Below are positions 1 to 64,000 of a stretch of DNA of 64,000 bases, piece after piece. The position numbers were made by a program, and so were the translations under genes. Where the stretch lies: positions 132,541 through 196,540 of the IMG/VR virus record IMGVR_UViG_3300027733_000030. One strand, given 5' to 3'. The notes beneath the pieces were generated by a model. That model was not told the DNA's origin. It searched no databases and was given only the letters and a program-made list of their open reading frames with translations. Source of the stretch: a virus. Every line of letters begins with the position of its first letter. Position 1 is the first letter of the stretch.

Positions 1-887
1 TTTCCGGTTAAACCTAACATTGATCTATCTGCATATGATCCACCCATTAAACTATATCTACCCGCGGCATTCCCGATGCTCATGCCAGTGTCTTTGAGTG
101 CTCCACTCTGCATAATTCTTTCTGCTGTATCTTTTTTCAAAAACCTTCCCATTTTTAATTCTTCAACAATGCCCGGATTATTCATTTTAGCTAAACTTCC
201 AATATTTCTATCTACCGTTGCTAATTTTTTAGCGGCTCTTCTAGAACCACTTCTTTCTAGTAGGTCTGTTTTTCTACCAGCTGTGATGAAAGAAAGTAGG
301 CCTGGACCAAATGCAGATCCTCCGGCAGCAGGGTCGACTCCTGCATTTGCTGCAATTTTTCTACCAAATTTACTATTACCCATTATATGGGCTGCACCGA
401 ATGGGGTATATGTACCACTTTCTTTGAAGACGCTTAATGAGTGGAATCTACCTAAGGCTCTAGGTCTCATTGTGATGTTATTAACTCTAGCACCACGTAG
501 CCATCCAGCTTTTTCTACAGATTCTGCTCCAACAAGTTTACTAATTCTACCAACTTTAGTGCTTTCGGTACTTAATCTAGCAGCTCTCCTACCTAGTATG
601 CCTCTTCCACCAGCTATTCTTCCTCCACCTATGAAGTTAGCTGCACTTCTTTCGGAAAGTACACCAGCTTCATCCATAAGCCTAAATTTACTAGCCATGC
701 GTGAGCCTTTTGCATATTTATAGTCCATGAATCCGCCACGCATTAAGGTATTAGTTCCTCTTGCAGTGCTGAATCCTACTGAAGTAGCAATACCTGGAAT
801 ATTTTCCATCATTCGCATAGCTAATGGTGCTTGAACGCCAGACATGTCCATAGCTTCTTGCATTACTTGCTCTCTCATGACTGCCAT
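1..887 (-). CDS. Gly/Ala/Arg-rich protein, probably virion-associated; truncated at window start (not in ORF track)
   Basis: ATG at 885-887 directly after the stop of the 890-1513 gene; frame open to position 1 (MAVMREQVMQEAMDMSGVQAPLAMRMMENIPGIATSVGF...). Confidence 0.8.
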   Translation of the reverse strand, partial: MAVMREQVMQEAMDMSGVQAPLAMRMMENIPGIATSVGFSTARGTNTLMRGGFMDYKYAKGSRMASKFRLMDEAGVLSERSAANFIGGGRIAGGRGILGRRAARLSTESTKVGRISKLVGAESVEKAGWLRGARVNNITMRPRALGRFHSLSVFKESGTYTPFGAAHIMGNSKFGRKIAANAGVDPAAGGSAFGPGLLSFITAGRKTDLLERSGSRRAAKKLATVDRNIGSLAKMNNPGIVEELKMGRFLKKDTAERIMQSGALKDTGMSIGNAAGRYSLMGGSYADRSMLGLTG

Positions 888-889
888 TG

Positions 890-1513
890 TTAATAGCCTC
901 TTCTGGAGTTATGCATTCCGAGAACTACATCTCCAGATGCGCCTAAGTCATTCATCATCTGTCTAGTTCCCTTTTGTGAATATGGAGAGTTTGAAAAAAA
1001 GTCTGGATTATCTGATTTCATATAATGCATTGCTGCAGCTGCGGGAACTGCCATTCCGGCTATTGTTCCCACCCCTGCACCTAAGGCTGCTCCAGCAAAT
1101 GCGCCCGCAAACATTCCTCCAACTCCTTTTTTAGCTCCCATAATACCCCCAGCCATTGTACCTAAAACCCCTCCAGCAAATCCGCCAGCTAATCCCGTAG
1201 GTACGGGCCCTGGAATCATTGGATGTGTTCTCATGAAATCTCCAGGATTAGTCATTTGGACAGCAGTACCCAAATTGCCACCAATACCAGCGCCCAATAG
1301 TGATCTTCCAGAAAACTTAGATCCAGTAAAATATCGATCTGCATTAGGATCGCCTAAGCCAACATCTAACACTGCATCACGTGCAGCTGGTCCAGCTTTC
1401 TTTGCAAAACCAGCTAATCCGGCGACTGCGCCAATTGCTAATAAAGATCCTTTACGTGAACCAAGATGAGAAACTCCTCTACCTAATGATTCTAATATTC
1501 CCATGCCTGGCAT
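890..1513 (-). CDS. Gly/Ala-rich protein with hydrophobic glycine-zipper segments (putative virion/membrane protein)
   Basis: 207 aa, GxxxG-rich segments; tightly packed in the minus-strand operon. Confidence 0.7.
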   Translation of the reverse strand: MPGMGILESLGRGVSHLGSRKGSLLAIGAVAGLAGFAKKAGPAARDAVLDVGLGDPNADRYFTGSKFSGRSLLGAGIGGNLGTAVQMTNPGDFMRTHPMIPGPVPTGLAGGFAGGVLGTMAGGIMGAKKGVGGMFAGAFAGAALGAGVGTIAGMAVPAAAAMHYMKSDNPDFFSNSPYSQKGTRQMMNDLGASGDVVLGMHNSRRGY

Positions 1514-1517
1514 TTAA

Positions 1518-4500
1518 TTATCCTCCAAAAAGATGATTATATTTATTTGGGCCCATTTGAGTATGGCCAATTTTTGCTCGATCTAGATTTCCTACAACTC
1601 CAGCGGTAGCTAATGGATCTTTTCTAAAAGAAGAAACTTGGCTGAATGCCCTACTTGAATCTTCCATTTGATCTGTAGTAATTGCCCTTTCAGTAGGCTG
1701 CCTATCTAGCGTTTCGTTGTACAGTTGTCTTTCTCTATGTTTCTTATACATATAGTAACCAGCTGCAGCTACACCCACTCCTAAAGCGCCATATCCCAAT
1801 TTTGCTTTATGGGATGCGTAGAACTCTGCCATTTTATTGATTTCAAGACCAGATTTACCTCGACGAATATTTTTTGTTATTGCTAAATTAGTAGATTTAT
1901 CAGAACCCATTATTTCAGCTATTTCATTTGCATTTTTAACTGATCGAGATAATTTAGCTCCGCTTTTATCTACTATAACTTCTTCTGCTTTCTCTAAATC
2001 TTTTGTTTTACCAGCAATGTCTACTGCTTTTCTATCCATATAATTATTGATAACTACAACATCAGAGGTATGCCCAGTTGTTGCTATTGATCCAGTTCTG
2101 ATATTAAGAAGAACGTCGTTAGATATTGGAGTTCCAGATTGTTCAAGGCTTGATATTATTTCAGCTGAAGCATCGCCTGCGTGACCAAAAATAATTCCTT
2201 TATCCATTATCCCTTCAGTCATGGACTCAATATGAGGCGTTAGTCCTTGGCTAGTATTTTTTGCTGCGTTTACATTATTAATCGCTTCAGTAATAGACGC
2301 ATTAAAATCTGCTTCTTTTACCCCTGTTATTCTTGAAACTTCATTTTTATCCCCCATAATGTCAAGAAGATGTCCACTAAAAATTTTAGTTTCATCATGA
2401 ACCATTTGTCTATCTGCTAACCATACCGCATTTACAGTATCACCCTCTTGCCTTCTGGCTATTGAAAGACCAGTATGCGCAATTGTTGTTTCGGTTTTCC
2501 CTAAAGAAGCTTGCGTTCTACTGAATGCTTCTTGTAAGATTTCTGGAGGCAACATCATTTTTGGAATTTCAGTAGTTGAGTCTAGAGCATTTAAAAGTTT
2601 TACTTCTTTTTGAGAATGAAAAAATGTCATTCCTAATTCTGCTGTTAAATTAGATTTAGCAGAGTGGGCAATGTGTTCTGCAGTATATCCAGCTGCTGCG
2701 CCTGCACGATTTGCCTCATGTCCAATTTTAGCAGTTGCATTTGCCATAATTGTAGAATATGCTCTGTCATCCATAGATAAAATATGTGCGTATGGGTCAC
2801 CAACTTTAGCAAATGCGTTTGCTACATCGGATGCCTGCTTTAAACTGTAATCATTTAACCCCGATTGAAATACTGACTGTATTGGGGCCTTACCTCGCGC
2901 GAGTCTCATTTGGTCTCCATAGGATAGCCCCGTACCAAATTCTCGATAAGTAGTACCGAATGTTTCAGTTAGATCTTTAGCTGTCATGCTATTTGCATTT
3001 ACGGCTTGCATTGACCTTGAGATATGAATTAATTCATCAGCTTTTGAAGCTCTTTGAATGCTAATGCTTGTGTCAACAATTGCCTCTGCTGCTAAATTTC
3101 TTACGCCAGTATGTTTTACCCCTCCAACAACAAGATCACCTAAATTTGTTCTTGATCTTGCAGATTTAAGTATTTGATCAATAACATTTCCAGCGTGAGT
3201 TTCATCCACCAGTTGCTTTCCTTCACCAGTGATAAAATGATATCCCATTCCGTTATCGCCTTTAGTATATTCCAGAATACCTTTCTTGGTCATATCAGTT
3301 GCGCTAATTACATTGGCGCCCACTCTCTGATTAATATCTTCCGCAGATAATGAAAGTGATATTCCCTTTTTACCTTCTGCTGTAGTTAAATAATTAAAAA
3401 CATTCTGAGACATGTGTTCAACGCTGGCTATATTGGTTGTTGGAGTTATAGCGGAAGACTGTAGAATTTTTGATCTGGCAAATGTACCAAATTCACTTTT
3501 CTTCAATCCTTTTGCCATTGCTTGTTGTGTAGTCAAACTGCTAGCTTCATGCTCAGCCATTGCTTGTATTTTTAATTCTCCATTTTGAACATATCTAGCT
3601 ATATGGGACTGTAAATGAACGTCTGTTTCAGCAATGTGAGAACCCTTAGTTATCAAATCAAATAAATTGTTTGCCTGTCCATCTTTTTCTATTAGTTCGA
3701 ATAAATTAGTATTCAATGCGATGTTTTCAACGCTACCGTATGATGCAGATCCTCCAATATGGGTTCTTGCTAAAATCTCATGAGAAAATAAATTATTAAC
3801 AAATGCCTTAGATCTTTCGCTTATGTCGGCATACTTTCCGGCATCAACGAGTTCTTGAACCTGACCCTGAAGATGTGATCGAGTAGCCTCCAAGGTATCT
3901 ATCACATAATTTCCTTGGGCTCTTCTCTTTGCAAATTCGGTAAAAGCTTTATTTATTCCCGTGTGTTGCGCAAAACCTTCTTGTTTTATTGCGGTATCAA
4001 TCATTTTGTCAATGTCAAAATTTATATTATGTCCAGCAACTCTGTCTGCTTCTAATAATTTGTTGAAAAATCTTTCAGTTGCATCTAGATAATTTTTTCC
4101 ACCTTCACCCATTTCAGACAAGGGAATACCTTCTGCTTTTGCTAGGAATTCACTCAATGGACGAACTCCATCATTCATTGTAGTTACCCTCAGCCCTGCC
4201 GTTTGAGGTGATTTAAACGCATACTGAAAATCCTTTAATTTAGTTATTGGATCCCTTAATGTTTCTGGCATGCTTATTTTTCCAGTATGATCCATGGTCA
4301 TTTCAGCCATGGACATAGATCTAACATTTGAGAATTCAGTAACTCCTGTAGTTTCAACGTCAAATGTAAGTATCTTTAATTTTTTGCCTTGTGTTGGAGC
4401 CGATCCGAAAATTTTAGATGGTCCATTAACATTAGCATTTTCAAACAGATCTTTTACTGTGCCATGAGATAAAATACTTTGTCTTCCAACATTTAACGCA

Positions 4501-5039
4501 TCCAATCCTTTTGCATCAGGATTAAAGTTAAGCATCATTCTATTTAAAAGGATTTGCATGGGATGAAGTTCACCTGTTTTTGTACTTCTTAGTTGGTTAA
4601 CTTCAAATTTATAAGCTTTACGATATAAGTTTGAACTTGGCATTTCTGCGGATGGTAGACCTTCTTTTTGAATAAGATGACCCATTCTCAGAACATCATC
4701 TCTGTACTGCTTATATAGTCGATCTGCTACGTCTCTATTTAATACAGTTAAATCTATCTTACCTTGCTTTTCCATTAACTGAGCATTTACTTTTAAACCT
4801 TTTGCGTGGTTAAGTTTATTACTCAAAGCTAAATGATAATCTTTTTCAAACTTTGCATATCTTCCAAGAAAATCTTGTTGTGTTCCAAAAATTTCTTCTA
4901 AAGAGTCAGCTGAAATTGCTCTTTGTTGAAAATATGAATTAGCAGTTATTGTACCTTTTCTATTTTTAACTTGGGCAATTTCGCCCATGCTTTTTACTAA
5001 GCGTTGCCTATTTGAAATCCCTCCTCTTAGAACAGACAT
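1518..5039 (-). CDS. Large protein with DEDDh/DnaQ-like 3'-5' exonuclease domain and C-terminal hydrophobic segment
   Basis: ExoI TFDVETTG (~4344-4367), ExoII GHNINFD (~4014-4034), ExoIII HIAETD (~3620-3640); C-terminal LGYGALGVGVAAAGYYMY. Confidence 0.75.
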   Translation of the reverse strand: MSVLRGGISNRQRLVKSMGEIAQVKNRKGTITANSYFQQRAISADSLEEIFGTQQDFLGRYAKFEKDYHLALSNKLNHAKGLKVNAQLMEKQGKIDLTVLNRDVADRLYKQYRDDVLRMGHLIQKEGLPSAEMPSSNLYRKAYKFEVNQLRSTKTGELHPMQILLNRMMLNFNPDAKGLDALNVGRQSILSHGTVKDLFENANVNGPSKIFGSAPTQGKKLKILTFDVETTGVTEFSNVRSMSMAEMTMDHTGKISMPETLRDPITKLKDFQYAFKSPQTAGLRVTTMNDGVRPLSEFLAKAEGIPLSEMGEGGKNYLDATERFFNKLLEADRVAGHNINFDIDKMIDTAIKQEGFAQHTGINKAFTEFAKRRAQGNYVIDTLEATRSHLQGQVQELVDAGKYADISERSKAFVNNLFSHEILARTHIGGSASYGSVENIALNTNLFELIEKDGQANNLFDLITKGSHIAETDVHLQSHIARYVQNGELKIQAMAEHEASSLTTQQAMAKGLKKSEFGTFARSKILQSSAITPTTNIASVEHMSQNVFNYLTTAEGKKGISLSLSAEDINQRVGANVISATDMTKKGILEYTKGDNGMGYHFITGEGKQLVDETHAGNVIDQILKSARSRTNLGDLVVGGVKHTGVRNLAAEAIVDTSISIQRASKADELIHISRSMQAVNANSMTAKDLTETFGTTYREFGTGLSYGDQMRLARGKAPIQSVFQSGLNDYSLKQASDVANAFAKVGDPYAHILSMDDRAYSTIMANATAKIGHEANRAGAAAGYTAEHIAHSAKSNLTAELGMTFFHSQKEVKLLNALDSTTEIPKMMLPPEILQEAFSRTQASLGKTETTIAHTGLSIARRQEGDTVNAVWLADRQMVHDETKIFSGHLLDIMGDKNEVSRITGVKEADFNASITEAINNVNAAKNTSQGLTPHIESMTEGIMDKGIIFGHAGDASAEIISSLEQSGTPISNDVLLNIRTGSIATTGHTSDVVVINNYMDRKAVDIAGKTKDLEKAEEVIVDKSGAKLSRSVKNANEIAEIMGSDKSTNLAITKNIRRGKSGLEINKMAEFYASHKAKLGYGALGVGVAAAGYYMYKKHRERQLYNETLDRQPTERAITTDQMEDSSRAFSQVSSFRKDPLATAGVVGNLDRAKIGHTQMGPNKYNHLFGG

Positions 5040-5752
5040 CAGCTATCTTTATCTTCTTCTATTGTGATGTAATCATCTTTTTCATAAGTACCAAGCTTCT
5101 TCTTAATAAGCTTTTCTCTTTCGATCTCAATATGCTGAACTTTATGAATAATGTCTGAAATTGCTTGAGCTGTATCAAGTTGAGTCTGCCCAATTTTTGC
5201 CTTAGCTTCTCTAGTTGCCAATAGTTGATTGCGCAAATCTTTTCTACGCTTATGCAAACGATCTTCTAATTCTACGGCTAAGTGAAGTTCTTTTTTGATG
5301 ATTGGTTGGCCCTGATGGTCAATGCCAATAATGTTTTCTTGAATGAAATGTTCTTTTGCAAGTAATTTAGTTTTACGAATGTATTGAACTTCTTGATCCA
5401 CTAGATCTCTAATCATAGATACTTCAACTAAGTTATCAGCTTGTACATCAAGTTGTTCCATGTATTCTGCTGTGAACTGGGCAACTATTGACATTTCGAT
5501 AGGACATGGATTACCCTTAGGTGCAAGATTCTCCTTGAGTAGCGGGCATGTATCTGCGAATGTACACTTAGTTGCTTCGCAGTTCATGGGGATGGAGGAG
5601 AACATTGAAGTCCTAGTTTTTTGCGGACGAACTAATTCAACTGCCCTATTTTTTTCATCATCAGTCCATGTTTCAGGAAAAAAAAGATCTGGTCGTAAAG
5701 ACTCAAACTGTTTCAGGAAATCACTTTTACTTGCTTTTTCTATATTAGACAT
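5039..5752 (-). CDS. Hypothetical protein with Cys cluster (C-x4-C-x5-C...CP) and coiled coil
   Basis: 237 aa; stop overlaps the start of the downstream gene. Confidence 0.7.
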   Translation of the reverse strand: MSNIEKASKSDFLKQFESLRPDLFFPETWTDDEKNRAVELVRPQKTRTSMFSSIPMNCEATKCTFADTCPLLKENLAPKGNPCPIEMSIVAQFTAEYMEQLDVQADNLVEVSMIRDLVDQEVQYIRKTKLLAKEHFIQENIIGIDHQGQPIIKKELHLAVELEDRLHKRRKDLRNQLLATREAKAKIGQTQLDTAQAISDIIHKVQHIEIEREKLIKKKLGTYEKDDYITIEEDKDS

Positions 5753-5901
5753 TTAAATCAATCCATTCGGTACTATAGGAACTATCTGAATAAAACCTTT
5801 GTATAGTGACACTCTTGCAATGAGAACAATAATCATCGCGAACTAAACAGTCACTTTTGAAATCATAATATTCGCTAACTGTTTCAGTTTTTTTGTCACA
5901 T

Positions 5902-6315
5902 CTAGGACAATTCATCCAAGGCTTTCATTAAACCTTTTTGCAGTTTGCCTGCGAGGTCTGCGTTCTGTGCCGCATTAAAAAAAATTCCAATTTCTCTAAT
6001 TTCATCAGAGTTTAAATACGAAGATAATTTATATCTTGCGCCTTTGCATACTTCACAATAAGTTTCTTGGACTTCATTATAACAGATGCATTTTTCTATA
6101 ATATCAAAAAATTCTAAAGACTGAGCTATTTCAAACCATTTGTTTTTAAATAACTTTTTAGTCTGTTCTTTATAGGCCCTCAATTTATGGGAATCACTTG
6201 ATAATAATGTTCCCATATCTAAGGAATGTTTCATGAGATCATTAATACTTTTATATAAAAAATTAGCTAGCTGAAAATCACCATTAACATCTGTAAATTT
6301 TTTCCAATCATTCAT
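5902..6315 (-). CDS. Hypothetical protein with Zn-ribbon-like CxC...CxxC
   Basis: 137 aa, KCIC...CEVCKG. Confidence 0.65.
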   Translation of the reverse strand: MNDWKKFTDVNGDFQLANFLYKSINDLMKHSLDMGTLLSSDSHKLRAYKEQTKKLFKNKWFEIAQSLEFFDIIEKCICYNEVQETYCEVCKGARYKLSSYLNSDEIREIGIFFNAAQNADLAGKLQKGLMKALDELS

Positions 6316-6339
6316 AACATACTACATCTTTCTTTTTAA

Positions 6340-6618
6340 TTAAACGTATCTTCCAGACCCCTTAGGAGTAGACACTGGATTTATCGCACCGGCTCTTCTT
6401 TTATTAGCCATCATCATTCCTCCGACAGCTCCACCACCCATAGCGTACCTAGCACCCACTTGCATTTGTCTAGCTCTAATCATTTCATTATGACCTTTGC
6501 CAGCTAGTGCTGCTGCATTTTTTATTTTTTCTGCGCCTTTTGCTCCTGATCCCAGGTACTTTACAGCTCTTTCCGAATCCATCATTAAGGCTTTTCCTAT
6601 AGTATTTTTCCAACCCAT
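6340..6618 (-). CDS. Small basic Gly/Ala/Met-rich protein
   Basis: 92 aa; shares a QVGxRYAxGG segment and a GxGR(Y/F) C-terminus with the adjacent gene. Confidence 0.65.
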   Translation of the reverse strand: MGWKNTIGKALMMDSERAVKYLGSGAKGAEKIKNAAALAGKGHNEMIRARQMQVGARYAMGGGAVGGMMMANKRRAGAINPVSTPKGSGRYV

Positions 6619-6968
6619 TATGCGAACCTGCCTACGCCTCTACCGGTTTGCATCGGTCCACGATATGATGTACGAGATTGATTAGAATTAGGTCTCATGG
6701 CCATTGCTCCGGCAATTCCAACTGCACCACCTGCGTATCTCATTCCAACTTGTGCTTGTCTTAGAGAAATAGTTGCTGCTTTATGTTTTGCAGCAAACTC
6801 AGCACTGTATCTAGCTGTACTAGCAGTTGTTGCCATCCTTTTTTCGGCCATTCTACCTAATTTTCCAGCACCTCTTGATCCTCTTTCGATAAAAGCAGTA
6901 GCTCTTCCTACCCCCATACCTGGGACTCTTTCAGCTAGTCTACTAAATATTTCGCCATAAGCTGCCAT
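6618..6968 (-). CDS. Small basic Gly/Ala/Arg-rich protein
   Basis: 116 aa; stop/start overlap with the downstream gene. Confidence 0.65.
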   Translation of the reverse strand: MAAYGEIFSRLAERVPGMGVGRATAFIERGSRGAGKLGRMAEKRMATTASTARYSAEFAAKHKAATISLRQAQVGMRYAGGAVGIAGAMAMRPNSNQSRTSYRGPMQTGRGVGRFA

Positions 6969-6970
6969 AA

Positions 6971-7258
6971 TTATCTCCCGTACATTCCGGTAGGTCTACC
7001 ACCTGCAAATTTATCTGTACCACGACCCCTACGGCCCTTCATCGCATATCCTCCAAGAGAAGCAGCGCCTAAGCCCATAGCTCCAGCTCTTCCGGGATGC
7101 TTCATAGCGTACTGCGCCATTCTGCTATTTTTAGCAAAGGATCTAACTCCTGATGAGGCGCCTGAGGCTGCGTCAGTCATTCCCTTAGACGTCATTTTTG
7201 AAGCCTTTGCGTGATAAGTTTGCTTTAGCCAACCTGTTGGACTTTTTTTAAGTGGCAT
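6971..7258 (-). CDS. Small basic Gly/Ala/Lys-rich protein
   Basis: 95 aa; AGGAG RBS upstream on the minus strand (ctcct at 7266-7270). Confidence 0.65.
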   Translation of the reverse strand: MPLKKSPTGWLKQTYHAKASKMTSKGMTDAASGASSGVRSFAKNSRMAQYAMKHPGRAGAMGLGAASLGGYAMKGRRGRGTDKFAGGRPTGMYGR

Positions 7259-7271
7259 AGTAATTCTCCTA

Positions 7272-8717
7272 TTAAGATGTTTGAGATCGTATTCTTTTTA
7301 TTGGTTTTTGCATGTCAAAAGTAAAGCTTTTATTAACATAGTCGATATGGAATATAGTACCTTTAGGTACGTTGCTATGCACAATTGTTTTCGCTAAAGG
7401 TGTTTCTATAACATCTCTTCTTACTTGAGCTATGCCACGAGCACCTTTGATGGTATCGATTCCACGTTCAATGAGACCATCAATCACGTTATCAGTATAG
7501 GAGACAGAGATTCCCTTTTTGGAGAGCTTATCCGCAATCACAGACATCTCTAATTCAGCTATCTTTTCGCAATCCTGTCGATTCAAGTGATTAAAAACAA
7601 CTATTTTATCTATTCTATTAATAAACTCTGGTCTGAAATATTTATCAATCGCTTGATGGGTATTTCTTTCCACGATAGATCTAACTGGTATCTCTGAAGT
7701 CTGACGCTCAAAGACAATGCTTCTAGCAAATCCTGTTCCAGTAGAAATTAAATTATCAACTGTTTTCTCATTGCCTAAATTGGTTGTCATGATAATGATT
7801 GTATTTCTAAAATCTACTGGTTCACCTTTATTATCTGTAACTATTCCCTCATCAAATATTCTCAAGAATGTATTCCAAATATCTTGATGTGCCTTTTCAA
7901 CTTCATCTATTAAAACAACTGAGTAAGGATTTTTCTTAACTTGATTAGTTAACTGCCCGCCTTCGTCGTGACCGATGTAACCTGGAGGAGAACCTAATAG
8001 CTTTTGGTTCTCATGCTTATGCTGGAACTCTCCACAGTCCATTCTTACTATCTGAGAGTCGCCACCAAACATATAATTATTCAGCATGTTTGCTAAGTGT
8101 GTTTTTCCAACACCGGAAGAACCCGCAAATAAGAATACTCCTAATGGTCTATTGGAATCATGCAAATCAGCCTGTGATCTAAATAAAGCTGAAACTATTT
8201 CTTCTATTGCCTGATCCTGACCTATCACATTTGATTTCAAGAATCCCTCTAATCCTAAAAACTTTTGTTTTGGAATCTTTTTATTCTTTGGAATAACCTC
8301 TTTGACTGTTTTTCTTTTAACATTTCTTTGGGCTTCTTGTAAAAATTTCTTTACTTCATTAAGATCATAATCTTCATCCTCAGGAGAAATCTCTAATGGG
8401 GCAGTCGAATAAGCGATGCTCACCCAGTAATCGATATCTAAACCAGGATTAAGCATAACACATCCTGCGTAGATTGCTTCGAGAGCTCTTTCTGCGGCTG
8501 TACGAGACATTGCGTTTAACGAAGACGCAACATCAGTATTTAAATTAAAAACTACATACTGTAAAACTTGCTTGCGAAGATCTTTGCTTTTTTTATGTTT
8601 AATGACAAATGCTTCTACATCTTCAGTGGGAATGATTTTAAATTTTACGTTAGCGTGCAACTCGGGTACAAAGATTTGGTATATCTGCATTAGCAACTTC
8701 TTTCTTTTATCTTGCAC
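7272..8717 (-). CDS. Clp/Hsp100-family ATPase with a single (D2-type) AAA+ module
   Basis: Walker A GSSGVGKT, Clp signature LLGSPPGYIGHDEGGQLT, Walker B VVLIDEVEKAH, FRPEFINRID, GARG; no D1 module. Confidence 0.85.
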   Translation of the reverse strand: MQDKRKKLLMQIYQIFVPELHANVKFKIIPTEDVEAFVIKHKKSKDLRKQVLQYVVFNLNTDVASSLNAMSRTAAERALEAIYAGCVMLNPGLDIDYWVSIAYSTAPLEISPEDEDYDLNEVKKFLQEAQRNVKRKTVKEVIPKNKKIPKQKFLGLEGFLKSNVIGQDQAIEEIVSALFRSQADLHDSNRPLGVFLFAGSSGVGKTHLANMLNNYMFGGDSQIVRMDCGEFQHKHENQKLLGSPPGYIGHDEGGQLTNQVKKNPYSVVLIDEVEKAHQDIWNTFLRIFDEGIVTDNKGEPVDFRNTIIIMTTNLGNEKTVDNLISTGTGFARSIVFERQTSEIPVRSIVERNTHQAIDKYFRPEFINRIDKIVVFNHLNRQDCEKIAELEMSVIADKLSKKGISVSYTDNVIDGLIERGIDTIKGARGIAQVRRDVIETPLAKTIVHSNVPKGTIFHIDYVNKSFTFDMQKPIKRIRSQTS

Positions 8718-8863
8718 ATATAAGTATATAGGATAATATTATTATATATTAACATATAAGAATATATTATTATATGTTAACATATAAGTATATAGTAAAG
8801 GGGGGAAGGGGGGAAGGGGGGGTTATGGCTAGCTTATCACACGAAATCAAGTCGTGTCTAGCC

Positions 8864-9025
8864 TCAGTCATTTTTCTTGTAATCTTCTATGCTAGGATGA
8901 TCTTCTATGCACGGCCCTGCGAAAGACCAGTACTTAATTAGGTCAATTGGTCTATTAAATCTTTTATTTAATAAGTACAACGCCAACTGAAATTCTTCTT
9001 TTTGTTGTTCTTGCGACTTGCTCAT
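8864..9025 (-). CDS. Small hypothetical protein (53 aa, below ORF-track cutoff)
   Basis: ATG at 9023-9025 with AAGGAG RBS; MSKSQEQQKEEFQLALYLLNKRFNRPIDLIKYWSFAGPC... Confidence 0.5.
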   Translation of the reverse strand: MSKSQEQQKEEFQLALYLLNKRFNRPIDLIKYWSFAGPCIEDHPSIEDYKKND

Positions 9026-9046
9026 TCAATCTCCTTAAGATATAAT
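9018..9046 (+). promoter_or_regulatory. Sigma70/SigA-type promoter upstream of the recA operon
   Basis: TTGCTC-17 nt-TATAAT. Confidence 0.5.
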
Positions 9047-9068
9047 ATATATATCAATTATACCATTA

Positions 9069-9386
9069 TTGAAAGGTTATTACCAGGTGGAATACCCCCA
9101 GCATAACGAAACAAATTCTATTCCTAATAAAACACCAAAACCAGTGGACATCAAAGAAGTGAATCGCGCATTAATAGTCTTACGTGAAAACTCAATCTCA
9201 ATGCTCGACTTAATCGAAAAAGATCTTTATGATTTTTATTCAACGGATGTAGAAGTTATCAAGTTTGTTGATAAAGAACTTATGAAAAAAATTGTTCAAT
9301 TCAAGCAAGATGTCAAGAACATTGTTGTATACTCTAAGAACCTGCAGACGATGCATGAAGAACAAGGAAGATTATTCTATGACTGA
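9069..9386 (+). CDS. Hypothetical protein (start uncertain)
   Basis: 105-aa ORF overlapping the recA start. Confidence 0.55.
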   Translation: MKGYYQVEYPQHNETNSIPNKTPKPVDIKEVNRALIVLRENSISMLDLIEKDLYDFYSTDVEVIKFVDKELMKKIVQFKQDVKNIVVYSKNLQTMHEEQGRLFYD

Positions 9387-10404
9387 TGAATTCGATATGG
9401 AGACTGGCGAGATTCTTATTCCCGCAGCTAAAAAAGTTATTGATAAAGAAGAATCAAAAGTATTAGAACTCGCAATCGCACAACTTCAACGTCAATACGG
9501 AGCTGGATCAGTCGTTAGACTCGGCTCAACTAATATCAAACCATGGGACTCAATCTCCACTGGAGCACTTACTTTGGATAGTGCACTTGGAATTGGTGGT
9601 TTCCCGCGCGGGCGCGTAGTAGAAATCTATGGACCTGAGTCATCAGGTAAGTCTACTCTCGCTCTAGCAACAGTAGCCAAGGCCCAGCAGATGGGCCTCA
9701 CGTGCGCCTACATCGACGCTGAGCATGCTTTAGACCCAGTCTACATGCAAGCCGTAGGAATCGATCTAGACAACCTTCTACTGGCTCAACCTGATTATGG
9801 CGAGCAAGGCTTCGACATTGCTGACAGACTCCTGCGCACAGGGGAAATTGGCGTCATCGTCATTGACTCAGTTGCAGCATTAGTTCCTAAAGCTGAGCTC
9901 GATGGCGAAATGGAACAAGCTCACATGGGCTTGCAGGCCCGTATGATGGCTAAAGCTATGCGTAAGCTTACTGGACTCGCTGCCCAGCACAACACTCTTA
10001 TTATATTCATTAACCAGCTCCGCAACAAAATTGGAATCATGTTTGGTAACCCAGAGACTACTCCTGGTGGAATGTCATTGAAGTTCTATGCTTCAGTCCG
10101 AATTGACGTCCGCAAAAAAGAAGATCTTAAGGACAAGGCCGGAAATCCAGTTGGCGTCAAAGTCAAAGCTAAGGTTATTAAGAATAAGATGGCACCCCCA
10201 ATGAAAATCGTAGAGTTCGACATCATCTATGCTCAGGGTATCGACGAGTACGGATGTATCTTTGACATCGGAATCGACAAGGGTATCTTTACCCAAAAGG
10301 GCGCATGGGTCTACTATAATGGCGAGAACTTTGCCCAAGGTAGAGATAACGCTATTGAGAAGTTAAAGGCTTCTCCTGATATTGTAGGTGTGATCAAAGG
10401 CTAA
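9379..10404 (+). CDS. recA: RecA recombinase
   Basis: GPESSGKST Walker A, YIDAEHALDP, IDSVAAL, QARMM, IFINQLR, GNPETTPGG, LKFYASVR; ATG at 9379 after AGGAAG is preferred over 9292. Confidence 0.97.
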   Translation: MTDEFDMETGEILIPAAKKVIDKEESKVLELAIAQLQRQYGAGSVVRLGSTNIKPWDSISTGALTLDSALGIGGFPRGRVVEIYGPESSGKSTLALATVAKAQQMGLTCAYIDAEHALDPVYMQAVGIDLDNLLLAQPDYGEQGFDIADRLLRTGEIGVIVIDSVAALVPKAELDGEMEQAHMGLQARMMAKAMRKLTGLAAQHNTLIIFINQLRNKIGIMFGNPETTPGGMSLKFYASVRIDVRKKEDLKDKAGNPVGVKVKAKVIKNKMAPPMKIVEFDIIYAQGIDEYGCIFDIGIDKGIFTQKGAWVYYNGENFAQGRDNAIEKLKASPDIVGVIKG

Positions 10405-10610
10405 TGAGTTTTATTCCAATATCTTGCGAGGACTGCAGCTTCCCGCCTAACTTTATTGTTCTTGAATTAAAAGACAAGGTAAATATCCCATACTACTCCA
10501 TCAAGTGCCGTGACTGTGGTGACTGCTGGGACGAACCGAATGAAAATTTTTTTGAAAATACACAGCCTTCTCTTTACGACGGAAATTTTTTTGAGAACGA
10601 TGACAAATAG
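10404..10610 (+). CDS. Small Zn-ribbon protein
   Basis: CEDC...CRDC; start overlaps the recA stop. Confidence 0.65.
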   Translation: MSFIPISCEDCSFPPNFIVLELKDKVNIPYYSIKCRDCGDCWDEPNENFFENTQPSLYDGNFFENDDK

Positions 10611-10703
10611 CTTACGCCTCTATCTCGAGTTCTCGCGTTTGTTTGCCGAACTGAAATAACCAGTACTATTACAGTATCTCATCTTTAAGAAAGAATGCTG
10701 TAG

Positions 10704-10994
10704 ATGGAATTTATACGTAGAATATTAGAGTTCTTTTCAGGTTCGTCCATGAAGCGAAATGGCAACATGATCAACTTTGTCTATGACCTAGAAGATGACA
10801 ACACTCAGCGTGTCGTCACCATCCATGCCGATCCTAATGGGTTCATGATCTTTACCATCTTCTCAGTCGAAGAATGGCAGATGATTGAAAGTATTGGCGA
10901 ACTATCGGAACGTGATGTTGAAGACATCGTACGCGAAATATCAGAAGACGAAAGCCTGACAACAATCACCATCGATCCCACGGAGTTTGAGTAG
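10704..10994 (+). CDS. Acidic hypothetical protein
   Basis: 96-aa ORF with consistent codon usage. Confidence 0.6.
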   Translation: MEFIRRILEFFSGSSMKRNGNMINFVYDLEDDNTQRVVTIHADPNGFMIFTIFSVEEWQMIESIGELSERDVEDIVREISEDESLTTITIDPTEFE

Positions 10995-11023
10995 ATTTCG
11001 CCCGGAATAAATAAGATATATAC

Positions 11024-11062
11024 AAAAGAGGTGCTACCCCCTAAAGGGTAACACCTCTTTTT
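11024..11062. terminator. Bidirectional intrinsic terminator between convergent genes
   Basis: AAAAGAGGTG-ctacc...ggtaa-CACCTCTTTTT. Confidence 0.7.
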
Positions 11063-11082
11063 GTTTTTATCACAGGGTGCTA

Positions 11083-11301
11083 TTAGTAATCATAACCGGA
11101 TTCGTAGCCTAGCTCTTCCCACACTTGGTTTCCATATGAGGAACCATAGTCCTTTACAGTCATTGCAAAGTTTGTATTAGCCATGCCTCCGAAGGGGTTT
11201 ACCCATTGGAAACAGTCAGGGCATCTTGTATTGGCTCCTGAGAGGTCTTCATTGACAATATATTCTGTACCACAGTGTGGGCAGTCCATAAATGATTTCA
11301 T
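11083..11301 (-). CDS. Small Zn-ribbon protein
   Basis: CPHC...CPDC; AAAGGA RBS. Confidence 0.65.
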   Translation of the reverse strand: MKSFMDCPHCGTEYIVNEDLSGANTRCPDCFQWVNPFGGMANTNFAMTVKDYGSSYGNQVWEELGYESGYDY

Positions 11302-11790
11302 GATTGTTCCTTTGTGATTGTAAGCATGGGATGCTGTGTGTGAATCATTCCCTATTGGGAACGTCTTGAACTATATCTACTACACGGCGTCTCTGTCAAC
11401 CTATGTTAGAAAATATTTCAAATTTTTTGGGGCGAATCTCTATATGGGAAAAATTATTAGGGAAAAATTTTTGGACTGAAATGGTTTTCAGGTGTTGCGG
11501 GCTTTTCTAATCTCGAGGGTCATTTGTTTCTAATCTCGAGGATATATAAACATATATAAACTTATTAAGGTAAAAACTAGGGAAAATTTATGGGGTGGTG
11601 ATAGTGAGTATATGTGTGTACCTTAATTTTTTAACGTGCCCACCCCCCCATGGGGTCATATGCTCTAGTAATAAACGACAATAAGCGGTCGTCCATACCC
11701 CTACGTATGGTGCAGGTATCCAGCATAAAAGGACAGCATAGGTGAATACGTTATCGCCGTCAATGAAACGTAGTATCAAAGGAGAATATA

Positions 11791-12090
11791 ATGATTACAT
11801 CAATGTTTGATGTTATAGGAAAGTATGCAGTAGATAGTGAGGGGAACATGTTACCCATGCGTAAGGAGACAGTAGCTATGTACTGCGCACACACGGGTAA
11901 TGAAATCTGGGTTAAGTCAACCCTACCTGGTGCAGACAGTACAGACGTACAACGGTTCGGACATGTGCATACTAACACTGCATGGTTCAACAGCCAGTAC
12001 AATAACCGCATGGTACTCATAGTTAGTGTCATGAAGTATGACTATAACATGGGTATTTGGTACTGGTACAACGAGGTACACAGCGCTTAG
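11791..12090 (+). CDS. Hypothetical protein, first gene of the GC-richer region
   Basis: AAAGGAG RBS, 99 aa. Confidence 0.65.
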   Translation: MITSMFDVIGKYAVDSEGNMLPMRKETVAMYCAHTGNEIWVKSTLPGADSTDVQRFGHVHTNTAWFNSQYNNRMVLIVSVMKYDYNMGIWYWYNEVHSA

Positions 12091-12120
12091 TTATTATACA
12101 TACCTAGTAGGGTAGGTATG

Positions 12121-12177
12121 GAGAAGGTGGTTCCTCAGGATCTTATGATTCTGGGGAACTTCCTTTTTTGAGGATAG
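12121..12177 (+). repeat. Repeat element R1: hairpin + T-tract + GAGGATAG
   Basis: AGAAGG-GTTCCTCAGGA/TTCTGGGGAAC-TTCC-T6-GAGGATAG. Confidence 0.8.
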
Positions 12178-12318
12178 GTCATTGTCCTTTAGTAAGGTTC
12201 GCCATGGGCCAACGGGTTCACCTCCCGCCAAAAGGTAGACATGGAAGATGGTTTTACCATTCGTAATAATCACGTTCAATACGTTAAGTTGAACAAAGGC
12301 ATGTTTCTAGGAGGAATC

Positions 12319-12588
12319 ATGTTGTCATTCATCAGTAAGAAGGTCACATTCATTGTGGCTGCAATTGTTGCAGTGTTGTTGGTATTGGAGCCAACAACCG
12401 ACTTGACAATGGCAGCATTGCGCTTGCCAAGCAAGTTTGTTTGGATGCTCTTGGGCCTCCTCTTCAGTATCGTTAACTGGGGAATGCTGATCCTTATCGC
12501 CATTGGTTTTGGCATTGGATTCATCATTAAGACCCGGACCATTGACTGGTCTGAAGTTAAGGGTTTCTTCAACAAAGAAGAAGCCTAA
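12319..12588 (+). CDS. Small membrane protein
   Basis: ATG at 12319 after GGAGG; two or three hydrophobic segments. Confidence 0.65.
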   Translation: MLSFISKKVTFIVAAIVAVLLVLEPTTDLTMAALRLPSKFVWMLLGLLFSIVNWGMLILIAIGFGIGFIIKTRTIDWSEVKGFFNKEEA

Positions 12589-12624
12589 TTAAAAGGGGGT
12601 GATGGTCCACCTCTTTAATAAAGA

Positions 12625-12682
12625 AGAAGGTTGTTTCCCCTGGGGCATTTGCCTTGGGGGAAACTTCTTTTTTTGAGGATAG
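12625..12682 (+). repeat. Repeat element R2
   Basis: AGAAGG-hairpin-CTTC-T7-GAGGATAG. Confidence 0.8.
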
Positions 12683-12712
12683 ATCAATGGGATCAGTCCA
12701 AGAAAGGAAACC

Positions 12713-12958
12713 ATGGAAAGAGGTACGTACACGTATCGGACACTCAGGGGTAATGACCTGGTGTTCCAGGTTGGAGGAAGCATGACGTATTGTCGTGTTT
12801 TCAGCCAACAAGGTGAGCTGGTCCACTACTATGGATCAGTTACACCTCCCAAGGTCAGTGAACAGGATGGTCAAACCATCGTCCTGTTTGAGGACTTTGA
12901 GGATGGATCGCGACGCCTTCATGGTGTTGCAATCCGTCCAGTCATTACCTTAGCGTAG
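12713..12958 (+). CDS. Hypothetical protein
   Basis: AAAGGA RBS; starts 30 nt after R2. Confidence 0.65.
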   Translation: MERGTYTYRTLRGNDLVFQVGGSMTYCRVFSQQGELVHYYGSVTPPKVSEQDGQTIVLFEDFEDGSRRLHGVAIRPVITLA

Positions 12959-13010
12959 TGGCTAGACAAAGGGTAGCGTCTTACCTTGCATACTAGCAAA
13001 GACGCACCAT

Positions 13011-13066
13011 AGAAGAAGTTGTTCCCGGGGATTTCGGTCCTCGGGAACTTCTTTTTTTGAGGATAG
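13011..13066 (+). repeat. Repeat element R3
   Basis: GTTCCCGGGGATTTCGGTCCTCGGGAAC-TTC-T7-GAGGATAG. Confidence 0.85.
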
Positions 13067-13107
13067 GGGAAAGGCCCCTAGCTCATTCTCTTGAAAGGGG
13101 AATTGTT

Positions 13108-13251
13108 ATGAGTCAAACATACGAATGTGCAGAAGGAATGTGTCAGGATGTAGTGTCCTGGTCACTATCCGGGGTGCTTGCAGCAGCGGGCATCGTAATC
13201 ATCACTGTGTTCGTTGTTACGGTGATCATCGGAGAAATCCGACGCAAATAG
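13108..13251 (+). CDS. Small single-pass membrane protein
   Basis: ATG at 13108 after AAAGGGG; hydrophobic core. Confidence 0.55.
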   Translation: MSQTYECAEGMCQDVVSWSLSGVLAAAGIVIITVFVVTVIIGEIRRK

Positions 13252-13265
13252 GAAAGTAAGTTAGT

Positions 13266-13320
13266 AGAAGGTTTGTTCCCGGGGATTTCGGTCCTCGGGA
13301 ACTTCCTTTTTTTGGCATAG
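13266..13320 (+). repeat. Repeat element R4
   Basis: 28-nt hairpin identical to R3, then TTCC-T7-GGCATAG. Confidence 0.85.
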
Positions 13321-13382
13321 GCGCTAGGCCTCTAGCTACAGTCAACTAACACTGTTGTAAAAAGTTAGTAAGAAAGGTAATC

Positions 13383-13586
13383 ATGTCAAAAGGACCATGG
13401 GAGGAAAACTCCATGTGGACTCCGGATCTCCAAGATTCGGAGCTTGCTACGGATGTAGCCCATACATGTTTGAGGTGTCAAGAACTGGAAGCTGAATTAG
13501 AAAAGTGGAAGGACACGGCGCGTACATGGATGTGGACAGCTGCAGACGCATCAGGTGTGGACATATCGGATGCGTTAGACAATTGA
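13383..13586 (+). CDS. Hypothetical protein
   Basis: AAAGGT RBS, 67 aa. Confidence 0.6.
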   Translation: MSKGPWEENSMWTPDLQDSELATDVAHTCLRCQELEAELEKWKDTARTWMWTAADASGVDISDALDN

Positions 13587-13640
13587 GCAATGCTCACACC
13601 AAGGAGTAGTGATCCTATACATACTTATATAATTCACTAA

Positions 13641-13693
13641 AGAAGGAGGTTCTCGGGAGATATTTCCCGGGAACTTCCTTTTTTTGAGGATAG
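13641..13693 (+). repeat. Repeat element R5
   Basis: AGAAGG-GTTCTCGGGAGA/TTCCCGGGAAC-TTCC-T7-GAGGATAG. Confidence 0.85.
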
Positions 13694-13735
13694 ACCGCCG
13701 GTCAATCTCACCAGCTGATGGAGGTCAGCAAACTA

Positions 13736-13911
13736 TGAAACATAAACCAACTCTAGGATATTTTAATATCCTCGATTGGGAGATGGATAAGATTGCATGC
13801 AAGTCATGCAGTGCTGTCTTGGTCTCTCAAGGAAGTCAAATATGTGACTCATTTATAGGAAAGGATCTTATCTGTCCTATTTGCGAGTTGGACATTGACG
13901 ACGCACAATAG
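13736..13911 (+). CDS. Small Zn-ribbon protein
   Basis: ATG at 13736 after GGAGG; CKSC...CPIC. Confidence 0.6.
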
Positions 13912-13937
13912 TAATAGTCAATGAATAAGTAAGTAAA

Positions 13938-13990
13938 AGAAGGTCGTCCCTGGGGAGAAATCCCTGGGGACTTCCTTTTTTTGCCGATAG
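13938..13990 (+). repeat. Repeat element R6
   Basis: AGAAGG-GTCCCTGGGGA-GAAA-TCCCTGGGGAC-TTCC-T7-GCCGATAG. Confidence 0.8.
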
Positions 13991-14142
13991 ATCGTTGGCC
14001 CTTAAACAGGAGGTAGAAATGTAATGAATATCACCGTTGTTGAAACGGTGGGATATTCCATTGTTTATGGAGAATCCTACCATTTAGTAATAATAGACCC
14101 TTCTCTACCCCCCGCCTAGGAGTATTGCTTACTGACCTTAGA

Positions 14143-14161
14143 TTCCTTTTTTTGACGATAG
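14143..14161 (+). repeat. Partial repeat element R7 (no hairpin) upstream of the RNAP-like gene
   Basis: TTCC-T7-GACGATAG followed by GCCATTGGCCTTTAG, resembling the R1 downstream flank GTCATTGTCCTTTAG. Confidence 0.65.
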
Positions 14162-14248
14162 GCCATTGGCCTTTAGTCACACGTAAGGTTCCACGCCAGG
14201 GCCAACAGTATGTGCTCTGTAGAAAAGCACACAGAAAGGGAGGGAGAG

Positions 14249-16648
14249 ATGTCATATTTCCATGGCATTGTGGTCCTCGCTGGAAGGTGGCTTCGGCTGC
14301 TGACTGGTGCAGACCATGTCCCGGGTACCACCGTCAAAGAAGAGTTTCAGGGAGGACAATATGTCCCCGCGTTCCTGGAGCACTTCTGGGCAGGTCGGTA
14401 CCGCGTCGAGGTGCGTAAGCTGTTCAGCCGTAAGGTTGGATCGTTGGAAAGCGCACCTGCCGTCACCAATAAGGAGCTGTTCTCTAGCGAAGTAATTCGT
14501 TGGAGCAACTCCTCGGACCAGTACATGTTGCGCATTAAGGGCAACAATGGCTGGCTTGCTAGCTTCAAGGAAATCGGTCTTCTGATCGCTAACTCCAAGA
14601 AGATGAGCAAGAGGTTAGTAGAACTCGTGCGCATGTCGTGCATGTGGCTCTACATACCCGAGGACAAAGCCCTTGAGGTTGACGTCATCGATCACAAAGC
14701 GTTGGGCATGCCTGACGAATATGTGGACGGTGCGACGTTCATCACCCGTGGGCTCGCAATCAAGTGCGTGAAGTCGAATACTTCGGCAACACGTGCTTGG
14801 CGGGCTCGGATGATCTGGAACATTCGCAATGGCAGTCTTGTCGTTGTGCAGTTCCGGATGCTCTGCGCGCTTGGAGAGATCAAAGGCAATGCCGTGATCA
14901 CTCCTCGTAAGCAGATGCAAGGCTACGAAGTTCGGACGTTTGCGCCGAATATCAAGGCTGAGATCCGAACCACTGGGTGGCAATGGGTCACATTGGAGCC
15001 GTCTTACGGGACGATTCCAGTGAAGTCTGACGATCTGACACATTCCATTTACTGGGATGTTAAGGGTCTGTATGACCACGACTCACTCCTGGCATGCCTG
15101 GAATCCTCTTTGAAGCAATTCAAGGAGGACTTGGTGGCTGGCAAACGCTCTGAATGGATGGAGAAACTCGCTGAAAGCAGTGGGTCTATCCTACATGAAG
15201 AGTCGGAGGTAAAGTATGCAAAGGATCGTGGCCTAGTTGGCAGGATTCAGCATGCGGTTGCTCAACTTAGTAAGTTGGGTGTACCTCTACACGCCAGTCA
15301 AACCCTGATGTTCCTCTCGGTCAATGGTTTGCGAAAGCAGCTGTTGGGCGACAATCGTCAGGGTGAGGTGTGGATGGACAAGTCTCGTCACTGGTTTCCA
15401 GTGTCGTGGGCTTATGCCGCTCACATCTATACCAAGGAAGTCCTCGAAATCGGTGGGTTTAAGATGCCCACTGGTAACGAAGGCTTCTTCCATGAGGCTA
15501 CCCACAGCTTCGTGGTACCTGGCCAGTTCTTGAAGGATAACTTTGAGAACTGGGGAGGTCCTGACTTGGATGATACTGTAAAGGTGCATGTGCGCCGAGT
15601 ATCAGACAAACAGGGCAAGGTCAAGTTGATGGGAATTGTCATGCGCAATCCGAATGATTTCGGTGAGTATGCGATGATTCCACTCAACGAAACCGGACCA
15701 ATATTCCACGACTATGGTGCTGAGCCCCCGCTGGTGGATCTGCAGGAACTATCTAGTAAGGTTCCGCAGTTCACAAAGCTGAAGAAGCATCTGAACATCG
15801 GATCTCTTCCGGCGATCACTAATCCACGTAAGCGTGGTGACGTGTTCTCGCTGGAGGATGAGTCGGCTGTTCGGCTTGCATCACAGGCTTTTCCACCAGG
15901 AATGGGCGGAACGGTCATCCCAAAGATGATCTGGTACGCTCAGTTCGGGAAGCCCATTGAGGAGTTGGTTGCAACTAACGAAGACATCGTTGATGTTCTT
16001 CAGCAGGGGCAAGCTTCTCTGGAGGATGTGCAGTTGATCAAGCAATGGATCGACAACACATTCACCACAATGGGCGAAAAGCTCAACTGGGAAATGGACC
16101 GCTTCTGGTTCATGACCCGGATGCCAGCACCGTTGGCAGAGTTATGGGAAACCTCATCCGAGGAAGTATCGCCTTGGGTCACACTCCATAAGGAGCGTGA
16201 GAACCTTGTGCGTCAGTACATTAAGGAAATGACGGATTGGCTGAATAGTCAAGTCGTTATGCCCGAAGTGCTGGCAAACATCAACTGGACTCCAGAAGAG
16301 CGCGCAAACGCTTGGAGGGAACTCCAGAAGATCAAAGAGGTTCATCAAGCAGCTCGAAACAGTAGTCTCACCTGGTGTGATTACTTCGTAGAGCTGATGA
16401 CCAAGAGCGATGAAGAGCATGGTAAAGAACGTACTGATCGTAAGATCTTGCGTTTGGCACACCAAGCCATCCTCGCGAAGGCTCAAACGCCAGGAGCAAA
16501 CCATGATCAGTGGCTGTTCTCGTTCAACGCTAAGAGCGAAATGCAACCGTACATGTTCTATGTGCGTGCTCTCAAGCGTGTTCAAGACGGAACCTATTCA
16601 TGGTTGCCCGCATCAGCAAGTCCGATTATTGAGGACATAGGGAGCTGA
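14249..16648 (+). CDS. Putative single-subunit two-barrel (QDE-1/YonO-like) RNA polymerase, paralog 1
   Basis: YVDGATFIT, QFR...GEIKGNA, NIKAEIR, GGPDLDD (15554-15574), VMRNP; colinear with 28644-31193; ATG at 14249 after AGGGAG. Confidence 0.65.
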   Translation: MSYFHGIVVLAGRWLRLLTGADHVPGTTVKEEFQGGQYVPAFLEHFWAGRYRVEVRKLFSRKVGSLESAPAVTNKELFSSEVIRWSNSSDQYMLRIKGNNGWLASFKEIGLLIANSKKMSKRLVELVRMSCMWLYIPEDKALEVDVIDHKALGMPDEYVDGATFITRGLAIKCVKSNTSATRAWRARMIWNIRNGSLVVVQFRMLCALGEIKGNAVITPRKQMQGYEVRTFAPNIKAEIRTTGWQWVTLEPSYGTIPVKSDDLTHSIYWDVKGLYDHDSLLACLESSLKQFKEDLVAGKRSEWMEKLAESSGSILHEESEVKYAKDRGLVGRIQHAVAQLSKLGVPLHASQTLMFLSVNGLRKQLLGDNRQGEVWMDKSRHWFPVSWAYAAHIYTKEVLEIGGFKMPTGNEGFFHEATHSFVVPGQFLKDNFENWGGPDLDDTVKVHVRRVSDKQGKVKLMGIVMRNPNDFGEYAMIPLNETGPIFHDYGAEPPLVDLQELSSKVPQFTKLKKHLNIGSLPAITNPRKRGDVFSLEDESAVRLASQAFPPGMGGTVIPKMIWYAQFGKPIEELVATNEDIVDVLQQGQASLEDVQLIKQWIDNTFTTMGEKLNWEMDRFWFMTRMPAPLAELWETSSEEVSPWVTLHKERENLVRQYIKEMTDWLNSQVVMPEVLANINWTPEERANAWRELQKIKEVHQAARNSSLTWCDYFVELMTKSDEEHGKERTDRKILRLAHQAILAKAQTPGANHDQWLFSFNAKSEMQPYMFYVRALKRVQDGTYSWLPASASPIIEDIGS

Positions 16649-16840
16649 CGCAGTACTCCTTGAGATAGGAGAACATCCTAGTTAGGTTTACATAACTAAC
16701 TGGAAGAAGGATGCCCCTGGGATTCAGTAGAAATACTGTTTCCTGGGGGCTACCCTTATAAAATTAATTTGCTATGAACGAGGTAGCTCTCGTCTGCGAC
16801 ATTGAAAGCAGTACCTGTGGGATTAAAAAGACCGCTAAAT

Positions 16841-16891
16841 GAGGAGGTTGTTGGGAAGAAATTCCTGGCAACCTCCTTTTTTTGAGGATAG
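16841..16891 (+). repeat. Repeat element R9 (a hairpin-only variant, R8, lies at 16705-16757)
   Basis: GAGGAG-GTTGTTGGGA/TTCCTGGCAAC-CTCC-T7-GAGGATAG. Confidence 0.8.
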
Positions 16892-17009
16892 TTCACTAGC
16901 CTCAAGCGCAGAACCTGAGCGCTCTATAAAGTATGGGTGACGCTGCAGGAGCTAAATCCTGACAGGAATTCCAACCTTGACAAATGGAATCAGCCAAGGA
17001 GGCACAAAA

Positions 17010-17378
17010 ATGGAAGCAATCAAGACAGCAAAGGATGGCCGTCAGTACACGGTCATCAATGGCAAAGCAGTCTTCATCAAGGGTTCAAAGCCCGTGGTGA
17101 AAGCTGCTGTCGAGATGGCACCGGCACCAACGCCAGCACAGACCAAGGGCATTGCCTGCGGTAATTGCAGTGGCAAGCACAGCACTGTTCAAGAAGTGCG
17201 CGCATGCTTTGGCGTGACCGTCGTCAACACCAAGTGGACAGCTCGTCCTACTGCAGTTATTACTGACCTTGACAAGAAAGTCATGGTTACCTGTGGTTGG
17301 GGCAAGGCAAGCCACAAGGTCGAGATGACCAAGGCCGATGCCATTGCATTCCGCAACACCTGCGAGCAGCATCGCTGA
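17010..17378 (+). CDS. Protein with C-x2-C-x3-H-x8-C zinc finger
   Basis: ATG at 17010 after AGGAGG; CGNCSGKHSTVQEVRACF. Confidence 0.7.
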   Translation: MEAIKTAKDGRQYTVINGKAVFIKGSKPVVKAAVEMAPAPTPAQTKGIACGNCSGKHSTVQEVRACFGVTVVNTKWTARPTAVITDLDKKVMVTCGWGKASHKVEMTKADAIAFRNTCEQHR

Positions 17379-17380
17379 TC

Positions 17381-17611
17381 ATGGCTTACAACCATCACAA
17401 TCAGCACTGCGGTCTCAGGGCAGATGGTTGCGAAGGTTTCATCTTCAAGGGCAATGGGCGATTCGTCGCTTACCCCTACAAGATGCTCCTTTGCGCCAGC
17501 TGTTACGAGACATGGTTGCAGCGGAATTCCGAAGGTAAGAAGAAGGCGTCTGACAAGCGCAATCTCAAGAACCTTCGAGACAGCCAGCCCACACTCTTCG
17601 ACCAGGAGTGA
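17381..17611 (+). CDS. Small Cys/His protein
   Basis: ATG at 17381 directly after the previous stop; HC...C...CASC. Confidence 0.6.
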   Translation: MAYNHHNQHCGLRADGCEGFIFKGNGRFVAYPYKMLLCASCYETWLQRNSEGKKKASDKRNLKNLRDSQPTLFDQE

Positions 17612-17625
17612 GCTGAAGAAGACTG

Positions 17626-17675
17626 AAGTCCCACTACACATCAAGTGTAGGAGGGACTTCTTTCTTTGAGGATAG
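17626..17675 (+). repeat. Repeat element R10
   Basis: GAAGTCCC...GGGACTTC-TTTCTTT-GAGGATAG. Confidence 0.75.
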
Positions 17676-17906
17676 ACTATTCGGGTCAGTCCACAAACGA
17701 AAGGAATGATCATGTACAAACCATTCAAAGAAGGGTGTGATCACGAAATGACAGAACCATCTGCTATTGGAGGCAAAAACATAGGCCTTGAATGGGAGAT
17801 AGTTAATCATTGGAGCCACTGCACAAAATGCTGGGGCACCAAAGTGACGCAAGAAATGCTGTGGATCGGAGAGGGTCCAGATCCCCGAAATGAGGAGGAA
17901 AGTGCT

Positions 17907-18470
17907 ATGGACAAACCATTGTATAAGGTAGCCTTTACAGGTCATCGCCCCAACAAAATTGGGGGATACAATGCAAAGACACCAATGCGTGTTGCTGTTA
18001 CTGAAGCCATTAACAACGCTCTTGCACGAGCAGTGGCCAAGTATGGTGAGACACATGAAGTGGTTGTCATCAGTGGAGGCGCTCTTGGCGTTGATACCGA
18101 TGCAGCACGGGAGGCTCATAAGATGGGTCTTCGGTTCATGATTGCAGCACCTTGCCGAAATCAGGACATTAAATGGCCTGCTGAAAGCAAGTTGACCTAC
18201 AAGAAGATGTGCGGATTTGCAGATGCAGATCTAGCTCGTACTCTTGCTAGCGACGGTGAAACTATTGAAGACGGTGTTATATACGTCTACAATGGTGAAT
18301 ACACCACGGCAAAGGTCATGCAGGACAGGAACATCTGGATGGTAGATCACGCTGACAGTGTGGTTGCTATTTGGGATGGCACGTCTGGTGGCACGGGAAA
18401 CTGTGTGGGTTATGCTCGCAACAAGCAAAAGCCCATGGTTGTAATCAACCCCACTAAGCTGCTTAGTTAA
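17907..18470 (+). CDS. SLOG superfamily YspA/DUF1273-like protein
   Basis: AFTGHRP, VISGGALGVD, RNIWMVDHAD, WDGTSGGTGNCVGYA; ATG at 17907 after GAGGAGG (the ORF extends in frame to 17706). Confidence 0.85.
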   Translation: MDKPLYKVAFTGHRPNKIGGYNAKTPMRVAVTEAINNALARAVAKYGETHEVVVISGGALGVDTDAAREAHKMGLRFMIAAPCRNQDIKWPAESKLTYKKMCGFADADLARTLASDGETIEDGVIYVYNGEYTTAKVMQDRNIWMVDHADSVVAIWDGTSGGTGNCVGYARNKQKPMVVINPTKLLS

Positions 18471-18487
18471 TAGTTTAGTAAGTTATC

Positions 18488-18570
18488 GAAAGGTTGTTCC
18501 CGGGGAGAAATCCTCGGGGACTTCCTTTTTTATCATAGACCATTACACTTAAATTCTTTTTTTATGATAG
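18488..18570 (+). repeat. Repeat element R11 plus a second T7-ATGATAG
   Basis: GAAAGG-GTTCCCGGGGA-GAAA-TCCTCGGGGAC-TTCC-T6-ATCATAG; TTC-T7-ATGATAG at 18554-18570. Confidence 0.75.
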
Positions 18571-18786
18571 GCACTTATTCTAAATCCCTCCGTGGATTGG
18601 GATAGGTTCCTAGTCCAGTTCTCTTTGCCTGTATTCTAAATCCCTCTGGGAGCATGCTGGCAAAAAGAAGGGGTTGTTTCCTTCCATAAAAAGAAGGGAG
18701 CAGTCCCCCCAGAGCATCTTCTGGGTAATAAAAAAGAAGGGTGACAATCCCGTCATCCGTCCAACGCATCAAAAGGAGAATATACC

Positions 18787-19185
18787 ATGCGTTTCATAGT
18801 TGCTAAACTCGGCATTGTTTCCGAGAAAACTGGAAAGACTCAAGTTGTCTTTCTGCCCGAAAACCAAGATGCCCCTGTTTGGGTGTCTGCTTGGTTGGCT
18901 ACCTCGTTCGTTGAAGAGCAGGTTGTGCCCGGCGTCGAAATCCTCGCGGAATCGGCGTCGCTAACCAAGTTGGAAACGTCGTACGAAAAGGACGGCGTTG
19001 TTGTGGGGTTGAAGTCCCCTCGTCGTTCGGTCATCTTCGGTGGTACAGTTTCGGCTGTTGCCCCAGAAGGTAACCCGTTGCCCGAAGTCGTCTATGCTAA
19101 GTCTGAATCTACTTCGGCTTACGTTCAGGCGTTTCGTGCTAAGCAGGCAATGAAGTCTGCAGATTTGGGTACTGACTCGTTCTGA
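18787..19185 (+). CDS. Hypothetical protein (possible OB-fold-like beta protein)
   Basis: AAAGGAG RBS, 132 aa, beta-rich pattern. Confidence 0.65.
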   Translation: MRFIVAKLGIVSEKTGKTQVVFLPENQDAPVWVSAWLATSFVEEQVVPGVEILAESASLTKLETSYEKDGVVVGLKSPRRSVIFGGTVSAVAPEGNPLPEVVYAKSESTSAYVQAFRAKQAMKSADLGTDSF

Positions 19186-19470
19186 GTCTTGTGCCGTACT
19201 TTGTCCGTTTCGCGGGCTCACCTCAGAGTAATATCTGGGGTGGGCTCGCCTTATTTTTTAACGCCCTGTCTCAGGACCCCTCGCTTCGCTCGGGATCGCT
19301 GAGCCAGTGCGGGCTTCGCCAATATGGTGAAGTCATATCTTTTTTTAAAATAGAACCTAGATCCTAGGTATCTATTCTAAATTTTTAAAATAGAATAGTA
19401 GATTAATCTATTGTTCAAACAAAAAAGAAGGGGAGTAATCCCACCAACAAAAGCCCTAAGGAGGCACACA

Positions 19471-19797
19471 ATGCACACATTAGGAATCATCCTAATCGGA
19501 ATGGCCTTAGGTATAGCTATGCTGTATCTAACTAATTTCATTGTCAGTAAAGCAAATGCTCGTCTTAACTATGGACAGAAGGTCCGTTTTGAAAGCGAAG
19601 TCATTGGACATATTTCAGTTTGTCGTTATCACGGCGTCAAGAAGTATTTCTTCACAACAAAGAACTTTGGGCCATTAAACCCTACTTCTTTCTATGAACG
19701 TGAAGATGCAATCTCAGCATGTCGCAAAGCTCATCTTGATGAAATGCTCAAAGAACAAGCTGAACGTCCTAAGCAAACATCGTTTCCAAGAGCGTAA
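19471..19797 (+). CDS. Protein with N-terminal membrane anchor
   Basis: ATG at 19471 after AGGAGG. Confidence 0.65.
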   Translation: MHTLGIILIGMALGIAMLYLTNFIVSKANARLNYGQKVRFESEVIGHISVCRYHGVKKYFFTTKNFGPLNPTSFYEREDAISACRKAHLDEMLKEQAERPKQTSFPRA

Positions 19798-20027
19798 ATT
19801 CTTGGTTAGCCTTCTTGCGGGCTATTCCTCTCAGAAGGAATCAAGGGATTGGATCATATGATCCTCTCCCAGCAACCAATCTTCCCTCCCAGGTTGAGCG
19901 TCCTTGCCATATACCCCCCTTTCGTATGGTAAGGATGCTCCCTGAGGGAGTTTATAGATCTTTGGTAATAACTTTTTTTTAAAAAAATAGATCTCTTCTA
20001 AAAAGAAGGGTTAGTAAAAGGAGAAAA

Positions 20028-20210
20028 ATGAATAAAATTACACTAAAAGTAATGATGGCAGTATATGCCGGATCATTCCTTGCTGGATTCATCTACGCAT
20101 TCGGCACAGAAATGCAAAAACAAAAGATGGAAATCAAACATACTCCATCAATTGAATTCCAAAATCTAGTCAACCACTACAACAACAAACAGAAAGAGAA
20201 AGTGTCATGA
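20028..20210 (+). CDS. Small membrane protein
   Basis: AAAGGAG RBS; hydrophobic N-terminal half. Confidence 0.6.
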   Translation: MNKITLKVMMAVYAGSFLAGFIYAFGTEMQKQKMEIKHTPSIEFQNLVNHYNNKQKEKVS

Positions 20211-20410
20211 AAATCGTACAAACAGCCGGAAAACTCTTCGGCAAAACCGTAGCCGTCAGTAAGAATGCGCCTTCAAAGACTGTCAAAGTCAGCAAAGCTG
20301 CATCCTCAAAGACCAAGAAGGCTCTTGTAAATGCAAAAGATGACTTGGTCGCCGGCTTCAATCAAGGTGCACAACGGACTTCAGATTCTGACGTCATTGA
20401 CATCAAGTAA
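20207..20410 (+). CDS. Small basic protein
   Basis: ATGA overlap; Lys/Ser/Ala-rich. Confidence 0.6.
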   Translation: MKIVQTAGKLFGKTVAVSKNAPSKTVKVSKAASSKTKKALVNAKDDLVAGFNQGAQRTSDSDVIDIK

Positions 20411-20582
20411 TAAAACCTTTGTTGGGAGTATAGCAACATCGCTATGCTCTCAACAAAAAAATTTACAATAGTATTCTAAAACTATTGTGAACATAGAAAA
20501 AGAAGGGACTTGACAAATGTCATATCCCAAATAATCAAAAGTAATTACATCCCCATTAAACACCTAACAGAAAGATATACTT

Positions 20583-21614
20583 ATGAGTATCCTTAGTCAA
20601 TTCGGACTTAGTTCCGACGATTTCAGCATTGTTGCTGATAGTCCAGAGTTATTTGAGTCCAACGGCAAAACTACCAAGCTCATTGCGGGCAAAGAAGTTA
20701 GCTACAATGTCACTATTGCTGGAAAGAAAATTCCTGCATATGTCACACTTGAAAGCGCAAAGTTGACTCGTCTCTCGCTCCTTGAGCAACAGACTCGCAA
20801 CGGTCGTGCCTATTGGCTCGCTACTGGCATGTTCAAGCCTGTCAAACTCAACATCGATCTTTTGATTGATGGTTCGCGCATGAACATCGTTGATCTTCTT
20901 CACACCATTGTGAAAGAAGCATCTGGTAAGCAAGATCATTCTCGTGAGCAGTTTGTTCGTGACCTTCGTAACATGGGCATGAACTTCGCTGACGGAATGC
21001 CTTTGTTCTTCCAACAATTCGGTGCAAGCTTCGAAGCATTTGAATCTGCTGTTACAGCATTCAAGCAAGCAGGAGCAACTGATGACCTAGCACGTATGGT
21101 CGGCAAGGGTATCAACCCAGGTCGTATTCGTGCTGCTTACGCTCATGAACAAGGTGTTGAAGTCACCTCGTTCGAACTCGGTACAGTTGATCGTACCAAG
21201 TCTGTGCGTAATCAGGGCTTTATCGATCTCGGAGATGCTGTCTTTGAACAGTTCCTTCGCGTCGTCAAGTTCACCAAAGAAGCAAATGTTCTCAAGAATG
21301 AAATCGAAAAGAACATTTCTACTTGGTCACAGGCACAAATCAAGTCTGCTCAAGAGCAAATCAAGAAGTTTGAGGATATGGCTAAACAATATACCTCGAA
21401 CTGGGCAGGTGCGCAACAGCGTATCGTCCAACTGCCTAATGGCAAACTTGAGAACAAAGATCAGTTTGATCCAGTAAACGCCCCTTGTGGTCGTTTCACT
21501 ATGCTCGTCGACAACAATCCTGTTGAAGTCGATCTGTGGACTAACTCAGCTACTGCAAATACATCAACAGTTGGAACTGAAGTTTCAATTCTTGATGGCA
21601 AAACTGGGTTCTAA
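20583..21614 (+). CDS. Hypothetical protein with highly-expressed-type codon bias
   Basis: 343 aa; TTC/AAC/ATC preference. Confidence 0.8.
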   Translation: MSILSQFGLSSDDFSIVADSPELFESNGKTTKLIAGKEVSYNVTIAGKKIPAYVTLESAKLTRLSLLEQQTRNGRAYWLATGMFKPVKLNIDLLIDGSRMNIVDLLHTIVKEASGKQDHSREQFVRDLRNMGMNFADGMPLFFQQFGASFEAFESAVTAFKQAGATDDLARMVGKGINPGRIRAAYAHEQGVEVTSFELGTVDRTKSVRNQGFIDLGDAVFEQFLRVVKFTKEANVLKNEIEKNISTWSQAQIKSAQEQIKKFEDMAKQYTSNWAGAQQRIVQLPNGKLENKDQFDPVNAPCGRFTMLVDNNPVEVDLWTNSATANTSTVGTEVSILDGKTGF

Positions 21615-22320
21615 TAACTTAATGGTTTGTCCGTTCCATTCAAAAACGGACACCCCTAATTGTATAACGGATTTGCCCGAACATACAATATGGTTACAGG
21701 GATGACTGTAAGCCCTGGTAAAATGAACAGTTGGAGTTTGTCTATACTCTACAAAAAAGTAGACGTTTACCCTATCTAACTTGGAGAGAAGGTATCCCGA
21801 AAGGAGCAAGTTACGATACTCTAGTAAAGTCTGATTGAAAAAGTATCCGAGAAATGCTAGATCAGATAGGCTGCGCTTGTCTTTAGTGAAGCGTCAGGAT
21901 TGGTAGCGACCTGCTTACTATGTCTCGTCTGGTATATGCGAGCCACATGGCTACCAATATACCACCCCCTTGGGGCTAATGGTTACAAGTATCTGGTTTA
22001 AAGCATAATGCAATAACCTGTAATCTTTACAGGCTACATTGTATATTATGGACATCTTGTCTTCGTGCAAAGCCATTTCAGTGAGGTTCGATTCCTCAAA
22101 GCTCCACCGAGTACTGCAGGTAACACATAACTAGGGACACTAAAGTGGAACCGTGGATTGATGTTACACACTGTCATGTGTAATGTCTACTGTGACAGCA
22201 GTAGCCTGCGGGAAAGTCTTGTTTGCGGAAGCTGATCGGCAAATTTGTCAGCTGTATTCAACAATTTCGAGTTGAATGCGCATATCCACGTAAGACTCGT
22301 GGCGCAAACACCTTTCTAAT
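21615..22320 (+). ncRNA. Large structured non-coding region (candidate long ncRNA or ncRNA cluster)
   Basis: More than 12 nested helices, e.g. GTCCGTT/AACGGAC, ATTGGTAGC/GCTACCAAT, TGTTTGCG/CGCAAACA enclosing three hairpins; no credible ORF. Confidence 0.6.
21972..22108 (+). ncRNA. tRNA-like / tmRNA-TLD-like RNA with alanine acceptor stem
   Basis: GGGGCT.../AGCTCC-A-CC (G3.U70, A73); T-arm TGAGG-TTCGATT-CCTCA; no D-arm; long rod in place of the anticodon arm. Confidence 0.6.
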
Positions 22321-22360
22321 AAAAAAAATTTTAGTACAAACAAAACAGAAAAGGAGCAAT

Positions 22361-22522
22361 ATGTCAGATCAAGAAAGATATCCTTGCAGCCTATGCTGGC
22401 AAGAATCAGGTGGCAAACTAATTGTCCCAAACGTTCAAGGTTTTAACCTTGGTAGTGGTGGACATTGGTATGCCTGCGAAAAACACTTAAACAATCCAAT
22501 GTTTCAAAAAGAGGAGAAATAA
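22361..22522 (+). CDS. Small Cys protein
   Basis: ATG at 22361 after AAGGAG; CSLC...CEKH. Confidence 0.55.
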   Translation: MSDQERYPCSLCWQESGGKLIVPNVQGFNLGSGGHWYACEKHLNNPMFQKEEK

Positions 22523-22524
22523 AC

Positions 22525-22710
22525 ATGTCATTAGAAAATGATCCCGCCAACGGAATCTTCCGTCACAAATGTGTCGTAGATAGTTGTGACAATCACATCA
22601 TCTATGACGATGAACCCAGGTGCTACTCATGTAGCCCAGATGAAGGTTCGTCAGTACGTGGATACTCTGCTTATGCAGAATACTTGGCTTCATCACCATT
22701 ACATCGCTAA
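22525..22710 (+). CDS. Small Cys protein
   Basis: ATG at 22525 after GAGGAG; C-x4-C...CYSC. Confidence 0.55.
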   Translation: MSLENDPANGIFRHKCVVDSCDNHIIYDDEPRCYSCSPDEGSSVRGYSAYAEYLASSPLHR

Positions 22711-22719
22711 TAAAGATCG

Positions 22720-22773
22720 GTAACTCAGTAGGTATGACTCAACTCCATATCTACTGAGTTACTTTCTTTTTTT
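22720..22773 (+). terminator. Intrinsic terminator
   Basis: GTAACTCAGTAG/CTACTGAGTTAC followed by a T-tract. Confidence 0.75.
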
Positions 22774-23019
22774 ACAAATAGACCTCTATAAGGGGGGGGC
22801 CCGCGAAGCGGGGGGGTACCCTACAGGATATTATCAGAACATCATAACGTCAGTTATACTATTCTCTATATATAGGGAATAATATAACATAAAAAAAATT
22901 TAGTATAGATTTTTAGTCTTGATGTTTCGCCGGCCTGTCCACAGGCCAAATATCCTAGTCCAACTAGAAACTATTTTCCCCAAAAATATTTCCAAATCCC
23001 AGCATAACACAACTGCTTA

Positions 23020-23028
23020 TGCTATAAT
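23020..23028 (+). promoter_or_regulatory. Extended -10 promoter (TGnTATAAT)
   Basis: TGCTATAAT about 50 nt upstream of 23077. Confidence 0.55.
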
Positions 23029-23076
23029 ATACCTACGAAAGTAAGTACCCCTACATAAACAAGGAGTATAGACGAG

Positions 23077-23292
23077 ATGCCCAAACAGCATCAATCAAAA
23101 GCAATGAAGCAAGTCTTAAGAGAGATCGAAAGACTTGGATTCACTGTCAACCATAAGAAGTCCGGTTCGTATACCATCATCCCTCCCTCCGATGTAGACG
23201 GACCCATATACAATACTCATGGGACGGAATCCGCACTCCATCCAATGAGAAGAGACTTTAAACGTCTGTATGATATACAACTCCCTATATAG
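23077..23292 (+). CDS. Small protein resembling the HicA/dsRBD-like fold
   Basis: LREIERLGFTVNHKKSGSY pattern; AAGGAG RBS. Confidence 0.45.
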   Translation: MPKQHQSKAMKQVLREIERLGFTVNHKKSGSYTIIPPSDVDGPIYNTHGTESALHPMRRDFKRLYDIQLPI

Positions 23293-23674
23293 GGAATAAT
23301 ACTTTCAGCAGGGATAAGTGGTAGAACTAGGTGGTGGTTCTACCACTATCCTTGTACATATCCATCCTATCACAGGTTATAATAGTAGGATTTTTGTTGG
23401 ACAAACAGTGTTCAACGACCCCTTTCACGTGGGTACCCATACATTACATGACTATTAAGCATGTAAAACTATGTGGTATCCACTTTTTTTATACCTATAG
23501 TCCTCTATGGGTACATATAAAAGAAGGGTAACTACACTATCAAGGGGGGGCCCCACGCAGTGGGGGGTACTCCCTCTATATCTATCTCTATATTAATAAC
23601 TATATATCTATCAACAGAAAAATGTTTTGCGGGCGAATCCCACAAAACTCTAAACCAAAATAAAAGGAGAAACA

Positions 23675-24106
23675 ATGTTATCATTTATGATTATGTTAGC
23701 TATAGCTTCAACTGTAGTAGAACTATCTTTTGCTGCGAGGATTCCAGCATGGAGACGTATGGCTAAGAAGAATAAGGCTTTCAATATGACCATCTCTATT
23801 GGTGTGTCATTCTTGATCGGCATTATGTTTGGTGCGGGCGGGCTTATTGCCATGTCCGCAGCCATTATTTCTACCGTATTCTCCATTCCAGGCTATGCCT
23901 TTCTAGAATGGGCATACGATTCTCCTATGGCTACAGCCAAAGGAACAAATCTGATTAACTATTACATCCAGAGATGGAAGCAAGTTCTCGCTGACTTGAT
24001 GCAATTATTGTATAAAGTTCTGCGAGTTATCACATTCCCCATTTGGGGAACTCGTAATGCAATCATCAAATTTAATGCAATCAAATCCAAATACACAAAA
24101 GCCTAA
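23675..24106 (+). CDS. Multi-pass membrane protein
   Basis: AAAGGAG RBS; three hydrophobic segments. Confidence 0.7.
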   Translation: MLSFMIMLAIASTVVELSFAARIPAWRRMAKKNKAFNMTISIGVSFLIGIMFGAGGLIAMSAAIISTVFSIPGYAFLEWAYDSPMATAKGTNLINYYIQRWKQVLADLMQLLYKVLRVITFPIWGTRNAIIKFNAIKSKYTKA

Positions 24107-24121
24107 AGGAGGCCTAGTATC

Positions 24122-24445
24122 ATGAGTCAAAACAATATGGTTAACTTCATTACTCTGACCGACCCCGATGGGGACAAGGTCGAACTCAATCCTGCCTTCA
24201 TCACTATGATGAGAAGGGATACCTACGAACCTGAAGAAGGCGTTGAAATCCCCATGACAGCTATTTATACTTCTTGGGGCTACAAGATGTTTTCTATGGA
24301 AACTCCAGAAGAAGTTGTCAAACTTCAAATGGACGGTATCCAGAATATGATGAAGTCCGTTATGAATACAACTTACAACATGTTCGAAAGCATGGATTCA
24401 GGCTTAGACATCGCAAGTTTACTTGAAGGAGACGAAGACGAATGA
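24122..24445 (+). CDS. Hypothetical protein
   Basis: AAGGAGG RBS, 107 aa. Confidence 0.65.
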   Translation: MSQNNMVNFITLTDPDGDKVELNPAFITMMRRDTYEPEEGVEIPMTAIYTSWGYKMFSMETPEEVVKLQMDGIQNMMKSVMNTTYNMFESMDSGLDIASLLEGDEDE

Positions 24446-24663
24446 CTAAAACCAAACAACTATCACTTCATCAGAAAGCTTACTGGGAAGAAACCAAGAA
24501 TCGTGTCGATACTTGGGCTCGAACCAATGAGCCTGATGCATACAACTACAACTCCCGTGCTACCTACTGGGGCCTAGCCCTACATGCAGGAATCATTACC
24601 AAGGTAATGTATGACTTTGCTGGCGAGCAGTATGGCTCCCTATGGTGGTACGTAGGAGACTGA
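24442..24663 (+). CDS. Hypothetical protein
   Basis: ATGA overlap, 73 aa. Confidence 0.6.
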   Translation: MTKTKQLSLHQKAYWEETKNRVDTWARTNEPDAYNYNSRATYWGLALHAGIITKVMYDFAGEQYGSLWWYVGD

Positions 24664-24665
24664 TC

Positions 24666-25001
24666 ATGCCTAAATACGCTATGACACTTAATGAAAAAGT
24701 TCATCGTAATTATGCTATGTTTAACGACTATATTTCTGGGAGATCTATTATTAAGATTTCCCGGGAATATGGTCTAACATATGATCGTACTCGTACCATA
24801 CTTAAGGAGCACAATATGAGACAATACTTTGTCGTAGACTACGAAGATGACTTCGTCTTGTACGAAGGAACTCTAGAAAACTGCGAAGAAATTCTCCAGC
24901 AGAATTATGCTGGACTTATGCTTGTCGGATATCGAGATCTTACCTCAGGTATGATCGGATCCCTCAAGCAGCTGAGAAGTAAAAACAAAGAACAGATATG
25001 A
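24666..25001 (+). CDS. HTH-containing protein
   Basis: ATG at 24666; YISGRSIIKISREYGLTYDRTRTIL helix-turn-helix. Confidence 0.6.
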   Translation: MPKYAMTLNEKVHRNYAMFNDYISGRSIIKISREYGLTYDRTRTILKEHNMRQYFVVDYEDDFVLYEGTLENCEEILQQNYAGLMLVGYRDLTSGMIGSLKQLRSKNKEQI

Positions 25002-25148
25002 CACAAAATAACAATCATGTATGGGTCATTCTTAACGAGGATGATTATCGCTGTGTTAACTGCGATATCAGATACTCTCCCACCAGGGATAATCAAGAAT
25101 GCTCATACCAAAAAACTAGTCAACACTCTAACAATAAGGAGGCATACT

Positions 25149-25394
25149 ATGCCTAGTATCAATACAAGTTATCACTTGGATTCTCAAGAAATCCCACAAG
25201 TAAATGTCACTACACACTATGTTCTAGACAAAGATGGTATTGAGACTGAAAAGTTAAATTTTCATGTCTTTAGAATTCAGACAAATCAAGGTGAATCTAA
25301 CTACTTCATTCATACAGATGAGCAGCTTGGAGAATTCATTGCAAACTTGAAAAGTCTAACCAATCAATTCGACAGAATCTCGATGTATAACTAA
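25149..25394 (+). CDS. Hypothetical protein
   Basis: ATG at 25149 after AAGGAGG. Confidence 0.6.
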   Translation: MPSINTSYHLDSQEIPQVNVTTHYVLDKDGIETEKLNFHVFRIQTNQGESNYFIHTDEQLGEFIANLKSLTNQFDRISMYN

Positions 25395-25630
25395 TGAAGA
25401 AATATAACTTCTCATCTACTGATTCCATCGTTAAGCAGGTTATTCATAATAATATCTGCATACACTGTGGGGAAGACAATCAAATAATTTTAGATGCAGT
25501 CGCATTAGCCAATTGGCGTAACCGCGAACTCATTCAAAATGTATTCCCTAACTTAAATTATCAACAAAGAGAAATTATTCAAACTGGCATTCATCCTGAA
25601 TGCTGGGAGGAAATGTTTCCACTAAAATAA
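25394..25630 (+). CDS. Small Cys protein
   Basis: CIHC...HPECW; stop/start overlap. Confidence 0.6.
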   Translation: MKKYNFSSTDSIVKQVIHNNICIHCGEDNQIILDAVALANWRNRELIQNVFPNLNYQQREIIQTGIHPECWEEMFPLK

Positions 25631-25641
25631 GGAGGATAACA

Positions 25642-25929
25642 ATGAAACAAGCTCACTGCTTCATCTGCAGTAATCACCTCAGCCAGCAATGGCCTGAGGG
25701 TTTAAATACTGAGCCTTCATACGAACCCTGGGAAGATGTCAAAAACGGCATTAGCCTTAGGCTAAACGCTGGTTATGGCTCCGACCATGATGGCGACTAT
25801 GGTCGTATTCTTATTTGCGACACCTGTTATGGTGCCCGCAAAGAAAACGTAATAGACCTGAAAAACTGGATTGAAGATAGTATTAGAGATATGCATCCTG
25901 ATGACCTTGAGGTCATCGATCCTATCTGA
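25642..25929 (+). CDS. Small Cys protein
   Basis: ATG at 25642 after AAGGAGG; CFIC...CDTC. Confidence 0.6.
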
Positions 25930-25945
25930 TATACTCTAGTCCAAT

Positions 25946-26022
25946 GCTTCCGTAGCTCAGCAGGATAGAGCATCGGACTTCTAATCCGCAGGTCGTACGT
26001 TCGAATCGTACCGGGAGCGCCA
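25946..26022 (+). tRNA. tRNA-Arg(TCT)
   Basis: Full cloverleaf; loop CT-TCT-AA; GTTCGAAT T-loop; encoded CCA. Confidence 0.95.
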
Positions 26023-26306
26023 TGACACTTATACACTTAGACATAGCTATTGAAAATAGCACTGAAGTAAGACTAGGAGACATTCGTCAATGGATCAAAG
26101 AAGTGGACAAGTTTAACTTGCCCAATGACTATCCAGTATACGAATGTGCTTTAGCCCTAGTCATCGAAATACCAGAACATAACATCACTCCTATCGAGTG
26201 CATGGAATGTCCTCCACAACAACCTAATCATGATGTACTTATCGTAACTCATGACTGCATTAACCCGCCAAACAAGTTAGCCGAAGCTTACGATCAAGCT
26301 ATGTAA
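26022..26306 (+). CDS. Hypothetical protein; ATG shares its A with the tRNA CCA
   Basis: 94-aa ORF. Confidence 0.55.
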
Positions 26307-26313
26307 GGATCTA

Positions 26314-26386
26314 TCCGAGATAGCTCAGTAGGCAGAGCAGCTGACTGTTAATCAGCGGGTCGCAGGTTCGAGCCCTGCTCTCGGAG
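26314..26386 (+). tRNA. tRNA-Asn(GTT)
   Basis: TCCGAGA/TCTCGGA acceptor; loop CT-GTT-AA; no encoded CCA. Confidence 0.95.
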
Positions 26387-26442
26387 CAAAGGTACATATA
26401 AAAAATTGAAGAGAAGAATCTATAAAGGATTCTTCTAACTTC

Positions 26443-26561
26443 GTTGGTTAACCTCTGTGAGCTGTAGCATACTGCCCCCCAGAAGCTCGCCGTGCTTCTA
26501 GTTTTAGCCTCCTTTTAACTAGCAACATTCAATATCTGCCATTGAGCAGAGGTTGATCAAC
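26443..26561 (+). ncRNA. Candidate small structured RNA
   Basis: 15-bp closing helix GTTGGTTAACCTCTG/CAGAGGTTGATCAAC; inner hairpins, one with CCTCCTT in its loop. Confidence 0.45.
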
Positions 26562-26730
26562 TACTCTAAAAATGTTATACCCCTGAATTTATATAACTTC
26601 AGGGTCAACTATACATAATATATATAATGTTTGTAATCATATAAACATATAAACTCATTAAATACCCTATAAATATTTTATTTTTACCATCGTTTTATAC
26701 ACCTTTATATACAAACGTGAGGATAAAATA

Positions 26731-26946
26731 ATGTCAAAACACACTAATATTTTAACATACATCAACACAATAGTAGGAGCTACAGTAACTACCAAAGCAC
26801 TCTGTGCTTCTTGTAATTGTACGCTACCTACTATCCTATCATACATAAAAAATAACGCCAACCGTTTTGAAAAAGTTGGTCGTGGCAAATACACTATCAA
26901 AGCAGAAACAAATAATCTTGGTACAATTACTCACCCACAAGGGTGA
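26731..26946 (+). CDS. Small putative winged-helix DNA-binding protein
   Basis: GAGG RBS; helix-turn-helix plus wing pattern (RFEKVGRGKYTI). Confidence 0.5.
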   Translation: MSKHTNILTYINTIVGATVTTKALCASCNCTLPTILSYIKNNANRFEKVGRGKYTIKAETNNLGTITHPQG

Positions 26947-27073
26947 TAATAAAGATTTTTTGGTACTATTATGCTACCTTAGTAATAAGGTTGCAGGAGT
27001 GGCTATGCGATAATATAAGCGTGCGGACGCCTTAGCAACACTCTGTTGTAATCGTCCCAGTAAAGGAGACTAT

Positions 27074-27259
27074 ATGAGCTATTTTGAATCTAACGGATTC
27101 CAAAAAGATTTTAACAATCTGTTAAAGTCAATCCTATTAGTTTCCAAGAAGATCGAAGAACTTACTATTGAAGTTCGTTCAATTCGAGAATCTATTACTG
27201 TGGACCCTAACAAGGAGAAGTCCACTGAATTTGTTACACTACCAAAAACTATGCTATAA
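27074..27259 (+). CDS. Small coiled-coil protein
   Basis: AAAGGAG RBS. Confidence 0.55.
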   Translation: MSYFESNGFQKDFNNLLKSILLVSKKIEELTIEVRSIRESITVDPNKEKSTEFVTLPKTML

Positions 27260-27432
27260 TAAGTACATGCCCCTAATGGGCACGGGATACTAATTCCCAC
27301 ATGTAACAAGGCAACTTGTGAAATGAGGAAAAACTTACCGCTGCCATCACTAGGCATGTAGTCCTTGTTTCGCAACCTGCGATATACACTACTTGGAAAT
27401 TCCAAGGAGTGCTTACCGAAAGGAGCGAACCA
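27252..27432 (+). promoter_or_regulatory. Extended -10 promoter followed by a structured ~170-nt leader of the transglycosylase genes
   Basis: TGCTATAAT at 27252-27260; TACATGCC/GGCATGTA closing helix with three inner hairpins. Confidence 0.45.
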
Positions 27433-28002
27433 ATGCAATTTAGGTTCAAAAATATAGTCAAGCAATTAAGAGATGATAAGACTACTCTTATCGTTTCTTT
27501 ATGCGTTTTAGGTTTAGTATTAATTACTCTGTTGACATCTTGTGGCAACAAAGTACATAATGCTCAACCACCGTTAACAGTAACTATCACTACAACTCTT
27601 CCAGTTGTTACAACCGTTCCTGTTCCCCAGACTACTTCAGCACCAACTACAACGATGCCTGATTTATCTGGCGTTGACTGGGTTGCTCTCGCAAGAGAAC
27701 AATATGGCAAGTGTGGCGAATGGCACAATCTTGCTATCTCAGTAGGTTGGCCTGAAGAAGAATGGAAACATCTTCAGCAAGTCATCTATCGCGAGAGCAG
27801 ATGTCAAGCTGAAGCTTGGAATGGTTCAGATGGTGGCTTAACCCAAATCAACAGAGTCCACACTCAGTGGCTTTCTGATATGGGTTACAAGTTTCCGGAC
27901 GACATGTTTGACGCAGAGAAGAATCTCACATTCGCATTTCGTTTATGGGAGACTTCTGGATGGAGACCCTGGAAATCTTCAGGATCAACATTTGGTGTTT
28001 GA
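27433..28002 (+). CDS. Lytic transglycosylase (SLT/lysozyme-like) with N-terminal membrane/lipoprotein anchor and Thr/Pro linker
   Basis: ATG at 27433 after AAGGAG; IYRESRC catalytic Glu motif, GLTQIN, GWRPW. Confidence 0.8.
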   Translation: MQFRFKNIVKQLRDDKTTLIVSLCVLGLVLITLLTSCGNKVHNAQPPLTVTITTTLPVVTTVPVPQTTSAPTTTMPDLSGVDWVALAREQYGKCGEWHNLAISVGWPEEEWKHLQQVIYRESRCQAEAWNGSDGGLTQINRVHTQWLSDMGYKFPDDMFDAEKNLTFAFRLWETSGWRPWKSSGSTFGV

Positions 28003-28004
28003 TC

Positions 28005-28511
28005 ATGACTATCAACAAGATAGTTTCAATCATAACAGCAACATTATTGTCTGCTGTTATTCTAATCACCAATACCAATACATCTAATGCCCAAGCCGTA
28101 CAGACTACTAATCCTCCAGTTGACTTGTCTCAAGTTAATTGGACAGAATTAGGTAGACTTATTTATGGTAAATGTGGCGAGTATCACGACCTTGCTATCC
28201 AAGCAGGATGGCCAGAATCTCAGTGGCCTACACTGAGTTATGTCATGCATCGTGAATCTCGCTGTAATACATTATCCTTTAATAAGACAGATCCTAATGG
28301 AGGTAGTCGTGGTCTTATCCAAATCAATGGATTTTGGTGTAAGAAAAGCCGTTGGTCTTCCAAAGGCTGGCTACAAGACAAATCCATTCTCAACACATGT
28401 GACGATCTATTTGATCCACTAACCAACCTGCGTGCAGGATGGGCTATGTGGCAATATAGTCAGGAACATAATCGTTGCGGATGGAGACCATGGGCAACTA
28501 GGTGTAAGTAA
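28005..28511 (+). CDS. Second lytic transglycosylase paralog with signal peptide
   Basis: ATG at 28005; MHRESRC, GLIQIN, GWRPW. Confidence 0.8.
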   Translation: MTINKIVSIITATLLSAVILITNTNTSNAQAVQTTNPPVDLSQVNWTELGRLIYGKCGEYHDLAIQAGWPESQWPTLSYVMHRESRCNTLSFNKTDPNGGSRGLIQINGFWCKKSRWSSKGWLQDKSILNTCDDLFDPLTNLRAGWAMWQYSQEHNRCGWRPWATRCK

Positions 28512-28535
28512 ACCTAAACATAACTCAGTTCATTC

Positions 28536-28580
28536 AAAAAAAGGGGACTGCTCGAGGAAACTCGGGCAGTCCTTTTTTTT
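28536..28580 (+). terminator. Intrinsic terminator (potentially bidirectional)
   Basis: A7-GGACTGCTCGAG-GAAA-CTCGGGCAGTCC-T8. Confidence 0.8.
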
Positions 28581-28643
28581 ATTGTACATACAAAAAAACA
28601 ACTTATTAGTACAAACAAAATATAAATATATTAGGAGGCAATA

Positions 28644-31193
28644 ATGGCAAGTCGAATATATGAGCACAACCTGCGGTTACAAGCTTTGCTTGGTGGACCG
28701 CTTCGTGGTGGTGAATCCTATCAGTTTGGATTCTATGATGCAGGTGTCCTGCGTCAAGCTCTAGATACCGTAGGTTCTGGAGGTTATAAAGTTTGGACTC
28801 TTCCGATTCCTCAGAATCAACAAGAGTTCAACCGTGCGAAAGAACTTGTGAATGATCCTAAAGTGCAGTATGCTCTTGTGGATAAGAACAAGATTGTTTT
28901 CGTAGTTATCGAAGACAGCCCTGGCTGGATGAGTGTTATTGATAAGCTTGGCTATGAAGTTATGTCTGGTCCCAAGACCAATAAAAGACTTAAGTCGCTT
29001 CATCGTCCAACCCTCCTCAATGCTCACTTTACTCATCTCAATATTAAATTCGTGGAACCTACTGAGTTCTCACGTTATAATTTTGTAGATGAAAATGATG
29101 ATTGGGGCGTATCATCAGAATTCCGCAATCCTGAAGTAATCGAAAGATTACTTGATGGCGGTTTCGTTATTAGTCGTAGAATTGTTCAGGAATCTGTAAA
29201 GAATCTACCTACATATAATCCTGATAACTCTACTGATAATCAAGATTATTACTATGATCCTCACATTCGCAAGAATCTTGTGAAAGATCTACTGGATTCA
29301 TCTGTGTTTAATGCTCGCATTATCTTCGCAGATGGATTCATTAAGGGCAATGCATTCGTTGCAGATCTCCCTGACGGTATTGATGTTATTACTTCACGTA
29401 CTAATATCAAGAAGGAAATCCGATATACTGAAGGATTTCGTTTCCTAGCAGAACCTCAAGGACCAAAGTCTCGTGTCATCACCGATGATCAGACTGTTCT
29501 CAACTTTCCTAAACTATTCCGCAAAAGCGACATGACTATGTGGCTCACGGAAGAGTATAAGAAAATGTATGCAGATGCTACTAGTGGTAACTTGTTAACT
29601 AACTGGAAGTATATCTATCAGCGCACTTGGCGTGATAAAGATGATCTCAATGATAACGAAGCACGTGCTCGCATGGCTTATGTTGGTTATCGTTGGACTG
29701 CTGCAGGATTTAAAATTACGGAATCTCCGTGGCTTTTCGAGACTGTAGCTATCTCTCACGCTAAACCACTGCTCGAACGTATTCCAATTCCTTGTTCAGT
29801 CTATGAACAGATTGTTCCGGAATCGCTCGTGCGCATGGCTGGTTATGATGTAGAGGTTGAAGAAGGTACGATTATTCGTATCAATGAACTTGGAGTTCAT
29901 GTCGTCAATGATGTTGACTGGCTTGAGATGTATGAATCTCATGGCGGTCACGATCAAGATGACTTCTTTAAGCTCTTCTATCGTGACATGGAAGGCGGAG
30001 ATAATGATGGCGAGAAAATGGTTATCGCAATCAGATCTCCAAATGGCTATGGCGAGTATACCATGTTCCGTCATGTTGAAGGATCATGGTCTCCGAGCTG
30101 GTATAAAGCTGATGGAACTCAAGTTAAGTTCCCTAAAGTTAATGGTCGCAACTGGCCCAAGCGTCTAAGCGAAGCCATCGCTGCTAAGCAGGTTGTTTAC
30201 TCAGGTTTGCCTTCGGCATCTAAACCAAAAGTAAATCGTTCTGGTCCATATACTCAAGATGATGTTCTTCGTGATATCACTATTGCTATGGCTGGTGGCA
30301 ATGTAGGCGGTTTCGTAAACGCATGCATGGCTCACTCCATGGTGATCGGTAAGCATCGCCCAGTACAACTCTGTTCACTGGAAGATGCTATCGATAAATG
30401 TATTAATCCTGACGATGCTCAGGATGTTATTGCTATCGATAGCGAAGCTAATCTTATGATGCGCGAAGTTATTGAATCAGGTAAACCTATCGATGAATAC
30501 ATCTGGTATGATCGTGGGTTTGCTCGCTTTCTTAAGCGAGATGAAACTGTTGAACTTTATGAAGGTAAAATCTCGCAAGTTATTAACTTGTGTAGTACAT
30601 TTTACAATGAATATGTTCAACAGATTCGTGCTTGGTCTCAAGAAAACGCACGTCCAGTTGACATCATTCACACTTTAGGTAGTCGTATGTATTGCTTTGC
30701 AATTCCAGTACTACGTGATTTCAGAATGAAACTGTTTAACAACAACACCACTGAACAAACTATTAGTAATGGAGTTATCCAGCGCAATAGTTGGGAAAAT
30801 CTCTACCAAAATATTGTAGATATTATCAATTCATATGAACGAATTCAAGATAGATTTGATTTCGTTCTTGCATTGTATTCTGCTACTATCCAAATTCCAA
30901 CTTCGTATGGTAAGGTTACCGATCAAATCGTTATGAATCGATTTGTCTATCCTTATTTGGAAGCAGCTCTACAGTATTATGGTGTAGCTAATATTCCTGT
31001 CTACAACAATACTAGTGGTCAAGTCAAGATTCAGATTATGAAGAATGACGAATGGTATTGGCCGGATAACAATGGTGTTAACCAGCGTTACACTAAGGCT
31101 ATTGACTTTCAGAATGCTCATTCTGAGAATTCTCCAGTAATATTCACTATGCCTCCGGCACGTCCTATGACGTTAACAAAGTCAATTATTTAG
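28644..31193 (+). CDS. Putative single-subunit two-barrel (QDE-1/YonO-like) RNA polymerase, paralog 2
   Basis: LLDGGFVIS, NAR...GFIKGNA, NIKKEIR, GGHDQDD (29943-29963), AIRSP, VGGFVN; AGGAGG RBS. Confidence 0.7.
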   Translation: MASRIYEHNLRLQALLGGPLRGGESYQFGFYDAGVLRQALDTVGSGGYKVWTLPIPQNQQEFNRAKELVNDPKVQYALVDKNKIVFVVIEDSPGWMSVIDKLGYEVMSGPKTNKRLKSLHRPTLLNAHFTHLNIKFVEPTEFSRYNFVDENDDWGVSSEFRNPEVIERLLDGGFVISRRIVQESVKNLPTYNPDNSTDNQDYYYDPHIRKNLVKDLLDSSVFNARIIFADGFIKGNAFVADLPDGIDVITSRTNIKKEIRYTEGFRFLAEPQGPKSRVITDDQTVLNFPKLFRKSDMTMWLTEEYKKMYADATSGNLLTNWKYIYQRTWRDKDDLNDNEARARMAYVGYRWTAAGFKITESPWLFETVAISHAKPLLERIPIPCSVYEQIVPESLVRMAGYDVEVEEGTIIRINELGVHVVNDVDWLEMYESHGGHDQDDFFKLFYRDMEGGDNDGEKMVIAIRSPNGYGEYTMFRHVEGSWSPSWYKADGTQVKFPKVNGRNWPKRLSEAIAAKQVVYSGLPSASKPKVNRSGPYTQDDVLRDITIAMAGGNVGGFVNACMAHSMVIGKHRPVQLCSLEDAIDKCINPDDAQDVIAIDSEANLMMREVIESGKPIDEYIWYDRGFARFLKRDETVELYEGKISQVINLCSTFYNEYVQQIRAWSQENARPVDIIHTLGSRMYCFAIPVLRDFRMKLFNNNTTEQTISNGVIQRNSWENLYQNIVDIINSYERIQDRFDFVLALYSATIQIPTSYGKVTDQIVMNRFVYPYLEAALQYYGVANIPVYNNTSGQVKIQIMKNDEWYWPDNNGVNQRYTKAIDFQNAHSENSPVIFTMPPARPMTLTKSII

Positions 31194-31205
31194 GTTATTC
31201 ACACA

Positions 31206-31256
31206 GATGGGAGTGGCGTCAGCAATGGCGTCACTCCCATCTTTATTTAAGGATAG
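31206..31256 (+). terminator. Terminator hairpin followed by AAGGATAG (R-element-like)
   Basis: GATGGGAGTG.../CACTCCCATC-TTTATTT-AAGGATAG. Confidence 0.7.
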
Positions 31257-31262
31257 ACTCTT

Positions 31263-31739
31263 ATGAACTACAGTCCCCAAGACTTTGAACAAAAAAAACT
31301 CCATGCTTTTAAATATTTATATATTTTTCGCAGAAAACATGAGATTATTGGTGATTTATTATCCCAATGTGACCTAACTAATCCAGAAGATTTTAAAAAT
31401 AAAAAGCCTTTTATTCGCGCACTTGAAAAACTTCAACAGGAAACAGGAATGACTGATGAAGATCTTTCAGAAGCAATTATGATTGGTATGTGGATTGACG
31501 AATATGATCGTATGATCAATATGGATAAAGATGGATTAAAACAGTTCATCGAAGAATATGAATTTGATTTTGATTTACAAATTCCTGATGATCTTCAGAT
31601 AGATCTACAAGAACTATGGACTGACATTTCAAATATGCTAGACGATAAAAAAGAACAACGTAATAAATTCAAGGAAATTATAAATGATAATTTTAACAAT
31701 CAACAAGAATGGCCAGACGGCTTCCCTCCGTACTCGTAA
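31263..31739 (+). CDS. Acidic hypothetical protein
   Basis: 158-aa ORF. Confidence 0.65.
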   Translation: MNYSPQDFEQKKLHAFKYLYIFRRKHEIIGDLLSQCDLTNPEDFKNKKPFIRALEKLQQETGMTDEDLSEAIMIGMWIDEYDRMINMDKDGLKQFIEEYEFDFDLQIPDDLQIDLQELWTDISNMLDDKKEQRNKFKEIINDNFNNQQEWPDGFPPYS

Positions 31740-31948
31740 TAGAGTTAATGATAATGGTCCTGAATTTCAATTCATTGAAAATCTAAATAGACCAGGATCA
31801 ATCTTACTTAAAAGTACAAAAACTAATTGGCTTGGATGGCTTCCAGAAAATGAAATAGTTATCAAATCTCGTAGAGTATCTGAATAACTATTTCAATACA
31901 TGTACACACAAAAATAAAATGTTTTACCTTTATTAAGGAGATAATATA

Positions 31949-32275
31949 ATGTCAGCTCCACTTATGATTAATCATATGGATTTCATGGAAATTTTAAAAA
32001 ACTATGATAGCACTCTTGTTCGCACTTATAGTCAGCCAACCAATAATGGCATTTTTGTCAAGATTGGTAGAACTGCTGGAAAAGCTACCAACTTTTTTAA
32101 GAAGTCTGAAACAAAAGCCTCAGCTTTAATAGCCCACTGGTCTGTAGAGACTCTCATTTTTATTTCAGTATCACTTAGTATATCAGCCGTACCGATGCTC
32201 ATGCTTCTTACCGGATGGTATCTATTTGAAACATACGCTATCTTCTCAGCCATCATAGCATTATCAAAGTACTGA
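31949..32275 (+). CDS. Membrane protein
   Basis: AAGGAG RBS; hydrophobic C-terminal half. Confidence 0.65.
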   Translation: MSAPLMINHMDFMEILKNYDSTLVRTYSQPTNNGIFVKIGRTAGKATNFFKKSETKASALIAHWSVETLIFISVSLSISAVPMLMLLTGWYLFETYAIFSAIIALSKY

Positions 32276-32276
32276 T

Positions 32277-32867
32277 ATGATAGACTACACAGAAATCACT
32301 AAATACTTTAAACCAATTACTACTGAAACCTCTATACTTAAAAGTGTAGTAGAATCTTCAGTAACAAATAATAATACTGTTGATCCACTTGTCGTCTTCT
32401 TTCAAGATGATGACAATAAATCTGCAATTGTTGGATTTTTAAAACCTGATTCTTTAGAAGATACTATTGTTAGATTTTCAGAAGTCATGCATCTATATGG
32501 CGCTATTAATTCTAGTGCCGCTATTGTTGTTATGACAGCAAAAATGGATCATGACAATACTATTTATGAAACATTAAATCTGTTTGCACTCACAGATTCC
32601 AAAGGCTGGGTAATCACCCTGCCTTATCTACTACAAAACAACTTAGTTGTATGGTATGATAATCTATCAGAGATCCTAGATATTGATGACGCTCAATATG
32701 ATGGACCAATGAAAGAAATGATATCCATGTTGTATTTCTTAACGCACTTAGACAATCAAGCCTATACTGCACCAGAAATACTTTCATACTTAAGTACTAC
32801 CGGAGCAACAGTTCATCTTTGCCAAGGTCATGAAATTGGATATTATGATATGTCCAATCAAAGTTAG
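32277..32867 (+). CDS. Hypothetical protein
   Basis: 196-aa ORF, operon-packed. Confidence 0.65.
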   Translation: MIDYTEITKYFKPITTETSILKSVVESSVTNNNTVDPLVVFFQDDDNKSAIVGFLKPDSLEDTIVRFSEVMHLYGAINSSAAIVVMTAKMDHDNTIYETLNLFALTDSKGWVITLPYLLQNNLVVWYDNLSEILDIDDAQYDGPMKEMISMLYFLTHLDNQAYTAPEILSYLSTTGATVHLCQGHEIGYYDMSNQS

Positions 32868-33053
32868 GTAATCTATAATGAATAAAAATAAAAACGACAA
32901 TGATAAAATTGTTCATTCTTATTCAGACGATAAAAATAAATATTATATTAAAGCCTCCGTTCTTAACGAAGATGAATTCGAAGACATGATTAATAAAATG
33001 ATGTCTTCTGAATCATTGTACGGAGAACTTAACTATTTTTAATTAAGGGATTT

Positions 33054-34730
33054 ATGACTATTCAATTAAGACCATATCAACAAGAAGCACTTGATGCAAT
33101 CAATACTTTCTCTGATAAAGGGATTAATCGTCAACTAGTTGTACTCCCTACCGGCGCAGGTAAGACTGTTATCTTTTCACATCTTCCCCAGACAAAAAAT
33201 GACAGTCTACCTATGCTAGTTCTAGCACATCGTGCTGAACTCTTATATCAAGCTAAGGAAAAAATTGGTTGGTCCAATCCTGAGCTTGATATTCAAATCG
33301 AGCAAGCAGACAATGTTGCAGGTCACTGCGATGTTGTCGTTGCTTCAGTCCCAACTTTGGGACGAGCAGAATCAGAACGTATCTTAAAATATCCAAAAGA
33401 TTATTTTAAAAGTATAGTAATTGATGAAGCTCACCATGCTGCTGCTCCAACATATAGGCGTATTCTGGATTACTTTAATCCATCGCTCTTGCTTGGAGTC
33501 ACAGCTACTCCTCAAAGATCTGACAACACTCGCTTGACAGACGTCTTTGATGAGATAGTATACTATAAGACAATACAAGATCTTATCGAGGATGGTTACT
33601 TATGTTCTTTAGTTGGTTATCGAATCAAGACAGAAACAGATATATCTGGAGTTGCAACTAATGAAGGCGATTACGTTGCGTCTCAGTTGGAAGATGCTAT
33701 TGATACCCCTGAGCGTAATGCTCACATTGTTGCTGCTTATCATAGTCTGGTTCCAGAATCCAAAGCAATTGTATTCTGCGCGGGTGTCAAACACGCGAAC
33801 AACTTGGCCTCATCCTTTAGCGCAACGCAAGTATCGACTGAAGTAATTTTAGGCGATACTTCAGCTCAAGATCGCGAGCATATTCTTGCTCGCTTTAAAT
33901 CTGGTGAAACCAGAGTTCTAGTTAATGTTGGTGTTCTCACCGAAGGCTTTGATGAACCCAGCATTCAATCTATTATTCTAGCTAGACCAACTAGATCTAC
34001 TCTATTGTATACTCAAATTGTTGGTCGAGGTACTAGACTTTACGAAGGAAAGCCGCATTGTACTATTCTAGACTTTGTAGATACCACAAAAGGAAAGAAG
34101 CCTATTGGCCTTCCTTCTCTTTTAGGTCTGCCTCCCGAATTCGATTTACAGGGACAAGACCTTATTGAGGTAGCTAAAAAATATAAGGAGCTCGAGGACT
34201 ATTGTCCAGGCGAAGCCGTTCGTGTATTAGACCCTAATGATATAGAGTTAGCTTACAAGAGAATTAATCTCTTCATGCCACCCCCTCCAAATGAATTTGT
34301 TCAACAATATTCTAGGTATGTATGGGCAGAAGTCGCTGAAAACGACTTCCATCTTGGCATCGATAATAATAATTCTTTAAGAATTTATGTTGATGCTCTT
34401 GGTAGATGGCTAGTTGAGTTTCGTTATCGTTCACAAACTAAAAATGAAACACACATTCTAGGTTATCCTGAAGATATGCGTGAATCTTTTGTTCGCGCAG
34501 ATCGTTGGATAACAAATAACTTTGATAGTAAGTTAATAGAATCAGACGCCGCATGGCGATCTGATGGACCATCTGATGCTCAAAGAAAACTATTAAAGCG
34601 TATCGGTGTACCTGTTACTTCTGATATGACCAAAGGAACTGCTAGTCAAATCATTAGCAAATACTACGAAGCTAATCCTAGACCAGCGTGGTTAGATAAC
34701 AAGGTCAAACGATCACGTAATAAATGGTAA
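33054..34730 (+). CDS. SF2 DExH-box helicase (Irc3/RadD/Res-like)
   Basis: LPTGAGKT, AHR, DEAHH, GVTATP, LTEGFD, QIVGRGTR. Confidence 0.92.
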   Translation: MTIQLRPYQQEALDAINTFSDKGINRQLVVLPTGAGKTVIFSHLPQTKNDSLPMLVLAHRAELLYQAKEKIGWSNPELDIQIEQADNVAGHCDVVVASVPTLGRAESERILKYPKDYFKSIVIDEAHHAAAPTYRRILDYFNPSLLLGVTATPQRSDNTRLTDVFDEIVYYKTIQDLIEDGYLCSLVGYRIKTETDISGVATNEGDYVASQLEDAIDTPERNAHIVAAYHSLVPESKAIVFCAGVKHANNLASSFSATQVSTEVILGDTSAQDREHILARFKSGETRVLVNVGVLTEGFDEPSIQSIILARPTRSTLLYTQIVGRGTRLYEGKPHCTILDFVDTTKGKKPIGLPSLLGLPPEFDLQGQDLIEVAKKYKELEDYCPGEAVRVLDPNDIELAYKRINLFMPPPPNEFVQQYSRYVWAEVAENDFHLGIDNNNSLRIYVDALGRWLVEFRYRSQTKNETHILGYPEDMRESFVRADRWITNNFDSKLIESDAAWRSDGPSDAQRKLLKRIGVPVTSDMTKGTASQIISKYYEANPRPAWLDNKVKRSRNKW

Positions 34731-34744
34731 TCTGATATAATAGA

Positions 34745-35188
34745 GTGTACATGATTCATCCTGTTATTACTCCAGAATATTATAAAAAATATCCATTGCA
34801 ACCTAATGAGGTTGTTAAAGCTTTATACCTACCTTGTGATAAAAATGGTTCTCCCCAAATTGTCACTGACACACCTGCTAATGCTATTGCATTATTTTTT
34901 CCGGATCTTAAACCTAAATGTTTATTTTTTAAAAATATGTTTCATATCTATGTTGATCCTTATATGCAGTGGTCTAAGCGACATGTTAATTATCATATAA
35001 CTTTTTATTTAAGAAACTGTTATAGAAATAATTATGGAAAAGAATCTTTTGATTCTATTACCGGAGACGTCCTTGTTTTCGGTACACTTAATTTAGTCAC
35101 CAATAAAATAGATGCCAAAGACCATTCTGTCCCATACCATATTGTAGAAGAAATACTAAAAGTTCATGACATTAAATCAAATTCCTAA
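34745..35188 (+). CDS. Hypothetical protein
   Basis: 147-aa ORF (ATG alternative at 34751). Confidence 0.55.
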   Translation: MYMIHPVITPEYYKKYPLQPNEVVKALYLPCDKNGSPQIVTDTPANAIALFFPDLKPKCLFFKNMFHIYVDPYMQWSKRHVNYHITFYLRNCYRNNYGKESFDSITGDVLVFGTLNLVTNKIDAKDHSVPYHIVEEILKVHDIKSNS

Positions 35189-35386
35189 GAGATATATACC
35201 TCGTAAGAAGAACTGTTCTGATTGTGATTTAGTGTCTAAAGAAATATATTTTTCAAATAGATTTCAAGTTAATTTATGTTTACAATGTTTAAAGATTAGA
35301 TTATTAAATCAATTAAAAAATAATAGTTAAAACAAAAACATGGCAAAGGGGGTAAATCAACTAACAACAAATTAAAGGATAAAAAT

Positions 35387-35638
35387 ATGTCAGTAGCTAT
35401 CGCTATCGGAAACGATGTTCAGGATATTAACAACATTCAGAACACCATATCTATACTTAAGTTTGTTCAGTCTATTGGATCTGAACAAACTATTTCCACT
35501 ACAGAAAGTTCTTCTTCGTTTGAGACTTTGGAGTCACAAGATATCGACAATCTCATTGACTGGTACACAGGCATTGTCAATATACTTGTAGATCCTAGTC
35601 TCTTTTCATATGAGGAATCTAATTCCAATATGATCTAA
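35387..35638 (+). CDS. Hypothetical protein
   Basis: AAAGGA RBS. Confidence 0.6.
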   Translation: MSVAIAIGNDVQDINNIQNTISILKFVQSIGSEQTISTTESSSSFETLESQDIDNLIDWYTGIVNILVDPSLFSYEESNSNMI

Positions 35639-35652
35639 TATCTATCCATCAA

Positions 35653-35738
35653 GCCCAGGTGGCGGAATAGGCAGACGCGGGGGGCTTAAACCCCCCTTCC
35701 TTACCAAAGGAGTATGGGTTCAAGTCCCATCTTGGGCA
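35653..35738 (+). tRNA. tRNA-Leu(TAA)
   Basis: Class II with long variable arm; loop CT-TAA-AC. Confidence 0.9.
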
Positions 35739-35741
35739 CTA

Positions 35742-35784
35742 GGATGACCCAGAGTGTTTACCCCTTTCTGACTCTGGGTCATCC
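35742..35784. repeat. Perfect 14-bp inverted repeat between two tRNAs
   Basis: GGATGACCCAGAGT / ACTCTGGGTCATCC. Confidence 0.8.
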
Positions 35785-35788
35785 GTCC

Positions 35789-35865
35789 GCCTCTTTAGCT
35801 CAGCTGGTTAGAGCAGCGGACTTTTAATCCGTTGGTCCAGGGTTCGAATCCCTGAGGAGGCACCA
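35789..35865 (+). tRNA. tRNA-Lys(TTT)
   Basis: Cloverleaf; loop CT-TTT-AA; encoded CCA. Confidence 0.95.
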
Positions 35866-36026
35866 TGAACAAAGTAACTATTAAACTTGTTACCGATTTA
35901 GTTGATAAAGCTCTTAATGAAATTTCAGGTAGAGAGATTGTCTCTACCGCAGAAATGACAGATTTACTACTAGATATTAGATTACATATTATGATGGATG
36001 AAGAAATGACTTCGCCTTCATATTAG
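35865..36026 (+). CDS. Small hypothetical protein (53 aa); ATG shares its A with the tRNA CCA
   Basis: MNKVTIKLVTDLVDKALNEISGREIVSTAEMTDLLLDIRL... Confidence 0.5.
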   Translation: MNKVTIKLVTDLVDKALNEISGREIVSTAEMTDLLLDIRLHIMMDEEMTSPSY

Positions 36027-36186
36027 GTCTCATATGTTTCTCTCGGATTAGTATGACTATGACAGGATATAACTTGTTATGTCAACGATCTGGAATAGGC
36101 ATTAGGGTAATGCTTTAATATCACCCGTTATTTTTGCCCACAAAGAACTCGCATAGCGATCCGAGTCGCACTATATTGGAGTAAAT

Positions 36187-36510
36187 ATGATTTATATTAT
36201 TGTATTGTTACTTTCAGTTGTATGCTTTCAAACATACAAAATAAAAAAAATAAACATAGAACCTCAAATTGAGCAGCCTGATTATCAGATGATCATTGTA
36301 CACACGCGCGCAACAGATCGTGTATTTTTCGGTCCATTTAAAAACATGACAGAAATAAAACATTGGTACAGTACCAACCCAGAAGCAGACAAAGTCTATC
36401 CTTCAACTCAAGTTCTTGTTTCGCCTCACGCTAATCCAGATGAGTGGTGGTATATTCCATTAGAGCATCCTGAATCTTTGACTGAATCTCAGTTAGCTAT
36501 TTTCCAATAG
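36187..36510 (+). CDS. Protein with N-terminal membrane anchor
   Basis: GGAG RBS. Confidence 0.6.
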   Translation: MIYIIVLLLSVVCFQTYKIKKINIEPQIEQPDYQMIIVHTRATDRVFFGPFKNMTEIKHWYSTNPEADKVYPSTQVLVSPHANPDEWWYIPLEHPESLTESQLAIFQ

Positions 36511-36570
36511 TTCTTTAGGATTAATTACATACAGAGATATGAAATCCAAACCATTTTCATAAGGAGCATT

Positions 36571-36753
36571 ATGTCATCTGATTCTAATTTCACCAAAGAG
36601 GAAGCTATCATTATTGCTGAAGTTCAAGAAATACTGCAGAACATTAGCAACGCTTTAAATAGATTTCCTCCCCATGTAAGACAACATCTTTTATCTAATA
36701 TTAAAACATTTGATCAAGAATCACAATCTTTAAATGATCTTTTAGATTCATAG
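36571..36753 (+). CDS. Small hypothetical protein
   Basis: AAGGAG RBS. Confidence 0.55.
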   Translation: MSSDSNFTKEEAIIIAEVQEILQNISNALNRFPPHVRQHLLSNIKTFDQESQSLNDLLDS

Positions 36754-36887
36754 AACTAGGGCAGAGGTAGGTTTGGAAGAGACCTCCATGCAGTAGCTAA
36801 CGTCAAGTGAAGTGGCCCTACTAAGACGTGACAGTCGGAGAGACGACATCGGGGCGTTAGCTCAGTTGGTTAGAGCAAGGCACTCAT

Positions 36888-37602
36888 CGATAATTTTCAT
36901 GTGTTATACTATAAGCATGAAAAGTATAGTCAGATATGTAAACGATTATAGAGTCATATATTTACCTGACCATCTTAATGCTATTACTCATGGCAATTGG
37001 ATGGGCTGGATATATGAGCATATTGTTGTCGCTGAAAAAATGATTGGTAGACAACTTCGACATAATGAAGTTGTTCATCACTTAGATTTTAATAGATCTA
37101 ATAATAGAACTACTAATCTTATTGTTTTAGAAAGATCACAACATGCCCGTTTGCATGCATGGCTAGACGCAGGTGCCCCTGGTTGGCAACAGCCAGGTGA
37201 GAATCGGGTGAATTCAGGGAAATCTAAGTTAACTAAATCTATACTTTGCAAAGTGTGTTCTATCCAATTGCAAGGTTATCAAGATAAATACTGCTCTCAT
37301 AGTTGTGCTCAACAAGCATCTCGTAAAGTTCCTCGACCTTCTGTCGAGGAACTTGAACAAGATATATGTAGCATGACTTGGGAATCCATTGCTAGAAAAT
37401 ATGGAGTCACTTCAGGCTCTATTCGAAAATGGGCTCGCAAGTATCAGTTAATATGACAATCCTGAGCCAAGCCAAAGGTACACCTTTGGAAGGTGCAGAG
37501 ACTACTGGAGAAGTATAGTCTTCTTAATAACCAGTTACAGCTCCCGACATCCCTCTGGGATGATGATATAGTCCGCGGAGTTATGAAAATAACACAAACG
37601 TG
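36888..37602 (+). mobile_element. Group I self-splicing intron (715 nt) inserted 3' of the CAT anticodon
   Basis: 5' exon ends in U and intron ends in G; core motifs P GAATTCAGGGAAA, Q AATCCTGAGCC, R GGTGCAGAGACT, S GATATAGTCC; P3 TCGGGTG/CTCCCGA. Confidence 0.9.
36917..37456 (+). CDS. Intron-encoded HNH homing endonuclease with C-terminal Zn finger and HTH
   Basis: YEH...VHHLDFNRSNN...NL...H; CKVC...CSHSC; ATG at 36917 lies 7 nt after TGTTATACT (leaderless-type promoter). Confidence 0.88.
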   Translation: MKSIVRYVNDYRVIYLPDHLNAITHGNWMGWIYEHIVVAEKMIGRQLRHNEVVHHLDFNRSNNRTTNLIVLERSQHARLHAWLDAGAPGWQQPGENRVNSGKSKLTKSILCKVCSIQLQGYQDKYCSHSCAQQASRKVPRPSVEELEQDICSMTWESIARKYGVTSGSIRKWARKYQLI

Positions 37603-37873
37603 AATGCCTGGGTCGGGGGTTCAAGTCCCTCACGCCCCACTAGGTATTAATATGAAACCCTAAAAATAAGAATGGTTAAACCAATTACGACACAACATAT
37701 CATTCGTATCATATTAATACCTTTTTTTTTATTAAGGAGATAAAATGTCTTTAGCTAAGTTTCGTAAAATCTTCAAGGGTAACGACGAAGTTGATTATCC
37801 TGTTAAACCTAAAAAGCCAGAACAAAAACCTGAAGATACTGAACAACCAAAAGATGAAGACAAATAACTCCTA

Positions 37874-37945
37874 GCCGGATTAGCTCAGTGGTAGAGCAAC
37901 GCACTTGTAATGCGTAGGTCCTCAGTTCAATCCTGAGATCCGGCT
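37874..37945 (+). tRNA. tRNA-Thr(TGT)
   Basis: GCCGGAT/ATCCGGC; loop CT-TGT-AA. Confidence 0.93.
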
Positions 37946-38066
37946 CTAGTAGTAGCTAACATCCAGTACTCTACCATAGATGCCGGGGCAACGTAAATCG
38001 TGTATAATGTTAGTGGACCCATATCTCCCGCACGACTACTACTTTATTCTGAAAGGATAAAACAAA

Positions 38067-38480
38067 ATGAAAAAAATTATTATTGCCACAATTACTGCTC
38101 TTGCACTCACTGCTTGTGGAAGCAAGACAATCTACGTTACAAACACAGAAGCACCTGACACAACTGTCAAGGTCGTCAAGACAACTGACGCACCCATTGC
38201 AACAGCAGCACCAGCACCCGTCTACACCGATGAAGATGAGTTTATCTTTGATGTCGAAACAGGTTATGGTCGCACAATATATTTACAAGACCAAGACATG
38301 ATTGACACAGGCAACGCAACTTGCGATGCTCTTCGCAGCGGCAGTACGGCAGACGAAGTGTTCACTGCAATTATCTCATCCGCTGACGGAGACTCTAATA
38401 TTGAAGACCTTCTTGTTAATGTGGTGGCTGCTGCTGTTGTGAACTTCTGCCCTGAACAACAGTACAAGTTTGATAATTAA
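38067..38480 (+). CDS. Lipoprotein with DUF732-like domain
   Basis: Lipobox LTAC; G..TCD.L..G...AAV.NFCP. Confidence 0.7.
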   Translation: MKKIIIATITALALTACGSKTIYVTNTEAPDTTVKVVKTTDAPIATAAPAPVYTDEDEFIFDVETGYGRTIYLQDQDMIDTGNATCDALRSGSTADEVFTAIISSADGDSNIEDLLVNVVAAAVVNFCPEQQYKFDN

Positions 38481-38684
38481 ATTAGAATGAATAGGATATA
38501 CTCATGCCATACGGTTATATGAACCAACTACCACCTGGACGTCCTCGTAAACAACGTTTTTCAAATAATCGATATGTTAAATTTCTTCATAAATTTGACG
38601 CACTGTTTGTTTGGTCTCTAATGATCATTGGATCTTGGGCTTTATTCGTCGTTATTTTTTGTTTAATATTTTAGGAGTAATTAT

Positions 38685-39137
38685 ATGAATTCTTTATTGG
38701 ATATCTTTCATGCATTCTCTGATTGCTATACTAAAACAAATGGATGGGATAGTCCCGCTTCCGTTTGGTTTTGGGATAACAACCAATCTGAATGGCAGTG
38801 CGTTGAAGAGTCCTATGAAGATCCATATAACTTACTTCCAACGCTTGTCGTTCATGGCTATCATGGCATTTCTATGCTGGTAGTCCATGGATGGGCAGCG
38901 CCTTACAATGAAGGTGAAGAATATACTCGTCCCTCTCAGCACCCTGAGAAGATGAGAGTTCGCGCTTTTACCTATGTTAATAATAAAAATATCTTAACAT
39001 CCCATCAAGTAATGGGTCAACCTATTACAGAAATTGATGAAGATCCCCAAGGTGCTATCCTTGATAATATTCTTTATGGAATAGGTGAGATGGAAAGATA
39101 TTTAAACAACAAGGAAGTCCATTATGAACAAAATTGA
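38685..39137 (+). CDS. Hypothetical protein
   Basis: AGGAG RBS, 150 aa. Confidence 0.65.
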   Translation: MNSLLDIFHAFSDCYTKTNGWDSPASVWFWDNNQSEWQCVEESYEDPYNLLPTLVVHGYHGISMLVVHGWAAPYNEGEEYTRPSQHPEKMRVRAFTYVNNKNILTSHQVMGQPITEIDEDPQGAILDNILYGIGEMERYLNNKEVHYEQN

Positions 39138-39600
39138 TTCTACATTAAATAAAGCTTTTTATGTTGTTATTTTAATTTTATTAGTTCTTGGAACTATTTT
39201 AGTTTTAACTGGTTGTACTGTCACCCAAAACGATGCAACTACTACACTACAACCTATGCGCCCCACTAATGTTACTGTAGTTATTACTGATCCACAAATT
39301 ATTCCATCATTTTCTGGAACAGTCAATAATACTTATATTAAAACTGTTGAGTTCTTTTATGGAGGAACTCCACCAGTTTCAGATCAAGCCATTATGGAAT
39401 TTGGTGAGCAGTGGTGTGATTTATTAATTGGCGGCATGCAACCTGACGATGTTATCAACAGAATCTACGAAGGTGCTATTGATAATGATGACGCTCGCAT
39501 GCACTTTTCTATCGTTAACTCTGCTATAATAGAGCTTTGTCCCAGTCAAAAAAATAAGTCTGAAGAGATCGCAATTAGATCTTTTCTTCCCGAGGAATAA
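39124..39600 (+). CDS. Second lipoprotein with DUF732-like domain
   Basis: LTGC; G..WCD.L..G...SAI.ELCP. Confidence 0.65.
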   Translation: MNKIDSTLNKAFYVVILILLVLGTILVLTGCTVTQNDATTTLQPMRPTNVTVVITDPQIIPSFSGTVNNTYIKTVEFFYGGTPPVSDQAIMEFGEQWCDLLIGGMQPDDVINRIYEGAIDNDDARMHFSIVNSAIIELCPSQKNKSEEIAIRSFLPEE

Positions 39601-39602
39601 CA

Positions 39603-39863
39603 ATGATTATTGATTTACCTAATGATGATCCTATCATCTTGAATAAAAATCGATCTGGATTTTTATTTGATCAAAAAGGATTAGCTCATTTTTTTGATAA
39701 TCTTGACTACGCAGAAGATAACGCAGAGTGGCCTGAACATGTTGGACCCTTTTATCTTTTATATTCTCACACATCGAATTCAGTTCCTACTATGATAGGA
39801 ATTGAAGTCTCTGATGTTCAATCTATTACATTCAATCGAATACGTGGGCTAGAAGAAATCTAA
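39603..39863 (+). CDS. Hypothetical protein
   Basis: 86-aa ORF. Confidence 0.55.
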   Translation: MIIDLPNDDPIILNKNRSGFLFDQKGLAHFFDNLDYAEDNAEWPEHVGPFYLLYSHTSNSVPTMIGIEVSDVQSITFNRIRGLEEI

Positions 39864-39872
39864 ACTCTTCTA

Positions 39873-39947
39873 GCCCTCGTCGTCTACTGGTTAAGACAAC
39901 ACTCTTATAAAGTGTTTAACGGAGTTCAATTCTCCGCGGGGGTACCA
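39873..39947 (+). tRNA. tRNA-Ile(TAT)
   Basis: GCCCTCG/CGGGGGT; ACACT-CTTATAA-AGTGT; encoded CCA. Confidence 0.85.
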
Positions 39948-39952
39948 CACAT

Positions 39953-40246
39953 ATGTCTTATTCATCTACTGATTATGACGACAAGATTGATGACTCTGAT
40001 ATCTTTCTTATTCCAACTTATCTTTACAAGTTATATGATCAAAATAATAAATTACTTTATATCGGTATAACTACTGACTATAAAGTTAGATTTAAGAATC
40101 ATGCAAATAATCAGTCATGGTGGAATAAAGTATCTAGACATTGGATTAAAAAATATCCCTCTAGAACATCAGCTCTTCGAGCAGAGAAAAGAATAATTGC
40201 TCGTCAAAAACCTAAGTACAATATTACTTACAATAGTCAAGTTTAA
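39953..40246 (+). CDS. GIY-YIG nuclease-domain protein
   Basis: LYKLY...LLYIGIT...RFKNH...ALRAE...PKYN. Confidence 0.85.
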   Translation: MSYSSTDYDDKIDDSDIFLIPTYLYKLYDQNNKLLYIGITTDYKVRFKNHANNQSWWNKVSRHWIKKYPSRTSALRAEKRIIARQKPKYNITYNSQV

Positions 40247-40258
40247 GGAGAAATAATC

Positions 40259-40531
40259 ATGGATCCACTTGAATACTTTGATGAAGAATATCAGAATTTA
40301 AATAATTCTATTAGTGAAATAAATTCTTTATTTTTACAATCAAAAGATAGTTATGTTAAGTTTGCTAACTTACAACAAGATGTTTTCTCTTTGTTGGATA
40401 ATAAAGAATTATCCATAGAAAATATTAACAAAGCTCTCAGATTACTTGAAGAGTTCATGCACAACTGCGGAGAATTATTAACGACAGTTGAATCTTCTTA
40501 CAATATTATTCATAACATTAAAAACAAGTAA
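40259..40531 (+). CDS. Coiled-coil hypothetical protein
   Basis: AAGGAG RBS. Confidence 0.6.
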   Translation: MDPLEYFDEEYQNLNNSISEINSLFLQSKDSYVKFANLQQDVFSLLDNKELSIENINKALRLLEEFMHNCGELLTTVESSYNIIHNIKNK

Positions 40532-40539
40532 GGTTAGCA

Positions 40540-41016
40540 ATGACTACTACAAGATATCCTAAACCTAAAGGATCCCTTCGAATGACTGAAGAAAATGATA
40601 TTCCTATTAATATTCAATGGCGAGAAAAAGCAGCCTGCAAAGGTGAATCAATAGATTCATTTTTCCCAGTCGCTATCACTAAAGCGAACATAGAAGAAAC
40701 AACAAGAATTTATTCTCTGTGTGAACGATGCCCTGTTATCGTAGACTGCATGCATGAAGCTTTGCTCCGGGAATACGATGGCATCTGGGCTCGTAGTACA
40801 GCTAAACAGCGTCAAAGTTATGTGAGACATGTACTTCATAATAATGTTGAATCTTTAACTCGAGAACAAACTAAAATCTTTGTTGATGATTTATGTCGTA
40901 GAGCTATTACTCCCACTAAAATTTATGTCAAAAGAAATAACTCTAAAATTATCTATGAACCTACAGAAGAACCATCAAAGACACAGTCAGATTCTTCTAA
41001 CGATAAGGATATATAA
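40540..41016 (+). CDS. whiB: WhiB-family Fe-S transcription factor
   Basis: WREKAAC...FFP...LCERCPV..DC...GIWAR.T..QR. Confidence 0.85.
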   Translation: MTTTRYPKPKGSLRMTEENDIPINIQWREKAACKGESIDSFFPVAITKANIEETTRIYSLCERCPVIVDCMHEALLREYDGIWARSTAKQRQSYVRHVLHNNVESLTREQTKIFVDDLCRRAITPTKIYVKRNNSKIIYEPTEEPSKTQSDSSNDKDI

Positions 41017-41018
41017 TT

Positions 41019-41777
41019 ATGTCTAGTCATATTTCTGATAATGATAATGATCTATTTGATTATGATCCAGATCAAGAAACTAAAACTTCTTATACCTCAA
41101 ATGACTCTGAGGATATTTTAAATGTAAATGATTATTCTACTCGTGAATATCGTTTACTTAAAGACATTCAATCCCACTTTAAAAATTCTACAGCTGGCTC
41201 TCTTGATGGCGGTAAAGTCAAATTAGCTATGGGCTTCCATGAAGCTACTAATAATTTCTTGCAGGATGTAATTCCCCAAGCAGCTATGAAGTCCATGATA
41301 GTAGCATTAGACTCTGTTACTGAAGGAAACTATTCTTTATTAAATCTTTTTTATAAGACAGAGATGCGCATTTCTAGAAGAATGACTTTTCTTTCTTTGT
41401 TCAATGATATATTTGCTGAAGGTGAAATATCAGATACATTCAGTAAAGCATTAATTGATATCCTTAATTTAGACTTTAATGATCTTTATGTCCGCGCTTG
41501 TTTCACATCATCTATGTCTATTTGTAATCACGCTCTTATTTTAGATCGTGCAACTTATAGAATACTTGCTGAAAAATTAGATCTTCCTATTAAAGAATTT
41601 TTATTTGTTAATCCATCCGATATGCAAGATGAAGATGAACATGATATTTACTATTCAGATTTCATGAAAGATGTTACTTCTAACATTAACAATATGTTAG
41701 CAAATCTTGGTTTAACAGATCTACTTGCCAAAGAGTTTTCTACTCCTGTTGTATATAAAAAAACAGATGAAAAATAA
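41019..41777 (+). CDS. Acidic hypothetical protein
   Basis: 252-aa ORF. Confidence 0.7.
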   Translation: MSSHISDNDNDLFDYDPDQETKTSYTSNDSEDILNVNDYSTREYRLLKDIQSHFKNSTAGSLDGGKVKLAMGFHEATNNFLQDVIPQAAMKSMIVALDSVTEGNYSLLNLFYKTEMRISRRMTFLSLFNDIFAEGEISDTFSKALIDILNLDFNDLYVRACFTSSMSICNHALILDRATYRILAEKLDLPIKEFLFVNPSDMQDEDEHDIYYSDFMKDVTSNINNMLANLGLTDLLAKEFSTPVVYKKTDEK

Positions 41778-42219
41778 ATTCTTTAAAAAGATTCCACAAT
41801 CATTTTATACAGTATTTAGTCTAGCTGCTGTTGCTGCAGTTAACTATTCTATTATACATAGTTCTATAGTATTTATATTTTTAATGGTTCTTTTAGCTCA
41901 CGAATTAGGTCATTATTTTGTAGCTAAAAAACACAACGCTAAACCTAAGCTTCCTATATTTATACCTTTACCATTTTTTGTTATAGGTTTAACTAGGATA
42001 TCTAAGCTAGCACCACGTGCCCAAAAGAATGTTGCCTTCTACGGTCCATTCGTTGGGTTCCTTACTACATTATTTTTAATCTTACTTAATGGTATCTTTA
42101 ACTTTATGCCCTACGCACCGTTATTGTTTTTGTTATTTACAGAAACAGTTCTAAATTATTTTGGATCTGATGGTGCCAAATACCGAAAAGCTAAGAGGAG
42201 TACTTACTCATGTATCTAA
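41767..42219 (+). CDS. M50 (site-2 protease-like) membrane metallopeptidase domain
   Basis: LLAHELGH in a hydrophobic segment; VAFYGP; ATG at 41767. Confidence 0.7.
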   Translation: MKNKFFKKIPQSFYTVFSLAAVAAVNYSIIHSSIVFIFLMVLLAHELGHYFVAKKHNAKPKLPIFIPLPFFVIGLTRISKLAPRAQKNVAFYGPFVGFLTTLFLILLNGIFNFMPYAPLLFLLFTETVLNYFGSDGAKYRKAKRSTYSCI

Positions 42220-42440
42220 TTATGTTTCCATTTATCATTGCCGGACTTACTGCTAAAATTAAAAACAATAAGTTCCGAAAGAATCCAAATACTGTTGTTG
42301 AACATTCAAATCAAGAAACTGAAATTGAATATATTTTGAAAACATTTGAAGACCAATTAAACTCAACCGAAATATGGGGATCTTTAACAGATGAAAAAGG
42401 ATTATTCAAACCGGAAACAAGAACTACAGTTAAAAATTAA
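42210..42440 (+). CDS. Small membrane-anchored protein
   Basis: 76-aa ORF. Confidence 0.5.
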   Translation: MYLIMFPFIIAGLTAKIKNNKFRKNPNTVVEHSNQETEIEYILKTFEDQLNSTEIWGSLTDEKGLFKPETRTTVKN

Positions 42441-42614
42441 TAATTTTCTTGAAGATAACTATTTAGACATACAAGGTCTTTCACCTGGTATGGGTTCTCT
42501 AGATGAAGCTTATCTTGCTAGAGTCCTTACAAAATTAGCAGTAGGATCAGCAACTGTTTGGTGGTCTTTACTTGAAGTAAAAGAATTCATAACTCTACAC
42601 AGAAAGAATAAGTT

Positions 42615-43004
42615 ATGACTAATCATGAAAATTCATCTTCAAAAATGAATAATTTTAATTTCTCATTTGCTCTTGCAAATAAAGCTAAGGTTGATATTCA
42701 ATCTGAATATTCTACTCTTGAAGAAAGAATCTCTAATATTACTGATTCTGAAAAATTTTATGTTAATGGTTTTCCAGTCTTAAAAAATATACTCATGCTT
42801 CAACCTAAAAAATCTGATCTCAAGAAACTAGCTAAAGCTATGGATCGATTGGCAGATCTTATTGAAATATATGAAGAAGCTCAATCTAAACTTTCTGTTA
42901 TCGAAGCTGTTCAAAAAGATCCGAACTGGTTTGCTTGGACTTTTGGAGATTTCACACAAGAAATCGACCAAGACATTGAACAACTTTTTAATACTAAAGA
43001 TTAA
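42615..43004 (+). CDS. Hypothetical protein
   Basis: 129-aa ORF. Confidence 0.6.
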   Translation: MTNHENSSSKMNNFNFSFALANKAKVDIQSEYSTLEERISNITDSEKFYVNGFPVLKNILMLQPKKSDLKKLAKAMDRLADLIEIYEEAQSKLSVIEAVQKDPNWFAWTFGDFTQEIDQDIEQLFNTKD

Positions 43005-43025
43005 CTATAATAAGGGATTATACAT

Positions 43026-45005
43026 ATGAGTAATGTTAACTATTCTTTTACAGATCAAGATAGCAATGGAAATATAGTATTTAGATCAACTGTTAATTCA
43101 TTTGGCCTGGATCATGTTACTGATAAAGATCTTACTTCTTTTTATACGAAGTTTTCATCCAATGCTTATCTTGATACTGGCCTACTACCAGTAGATGGTT
43201 CTGGTCTTTTGGCCATTAGATCAGCTGGTAATCATACCCAAATTGCCTATCAGCATAAGCCTGGCATGTACTACATTAACTGGGGTAGATATGAAAGAGA
43301 TGCTGAAGCAAAAAAGTACTATGTTGCTCAGCCTTATAGAATAGTTATTGCTGATCTTCTCAATGATAACATTCTAGGAGCTAGAACATTCTATTCTCCT
43401 ATTCCCATTACCTATCCTCAAACTCCTTTATATCATATCAATGTTCCCAACATTAACTGCAAAGGTTATCGGGGAAATGCTGTAGGTTGGATTTGTTTAT
43501 ATCATACAGAAGACATTTCTCAGTATCCATTCAATGAGAAGCTCGCTAAAATTCTTGATCGTTGTTCAGGAACTGAAGCTTATAATGACAATAATATGAG
43601 TGAGACCGATGGTCCTCGTTTTTATCGTGATAATAATAAGCCGGAGCATCTTACTAATCCACAGGCTTGGGAAGATTATTCAGATAAAAATGGATACGAA
43701 TGGACTCTTGATCCTGAAGTATGGATTCCTATCTTAGTCCAAGACATTGATCATCAGGATCAGCATTACGCTGGTGGCCAACCACTTACTTTCGTTGACG
43801 CCTTGTTTGGCAATTACCAAGCATACTATACAGATTCACTTATTCCAAAGCCTATTAATGCTATCTCCAGAGATGATCTTACTTTAGATCCCACTTCTGT
43901 ATTTAGATGGTTTAAGCAGTCATATAATGCGTCATCTGAAACTAATGCAACTATTGATACTTTCAATTCTAGTACAACTGTTCGTGAAGCTTTGTCTCAA
44001 GCTGCTCCCGCATTTGTTGCTAATCAAGACGAAGACGAAGAAGAGGATGAAGACGATGATGAAGAAACTCATATGTGTCAACAATGTGAATCTTGGTATC
44101 CTCCAGATGACGTTGTTGAAGTTTATAATCATGAATTAATTTGCAATTCATGTATCTCAAATTCATATACATTTGTCAATCATATTGACAATTATGTAGA
44201 CGATGATCATGAAGAGTTATACTACGATGAAACTCTTGCTCGTCATTATTATCTGCCCGACTGGCCTTACCATATCAGTTGCCCTACCTGTGATCATCTA
44301 CATATCTACGATCCAGGTATGGCATTTAATAAAGAAAATCTAAACATCTGGCATTCTAATAGTTCTTTTGCTCCAGATCGTTGCACTGAATGTATTGATA
44401 AATACATTTATGTATCTGAAGGTATAGCTTATAATTCATGCAAGTGCTCAAACTGTGATACAAATGTTCCCAATTTGGCTACTTCAATTTTTTCTGTTTA
44501 TTATCGCACCGACGAAGAAGGATTGCAACGCCCTCTTTGCACTACATGCGCTTTAAGAATGAAGCTTATAAATAAACCTCTCAATATTGATTTAACTAAT
44601 AAAATTGAGTGGAACCATTCTGAACAGACTGTTGAAGAATCTATTCATCTATGTATTTGTGGTGTTGAAAATGACACATTTCTTAATTTAGATTCTCTCA
44701 AAATTTCTCATCCTTCATTTTTATTCACTGCAAAAAGTACAACTGCAGACATCATTAATGCTCATCCAACATTAGTTACAAATCCAACTGGAATTGATTG
44801 GGATGACAATAATGAAGTTTTTATCTATGACGTATCTGTTGATAAGTTATGCTCAACTTGTTGGTCACAATATTCTCAGGATGCTGGGTATTATTATAAC
44901 CAAATTAAACCTAATGTTGTAGATCTTTTTCAAAAACTACATGATAACAATCAAAGCTTCGAAACCATTTCTGGATTGCACATTCAGAAAGCTGAAATAT
45001 TTTAG
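43026..45005 (+). CDS. Prokaryotic E2-like (family D/PRTRC-B-like) domain fused to an acidic linker and a Cys-rich multi-Zn-finger region
   Basis: PYRIVI...LYHINVPNINC...GWICL (Cys 43494); DEDEEEDEDDDEE; multiple CxxC. Confidence 0.7.
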   Translation: MSNVNYSFTDQDSNGNIVFRSTVNSFGLDHVTDKDLTSFYTKFSSNAYLDTGLLPVDGSGLLAIRSAGNHTQIAYQHKPGMYYINWGRYERDAEAKKYYVAQPYRIVIADLLNDNILGARTFYSPIPITYPQTPLYHINVPNINCKGYRGNAVGWICLYHTEDISQYPFNEKLAKILDRCSGTEAYNDNNMSETDGPRFYRDNNKPEHLTNPQAWEDYSDKNGYEWTLDPEVWIPILVQDIDHQDQHYAGGQPLTFVDALFGNYQAYYTDSLIPKPINAISRDDLTLDPTSVFRWFKQSYNASSETNATIDTFNSSTTVREALSQAAPAFVANQDEDEEEDEDDDEETHMCQQCESWYPPDDVVEVYNHELICNSCISNSYTFVNHIDNYVDDDHEELYYDETLARHYYLPDWPYHISCPTCDHLHIYDPGMAFNKENLNIWHSNSSFAPDRCTECIDKYIYVSEGIAYNSCKCSNCDTNVPNLATSIFSVYYRTDEEGLQRPLCTTCALRMKLINKPLNIDLTNKIEWNHSEQTVEESIHLCICGVENDTFLNLDSLKISHPSFLFTAKSTTADIINAHPTLVTNPTGIDWDDNNEVFIYDVSVDKLCSTCWSQYSQDAGYYYNQIKPNVVDLFQKLHDNNQSFETISGLHIQKAEIF

Positions 45006-45013
45006 GAGAATAT

Positions 45014-46663
45014 ATGTCTGAAGAAATTGAACAAGAACTCACTCTTGACGATTTAGATTACTACTGGATGTCTAATGGTCTTCCAGTATTCATGGCTAAT
45101 CGTGAAGATATCTGTGAAGTTGTAGAATATTTTGGTTTTAATATTTATTATCTTCTTGGTAATATTGAAAAAACAACAACAACTACTCCCCCATCAAATA
45201 CAACTTACAAAGCTGCTAATACTCCTGCTCCCGCTGCAGTTAAAGTAACAACATCAAACATGCAATTGTTTAAGGTTGTCAATAACTTTGTTGGTCGTAC
45301 TGTTACTCCTTCTGCTGAATCATTTGATCCTCAGTTTATTGCGGTGCAAGAAGAAGCTACTTATAATATGCCACCCATTCCTCACGTTCTTGTTGATAAA
45401 CTCGATCAGTTCTTTAGACTTGTCGATGCACAACATGGATCTGAATCTATTGTCATGCTTACCTATGATCTTGAAAAAGAAGGATCTGAAGGTTGGGGCA
45501 TTCTTGTTCCAGATCAAACTAATACTTCAGTCCATTGCAACTATGATCCCAATAGTATTGCTGAAGTTAAGCCTGATAATGTTATGATTGTTGGCTCTGT
45601 TCACAGCCATCCTGGAATGAGCGCCTATGCTTCTGGAACAGACCATAAAGATCAAGCTGATTTCGATGGTATTCACATTACATTTGGCTGGCAGAAGTCT
45701 GTTCAAAATGGAGCGACTCAATACTATGCTGAAATGCAGATGTCAGGACAAGCATATAAACTTGATATCGAGGATGTCTTTGAAGATTATGTTGTCGAAA
45801 AAGCACCAGATCCAGAAGTTGTAGCTTGGACCGGTAAAGTAAAAAAAGCACTCCCCCCCAGTACGGTGGGGGGATCACTCACTCCAGTAAATGGAACCCA
45901 TCAGGCGGGTACGCAGGCTGGTACAGCTGATCACAGAAAGAAGCAAGCATTATCTTTTAGATGTATTCCAGAATTCAATCTTGAAGACAATGCCATTATT
46001 GTAGCAGAATTAGATGATGAACAAAACAAACTCTTTACATGCCCATCTTGCCAAACATCTCTTGACGAGTATGATATTTTTGACGGTAGCTGCTGTGTTT
46101 GTGACGTACCCATTGCTGAAAAGAACACAAACGTAGCAACTCTTATCGACAATCTTGCATACTATTGCACTAGAAATGGTATTGATAAGAAGGCTCCCGC
46201 TTACTTATGGTGTAGAGATGCTAATAATTTAGATTTCATTATTCGATTAACTCCCACAACACTGCTCAATTCTATCTTTACAGATCCTCATCTAGATGAT
46301 TCTTATATGATTTTAGAAAATACTTTAGAATCCGTAGTTGATGATGACATCTTCACCGTATGCTGCGGAAGAACAATGCAAGACGCTGAACAACTTTGCT
46401 ATTGCAAAGTGCAGATTCTTACATCTGATTTTGTAGATTTCGAAGAAGAAACAAAAACAATTCAAGTCTATGATCTGTCTACCGGATGTGCTAATTGTGA
46501 ATTCTTTTATGATACACACTGTCCGGAATATATAAAACTTATAGAAAAATTTGTAAGTAATAGGTCTACAGATATTTATTCATTTGAAGAAGCAATTTCT
46601 ATTCAAGAATGTAATAGCTATCTGCCCTATAGTGCAAATATATATAACCCCTTGGAGGCGTAA
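45014..46663 (+). CDS. JAB/MPN+ metallo-isopeptidase with C-terminal Cys-rich region
   Basis: E...GSVHSHPGMSAYASGTD (HSH at 45602-45610), GIHITFG. Confidence 0.88.
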   Translation: MSEEIEQELTLDDLDYYWMSNGLPVFMANREDICEVVEYFGFNIYYLLGNIEKTTTTTPPSNTTYKAANTPAPAAVKVTTSNMQLFKVVNNFVGRTVTPSAESFDPQFIAVQEEATYNMPPIPHVLVDKLDQFFRLVDAQHGSESIVMLTYDLEKEGSEGWGILVPDQTNTSVHCNYDPNSIAEVKPDNVMIVGSVHSHPGMSAYASGTDHKDQADFDGIHITFGWQKSVQNGATQYYAEMQMSGQAYKLDIEDVFEDYVVEKAPDPEVVAWTGKVKKALPPSTVGGSLTPVNGTHQAGTQAGTADHRKKQALSFRCIPEFNLEDNAIIVAELDDEQNKLFTCPSCQTSLDEYDIFDGSCCVCDVPIAEKNTNVATLIDNLAYYCTRNGIDKKAPAYLWCRDANNLDFIIRLTPTTLLNSIFTDPHLDDSYMILENTLESVVDDDIFTVCCGRTMQDAEQLCYCKVQILTSDFVDFEEETKTIQVYDLSTGCANCEFFYDTHCPEYIKLIEKFVSNRSTDIYSFEEAISIQECNSYLPYSANIYNPLEA

Positions 46664-47421
46664 TGAGCACTGAAAGACGTTTTATTTTAGTTGGAGCAGG
46701 GGGCATTGGCACTTGGCTTGCAGCAGGGCTTGTCAGACTTCTTGAATGGAAATTCCCAGGATCCGCTCTCATCATTGTTGATGGTGATACCTTTGAGGAA
46801 AAGAATAAAGAACGTCAAGACTTCATTAAGCTTGGAAATAAAGCTGTAGTTAAAGCTGCGGAACTTGTTCCTCAGTTCCCTAACACTACAATTATTCCAT
46901 TAGCTAAATGGGTTGTCGATGATAACTTTGCTGGCGTTACTGATGACGACAGTCCTAAGATAACTGCTTCGCAACTCATTCGTGAAAACGATGTTGTCTT
47001 TGCTGTTGTTGATAACTTTGCTGCTAGAAAAATTATCTTCGATGCCGCTTCTAAATTAAATAATGTTGATGTTTTTACTGGAGGTAATGATGATGACCTT
47101 TTTGGTTCTATTTATCATTATCAAAAACGAGATGGCGTAGAAATTACTGCTCATCCCGCTGAATATCATCCAGAATACAACAATCCGCCAGATAAGAATC
47201 CTGGTGAATTGTCTTGTCAAGATCGCGCCCAGATTGAAGGAGGCACTCAACTACTCGCCACTAATATGGCAGTAGCGTCCTTTATTCTTGGTCGTGTCCA
47301 AAAAACAATAGTGTCCAATCAAAGCCCTGAAGAAACAGAAATTTTCTTTGATCTTGGACTCGGTAAATCTGAACCATACAACAGAATGCATTCTTCTGTA
47401 GAAGAACCAATTACAGTATAA
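46663..47421 (+). CDS. ThiF/E1-like ubiquitin-activating enzyme
   Basis: VGAGGIG, IVDGD.FEEKN..RQ, KA, VDNFAAR, catalytic-type SC (47215), Q...TN. Confidence 0.92.
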   Translation: MSTERRFILVGAGGIGTWLAAGLVRLLEWKFPGSALIIVDGDTFEEKNKERQDFIKLGNKAVVKAAELVPQFPNTTIIPLAKWVVDDNFAGVTDDDSPKITASQLIRENDVVFAVVDNFAARKIIFDAASKLNNVDVFTGGNDDDLFGSIYHYQKRDGVEITAHPAEYHPEYNNPPDKNPGELSCQDRAQIEGGTQLLATNMAVASFILGRVQKTIVSNQSPEETEIFFDLGLGKSEPYNRMHSSVEEPITV

Positions 47422-47435
47422 TAGGAGAAATTAAA

Positions 47436-47690
47436 ATGGAAAATACAAGTTCATCGGCAGCTCAGCCGAATCGCGCTAATGGAATGGCTAATCTCCGCTA
47501 TGGAGTTTACAATCAGCCGAGCAACATTGCTGGCAAGTCCATCAATGAAGTTCGTCAACAGTTCGCTAAGATCTGGGGCATTCCCAATGATGCTATTGCC
47601 TACTGTGGCAAGGACAAACTTGATGAGAACGCTGTTATTCAGCCCGGCCAGAACATTGAGTTCCACCGCCGTGCAGGCGAAAAGGGCTGA
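47436..47690 (+). CDS. Ubiquitin-like (beta-grasp) protein, PRTRC protein C-like, ending in Gly
   Basis: 84 aa; ...IQPGQNIEFHRRAGEKG*; AGGAG RBS. Confidence 0.8.
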   Translation: MENTSSSAAQPNRANGMANLRYGVYNQPSNIAGKSINEVRQQFAKIWGIPNDAIAYCGKDKLDENAVIQPGQNIEFHRRAGEKG

Positions 47691-47703
47691 TTAGCACACC
47701 TAC

Positions 47704-47763
47704 GGGGGAGGATCTGAATACATTTTTCATTAGATAAATGTATCGATCCTCCCCCTATTTTTT
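47704..47763 (+). terminator. Intrinsic terminator after the Ubl gene
   Basis: GGGGGAGGATC/GATCCTCCCCC-TATTTTTT. Confidence 0.75.
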
Positions 47764-47797
47764 GAAAAGGCAACACCTAGTACGTTTGGTGATATAT

Positions 47798-49411
47798 ATG
47801 TTATTTGATTCTATTAAACTCAACTATCCAAATATTTGGATTAAAGATTCTGACTCTTCCAGAATTGTAGATGTTATTACTTCTACAATTGATAGAGATT
47901 ATTATATTATTGATTTTCTATCTGGATTTTCTAAGTACTGCGAAGGCCAATGGAAGAGCGTATTAGTTCCTAATCCTTTGGCTGAAATGACTGGTGGACC
48001 TGAACTAGTGGTCACCTATGATCCATCGATTGCCATGTCCTATCTTTTAGAAAATGCTATCACATTTACTAAGCCAGCTACTTACTTCATTAATGTTATT
48101 GGTGATCTTAATGCGGCAATCATGCCCATGTCTCCATACATTGCCCACTTTAAATCATCATATCGTAAAGCTTTCTGGAATGATGATCTTTCATTAATGC
48201 CTCTTCAATTAATTTTCTTGAGTTCACAAAATGTTTCTGAAGAATATGCTCAGTACTTTACTGTTATAGAAGATCTTATTCCTGGTCCTTCTGAACTTCA
48301 CTCTATTGCTACGCATATCAATGCTTCTGCACATGACCGTCTCATTGAACAAGATAACATTAAAGAACTTGTTAATGCTGGAATCGGTCTTACTGAATCT
48401 CAATTCATTGACCTTTGTTTAACATCTGTTGTTAATACTGGACAACTTAATCCTAAGTTTGTTTATGATCAAAAGATGTCAACTATCAAAAAGAATGGCA
48501 TTCTTGAAATCATTAAGCCTACAATGAGCTTTGCAGATATTGGTGGTCTTGATAATATCAAAGACATTATTCGTAGAACAGCAGTTCTATGGAATGATCC
48601 CCAGCGCGCAAAGTCTTTTGGTATTACCCCTATTCGCAGAATGCTTATGGTTGGAATTCCCGGCACTGGTAAGTCAGCAATCTGTCAAGCCACTGCTAAT
48701 GAACTTGGACTAGACTTGGCTCGCACTGGTATTAGCCAAGTTATGAATTCTTTTATTGGTCAATCAGAAGCTAACATGCGTGCTGTCTTTAAGCAAATCA
48801 AACTCATGTCCCCACTATGTGTGTGGATTGACGAGTTTGGTCGCGATCTTTCTGGTGGATCAAGTTCTTCCCATGTAGACGGTGGAACCACTGATCGTGT
48901 TCATGGTGAATTCCTTACTGGTCTTCAAGAGCTTCCTGAAGAAACATTCCTGCTATGTGCTGCTAATCAACTTGAAGCTTTGCGCCCTGAGATGTTGCGC
49001 GCAGATCGTTTCGATAAGATTATGTTTGTTGGTCTTCCTTCTTTTGAAGAACGCAAACATATCTTTAATATTCATTTGAGTAAGATTGATACTGACCACG
49101 ATTATAATTATGATGCGCTAGCCGACGCTTCTGTATATATGACTGGTGCAGAAATTGTTTCTTTGATCCGTGAAACAAAATTTTATGTAACTTCTGAATC
49201 TTTCAGACCAATTGAAACTAAAGATGTTTTACATTTTATTCCTCGTACTAAGAATACTATTTGGCTCAAGCACAATGACATGGTTATGTCCATGTATCAG
49301 TATGCCTTTGAGCAGTGGGATTGGGCCTCGACATCTCAGATGGAAGATGCTAGAATGATACTAGGTAAAAAGACTCCTGTAAAGTCAGAATCCAAACTTA
49401 TTTGGAACTAA
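47798..49411 (+). CDS. AAA+ ATPase (Ycf46/Cdc48-like: degenerate N-module plus active C-module)
   Basis: IGGLDNIK, GIPGTGKS, CVWIDE, SRH AANQ...PEMLRADRFD; ATG at 47798 because 47738 lies inside the terminator. Confidence 0.85.
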   Translation: MLFDSIKLNYPNIWIKDSDSSRIVDVITSTIDRDYYIIDFLSGFSKYCEGQWKSVLVPNPLAEMTGGPELVVTYDPSIAMSYLLENAITFTKPATYFINVIGDLNAAIMPMSPYIAHFKSSYRKAFWNDDLSLMPLQLIFLSSQNVSEEYAQYFTVIEDLIPGPSELHSIATHINASAHDRLIEQDNIKELVNAGIGLTESQFIDLCLTSVVNTGQLNPKFVYDQKMSTIKKNGILEIIKPTMSFADIGGLDNIKDIIRRTAVLWNDPQRAKSFGITPIRRMLMVGIPGTGKSAICQATANELGLDLARTGISQVMNSFIGQSEANMRAVFKQIKLMSPLCVWIDEFGRDLSGGSSSSHVDGGTTDRVHGEFLTGLQELPEETFLLCAANQLEALRPEMLRADRFDKIMFVGLPSFEERKHIFNIHLSKIDTDHDYNYDALADASVYMTGAEIVSLIRETKFYVTSESFRPIETKDVLHFIPRTKNTIWLKHNDMVMSMYQYAFEQWDWASTSQMEDARMILGKKTPVKSESKLIWN

Positions 49412-49425
49412 TAGATAGGAATATT

Positions 49426-50052
49426 ATGAGCGATACATTCGATAATGCTGAAGAATTTCTTTCTTCTTTGGAAGGAATAAAGGATCCAGTTAAAACTGAT
49501 ACTAAAGACTACCAGCAAGATCTTTATAAAAAGTGGTTTAGATCAAAGACACAGAGTGGCTTCTTAGCTATTCGTCCTTGGAATGAAGCACTTAAAATGA
49601 AGATCGATATTGGTAAGACTTCTTCTGAAGGAAAACTTCAAAGCAGTACTGCAGTCTTTGTTGACACTATCGACTTTGCTGCGTACCTTCGTTCAATTGC
49701 AAATCAAACAGCTGTTATAAACTATCCTGCCAATGAAAGAATGGGCGTTCCCACTAATGAAGGTTTTGTTTCATATGGTGGAACGACCATTGATGGCAAG
49801 CCTATTTCTCGAATCTTTAAGGCTCATTACTGGCAAACATCGGATGCAGTGGATGCTACTTCATTTGTTTGGAAGTGTGGACACTTTGCTGCGCGTAAGT
49901 CTGACAGTGGTGCATTTATTCCTGATATGAAGACTCCTCTGTCTGTTGATCAGATTAAAGTTAGTCGTCAAGATATTTGCTCTATCTCATACTTAATGGA
50001 TCTTTCTATGGTATCATATGTTACCAACAATCAAGACTGGTATGAACAATGA
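49426..50052 (+). CDS. Hypothetical protein
   Basis: ATG at 49426 after AGGA. Confidence 0.7.
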   Translation: MSDTFDNAEEFLSSLEGIKDPVKTDTKDYQQDLYKKWFRSKTQSGFLAIRPWNEALKMKIDIGKTSSEGKLQSSTAVFVDTIDFAAYLRSIANQTAVINYPANERMGVPTNEGFVSYGGTTIDGKPISRIFKAHYWQTSDAVDATSFVWKCGHFAARKSDSGAFIPDMKTPLSVDQIKVSRQDICSISYLMDLSMVSYVTNNQDWYEQ

Positions 50053-50438
50053 CAGAAGAAAATATTCCATCACTTGACTCAGTTACTGCAGAGTTTATTA
50101 CTAATCTTTTTCAAGAAGTAATGACAGGAATTCATGCTCAAGTTGAGCAAAGACTTCAGGTAGTAGAAAAATCTATTGAATCTATTGAAAAACAAATAGC
50201 TTCTCTTATTCTCGGTTACGGAGAGCAGGCTGTATTTATGGAAGCCTTAGTTGCTCAAATAGCATATTCCACAGATGAAGCTCGTGCTGCTTTCCATAAC
50301 GATGTTTCCAAGTCTCGCAGAGAAATGCTTGAGGTTATGCAACATGCATCAAAAGGAATCCTGGCTGACCAAGATCAAAATCTTGCCACAGCCGTTGCAG
50401 ATATGGTTGACTCAGAGCTGTCTAATACAGACTCCTGA
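50049..50438 (+). CDS. Coiled-coil hypothetical protein
   Basis: ATGA overlap. Confidence 0.65.
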   Translation: MTEENIPSLDSVTAEFITNLFQEVMTGIHAQVEQRLQVVEKSIESIEKQIASLILGYGEQAVFMEALVAQIAYSTDEARAAFHNDVSKSRREMLEVMQHASKGILADQDQNLATAVADMVDSELSNTDS

Positions 50439-50629
50439 TTTATCTTGTTTATTACTAGTTGATAATTCTACTTTAGAATTACTTCATAATTTATCTTATC
50501 TATCTAGCATATATCCTATTGTTCAATCTATATATCCTGATGTTACATCTTTATTTATTTCTAGTACGTCTTTTCAAGAATTTATAAAGACAGGAAAAAT
50601 AGAAGTCTATTCAGTTGAGGTAAATAATA

Positions 50630-51193
50630 ATGATCATAAACAAGTTCCAATCTTTGGAACATCTGAATGAAGTTTTTAATAAACTTTTTGATTCCGCATA
50701 TATTGCAAAGATTACTACCGATACAGTTGATGTTGTTGCAGCGAGTTTAGATGAATCTCGCAAACAATCCGTAGTATCTCTTTTAAACTTAAATATTAGT
50801 CCAGATATATATCAAGAAATATATATTTATTTAGGTTCTAAAACAGATTTTAAAAAAGAATATTATTCTAATATTCCAACTTCACTTTATGACAAGTATT
50901 ATAATGCTCTTCGTGATAATGGAGCTATACTTGCTGCAACGGGCGCTTATGTTCTTGTCAAAAAAATAAATCTTTCACAGTCTATTTTAGATCTTATCAA
51001 TGTCACGATAGATACTAATCAGGCATCTAAAATTATTTCTTCCCTTATTACTCAAGTTAATGACTTGCAAAAAGATGTCAAATATTATGCGGAATATGTT
51101 GAGTCATTAGAAAAGCAGGCTCAAGAACTTCTTGATCAAACTTCTAAAGCTAGAGAAGATTTGTACAATAAAACGATAACTACTTGGTATTAA
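50630..51193 (+). CDS. Hypothetical protein with C-terminal coiled coil
   Basis: GAGG RBS. Confidence 0.65.
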   Translation: MIINKFQSLEHLNEVFNKLFDSAYIAKITTDTVDVVAASLDESRKQSVVSLLNLNISPDIYQEIYIYLGSKTDFKKEYYSNIPTSLYDKYYNALRDNGAILAATGAYVLVKKINLSQSILDLINVTIDTNQASKIISSLITQVNDLQKDVKYYAEYVESLEKQAQELLDQTSKAREDLYNKTITTWY

Positions 51194-51194
51194 T

Positions 51195-52379
51195 ATGTCT
51201 GATCTAAATAAACCCATTAGTCTTGAAGACCTTCTCAAGCAGCTTGTTGCTCCAGGTGAATTTTCTAATACACTAGCAAAAACCTATAAAAAATTAAAAA
51301 TTAAAACCCCATTAGATTTATTTGAATCTAATACTGTACTTAACTTAGCTAATACATCGGAGTCAGTGGTGCACGATCTTAATATTATACCTAATAATAA
51401 TCATTCTTCAGAGAGTGAATCTAATAATGTTCCTGTTCTTTTTGATTTAGATACTTCTCAATACTATTTCGATTTACCAAATCCAGGTACAGATTATACT
51501 ACTCGTTTTTGGCTTAATCCAATTCATGCAGCAAAGTATCCTGGACCAACTGGTTGCGAAGAAGGGGAATTTGTTTATGACTATTTTGCTTCTGGCGAAG
51601 TATACTTAAATATTCCTGAAAATATTTATATTACTTCAGTTGCTAAAACATTTTTTACTGTTTACAAGAATCATATAGTTTCTCCTACGGGACAACTTAA
51701 GCAACATCCTGATTGTGCCGGATTTGCTCCCAGTAACCATGTAGTTTCCTGCCTTTCCCCTTCAGTAGATCCATACAACTCTACTCCAGTCTATGCTTGG
51801 AAATTCAGCATTGATACCTTTTTCAATACTGTATCATCTTCTGAAGTTAAAGATAAGAAGAAAGTTATTTCGCCTGCTCCTTGTCAGTATTTGACATATC
51901 ATGCCAATGATACTAAAATTACTTCTACGGATTACGCATTTGCTAATGTTCCTCCAAACATTGCTTTATGTTCTTCTCCTGTTCTTTCTTCTAAGTCATC
52001 AATGACTTTATGTTCATCTTTTCATTTAGGCAGAATTGATAAGCACTGCCCTCAGTATGTTGCTCTTTCTACTATTATTAAGACAACTACAGTTACTCCT
52101 TTGAATAGTGAAAACATCATAAATATTCAAATGCGCTATAGTACAACTTTAAGTGGAGATCATTCTTTTGTCATACAGAACATGACAGATAATGCTACGT
52201 TAACTACTTTAAACTATGATAAAGACTCTAACTACGATGAAGTTCTTGTAGAAGCTAACAATATCTTTGAAGAGTTTATATCGTGCTACGATGCGCATAC
52301 GCTTGAAGATAAAAACATAGAACAGGAAAAAATTTCTGTTAACAAAGTTAGCTATATACAAACTCTTATTGGAGCTTAA
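51195..52379 (+). CDS. Cys/His-containing hypothetical protein
   Basis: 394 aa; scattered conserved-looking Cys. Confidence 0.65.
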   Translation: MSDLNKPISLEDLLKQLVAPGEFSNTLAKTYKKLKIKTPLDLFESNTVLNLANTSESVVHDLNIIPNNNHSSESESNNVPVLFDLDTSQYYFDLPNPGTDYTTRFWLNPIHAAKYPGPTGCEEGEFVYDYFASGEVYLNIPENIYITSVAKTFFTVYKNHIVSPTGQLKQHPDCAGFAPSNHVVSCLSPSVDPYNSTPVYAWKFSIDTFFNTVSSSEVKDKKKVISPAPCQYLTYHANDTKITSTDYAFANVPPNIALCSSPVLSSKSSMTLCSSFHLGRIDKHCPQYVALSTIIKTTTVTPLNSENIINIQMRYSTTLSGDHSFVIQNMTDNATLTTLNYDKDSNYDEVLVEANNIFEEFISCYDAHTLEDKNIEQEKISVNKVSYIQTLIGA

Positions 52380-52382
52380 ATA

Positions 52383-53864
52383 ATGTCTTTATCTGGAAAA
52401 TTTACTAACATTGATGCTAGGGAAGCAACTAGTTCTTATCTTATTAATGTTAATTTAGATTCTGCTTCAACCGTAGTTCATTCTGCATTAACAACTTCTT
52501 ATTACAACTATCCTAACTATCCTCTTTCTTTAGCTCAATCTTCTACTGATGATCAAGTTGTTAATGATTTTCTTGGTGGATATTGGTATGATACTAAACA
52601 AGTCCCTACATTATTGACAGTAGATGTTTCTTCTATCTTTTCTGGAAAAACTGAAGATGTTGTTTATGCCCATAAGGAAATGATTTATCCAAAAATAGAT
52701 CCATCTTTACTTCCAATAGCTACTCGTTACATTACTCCTGAAGGCTATTATTTTATAGAGCGTCCTCCTTTTCAAGTTGAAGTAGACTTATATATCACTA
52801 AGAATAGGTATTCTGATAATCGCAAAAAAATGAATCCATATAAAGTTTGGATTCCTTGGACTCTTACAATCTTGAATCCTCATGATTTGAGTGATGTAAA
52901 AATTATGTTTTCTCATAAATCTCTTTCTTCCATGGAAGATGTTTATTCTCCTTCATTTCTTCCTAACTCTTACATGGATGGTAGAATTTGTTTTGCCGGT
53001 AGTCTCAGTCAACTTTCTGTTGAAAACATAGATAAAAAAGATATTCGTTATATCTATTCTATGGTTTTTAATGAATTCATGAATGGTGGATGGAATTTAG
53101 ATTTGACTCCAAATCTTTATAGATTCTTTCAACAGTATCAACCTTCAGAAGATTATCCTATTTTATCTAAGTTTCTCAATCCTGATAAAGTTCTTTTGAA
53201 GAAAAAATATCCAAAGATGACTACTCGGCAGTTAGAGAATTTTAATTACGACGCATCTACTCGTTCATATGGTTCTGTATTTAATTATTTCTTTACTCAA
53301 TTATCTACATTTAGTCTTGATGAAACTTTGGAATTTTATAAAGAAATTTCAGAATTTCCCACCAATGTTCGTTATCATAAATGTACTTATACTTTTGAAG
53401 AACTTGTTAATATAATAAAAAAAAATCTTAAGATAACTGCTGTCTCTTCTTACGAAAACTTTTCTTCAACTGTTCAAGATATTCTTACAAAAAATTCTAA
53501 ATTAGATCAATCTTTCTTTTTATATGAATCTTTTCCTGTCATTGTTTATAATATTGATTCTACAAATTTAAGTAGTTCTTTTAGGTTAAGACATTATTTT
53601 GATCTTTCATCTCTTCATGAAGTATTAGAACACTATATAAATAATCCATCAAAGGATAAAATTTATGTACTCGATTATGCTACCAGTAAATTTTCAGTTG
53701 TAGATATTCAAAAAAATGTTACCACTAATTATTATGATTTTATTAAAAGTAAAATTGGTGCTCCTTATGAATCTTTTGAATCTTACATTAGTTTCAAGAA
53801 TTATCTTTTCGCAAAGACCGCCTATACTTCTTCTAACTCTACTGTTCAGGAGTCCCTTGTCTAA
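52383..53864 (+). CDS. Second prokaryotic E2-like protein
   Basis: FIERPP, WIPWTL, FLPNSYMDGRICF (Cys 52989). Confidence 0.7.
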   Translation: MSLSGKFTNIDAREATSSYLINVNLDSASTVVHSALTTSYYNYPNYPLSLAQSSTDDQVVNDFLGGYWYDTKQVPTLLTVDVSSIFSGKTEDVVYAHKEMIYPKIDPSLLPIATRYITPEGYYFIERPPFQVEVDLYITKNRYSDNRKKMNPYKVWIPWTLTILNPHDLSDVKIMFSHKSLSSMEDVYSPSFLPNSYMDGRICFAGSLSQLSVENIDKKDIRYIYSMVFNEFMNGGWNLDLTPNLYRFFQQYQPSEDYPILSKFLNPDKVLLKKKYPKMTTRQLENFNYDASTRSYGSVFNYFFTQLSTFSLDETLEFYKEISEFPTNVRYHKCTYTFEELVNIIKKNLKITAVSSYENFSSTVQDILTKNSKLDQSFFLYESFPVIVYNIDSTNLSSSFRLRHYFDLSSLHEVLEHYINNPSKDKIYVLDYATSKFSVVDIQKNVTTNYYDFIKSKIGAPYESFESYISFKNYLFAKTAYTSSNSTVQESLV

Positions 53865-55057
53865 TGTCTATTTCTATACTAACTTCAAATACTAATAATA
53901 TTTCTGTTAAAGTTAATTATAATGAAGATTCTTCTTATATAAGTTCTTTTGTTTACAATAATTATTCCAATGATTTACAACAAATTACCGGAGAACTTGA
54001 TCGAGTTGTTCCAGTAACCGATTTTGTTTCTTCATTTACAAAGAATAATTATATAGTAAAAGATACTGGCATTATGCCCCCAGGACTCCTATATGCTACT
54101 AAAAAATATTTAGTCTTTGAAAAACCGCCTTGCTATGAAAATGTTTCTATTATTTACAAGCAGGTTGATGGCATAGACTATGATTCTGATGAAGAAAATA
54201 TTTATCGCATTCCAGTTCCTTGGCAGTTATACATTGTTAAATATCATGAAGTAAGGAATGAAAATCAGATTGAGTATTATACTACTGATGTTCGCATGTA
54301 CTTTATGAAGACTTCTTTAATGCACCCTGATCAAGAAATGTTCATGGTTCCAATTCCCAATTTCTATTCTAACGGCGATTTGTGTCGTCCATTCTTTTCA
54401 GATATGGATGATATAGAAAAGTATTCTAAAGATTTTGCTGGAGTTATTGAGTCCGCTTATGATTGGGTATGGAACTCTGGAACTAATTTAGATTTAACTG
54501 AAACTGTTGCGAAGTACTATTCTTTTTATCAAGATAAACCAGAGAATACTATTTTACAAAAATTTACCGTACCTTTTACTCGTGAAATAAATAAAGAAAA
54601 TTATTACATAGGTGATAATTATGTTGCAGCTTTATTTAAAGCTTGGGAATCAATTGATCTTCATGAAATTAGTAATATAAACTGGGTAAAAAATTCTCAA
54701 AATCCTCGTTTTCATTCAGACTTCAGTAATGCTCGAACTAACTTGATTGGTGAATATTTACAAACCATAGATCAAAGCAGTCAAATGCACAGAAATTTAG
54801 ATTGCTGCGATTCATGCAGCGAGTATGATGATGAGCAAGATGAATATACGAATAGTGAAGATTGTGAGTGTGAATGTCACATTCCCGAAACTTCCATAGA
54901 TTATGATGATTTCTATGCTTTTGCTGGAGTTTGGCCACCTAAGGGTTTTACTTACCTGGAAGCCTTAGCATCTTTTATGGAAGAAGATTCTCGAATTAGT
55001 CATTATTCATTGCTTCGCCATATCCGAAATATTGAAGATCAAGTGCTAATGTCTTGA
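53864..55057 (+). CDS. Third prokaryotic E2-like protein with C-terminal Cys cluster
   Basis: VFEKPP, IPVPWQL, PIPNFYSNGDLCR (Cys 54383); CCDSC...CECECH. Confidence 0.7.
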   Translation: MSISILTSNTNNISVKVNYNEDSSYISSFVYNNYSNDLQQITGELDRVVPVTDFVSSFTKNNYIVKDTGIMPPGLLYATKKYLVFEKPPCYENVSIIYKQVDGIDYDSDEENIYRIPVPWQLYIVKYHEVRNENQIEYYTTDVRMYFMKTSLMHPDQEMFMVPIPNFYSNGDLCRPFFSDMDDIEKYSKDFAGVIESAYDWVWNSGTNLDLTETVAKYYSFYQDKPENTILQKFTVPFTREINKENYYIGDNYVAALFKAWESIDLHEISNINWVKNSQNPRFHSDFSNARTNLIGEYLQTIDQSSQMHRNLDCCDSCSEYDDEQDEYTNSEDCECECHIPETSIDYDDFYAFAGVWPPKGFTYLEALASFMEEDSRISHYSLLRHIRNIEDQVLMS

Positions 55058-55082
55058 CTCAAAGATATTTTTATGCTACCAT
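55054..55082 (+). promoter_or_regulatory. Sigma70/SigA-type promoter
   Basis: TTGACT-17 nt-TACCAT with TG extension. Confidence 0.6.
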
Positions 55083-55116
55083 ATATTCATATAAACGTAA
55101 ATAAAGGTAGAAAAAT

Positions 55117-55413
55117 TTGACTAGAATAACTCATCAAGAACCTATTTTTACAAGATCTGAAGTAGCTCAAATTCTTAATGTCACTACATTAACAGTTTCG
55201 AACAGAGAGAAGAATAACAAGTATCCTTCTCCTAAAAGAGATCTAAATAATTATAGAATTTATTCACTGAACGATGTATTTAATCTACAATTAATTACAT
55301 ACAATGCTATCGATCCAAAGCCTATTATATCCATATTGTATGACAAAGGATATGAAGACATTAAGGCTCTTGGACAAATGATTGATTCCGCACTTTCAAA
55401 AAGAATGAGTTGA
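55117..55413 (+). CDS. MerR-type HTH protein
   Basis: FTRSEVAQILNVTTLTVSNRE...PKRDLNNYRIYS..DV. Confidence 0.8.
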   Translation: MTRITHQEPIFTRSEVAQILNVTTLTVSNREKNNKYPSPKRDLNNYRIYSLNDVFNLQLITYNAIDPKPIISILYDKGYEDIKALGQMIDSALSKRMS

Positions 55414-55414
55414 C

Positions 55415-55639
55415 ATGAACGATAAAGATCCCTCTTTTGTAGATGAAGTAACAGAGAATGTATCAACTGATACTGTTTCAGATTTAAAAACTGGAATTTA
55501 TAATCTTTTTGTTAATTTGATAAATAATCAAATAGTTTATCATGGACCAGAAATGGCAGTTAAGTTATCAATTGATTTTCTTCAAGAAATAATATATAAT
55601 TTTAATAAAGCAATACAACCTGAACAGGAGCAAGAATAA
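55415..55639 (+). CDS. Small hypothetical protein
   Basis: 74-aa ORF. Confidence 0.5.
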   Translation: MNDKDPSFVDEVTENVSTDTVSDLKTGIYNLFVNLINNQIVYHGPEMAVKLSIDFLQEIIYNFNKAIQPEQEQE

Positions 55640-56079
55640 TGTTAGATCCACAAAATTTAGTTACAATCTCTGGTGGTCTTGTATCAGATCCAGAAATAAT
55701 CAATGGAAAGATTTTCAAAACATCTCTCGCAGTTGACTATGCTGGTTCCGATAAAAATACAGAGAATACATCTGGATATTTTGATGTAGTCTTTTATTTG
55801 AAGGACGCCTCCGGCACATTTGCTGGCAAAAATGCTTCCTTCGTTGCTACTCAAGTTGAGGCAGGCAAGATGAAAAAGGGTACTTCAGTTTCTATCGTTG
55901 GACGCCTTGTTCAAGAACGATGGAAGCAAGATGACAAGAACCGCTCACGAGTTGTCATTGTTGCCGAACACCTTACCTATGGCCAGCGCGCTGCTGGATC
56001 CAAGCCTGCTACAACAACAGATTCAACAGGGACTGCTCCAGCTGCTGCTGCACAGTCGTCAATTCCATCTAGCTTTTGA
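55639..56079 (+). CDS. ssb: Single-stranded DNA-binding protein
   Basis: N.VTISG.L..DPE, KGTSVSIVGRL...W, RSRVVIVAE; C-terminal P..F tail. Confidence 0.85.
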   Translation: MLDPQNLVTISGGLVSDPEIINGKIFKTSLAVDYAGSDKNTENTSGYFDVVFYLKDASGTFAGKNASFVATQVEAGKMKKGTSVSIVGRLVQERWKQDDKNRSRVVIVAEHLTYGQRAAGSKPATTTDSTGTAPAAAAQSSIPSSF

Positions 56080-56843
56080 TGGAACAGTTTGATGAGAGAG
56101 AGCTTCAGAAGTTAATTGATGAAGCTCTCTCTCAAAATACTGACAAGCAACATCCATTTGGTGGATCAGGGTCTTATTTAGGTTTAGCTGAAACAGATCT
56201 TTTATCTTCGCTTCATGAAAGATTTTCTAAAAGACTTATTGAATCTGAAGTAAATGATATATTTCGCGATTCTCGAACTGATATATTATCAAGAAAAATA
56301 TCAACTAACTTAAAAGATCTTCATACAGTAACAAAAAACTGTCGTAAATGTACAGTTGATTCTAACTCTGAACTTCCAAAGTGGAACGTTGAAAACCCAG
56401 ACATAGTCATTGTTATAGAATCTCCATCTATACCTCCTGAAGCAATTACCTTGATGGTAAATGCTTTTAAAAAAGCTGGATTGAATTCCCAACAACTGTG
56501 TTTAACATATGTTAATAGATGTCCAGTACGTAGAAAATATGAAAACGAAGAGATCATAAATTGTTCTCCTTATTTACATCTTGAACTACAACTATTAAAT
56601 CCTAAACTTATTCTTTGTTTAGGAGGACTTCCAGCTTCAGTTATATTTGGCACTAACATTAAAATGAAAGATGTTCGTGGCTCTGTGACATGGCTGGGAT
56701 ACTGGCCAATTCTAACGACATATTCTCCAATGTACGTATTGAAGTCATCTTCATTTGATCAGAATTCTATAGCTGAACATTTTGAAAATGATATACTAAA
56801 CGCTTATAATTTCTTACACAATAAGAAAAGAACTGAAGAGTAA
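56076..56843 (+). CDS. Uracil-DNA glycosylase family 4-like protein (Fe-S cysteines), divergent catalytic motifs
   Basis: CRKC, IVIESP, YVNRCP, CSPYL..EL.LLNPKLILCLG. Confidence 0.75.
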   Translation: MMEQFDERELQKLIDEALSQNTDKQHPFGGSGSYLGLAETDLLSSLHERFSKRLIESEVNDIFRDSRTDILSRKISTNLKDLHTVTKNCRKCTVDSNSELPKWNVENPDIVIVIESPSIPPEAITLMVNAFKKAGLNSQQLCLTYVNRCPVRRKYENEEIINCSPYLHLELQLLNPKLILCLGGLPASVIFGTNIKMKDVRGSVTWLGYWPILTTYSPMYVLKSSSFDQNSIAEHFENDILNAYNFLHNKKRTEE

Positions 56844-56848
56844 ATAAA

Positions 56849-57232
56849 ATGACACCAGATGTTTGGACATCGTCACTTATTAAAGAGTTATCTGATGATG
56901 ATATTAAAAATTTTCAAGATATGGTTCTTAGAGATGTTAAGAATAAATTTTCCTCTGATGAGGAAAGAACAATTATTAACAATAACTTGGATTTGTGGTT
57001 ATATTCTCTAAGAGTTATTCGTAAAGATATTGAGCTTCAATTATCTAATCATAAAAGTAATCTTAAAGTAAATCTTAAAGATTTAAAAGATAACGGTGCT
57101 TCTAAAGAAGAGATGGACAATCTTAATTTTGATGAACAGCGTTGGCGCAGCAGTGCTATGAAATTCTTAACAGCTGTTGAACGCAAAACTCTTTATGTTA
57201 AACTTCTCATCGAAGAACAAGACTGCGACTAA
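56849..57232 (+). CDS. Coiled-coil hypothetical protein
   Basis: 127-aa ORF. Confidence 0.65.
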   Translation: MTPDVWTSSLIKELSDDDIKNFQDMVLRDVKNKFSSDEERTIINNNLDLWLYSLRVIRKDIELQLSNHKSNLKVNLKDLKDNGASKEEMDNLNFDEQRWRSSAMKFLTAVERKTLYVKLLIEEQDCD

Positions 57233-57234
57233 AC

Positions 57235-57681
57235 ATGGAATCTTCTCTTATTCATTCATTGCATAATCTCCATAGTTTAGATTCTACTTTAGATGAAGAA
57301 GATTCTTTTGTATTTCTTAAAGAATATAATATTCAAAAATCTCTTTATTATAGATATGAATATCCTAATCTCGACAGAGAATTAATGGATACTTATGTTT
57401 CTAATTTTTGTTTCTTTTACGCTAAAATAAAAGATTTAAAAACTGATAAATTATATTCTTCAACTATACCTTTAAACATATTCAGATTTGTTTTATTAGC
57501 TGATGGAAATTTTTCTCCATACTATACTGTGCGAAGAAAACCAGGATATATTGTAGAAGGTTTTCAATGGTCTAATGGACTTGTTTATCAAGTTCGAGAA
57601 GATAAAAAAGAAGAATTTGAAATATATCAAATTGTTCTTATTGTTGATTCTTTAACCAAAACAATGTATAACTACCCATAA
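57235..57681 (+). CDS. Hypothetical protein
   Basis: 148-aa ORF. Confidence 0.55.
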   Translation: MESSLIHSLHNLHSLDSTLDEEDSFVFLKEYNIQKSLYYRYEYPNLDRELMDTYVSNFCFFYAKIKDLKTDKLYSSTIPLNIFRFVLLADGNFSPYYTVRRKPGYIVEGFQWSNGLVYQVREDKKEEFEIYQIVLIVDSLTKTMYNYP

Positions 57682-57690
57682 GGAAATTCT

Positions 57691-57966
57691 ATGACCGTCT
57701 TAACACATAAGCCACTCGATAGTTCAGTCATTAAAATGGTTGGTTGGGATTCAGAAGATAATACTTTAATTGTTCAATTTAAATCTTTAACTGTCTGGGC
57801 ATATTATAACATTTCTAAAGAACTCTATAATTCTTTTATTACTTCAGATTCTATGGGATACTTCTTTAATAAAAATATTCGTAACACTTTTGATTCCCAT
57901 AAAATAATTAGTCCTCAAGAATTTTCGACTATTAAGGAAATATCTTTTGGCGAAGAAAAAGAATAA
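57691..57966 (+). CDS. KTSC-domain protein
   Basis: SSVIKMVGWD...L.VQF...Y.Y..I....Y..F..S.S.G.FFNKNIR. Confidence 0.85.
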   Translation: MTVLTHKPLDSSVIKMVGWDSEDNTLIVQFKSLTVWAYYNISKELYNSFITSDSMGYFFNKNIRNTFDSHKIISPQEFSTIKEISFGEEKE

Positions 57967-58142
57967 AAAAACTAAATCTTACAATTATAATCCCTATTCT
58001 TATGTATCAGTATTCGATATAGACGATGCTTCTTCCCATCAAATACACACTATAGCTGAAGATATTTTTGGAAAATCTTACTATATTAGTTATGAAGATC
58101 TTATATCTATGATATAATATATATCTAACTTTACTTAGGAGT

Positions 58143-58466
58143 GTGTTGATTGTGGAACAAAACGTTAATACTAATGTACCAAAAGTACCAGTAAAAAAAG
58201 ACAAAAAAAATGCACCCTTTTCTAAGAAAAAGATTTATAAAATTATCTGGAGAGACGCTTATTCTGAAGTAGATGAATGGCATGATGCTCAATCTATGGA
58301 TACCGAAGATTATATCTGTGAAACTATTGGTTACTTAATTGAACCAAATCCTAAGAAAAACTACTACACTATTGCCTCGACCTTAACTTGTGATGATTAT
58401 TATTGTTGTTTAATAAACATTCCAAAAGCCATGGTTATATCAAAACAACGAATTATTATTCAATAA
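58143..58466 (+). CDS. Hypothetical phage protein
   Basis: IIWRDA...ETIGYL pattern. Confidence 0.6.
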   Translation: MLIVEQNVNTNVPKVPVKKDKKNAPFSKKKIYKIIWRDAYSEVDEWHDAQSMDTEDYICETIGYLIEPNPKKNYYTIASTLTCDDYYCCLINIPKAMVISKQRIIIQ

Positions 58467-58506
58467 CTACTATATAAATATTCTTAGTCAATCTTAGGGG
58501 AATATA

Positions 58507-58935
58507 ATGAAAGAATCGCTTAATTGCACAGGATGTGGTGCAACATGGAAACGCGATAAAAGTCGAGGTAGAAAGCCTCACTTTTGTCCCAAGTGTGTTA
58601 AATTGCAATTACAAGAAACTGCTGTCAAAGAAGTCAAGCCTCGTAAGATTAAGGTTAAACCAGTAGTTCTCCAAAAGTCTCCCCAAATTAAAGAACCCCA
58701 GATACCTGTACAATCAAATATCAAATCAGACCTTACATTATCTCGTGTTATTAGTTCTTTAAATCCCAAAAGACATGACTCCGCTCAGTTAGCTGAATCC
58801 ACTAGGAATGGTTCTGTATGGCAGTGTCCATCCTGCAAAAGTATTACTGAAGTCTTTGTAGCCATTAACGACATACCTACCCATAGATGTACTCCTAATA
58901 CTGTTACTGCAAAACTTATGGAAAGAATAAAATAA
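58507..58935 (+). CDS. Protein with two Zn-ribbon motifs
   Basis: CTGC...CPKC; CPSC...HRC. Confidence 0.65.
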   Translation: MKESLNCTGCGATWKRDKSRGRKPHFCPKCVKLQLQETAVKEVKPRKIKVKPVVLQKSPQIKEPQIPVQSNIKSDLTLSRVISSLNPKRHDSAQLAESTRNGSVWQCPSCKSITEVFVAINDIPTHRCTPNTVTAKLMERIK

Positions 58936-58936
58936 T

Positions 58937-59230
58937 ATGCAGGGAGCAATTTCTCATTTTCCAGATGTTCATATGATTAAAGATTCTTTAACACATGATC
59001 TATTATTAATTACAAAGTTCTATAGTAAAACTATTGGCTTTGATGATTTAAAGGCTATTAATCCCAAAAAATTTAATCGTTCTTCTCATGTTAAAAGATC
59101 TTTACTCAAACTTCATTTAGATAATCTTATTGATTTAAATGTGGATAATACTTGGAAAATAACATCTAAAGGTATTGCTTTTATTTATGATTTTGTCGCA
59201 GTTAATCCATCCACTAAAAAAGATGAATGA
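58937..59230 (+). CDS. Putative winged-helix protein
   Basis: RSLLKL...LI.......WKITSKG pattern. Confidence 0.5.
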   Translation: MQGAISHFPDVHMIKDSLTHDLLLITKFYSKTIGFDDLKAINPKKFNRSSHVKRSLLKLHLDNLIDLNVDNTWKITSKGIAFIYDFVAVNPSTKKDE

Positions 59231-59394
59231 GGATTCATGCAAGATAAACACACTAAGAAAATTACTTTATTTTTAAAGCGTGTTATAAAATCTATTAAAA
59301 ACTTTCAAGATCTTTTTAAACTTTTAGAAGCTTTAGTCTCTTTAATATTTTTCTATTTTACTAAGAAAAAATTACCTTTAATATAGGAGTTATC

Positions 59395-59892
59395 ATGGGA
59401 ATGGATGTTTATGGTGTCAAGCCTAAAACTTCTAAAGGAGAATACTTTAGAAACAATGTTTGGTGGTGGCATCCTTTATGGACTTATTGTTGTTTCACTT
59501 GTCCAGAGTTAGCTAATAAAGTTGAAAGTGGTCATGATAATTCTGGAGATGGATTAGATGCAGTCGATTCTCGCAGGCTAGGTTTTCTTATTCAAGAATC
59601 AATTTCTAATGGCGCAGCCCAGGAATATGTTGATGAATACAATAAGGATACAGCTACTCTTCCTGACGAACCATGTTTTTGCGTCAAAGAATCTTTAATG
59701 GATGCATTTACTACGTCAGAAAATATTGCATTTCCAAAATCATCAGGTAATAAAAAACCTAATCCTGAATGCCACACCTGCAACGGCTCGGGAATGCAGC
59801 GTAACTGGAATGCTAATTATCATATAGATGTAGAGAACATCCAAAACTTTGCAGAATTTTTGATTGACTGTGGAGGTTTTCAGATATGTTAA
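59395..59892 (+). CDS. Hypothetical phage protein
   Basis: AGGAG RBS; MGMDVYG...YFRNNVWWW; C..C.GSG. Confidence 0.7.
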   Translation: MGMDVYGVKPKTSKGEYFRNNVWWWHPLWTYCCFTCPELANKVESGHDNSGDGLDAVDSRRLGFLIQESISNGAAQEYVDEYNKDTATLPDEPCFCVKESLMDAFTTSENIAFPKSSGNKKPNPECHTCNGSGMQRNWNANYHIDVENIQNFAEFLIDCGGFQIC

Positions 59893-60146
59893 ATAGTCCC
59901 GTATGCCCAAGATGCTTAGGGTATATTCCTAATAATATTACTCCTGGACAATATATAGGTGCTCTTTCTCGTATAGTTGACGAAGAGATTTGTTCAGATT
60001 GCGGAACAGAAGAAGCCGTAGTGGCTCTTATTGCTAGAGACCAATGGCCGATTAGTCGTTATGACCATAAGTACACAGCAGATGCCCGCTTTCGCTGGCT
60101 TGAAAGAATCCATTTGGAGGAAGAAAATGAAAAGAAAGTCTCTTAA
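59886..60146 (+). CDS. Small Zn-finger protein
   Basis: CPRC...ALSR...ICSDC...EA. Confidence 0.6.
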   Translation: MLNSPVCPRCLGYIPNNITPGQYIGALSRIVDEEICSDCGTEEAVVALIARDQWPISRYDHKYTADARFRWLERIHLEEENEKKVS

Positions 60147-60236
60147 AGATATGCCATTAATAGTCTATATATCATTTATTTTTTTGGCTATAGCTACTGT
60201 TAGCAGAAGCATCTATCGTAAAGTTAAAGATTACTG

Positions 60237-60482
60237 ATGGATCACCTTGCTATGAAGCAGGCTATGATTAACGCCCTTCAACAGCAAGTTATAGAACTTG
60301 AAAATAATATTAAGTATTTATCTAATATTAATGATGATACTGTCTTAGTAGGAAATTGTTTAGCAGAATGTTTAAAAATCTTTATTTCTGGAGAACATAC
60401 CACTGATGATTTAGAATATGCTCGCGATGTTTTACAGATTTGGAATGATCATAATGCAGACTGCTGCGAAGATTGCAAATAA
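60237..60482 (+). CDS. Hypothetical protein
   Basis: 81-aa ORF. Confidence 0.55.
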   Translation: MDHLAMKQAMINALQQQVIELENNIKYLSNINDDTVLVGNCLAECLKIFISGEHTTDDLEYARDVLQIWNDHNADCCEDCK

Positions 60483-60729
60483 AGATACGATTAAAGATAT
60501 TGTACACTCTAATCTTTTGCTAGGATTAGATGGCGCGCTTGAAAGAATTACTACTCAAATATGCCAACTCTATAATGTTCCTTCACATATGCTAACTAAT
60601 ATTGAATGTTCAGAAATAGTTAAAGCTTTAGATAATCATCGTCTTTTCTTATTAAGAGATTCTGTAAATACAGTAGCTAGGATACTTCCTATAACTAGAG
60701 TATCCATTTATAAATATATGAGGATTTAA
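60418..60729 (+). CDS. HTH_22 (YheO/DauR C-terminal-type) helix-turn-helix protein
   Basis: EIVKALD...FLLRDSVNTVARIL.ITRVSIYKYM. Confidence 0.65.
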   Translation: MLAMFYRFGMIIMQTAAKIANKDTIKDIVHSNLLLGLDGALERITTQICQLYNVPSHMLTNIECSEIVKALDNHRLFLLRDSVNTVARILPITRVSIYKYMRI

Positions 60730-60730
60730 T

Positions 60731-61009
60731 ATGAGTAATCGTACTAACACCGGTTCCTTTTGGACCCGCACCTTAAATGAAGCTAGAGGCGCTGACGGCT
60801 GGATGACAATACCTAGACGGTATAGCATGCGTACTGCTCGTCAGTTAGCCTCAGATATCCGCTGTGCCCATAAAAGACCAGAATCAGTAGATCTTGCTGG
60901 CGTTCGTCCAGGAGAGATTTGGGAGGCCAAGTGGAGAGCTCCTTATGATCAATCTAAAAGATATGATTGCACAGTCTCCATACGTCTGGTAGAATCTTCT
61001 CCAGTATAA
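60731..61009 (+). CDS. Hypothetical protein
   Basis: GAGG RBS. Confidence 0.6.
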   Translation: MSNRTNTGSFWTRTLNEARGADGWMTIPRRYSMRTARQLASDIRCAHKRPESVDLAGVRPGEIWEAKWRAPYDQSKRYDCTVSIRLVESSPV

Positions 61010-61018
61010 TACCTAGGA

Positions 61019-61261
61019 GTGATTATGTTTCGTGAGCCATTTGAAGAACCTGACCAAGAAGATTCAATTTCTTCCGCAGAAGATGTTGTCTACACTCTTC
61101 TTGATGAACGTGATGCGTTAATTAAAGAACGTGATCTATTTAAAAGAATAGCTCATGATCTTTATATGGCTATGGCTAGAATAGACATGCCCCGACAGTA
61201 TCGCGAAACATGTATTCCTGCTATGAATGCATATCTGGAGGCTTTTAATAAAACACGATGA
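61019..61261 (+). CDS. Hypothetical protein
   Basis: 80-aa ORF. Confidence 0.55.
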   Translation: MIMFREPFEEPDQEDSISSAEDVVYTLLDERDALIKERDLFKRIAHDLYMAMARIDMPRQYRETCIPAMNAYLEAFNKTR

Positions 61262-61527
61262 TTTTATAGAACTTGAATGTAGACATTTTAATAAATGTAA
61301 AACTATTATTCAAATATCTTCCGTTGAATACGACAGACGTAAAGAAAAATTCGGTCAAGATTATAAACCATGGTGCAGTCCTTGCACTCATGAAGAAGAT
61401 AAAAAATATCGCACATATCATTCAGACTAGGAGTTGCTATGAATTTCTTTACAGGATTCTTTTTTGCTACAACTTTAATTTTATCTAATGTTCTTGTTAT
61501 TAAACATTTTTTAGGCAAGGATAAGTA

Positions 61528-61746
61528 ATGGATGAGTCTTATTCTATTATTCAAGATTTGCAAGTTTCAGTTTCCCGCGCTCAAGAAGATATAAAATATT
61601 GGGAAAGAGAAGCTCATCGTTGGAGAATAGTAGCTGAAGAATATTTTAGAATGTGGTATAACGACATTAGCGGCACTATGGTTGCCGATGAACAAGTCGA
61701 TCATGAAATGTCTATGTTCTACAAAGAAACTTTTGAGAATAACTAA
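61528..61746 (+). CDS. Hypothetical coiled-coil protein
   Basis: AAGGA RBS. Confidence 0.55.
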   Translation: MDESYSIIQDLQVSVSRAQEDIKYWEREAHRWRIVAEEYFRMWYNDISGTMVADEQVDHEMSMFYKETFENN

Positions 61747-61947
61747 ATGGCTTACGGCAAATATCCTACCAAATATGAAAAACCAAAATCTGTTACTGCC
61801 GAATATTTAATTTTAAAATGGCAGACTATTGGTGTACTTGGATCCCGTTTAGCTATGGCCATTGAATGTAATGCCCCACAAGAAGAAATTAACAAACTAG
61901 CTAAGCAATACAATCAACTGTATGCTGAAGCTATAAATAAAACTTAG
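61747..61947 (+). CDS. Hypothetical protein
   Basis: Abuts the previous gene. Confidence 0.55.
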   Translation: MAYGKYPTKYEKPKSVTAEYLILKWQTIGVLGSRLAMAIECNAPQEEINKLAKQYNQLYAEAINKT

Positions 61948-62193
61948 GAGTGTACCATGAAAACATGGAGAGACATTGGTGCCGAAAACGCCAAGATTTC
62001 AAATGAAGAATTACGCCTTCAAGGCGAAGCTATAAAACTATCTTCTCAAACTGCTAGTCTTGCTAAGATATGTGCAGATGTTTCAGATATTAAAGTTCTT
62101 TTACGAGAATTAATTGCCCATCTTAAAAAAATATAATTATTTTAATGTACAAGCAAATATAAAGAAAAATCCATCTACATAGGAGATATTACC

Positions 62194-62535
62194 ATGACCA
62201 TTCAACTCAGTGTTGAAAGCTTGATTCATTCAAATCCAAGGAAGTATGCTCTTGCAGAGCCAACAAAGCTTCTTACTAAGATTAAGGGTGAACCCCCCAT
62301 GAATAGTGGCAAGGGTCGCCGTCGCAATCCTGTCATTACCGCTATTTACAATGAGCTTATTACCAATCGTAATGAGTGGTTTCACGTCAATATTCCCATA
62401 ACATCTAAGCAACAGCTCGCTTCACTTCGCGCCTCTTTAAGCAGTCGTGCACTAAAAGATAATTTGACTCTTTCAACAACTTCTCTTTTTAATGAGCCAA
62501 CAAAGATGTTTGACCTTTGGGTCATTCTTAACTGA
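62194..62535 (+). CDS. Basic hypothetical protein (possible DNA-binding)
   Basis: AGGAG RBS; GKGRRRNP; high-expression codon bias. Confidence 0.65.
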   Translation: MTIQLSVESLIHSNPRKYALAEPTKLLTKIKGEPPMNSGKGRRRNPVITAIYNELITNRNEWFHVNIPITSKQQLASLRASLSSRALKDNLTLSTTSLFNEPTKMFDLWVILN

Positions 62536-62980
62536 TTAATGTTAAGGGGATATATAATATTTTAAAATAATATTGTATATCCCCTTACTTTATCTTATTT
62601 ATGTGTTATAATATATTCTATGCATTCAGAATTTTTTAGAGGACTATTTACAGGAATGGAAATAATGGTGGCCAGCTGGGTCGTCATTAAAGTCATATCT
62701 AAATTTTTCCCTAATGACCCGGAGGATAAATTATGACTGATGTTCTTTTTGGCTTATTTCTGGCAGGGATGATAATCTTTATTCCTTGGATCTTTTTTGG
62801 TAAAGATTGAACTATTATGACTAGTCTATTTTTTATCATTCCATTATCTACTGTTTTTTTTATTTTAACTATTGGAACTCCAGCTTTAATTATCTGGTAT
62901 TTTTTTGGTAAAGATTAATTTTTTTTATTGTACATACAAAAAGGCTTTTTTTTAATATAGGGCCTTAGATTGGGGCCCTA

Positions 62981-63334
62981 ATGGGAATGTTTGATTCAGT
63001 ATATGTTGAATATGATCTTCCAGAGATTTTATTGGAAGACCAGGAAGTCTTGTTTTTCCCGGGACATGAGTTCCAGACCAAAGACATGCACTGCATGCTG
63101 GACAGCTATTTGATATCTAGCGTAGGTAAGCTATTGTATCGAGAGGGCACCTGGTCTGGCAAGCGTGACCTTGAATTGTCCGCATATAAGGATACTGAAT
63201 TTCATGGAATCTTACACTTCTATTCTTCAGCTGTCTTAGCTAGTGGAAATAGATACTTTATTAATTATCTTGCGAAGTTCACAGATGGTATAATAGTGAA
63301 TATCAAATATGAAGTAGAGGATTTAAACAAATGA
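62981..63334 (+). CDS. Hypothetical phage protein
   Basis: MGMFDSV...FQTKD..C.L..Y pattern. Confidence 0.65.
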   Translation: MGMFDSVYVEYDLPEILLEDQEVLFFPGHEFQTKDMHCMLDSYLISSVGKLLYREGTWSGKRDLELSAYKDTEFHGILHFYSSAVLASGNRYFINYLAKFTDGIIVNIKYEVEDLNK

Positions 63335-63558
63335 CATTTAATGAATGGCTCCAGATAGGCATTAATAATAGATGGTGCAGTCCGGCAATTTGCGACACCC
63401 ATGATGGAATGCCGCTTACGGAAGATGAGTCGGAGATGATATGGAGTGGAGAAGACCCCTGTATCCACATTATACGCCTCTATGAGAGTCTCGAACACGC
63501 TGAAGCTATAGAAGAGTCACATTCGCCATCTAACTGGAGAAAACCCTATATAGGGTGA
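63331..63558 (+). CDS. Hypothetical protein
   Basis: ATGA overlap; C...CDTHDG. Confidence 0.6.
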   Translation: MTFNEWLQIGINNRWCSPAICDTHDGMPLTEDESEMIWSGEDPCIHIIRLYESLEHAEAIEESHSPSNWRKPYIG

Positions 63559-63617
63559 ATTTGAAAAAAAATTTTGAGGGCCAAATTGATTTTGGCAAAA
63601 AGTTACAAATCTGGAAA

Positions 63618-63905
63618 CTAAATAAAATGTTTAGCTATTGCTGTGACAGCTAACATGATCCAGGCAACGTTGAAAAGTATAATGGTAGGAAGAGTTTTCT
63701 TAGTAGAAGTCCAAATAAGACTACCACTTGAAATGATGGCAAATATATACAGCCACCACCACTGCTTATCAAAAAGTAAACCAGGAAAAATGATTGCAAT
63801 TTTTGTTGCGAAGCCCCATGCTTCTACGGCATTGACTTTACTCCAATAGCCCTTAGAGCTCATCGTTTTAAGAGCATCTATAATTTTTTTAATAAATAAT
63901 TTCAT
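63618..63905 (-). CDS. Small membrane protein
   Basis: 95 aa, three hydrophobic segments. Confidence 0.65.
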   Translation of the reverse strand: MKLFIKKIIDALKTMSSKGYWSKVNAVEAWGFATKIAIIFPGLLFDKQWWWLYIFAIISSGSLIWTSTKKTLPTIILFNVAWIMLAVTAIAKHFI

Positions 63906-64000
63906 ATTATAATTCCATTCTTTCTTCTATATTCATCTTTTAGCCTAATTATTTCTTGCTTGTGTTGCATTCCCACCGTAAAGAACCAGTGTTCTTGTTT

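What the first reader, a model, noticed from the sequence alone, without database searches (positions are those of the whole stretch)
52383..55057. Two further E2 paralogs 5 kb downstream: an expanded E2 repertoire with no recognisable E3
Seen: 52383-53864 and 53864-55057 each carry F-x-E-[RK]-PP, [IV]PW and P-N-x-Y-x-[DN]-G-x-[IL]-C motifs (Cys codons at 52989 and 54383), matching the E2 at 43026 (Cys 43494), followed by unrelated C-terminal regions. Inference: three E2s fed by one E1 and one Ubl could each carry their own substrate-recognition domain, giving a modular, E3-free targeting system, more than the single E2 typical of described prokaryotic operons.
Basis: partly seen in the sequence, partly recalled or inferred. 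Interest (0 to 1): 0.7.

Follow-up and report, generated by a model that had tools for sequence, protein, structure and literature searches.

The report
Two extra phage E2-like enzymes
An uncultured phage of about 200 kb carries, 5 kb downstream of its own ubiquitin-like tagging genes, two adjacent fast-evolving genes that are very divergent ubiquitin-carrier (E2) type enzymes with the active-site cysteine kept; I found no description of this layout in phages, and their biochemistry is untested.

Summary
ORFs 52383-53864 (493 aa) and 53864-55057 (397 aa) are real, translationally coupled paralogs (BLASTP E 8e-11). In 34 and 30 non-redundant orthologs, at only 21-27% median identity, both keep E-x-P-P, P-W, N-x7-C and W-N-x-D.

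Evidence that they are E2-like:
- An AlphaFold model of the core (pLDDT 90) matches almost only UBC/E2-superfamily chains in the PDB. Z is low (about 4.4) but the matches are nearly exclusive.
- Profile-profile comparison with bona fide Prok-E2_D / PRTRC protein B gives E 2e-5 and 8e-5, with the cysteine in register.
- In an unrelated phage lineage a member of the same family sits directly beside JAB-E1-Ubl.

In 80 of 84 loci from relatives that span the block, the order E2-like/JAB/E1/Ubl/AAA/…/two paralogs is the same. The other four contigs end before the pair.

So they are E2-superfamily enzymes, below every curated family threshold. Not shown: charging by the phage E1, target selection by the flanking regions, or absence of an E3. 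The link of the 43026 gene to them is only marginal (E 0.003-0.075).

The scan found the same pair earlier on another genome (e1-5802467), with a similar verdict.

The parts
52383..53864 (+). dom1 (P0001, 493 aa): divergent UBC/E2-like enzyme. The core is about residues 90-335 (nt 52650-53387). Asn195 codon 52965-52967, Cys203 codon 52989-52991. Extra N-terminal (1-90) and C-terminal (335-493) parts pack together in the model.
   Evidence: ORF; motifs; family of 114 hits by word-index search and 784 clusters by exhaustive profile search; models with pLDDT 83 and 90; UBC-only fold matches; hhalign to Prok-E2_D E 2.3e-5
53864..55057 (+). dom2 (P0002, 397 aa): paralog of dom1. The UBC-like core is about residues 58-320 (nt 54035-54823). 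Asn166 codon 54359-54361, Cys174 codon 54383-54385. Its start overlaps the dom1 stop (TAATG).
   Evidence: hhalign of the dom2 lineage to Prok-E2_D E 7.6e-5; sub-threshold Prok-E2_D hits fall on dom2 orthologs
43026..45005 (+). P0003 (659 aa): highly conserved N-terminal 320 aa, candidate core E2 (LPN, invariant C145, C157 and C180), plus a C-terminal array of CxxC zinc ribbons.
   Evidence: 445 homologs, the 120 listed at 58-99% identity; marginal collinear profile matches to dom1/dom2 and to the L099 E2; language-model neighbours carry Prok-E2_D; no fold was obtained
45014..46663 (+). JAB/JAMM peptidase (549 aa) with an HSH…S..D motif
   Evidence: Pfam Prok-JAB 23.7 bits, just under the cut-off; weak PRTRC_A hit; sequence
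46663..47421 (+). Minimal ThiF-type E1 (252 aa), GxGGxG motif, invariant Cys185
   Evidence: Pfam ThiF E 1e-11; PRTRC_ThiF E 3.4e-7; invariant columns
47436..47690 (+). Ubl candidate (84 aa) ending …HRRAGEKG-stop
   Evidence: C-terminus …GEKG in 24 of 25 orthologs, HRRAGEKG in 23; the related Ubl in L099 has a weak ThiS hit
47738..49411 (+). AAA+ ATPase (557 aa), Cdc48/PAN-like module
   Evidence: Pfam AAA E 7e-23; NCBIfam CDC48 and PAN partial hits
49402..52379 (+). Four unknown genes between the ATPase and dom1: g216 (49402-50052, conserved at 0.61 median identity), g129 (50049-50438, no family; weak sub-threshold hits only), g187 (50630-51193) and g394 (51195-52379). The last two evolve fast (0.22-0.23).
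   Evidence: No family; conservation; synteny

Best explanation
The two genes are a tandem, translationally coupled pair of very divergent E2 (UBC-fold) enzymes. They are distant relatives of Prok-E2_D / PRTRC protein B and are fixed in the core genome of an uncultured clade of phages of about 170-215 kb.

Shown here:
- A UBC-like fold with the order alpha1, four strands, P-N, seven residues, Cys, crossover helix.
- An invariant Asn and Cys at the spacing of the eukaryotic HPN…C active site.
- Homology to bona fide Prok-E2_D.
- Constant company of one ThiF-type E1 with an invariant Cys, one small protein ending in Gly, a JAB peptidase and an AAA+ ATPase.

Inferred mechanism:
1. The E1 adenylates the Ubl's C-terminal Gly and passes it as a thioester to Cys203 (dom1) and Cys174 (dom2), as well as to the conserved upstream E2 candidate.
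2. Asn195/Asn166 stabilise the oxyanion during transfer to a target lysine.
3. The fast-evolving regions around each core choose different targets, probably host proteins.
4. The JAB peptidase reverses the tag, and the ATPase may act on tagged proteins.
For: Fold:
- The domain model has pLDDT 89.8.
- Only 51 of 48,161 PDB representatives reach Z>=2. Of the 50 listed, 49 are E2, UEV, UFC1, Atg3, FANCL, Cap2, CdnG-E2 or BubB. The best is Z 4.4, rmsd 4.0 over 123 residues.
- All 50 top rows of the second look are E2s.

Sequence:
- hhalign against eight bona fide Prok-E2_D / PRTRC_B proteins (117-127 bits on PF14460, about 129 bits on TIGR03737) gives E 2.3e-5 for the dom1 family and 7.6e-5 for the dom2 lineage. 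About 123 columns align, with the N…C motif in register.
- The active-site-like residues are invariant at 21-27% overall identity.

Context:
- 80 of the 84 related loci that span the block, plus the window, show P0003-JAB-E1-Ubl-AAA-…-dom1-dom2. The other four contigs end before the pair.
- Four 97-100% complete genomes have exactly two copies.
- In a different phage lineage (E1 32% identical, multisubunit RNAP genes) an 875-aa protein of this family sits directly upstream of JAB-E1-Ubl. hhalign gives Prob 92%, E 8e-7.

Partners: E1 Cys185 is invariant and the Ubl ends in Gly-stop.

Coupling: the dom1 stop overlaps or nearly touches the dom2 start in 18 of 23 loci.
Against: - No curated model reaches its cut-off on either protein. 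Pfam, PHROGs and NCBIfam give nothing. The best Prok-E2_D scores on orthologs are 12-14.5 bits against a cut-off of 25.
- Structural Z is at most 4.6, and Foldseek finds nothing significant in the PDB.
- The His of HPN is absent. The His that is invariant after the Cys in Prok-E2_D is replaced by N.D.
- Charging by the phage E1 is untested, and the genes lie 4.7 kb from the Ubl gene.
- Gene order is conserved across the whole clade, so co-occurrence there is not independent evidence of a functional link.
- dom1 and dom2 evolve three times faster than E1 and Ubl, which is unexpected for partners that must dock on them.
Confidence: 0.6

Rival explanations
1. dom1 and dom2 do not take the Ubl from the E1. 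They act downstream of the conserved E2 candidate (P0003) as a cysteine-relay, E3-like pair, or as an E2/E2 heterodimer. This would provide the missing ligase or specificity layer.
For: P0003's N-terminal domain is conserved like E1 and Ubl (listed homologs 58-99% identical; E1 0.71, Ubl 0.66). dom1 and dom2 evolve fast like specificity factors. dom1 and dom2 are translationally coupled. No E3 family is detected in the block.
Against: In the L099 lineage a dom-family protein is the only E2-like gene next to JAB-E1-Ubl, so the family can fill the E2 slot itself. Both paralogs keep the complete Asn/Cys site. No interaction was tested.
Confidence: 0.17
2. They are E2-like proteins aimed at host ubiquitin-like systems, for example decoys or hijackers of host Bil-, CBASS-Cap2- or PRTRC-type conjugation. 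They would work independently of the phage Ubl.
For: Evolution is fast with a fixed active site, as expected in an arms race. Host Ubl conjugation is a known anti-phage defence (abstracts listed; Bil text). The closest family, PRTRC_B, is found in Bacteroidia genomes, 6 of 301 sampled. Bacteroidota are the likely hosts, but only from MAG binning.
Against: The phage carries its own complete E1/Ubl/JAB set in the same gene string in every relative. The family occupies the E2 slot of a phage cassette in L099. Nothing here points to a specific host partner.
Confidence: 0.1
3. They have a UBC-like fold but are not transferases. They would be non-catalytic Ubl-binding (UEV-like) or structural proteins, or the resemblance of the fold is coincidental.
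For: Z scores are low, and no curated family or Foldseek match is significant.
Against: UEV proteins lack the cysteine. Here Cys and the Asn eight residues before it are invariant in 64 orthologs at 21-27% identity. Profile homology to a Cys-bearing E2 family is in register. The fold hits are almost exclusively UBC superfamily.
Confidence: 0.08

Closest known systems
Prok-E2_D (Pfam PF14460) = PRTRC system protein B (NCBIfam TIGR03737), the E2-like protein of ParB-related/ThiF-related cassettes on plasmids and integrative elements. I found no experimental study of it.
   Same: The UBC-like core is homologous at profile level, E 2e-5 and 8e-5. The motif N-x-Y-x-D-G-x-[IV]-C is nearly identical. 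The partners are a ThiF-type E1 and a JAB peptidase whose best NCBIfam hits are PRTRC_ThiF and PRTRC_A.
   Different: Scores are far below the family cut-offs. The proteins are two to three times longer, with extra N- and C-terminal parts. The His that is invariant after the Cys in Prok-E2_D is replaced by W-N-x-D. There are two tandem copies plus a third E2 candidate per genome. They are phage-encoded and sit next to an AAA+ ATPase. No ParB-like gene was seen in the block.
Eukaryotic UBC/E2 enzymes (UBE2S, UbcH5, Ubc13 and others)
   Same: The same fold order, and the Asn-to-Cys spacing of 8 as in HPN…C. About 120-128 of about 150 residues superpose at about 4 Å.
   Different: Identity is only 7-16% and there is no His in HPN. 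ERPP and PW motifs replace the YPxxPP region. There are long helical insertions after the crossover helix. Z is only about 4.
Bacterial Bil (BilABCD) anti-phage ubiquitination, also CBASS Cap2 and Bub
   Same: A Ubl ending in Gly, an E1, a Cys-bearing E2 and a JAB deubiquitinase encoded together. Cap2, CdnG-E2 and BubB appear among the fold matches at Z 2.4-3.4.
   Different: Those systems are host defences with one E2 per operon. Here the genes are a core module of a phage, with three E2-like genes and an AAA+ ATPase. No sequence-level relation to BilB was tested.

Membership tests
UBC/E2 superfamily (fold level) | alpha/beta UBC fold: N-terminal helix, four-stranded antiparallel sheet, active-site loop, crossover helix | tested here: met
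   Secondary-structure order in the model. 49 of the 50 listed chains with Z>=2 are UBC superfamily, best Z 4.4, rmsd 4.0 over 123 residues. All 50 rows of the second look are E2s. The absolute Z is low, so this rests on exclusivity and coverage.
UBC/E2 superfamily (fold level) | Catalytic Cys about 8 residues after a conserved Asn (HPN…C) | tested here: met
   N195…C203 and N166…C174 are invariant in 34 and 30 orthologs. The His of HPN is absent (Leu or Pro-Ile before P-N).
UBC/E2 superfamily (fold level) | Forms a thioester with a Ubl delivered by an E1 | not testable with these tools
   The complex predictor was unavailable. Needs biochemistry.
Pfam Prok-E2_D (PF14460) / NCBIfam PRTRC_B (TIGR03737) | Score at or above the curated cut-off | tested here: not met
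   No hit for P0001 or P0002 even at E 10. 3 of 75 family members hit weakly, best E 0.007. dom2 orthologs score 12-14.5 bits against a cut-off of 25. No PRTRC_B hit.
Pfam Prok-E2_D (PF14460) / NCBIfam PRTRC_B (TIGR03737) | Homology of the core with the Cys motif in register | tested here: met
   hhalign against eight bona fide members: Prob 76%, E 2.3e-5 and Prob 62%, E 7.6e-5.
Pfam Prok-E2_D (PF14460) / NCBIfam PRTRC_B (TIGR03737) | Conserved His C-terminal to the catalytic Cys (F-S-H in the eight members aligned here; also noted for class 6d by Iyer et al. 2006, PMC1779556) | tested here: not met
   H195 is invariant in A6. The aligned segment in dom1/dom2 is W-N-x-D, with N and D invariant and no His.
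Pfam Prok-E2_D (PF14460) / NCBIfam PRTRC_B (TIGR03737) | Encoded with a ThiF-type E1, a JAB peptidase and a small Ubl | tested here: met
   Same-strand gene string, 4.7 kb apart, in every related locus that spans the block. Directly adjacent in the L099 lineage.
UEV (catalytically dead E2 variants) | Loss of the active-site Cys | tested here: not met
   The Cys is invariant in both paralog lineages.

The most novel reading that the evidence does not exclude
A bacterial virus runs its own ubiquitin-style host-takeover system. One E1 and one Ubl would feed three E2-type enzymes whose rapidly evolving flanks pick different host proteins. The tagged proteins would then be handed to the phage's Cdc48/PAN-like unfoldase and, in sister clades, to a phage-encoded proteasome-like peptidase. 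That would be a viral analogue of the ubiquitin-proteasome pathway inside bacteria.
Probability: 0.2. Interest if true: 0.85.

Novelty: new variant of a known kind. Interest (0 to 1): 0.6.

Why it matters
In what I read here, ubiquitin-like conjugation in bacteria is a host defence against phages (Bil, CBASS). I found no paper on a phage that carries its own complete kit. Here the kit is a fixed core module of a widespread uncultured phage clade: 784 protein clusters at 50% identity, with contigs from many metagenomes. It includes three E2-type genes, two of them among the fastest-evolving genes of the block.

If the two paralogs are charged by the phage E1, they would be a natural example of target choice built into E2s without a detected E3. 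They would also point to the proteins the phage needs to modify. In addition, the family gives a remote sequence and structure bridge between PRTRC protein B and eukaryotic E2s.

Tried and rejected
Searches that found nothing useful:
- Direct family searches on P0001, P0002 and P0003 found nothing useful: Pfam even at E 10 gave only a chance-level DUF7685 hit on P0003, PHROGs one weak unknown-function hit on P0003's C-terminal region, NCBIfam none.
- A profile search of PDB sequences found no E2.
- Foldseek against the PDB gave nothing at E<=0.001 for either model. E2 rows appear only near E about 1.
- Cultured phages (INPHARED) gave no DNA or protein match for the block, P0001 or P0003. Only the ATPase has distant relatives.
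- A search for short stand-alone relatives found only one fragment.
- Prokaryote genomes gave one hit, a 22-kb contig in a Cyclobacteriaceae MAG, probably a binned phage.
- hhalign of P0003 against Prok-E2_D gave no meaningful match. L099's E2 against Prok-E2_D gave only the Cys motif, E 0.3.
- The promoter/terminator scan found fewer promoter-like sites than in shuffles and no convincing + strand terminator inside the block. The operon limits are therefore undefined.

Proteasome idea: the proteasome-like gene seen in sister clades is not in the window, and it was not found in three relatives of the window's subclade that are 85-92% complete.

Tools not available: the window's whole genome, the atlas fold library, complex prediction (nothing was folded) and the look-up of sequencing runs.

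BFVD: the two best hits (461 and 438 aa, uncultured Caudovirales, E 7e-11 and 6e-10) look like family members. A 621-aa hit (E 7.6e-5) could be a P0003-type protein, but I could not fetch it to check.
Full report
WHAT IS THERE

The window is part of a large phage genome. It has many short same-strand ORFs, six scattered tRNA genes and a group I intron. Related contigs are 170-216 kb, and some are complete with terminal repeats.

The two ORFs of the finding are intact. P0001 is 52383-53864 (493 aa). P0002 is 53864-55057 (397 aa). The stop of the first overlaps the start of the second in TAATG.

The two proteins are paralogs: BLASTP E 8e-11, 26% identity over about 178 residues. A domain HMM covers residues 91-333 of P0001 and 58-320 of P0002. 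The regions outside that core are unrelated between the two.

HOW WIDESPREAD AND HOW CONSTRAINED

- P0001 has 114 homologs in a word-indexed search. It has 784 clusters (at 50% identity) in an exhaustive profile search. All listed hits are unnamed metagenomic proteins of similar length.
- I fetched 84 loci of this phage clade that span the block: 41 through the protein and 43 through the E1. Many of these overlap on the same contigs.
- Every one of these loci, and the window, has the order P0003-like, JAB, E1, Ubl, AAA, g216, g129, (g187), (g394), dom1, dom2, SSB, UDG. Four contigs end before the pair is reached.
- Four 97-100% complete genomes contain exactly two family members, adjacent to each other.
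- Median pairwise identity is 0.71 for E1, 0.66 for Ubl and 0.56 for AAA. It is only 0.21 for dom1 and 0.27 for dom2.
- Even so, P, E.PP, PW, N-x7-C and (W)N.D are invariant in 34 and 30 non-redundant orthologs.
- The dom1 stop and dom2 start overlap or lie within 10 nt in 18 of 23 loci.

These are therefore real, co-expressed genes with a strongly selected active-site-like constellation in a fast-changing scaffold.

ARE THEY E2s?

Curated libraries say nothing directly. Three independent lines agree.

1. Fold.
- The full-length model (pLDDT 83) and a model of residues 88-335 alone (pLDDT 89.8) give the order helix, four strands, P-N, seven residues, Cys, crossover helix, further helices.
- Against 48,161 PDB representatives only 51 chains reach Z>=2. 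Of the 50 listed, 49 belong to the UBC superfamily: E2s, UEVs, UFC1, Atg3, FANCL, and the bacterial Cap2, CdnG-E2 and BubB.
- The best match is Z 4.4, rmsd 4.0 Å over 123 of about 150-164 residues.
- The second look at Foldseek's candidates lists 50 E2s and nothing else.
- The absolute Z is low and Foldseek is not significant. I rely on exclusivity and coverage, not on score.

2. Profile homology.
- I collected eight bona fide Prok-E2_D proteins from Bacteroidia genomes. They score 117-127 bits on PF14460, and about 121-130 bits on PRTRC_B for the three tested, just under its strict cut-off.
- hhalign gives Prob 76%, E 2.3e-5 to the dom1 family and Prob 62%, E 7.6e-5 to the dom2 lineage. About 123 columns align.
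- F-N-I-Y-E-D-G-R-V-C lies over P-N-x-Y-x-D-G-x-I-C.
- Sub-threshold Prok-E2_D hits in whole phage genomes and in a MAG fall on dom2 orthologs. Language-model neighbours of both P0001 and P0003 are viral clusters partly annotated Prok-E2_D.

3. Independent context.
- L099 comes from a different phage lineage. Its E1 is 32% identical, and it has multisubunit RNA polymerase genes and a second ThiF gene.
- There an 875-aa protein whose N-terminus belongs to the dom family (Prob 92%, E 8e-7, Cys in register) lies directly upstream of JAB-E1-Ubl.
- So the family fills the E2 slot of a Ubl cassette outside the clade in which gene order is simply inherited.

WHAT THEY ARE NOT

They do not meet the cut-offs of Prok-E2_D or PRTRC_B. 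They also lack the His that is invariant after the Cys in those proteins; W-N-x-D stands there instead. They lack the His of the eukaryotic HPN. I therefore file them as a new, divergent branch of the E2 superfamily nearest to Prok-E2_D, not as members of that family.

THE THIRD 'E2'

- P0003's N-terminal 320 residues are highly conserved (58-99% identity among the 120 best of 445 homologs), with more than 80 invariant positions.
- It has no BLAST similarity to P0001 and no match to Prok-E2_D.
- Three weak but collinear profile alignments put its D-T-G-L-L-P, P-Y-R-I-V-I and L-P-N segments over the corresponding dom segments: E 0.075, 0.0026 and 0.0058.
- Its position before JAB-E1-Ubl fits an E2, but I could not fold it.
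- Its C-terminal half is an array of conserved CxxC zinc ribbons with no significant family. This is the main caveat to 'no E3'.

MECHANISM

Supported parts:
- The E1 is a 252-aa ThiF-type enzyme with an invariant Cys185.
- The 84-aa protein ends …GEKG directly before the stop in 24 of 25 orthologs, HRRAGEKG in 23.
- The JAB protein has the H-S-H…S..D motif.

Inferred parts: E1-to-E2 transfer onto Cys203 and Cys174, target choice by the variable flanks, and a role of the ATPase on tagged proteins. The rate contrast fits specificity factors facing changing targets: E1, Ubl and the P0003 core are slow, while dom1, dom2, g187 and g394 are fast. The same contrast equally fits the relay and anti-defence rivals.

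A proteasome-like gene (PF00227, 26-30 bits, partial match) lies 2-4 kb after UDG in 26 loci of sister subclades. It is absent from the window, and it was not found in three relatives of its subclade. A phage proteasome is therefore not a fixed part of the system.

PRIOR KNOWLEDGE

- Iyer, Burroughs and Aravind (PMC1779556) predicted bacterial Ubl/JAB/E1/E2 operons, and only tail-assembly Ubl/JAB pairs in phages.
- The Bil preprint read here (10.1101/2023.09.26.559546) and the abstracts on Bil, CBASS and Bub describe host defence systems, with one E2 per Bil operon.
- PRTRC appears in papers only as an annotation.
- I found no paper on phage-encoded multi-E2 cassettes.
- The scan itself met the same pair on a closely related genome (e1-5802463, e1-5802467), and a follow-up reached a similar verdict. 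New here are the test against bona fide Prok-E2_D, the L099 context and the clade-wide statistics.

VERDICT

This is a new, phage-borne variant of the E2 kind: well supported as an E2-type enzyme pair, with the link to the phage E1/Ubl plausible but unproven.

Noticed in passing
L099:5897-12111 (IMGVR_UViG_3300034152_000961); also L098: A different phage lineage carries a compact cassette next to multisubunit RNA polymerase beta/beta'-like genes. It holds an 875-aa dom-family E2-like protein, a JAB (488 aa), a ThiF E1 (234 aa), a 169-aa Ubl with a Rho_N-like N-terminus and a weak ThiS hit, and a second ThiF protein (305 aa).
   Followed up: partly
L002:17065-17727, L004:17519-18181 and 24 further loci; not in the window: A 220-aa protein with a partial Proteasome-subunit match (PF00227, 26-30 bits) lies 2-4 kb after UDG in sister subclades. 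It is missing from the window's part of the block. It was not found in three relatives of the window's subclade that are 85-92% complete.
   Followed up: partly
window 43026-45005, residues about 345-659: The C-terminal half of P0003 is an array of conserved CxxC pairs (C351, C373/376, C419/422, C453/456 and others) with no significant family. It could be a built-in RING-like or other zinc module. The JAB protein also has a Cys-rich C-terminal half.
   Followed up: partly
window 49402-50052: The unknown 216-aa gene after the ATPase is as conserved as the Ubl and the E1 (median identity 0.61) and has no family. It is a candidate core component of the system.
   Followed up: no
L024/L070 and L026/L071 (IMGVR_UViG_3300042868_009074, 267,766 bp): One contig holds two diverged copies of the whole 13-gene block about 215 kb apart. 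This is probably two related phage genomes joined in assembly rather than a real duplication.
   Followed up: no
window 37089-37595: A group I intron (Rfam RF00028, 74 bits) overlaps the end of ORF 36812-37456. Six tRNA genes lie scattered between 25946 and 39947, including tRNA-Ile with anticodon TAT.
   Followed up: no
L040:4936-5187: One Ubl ortholog continues two residues past the conserved Gly (…GEKGNI). It would need trimming, presumably by the JAB peptidase. The others stop right after the Gly.
   Followed up: no
window 7272-8717 (-) and 9292-10404 (+): A Clp-family AAA_2 ATPase (with a ClpB D2-small domain) and a full-length bacterial-type RecA (396 bits) are encoded in the first 10 kb of the window.
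   Followed up: no
L003 (GCA_049314295.1, 193-kb contig) and L042 (Cyclobacteriaceae MAG, 22-kb contig): The only 'bacterial genome' records holding the family are MAG bins of Bacteroidota (Flavobacterium sp., Cyclobacteriaceae). This is a weak hint at the host phylum.
   Followed up: partly
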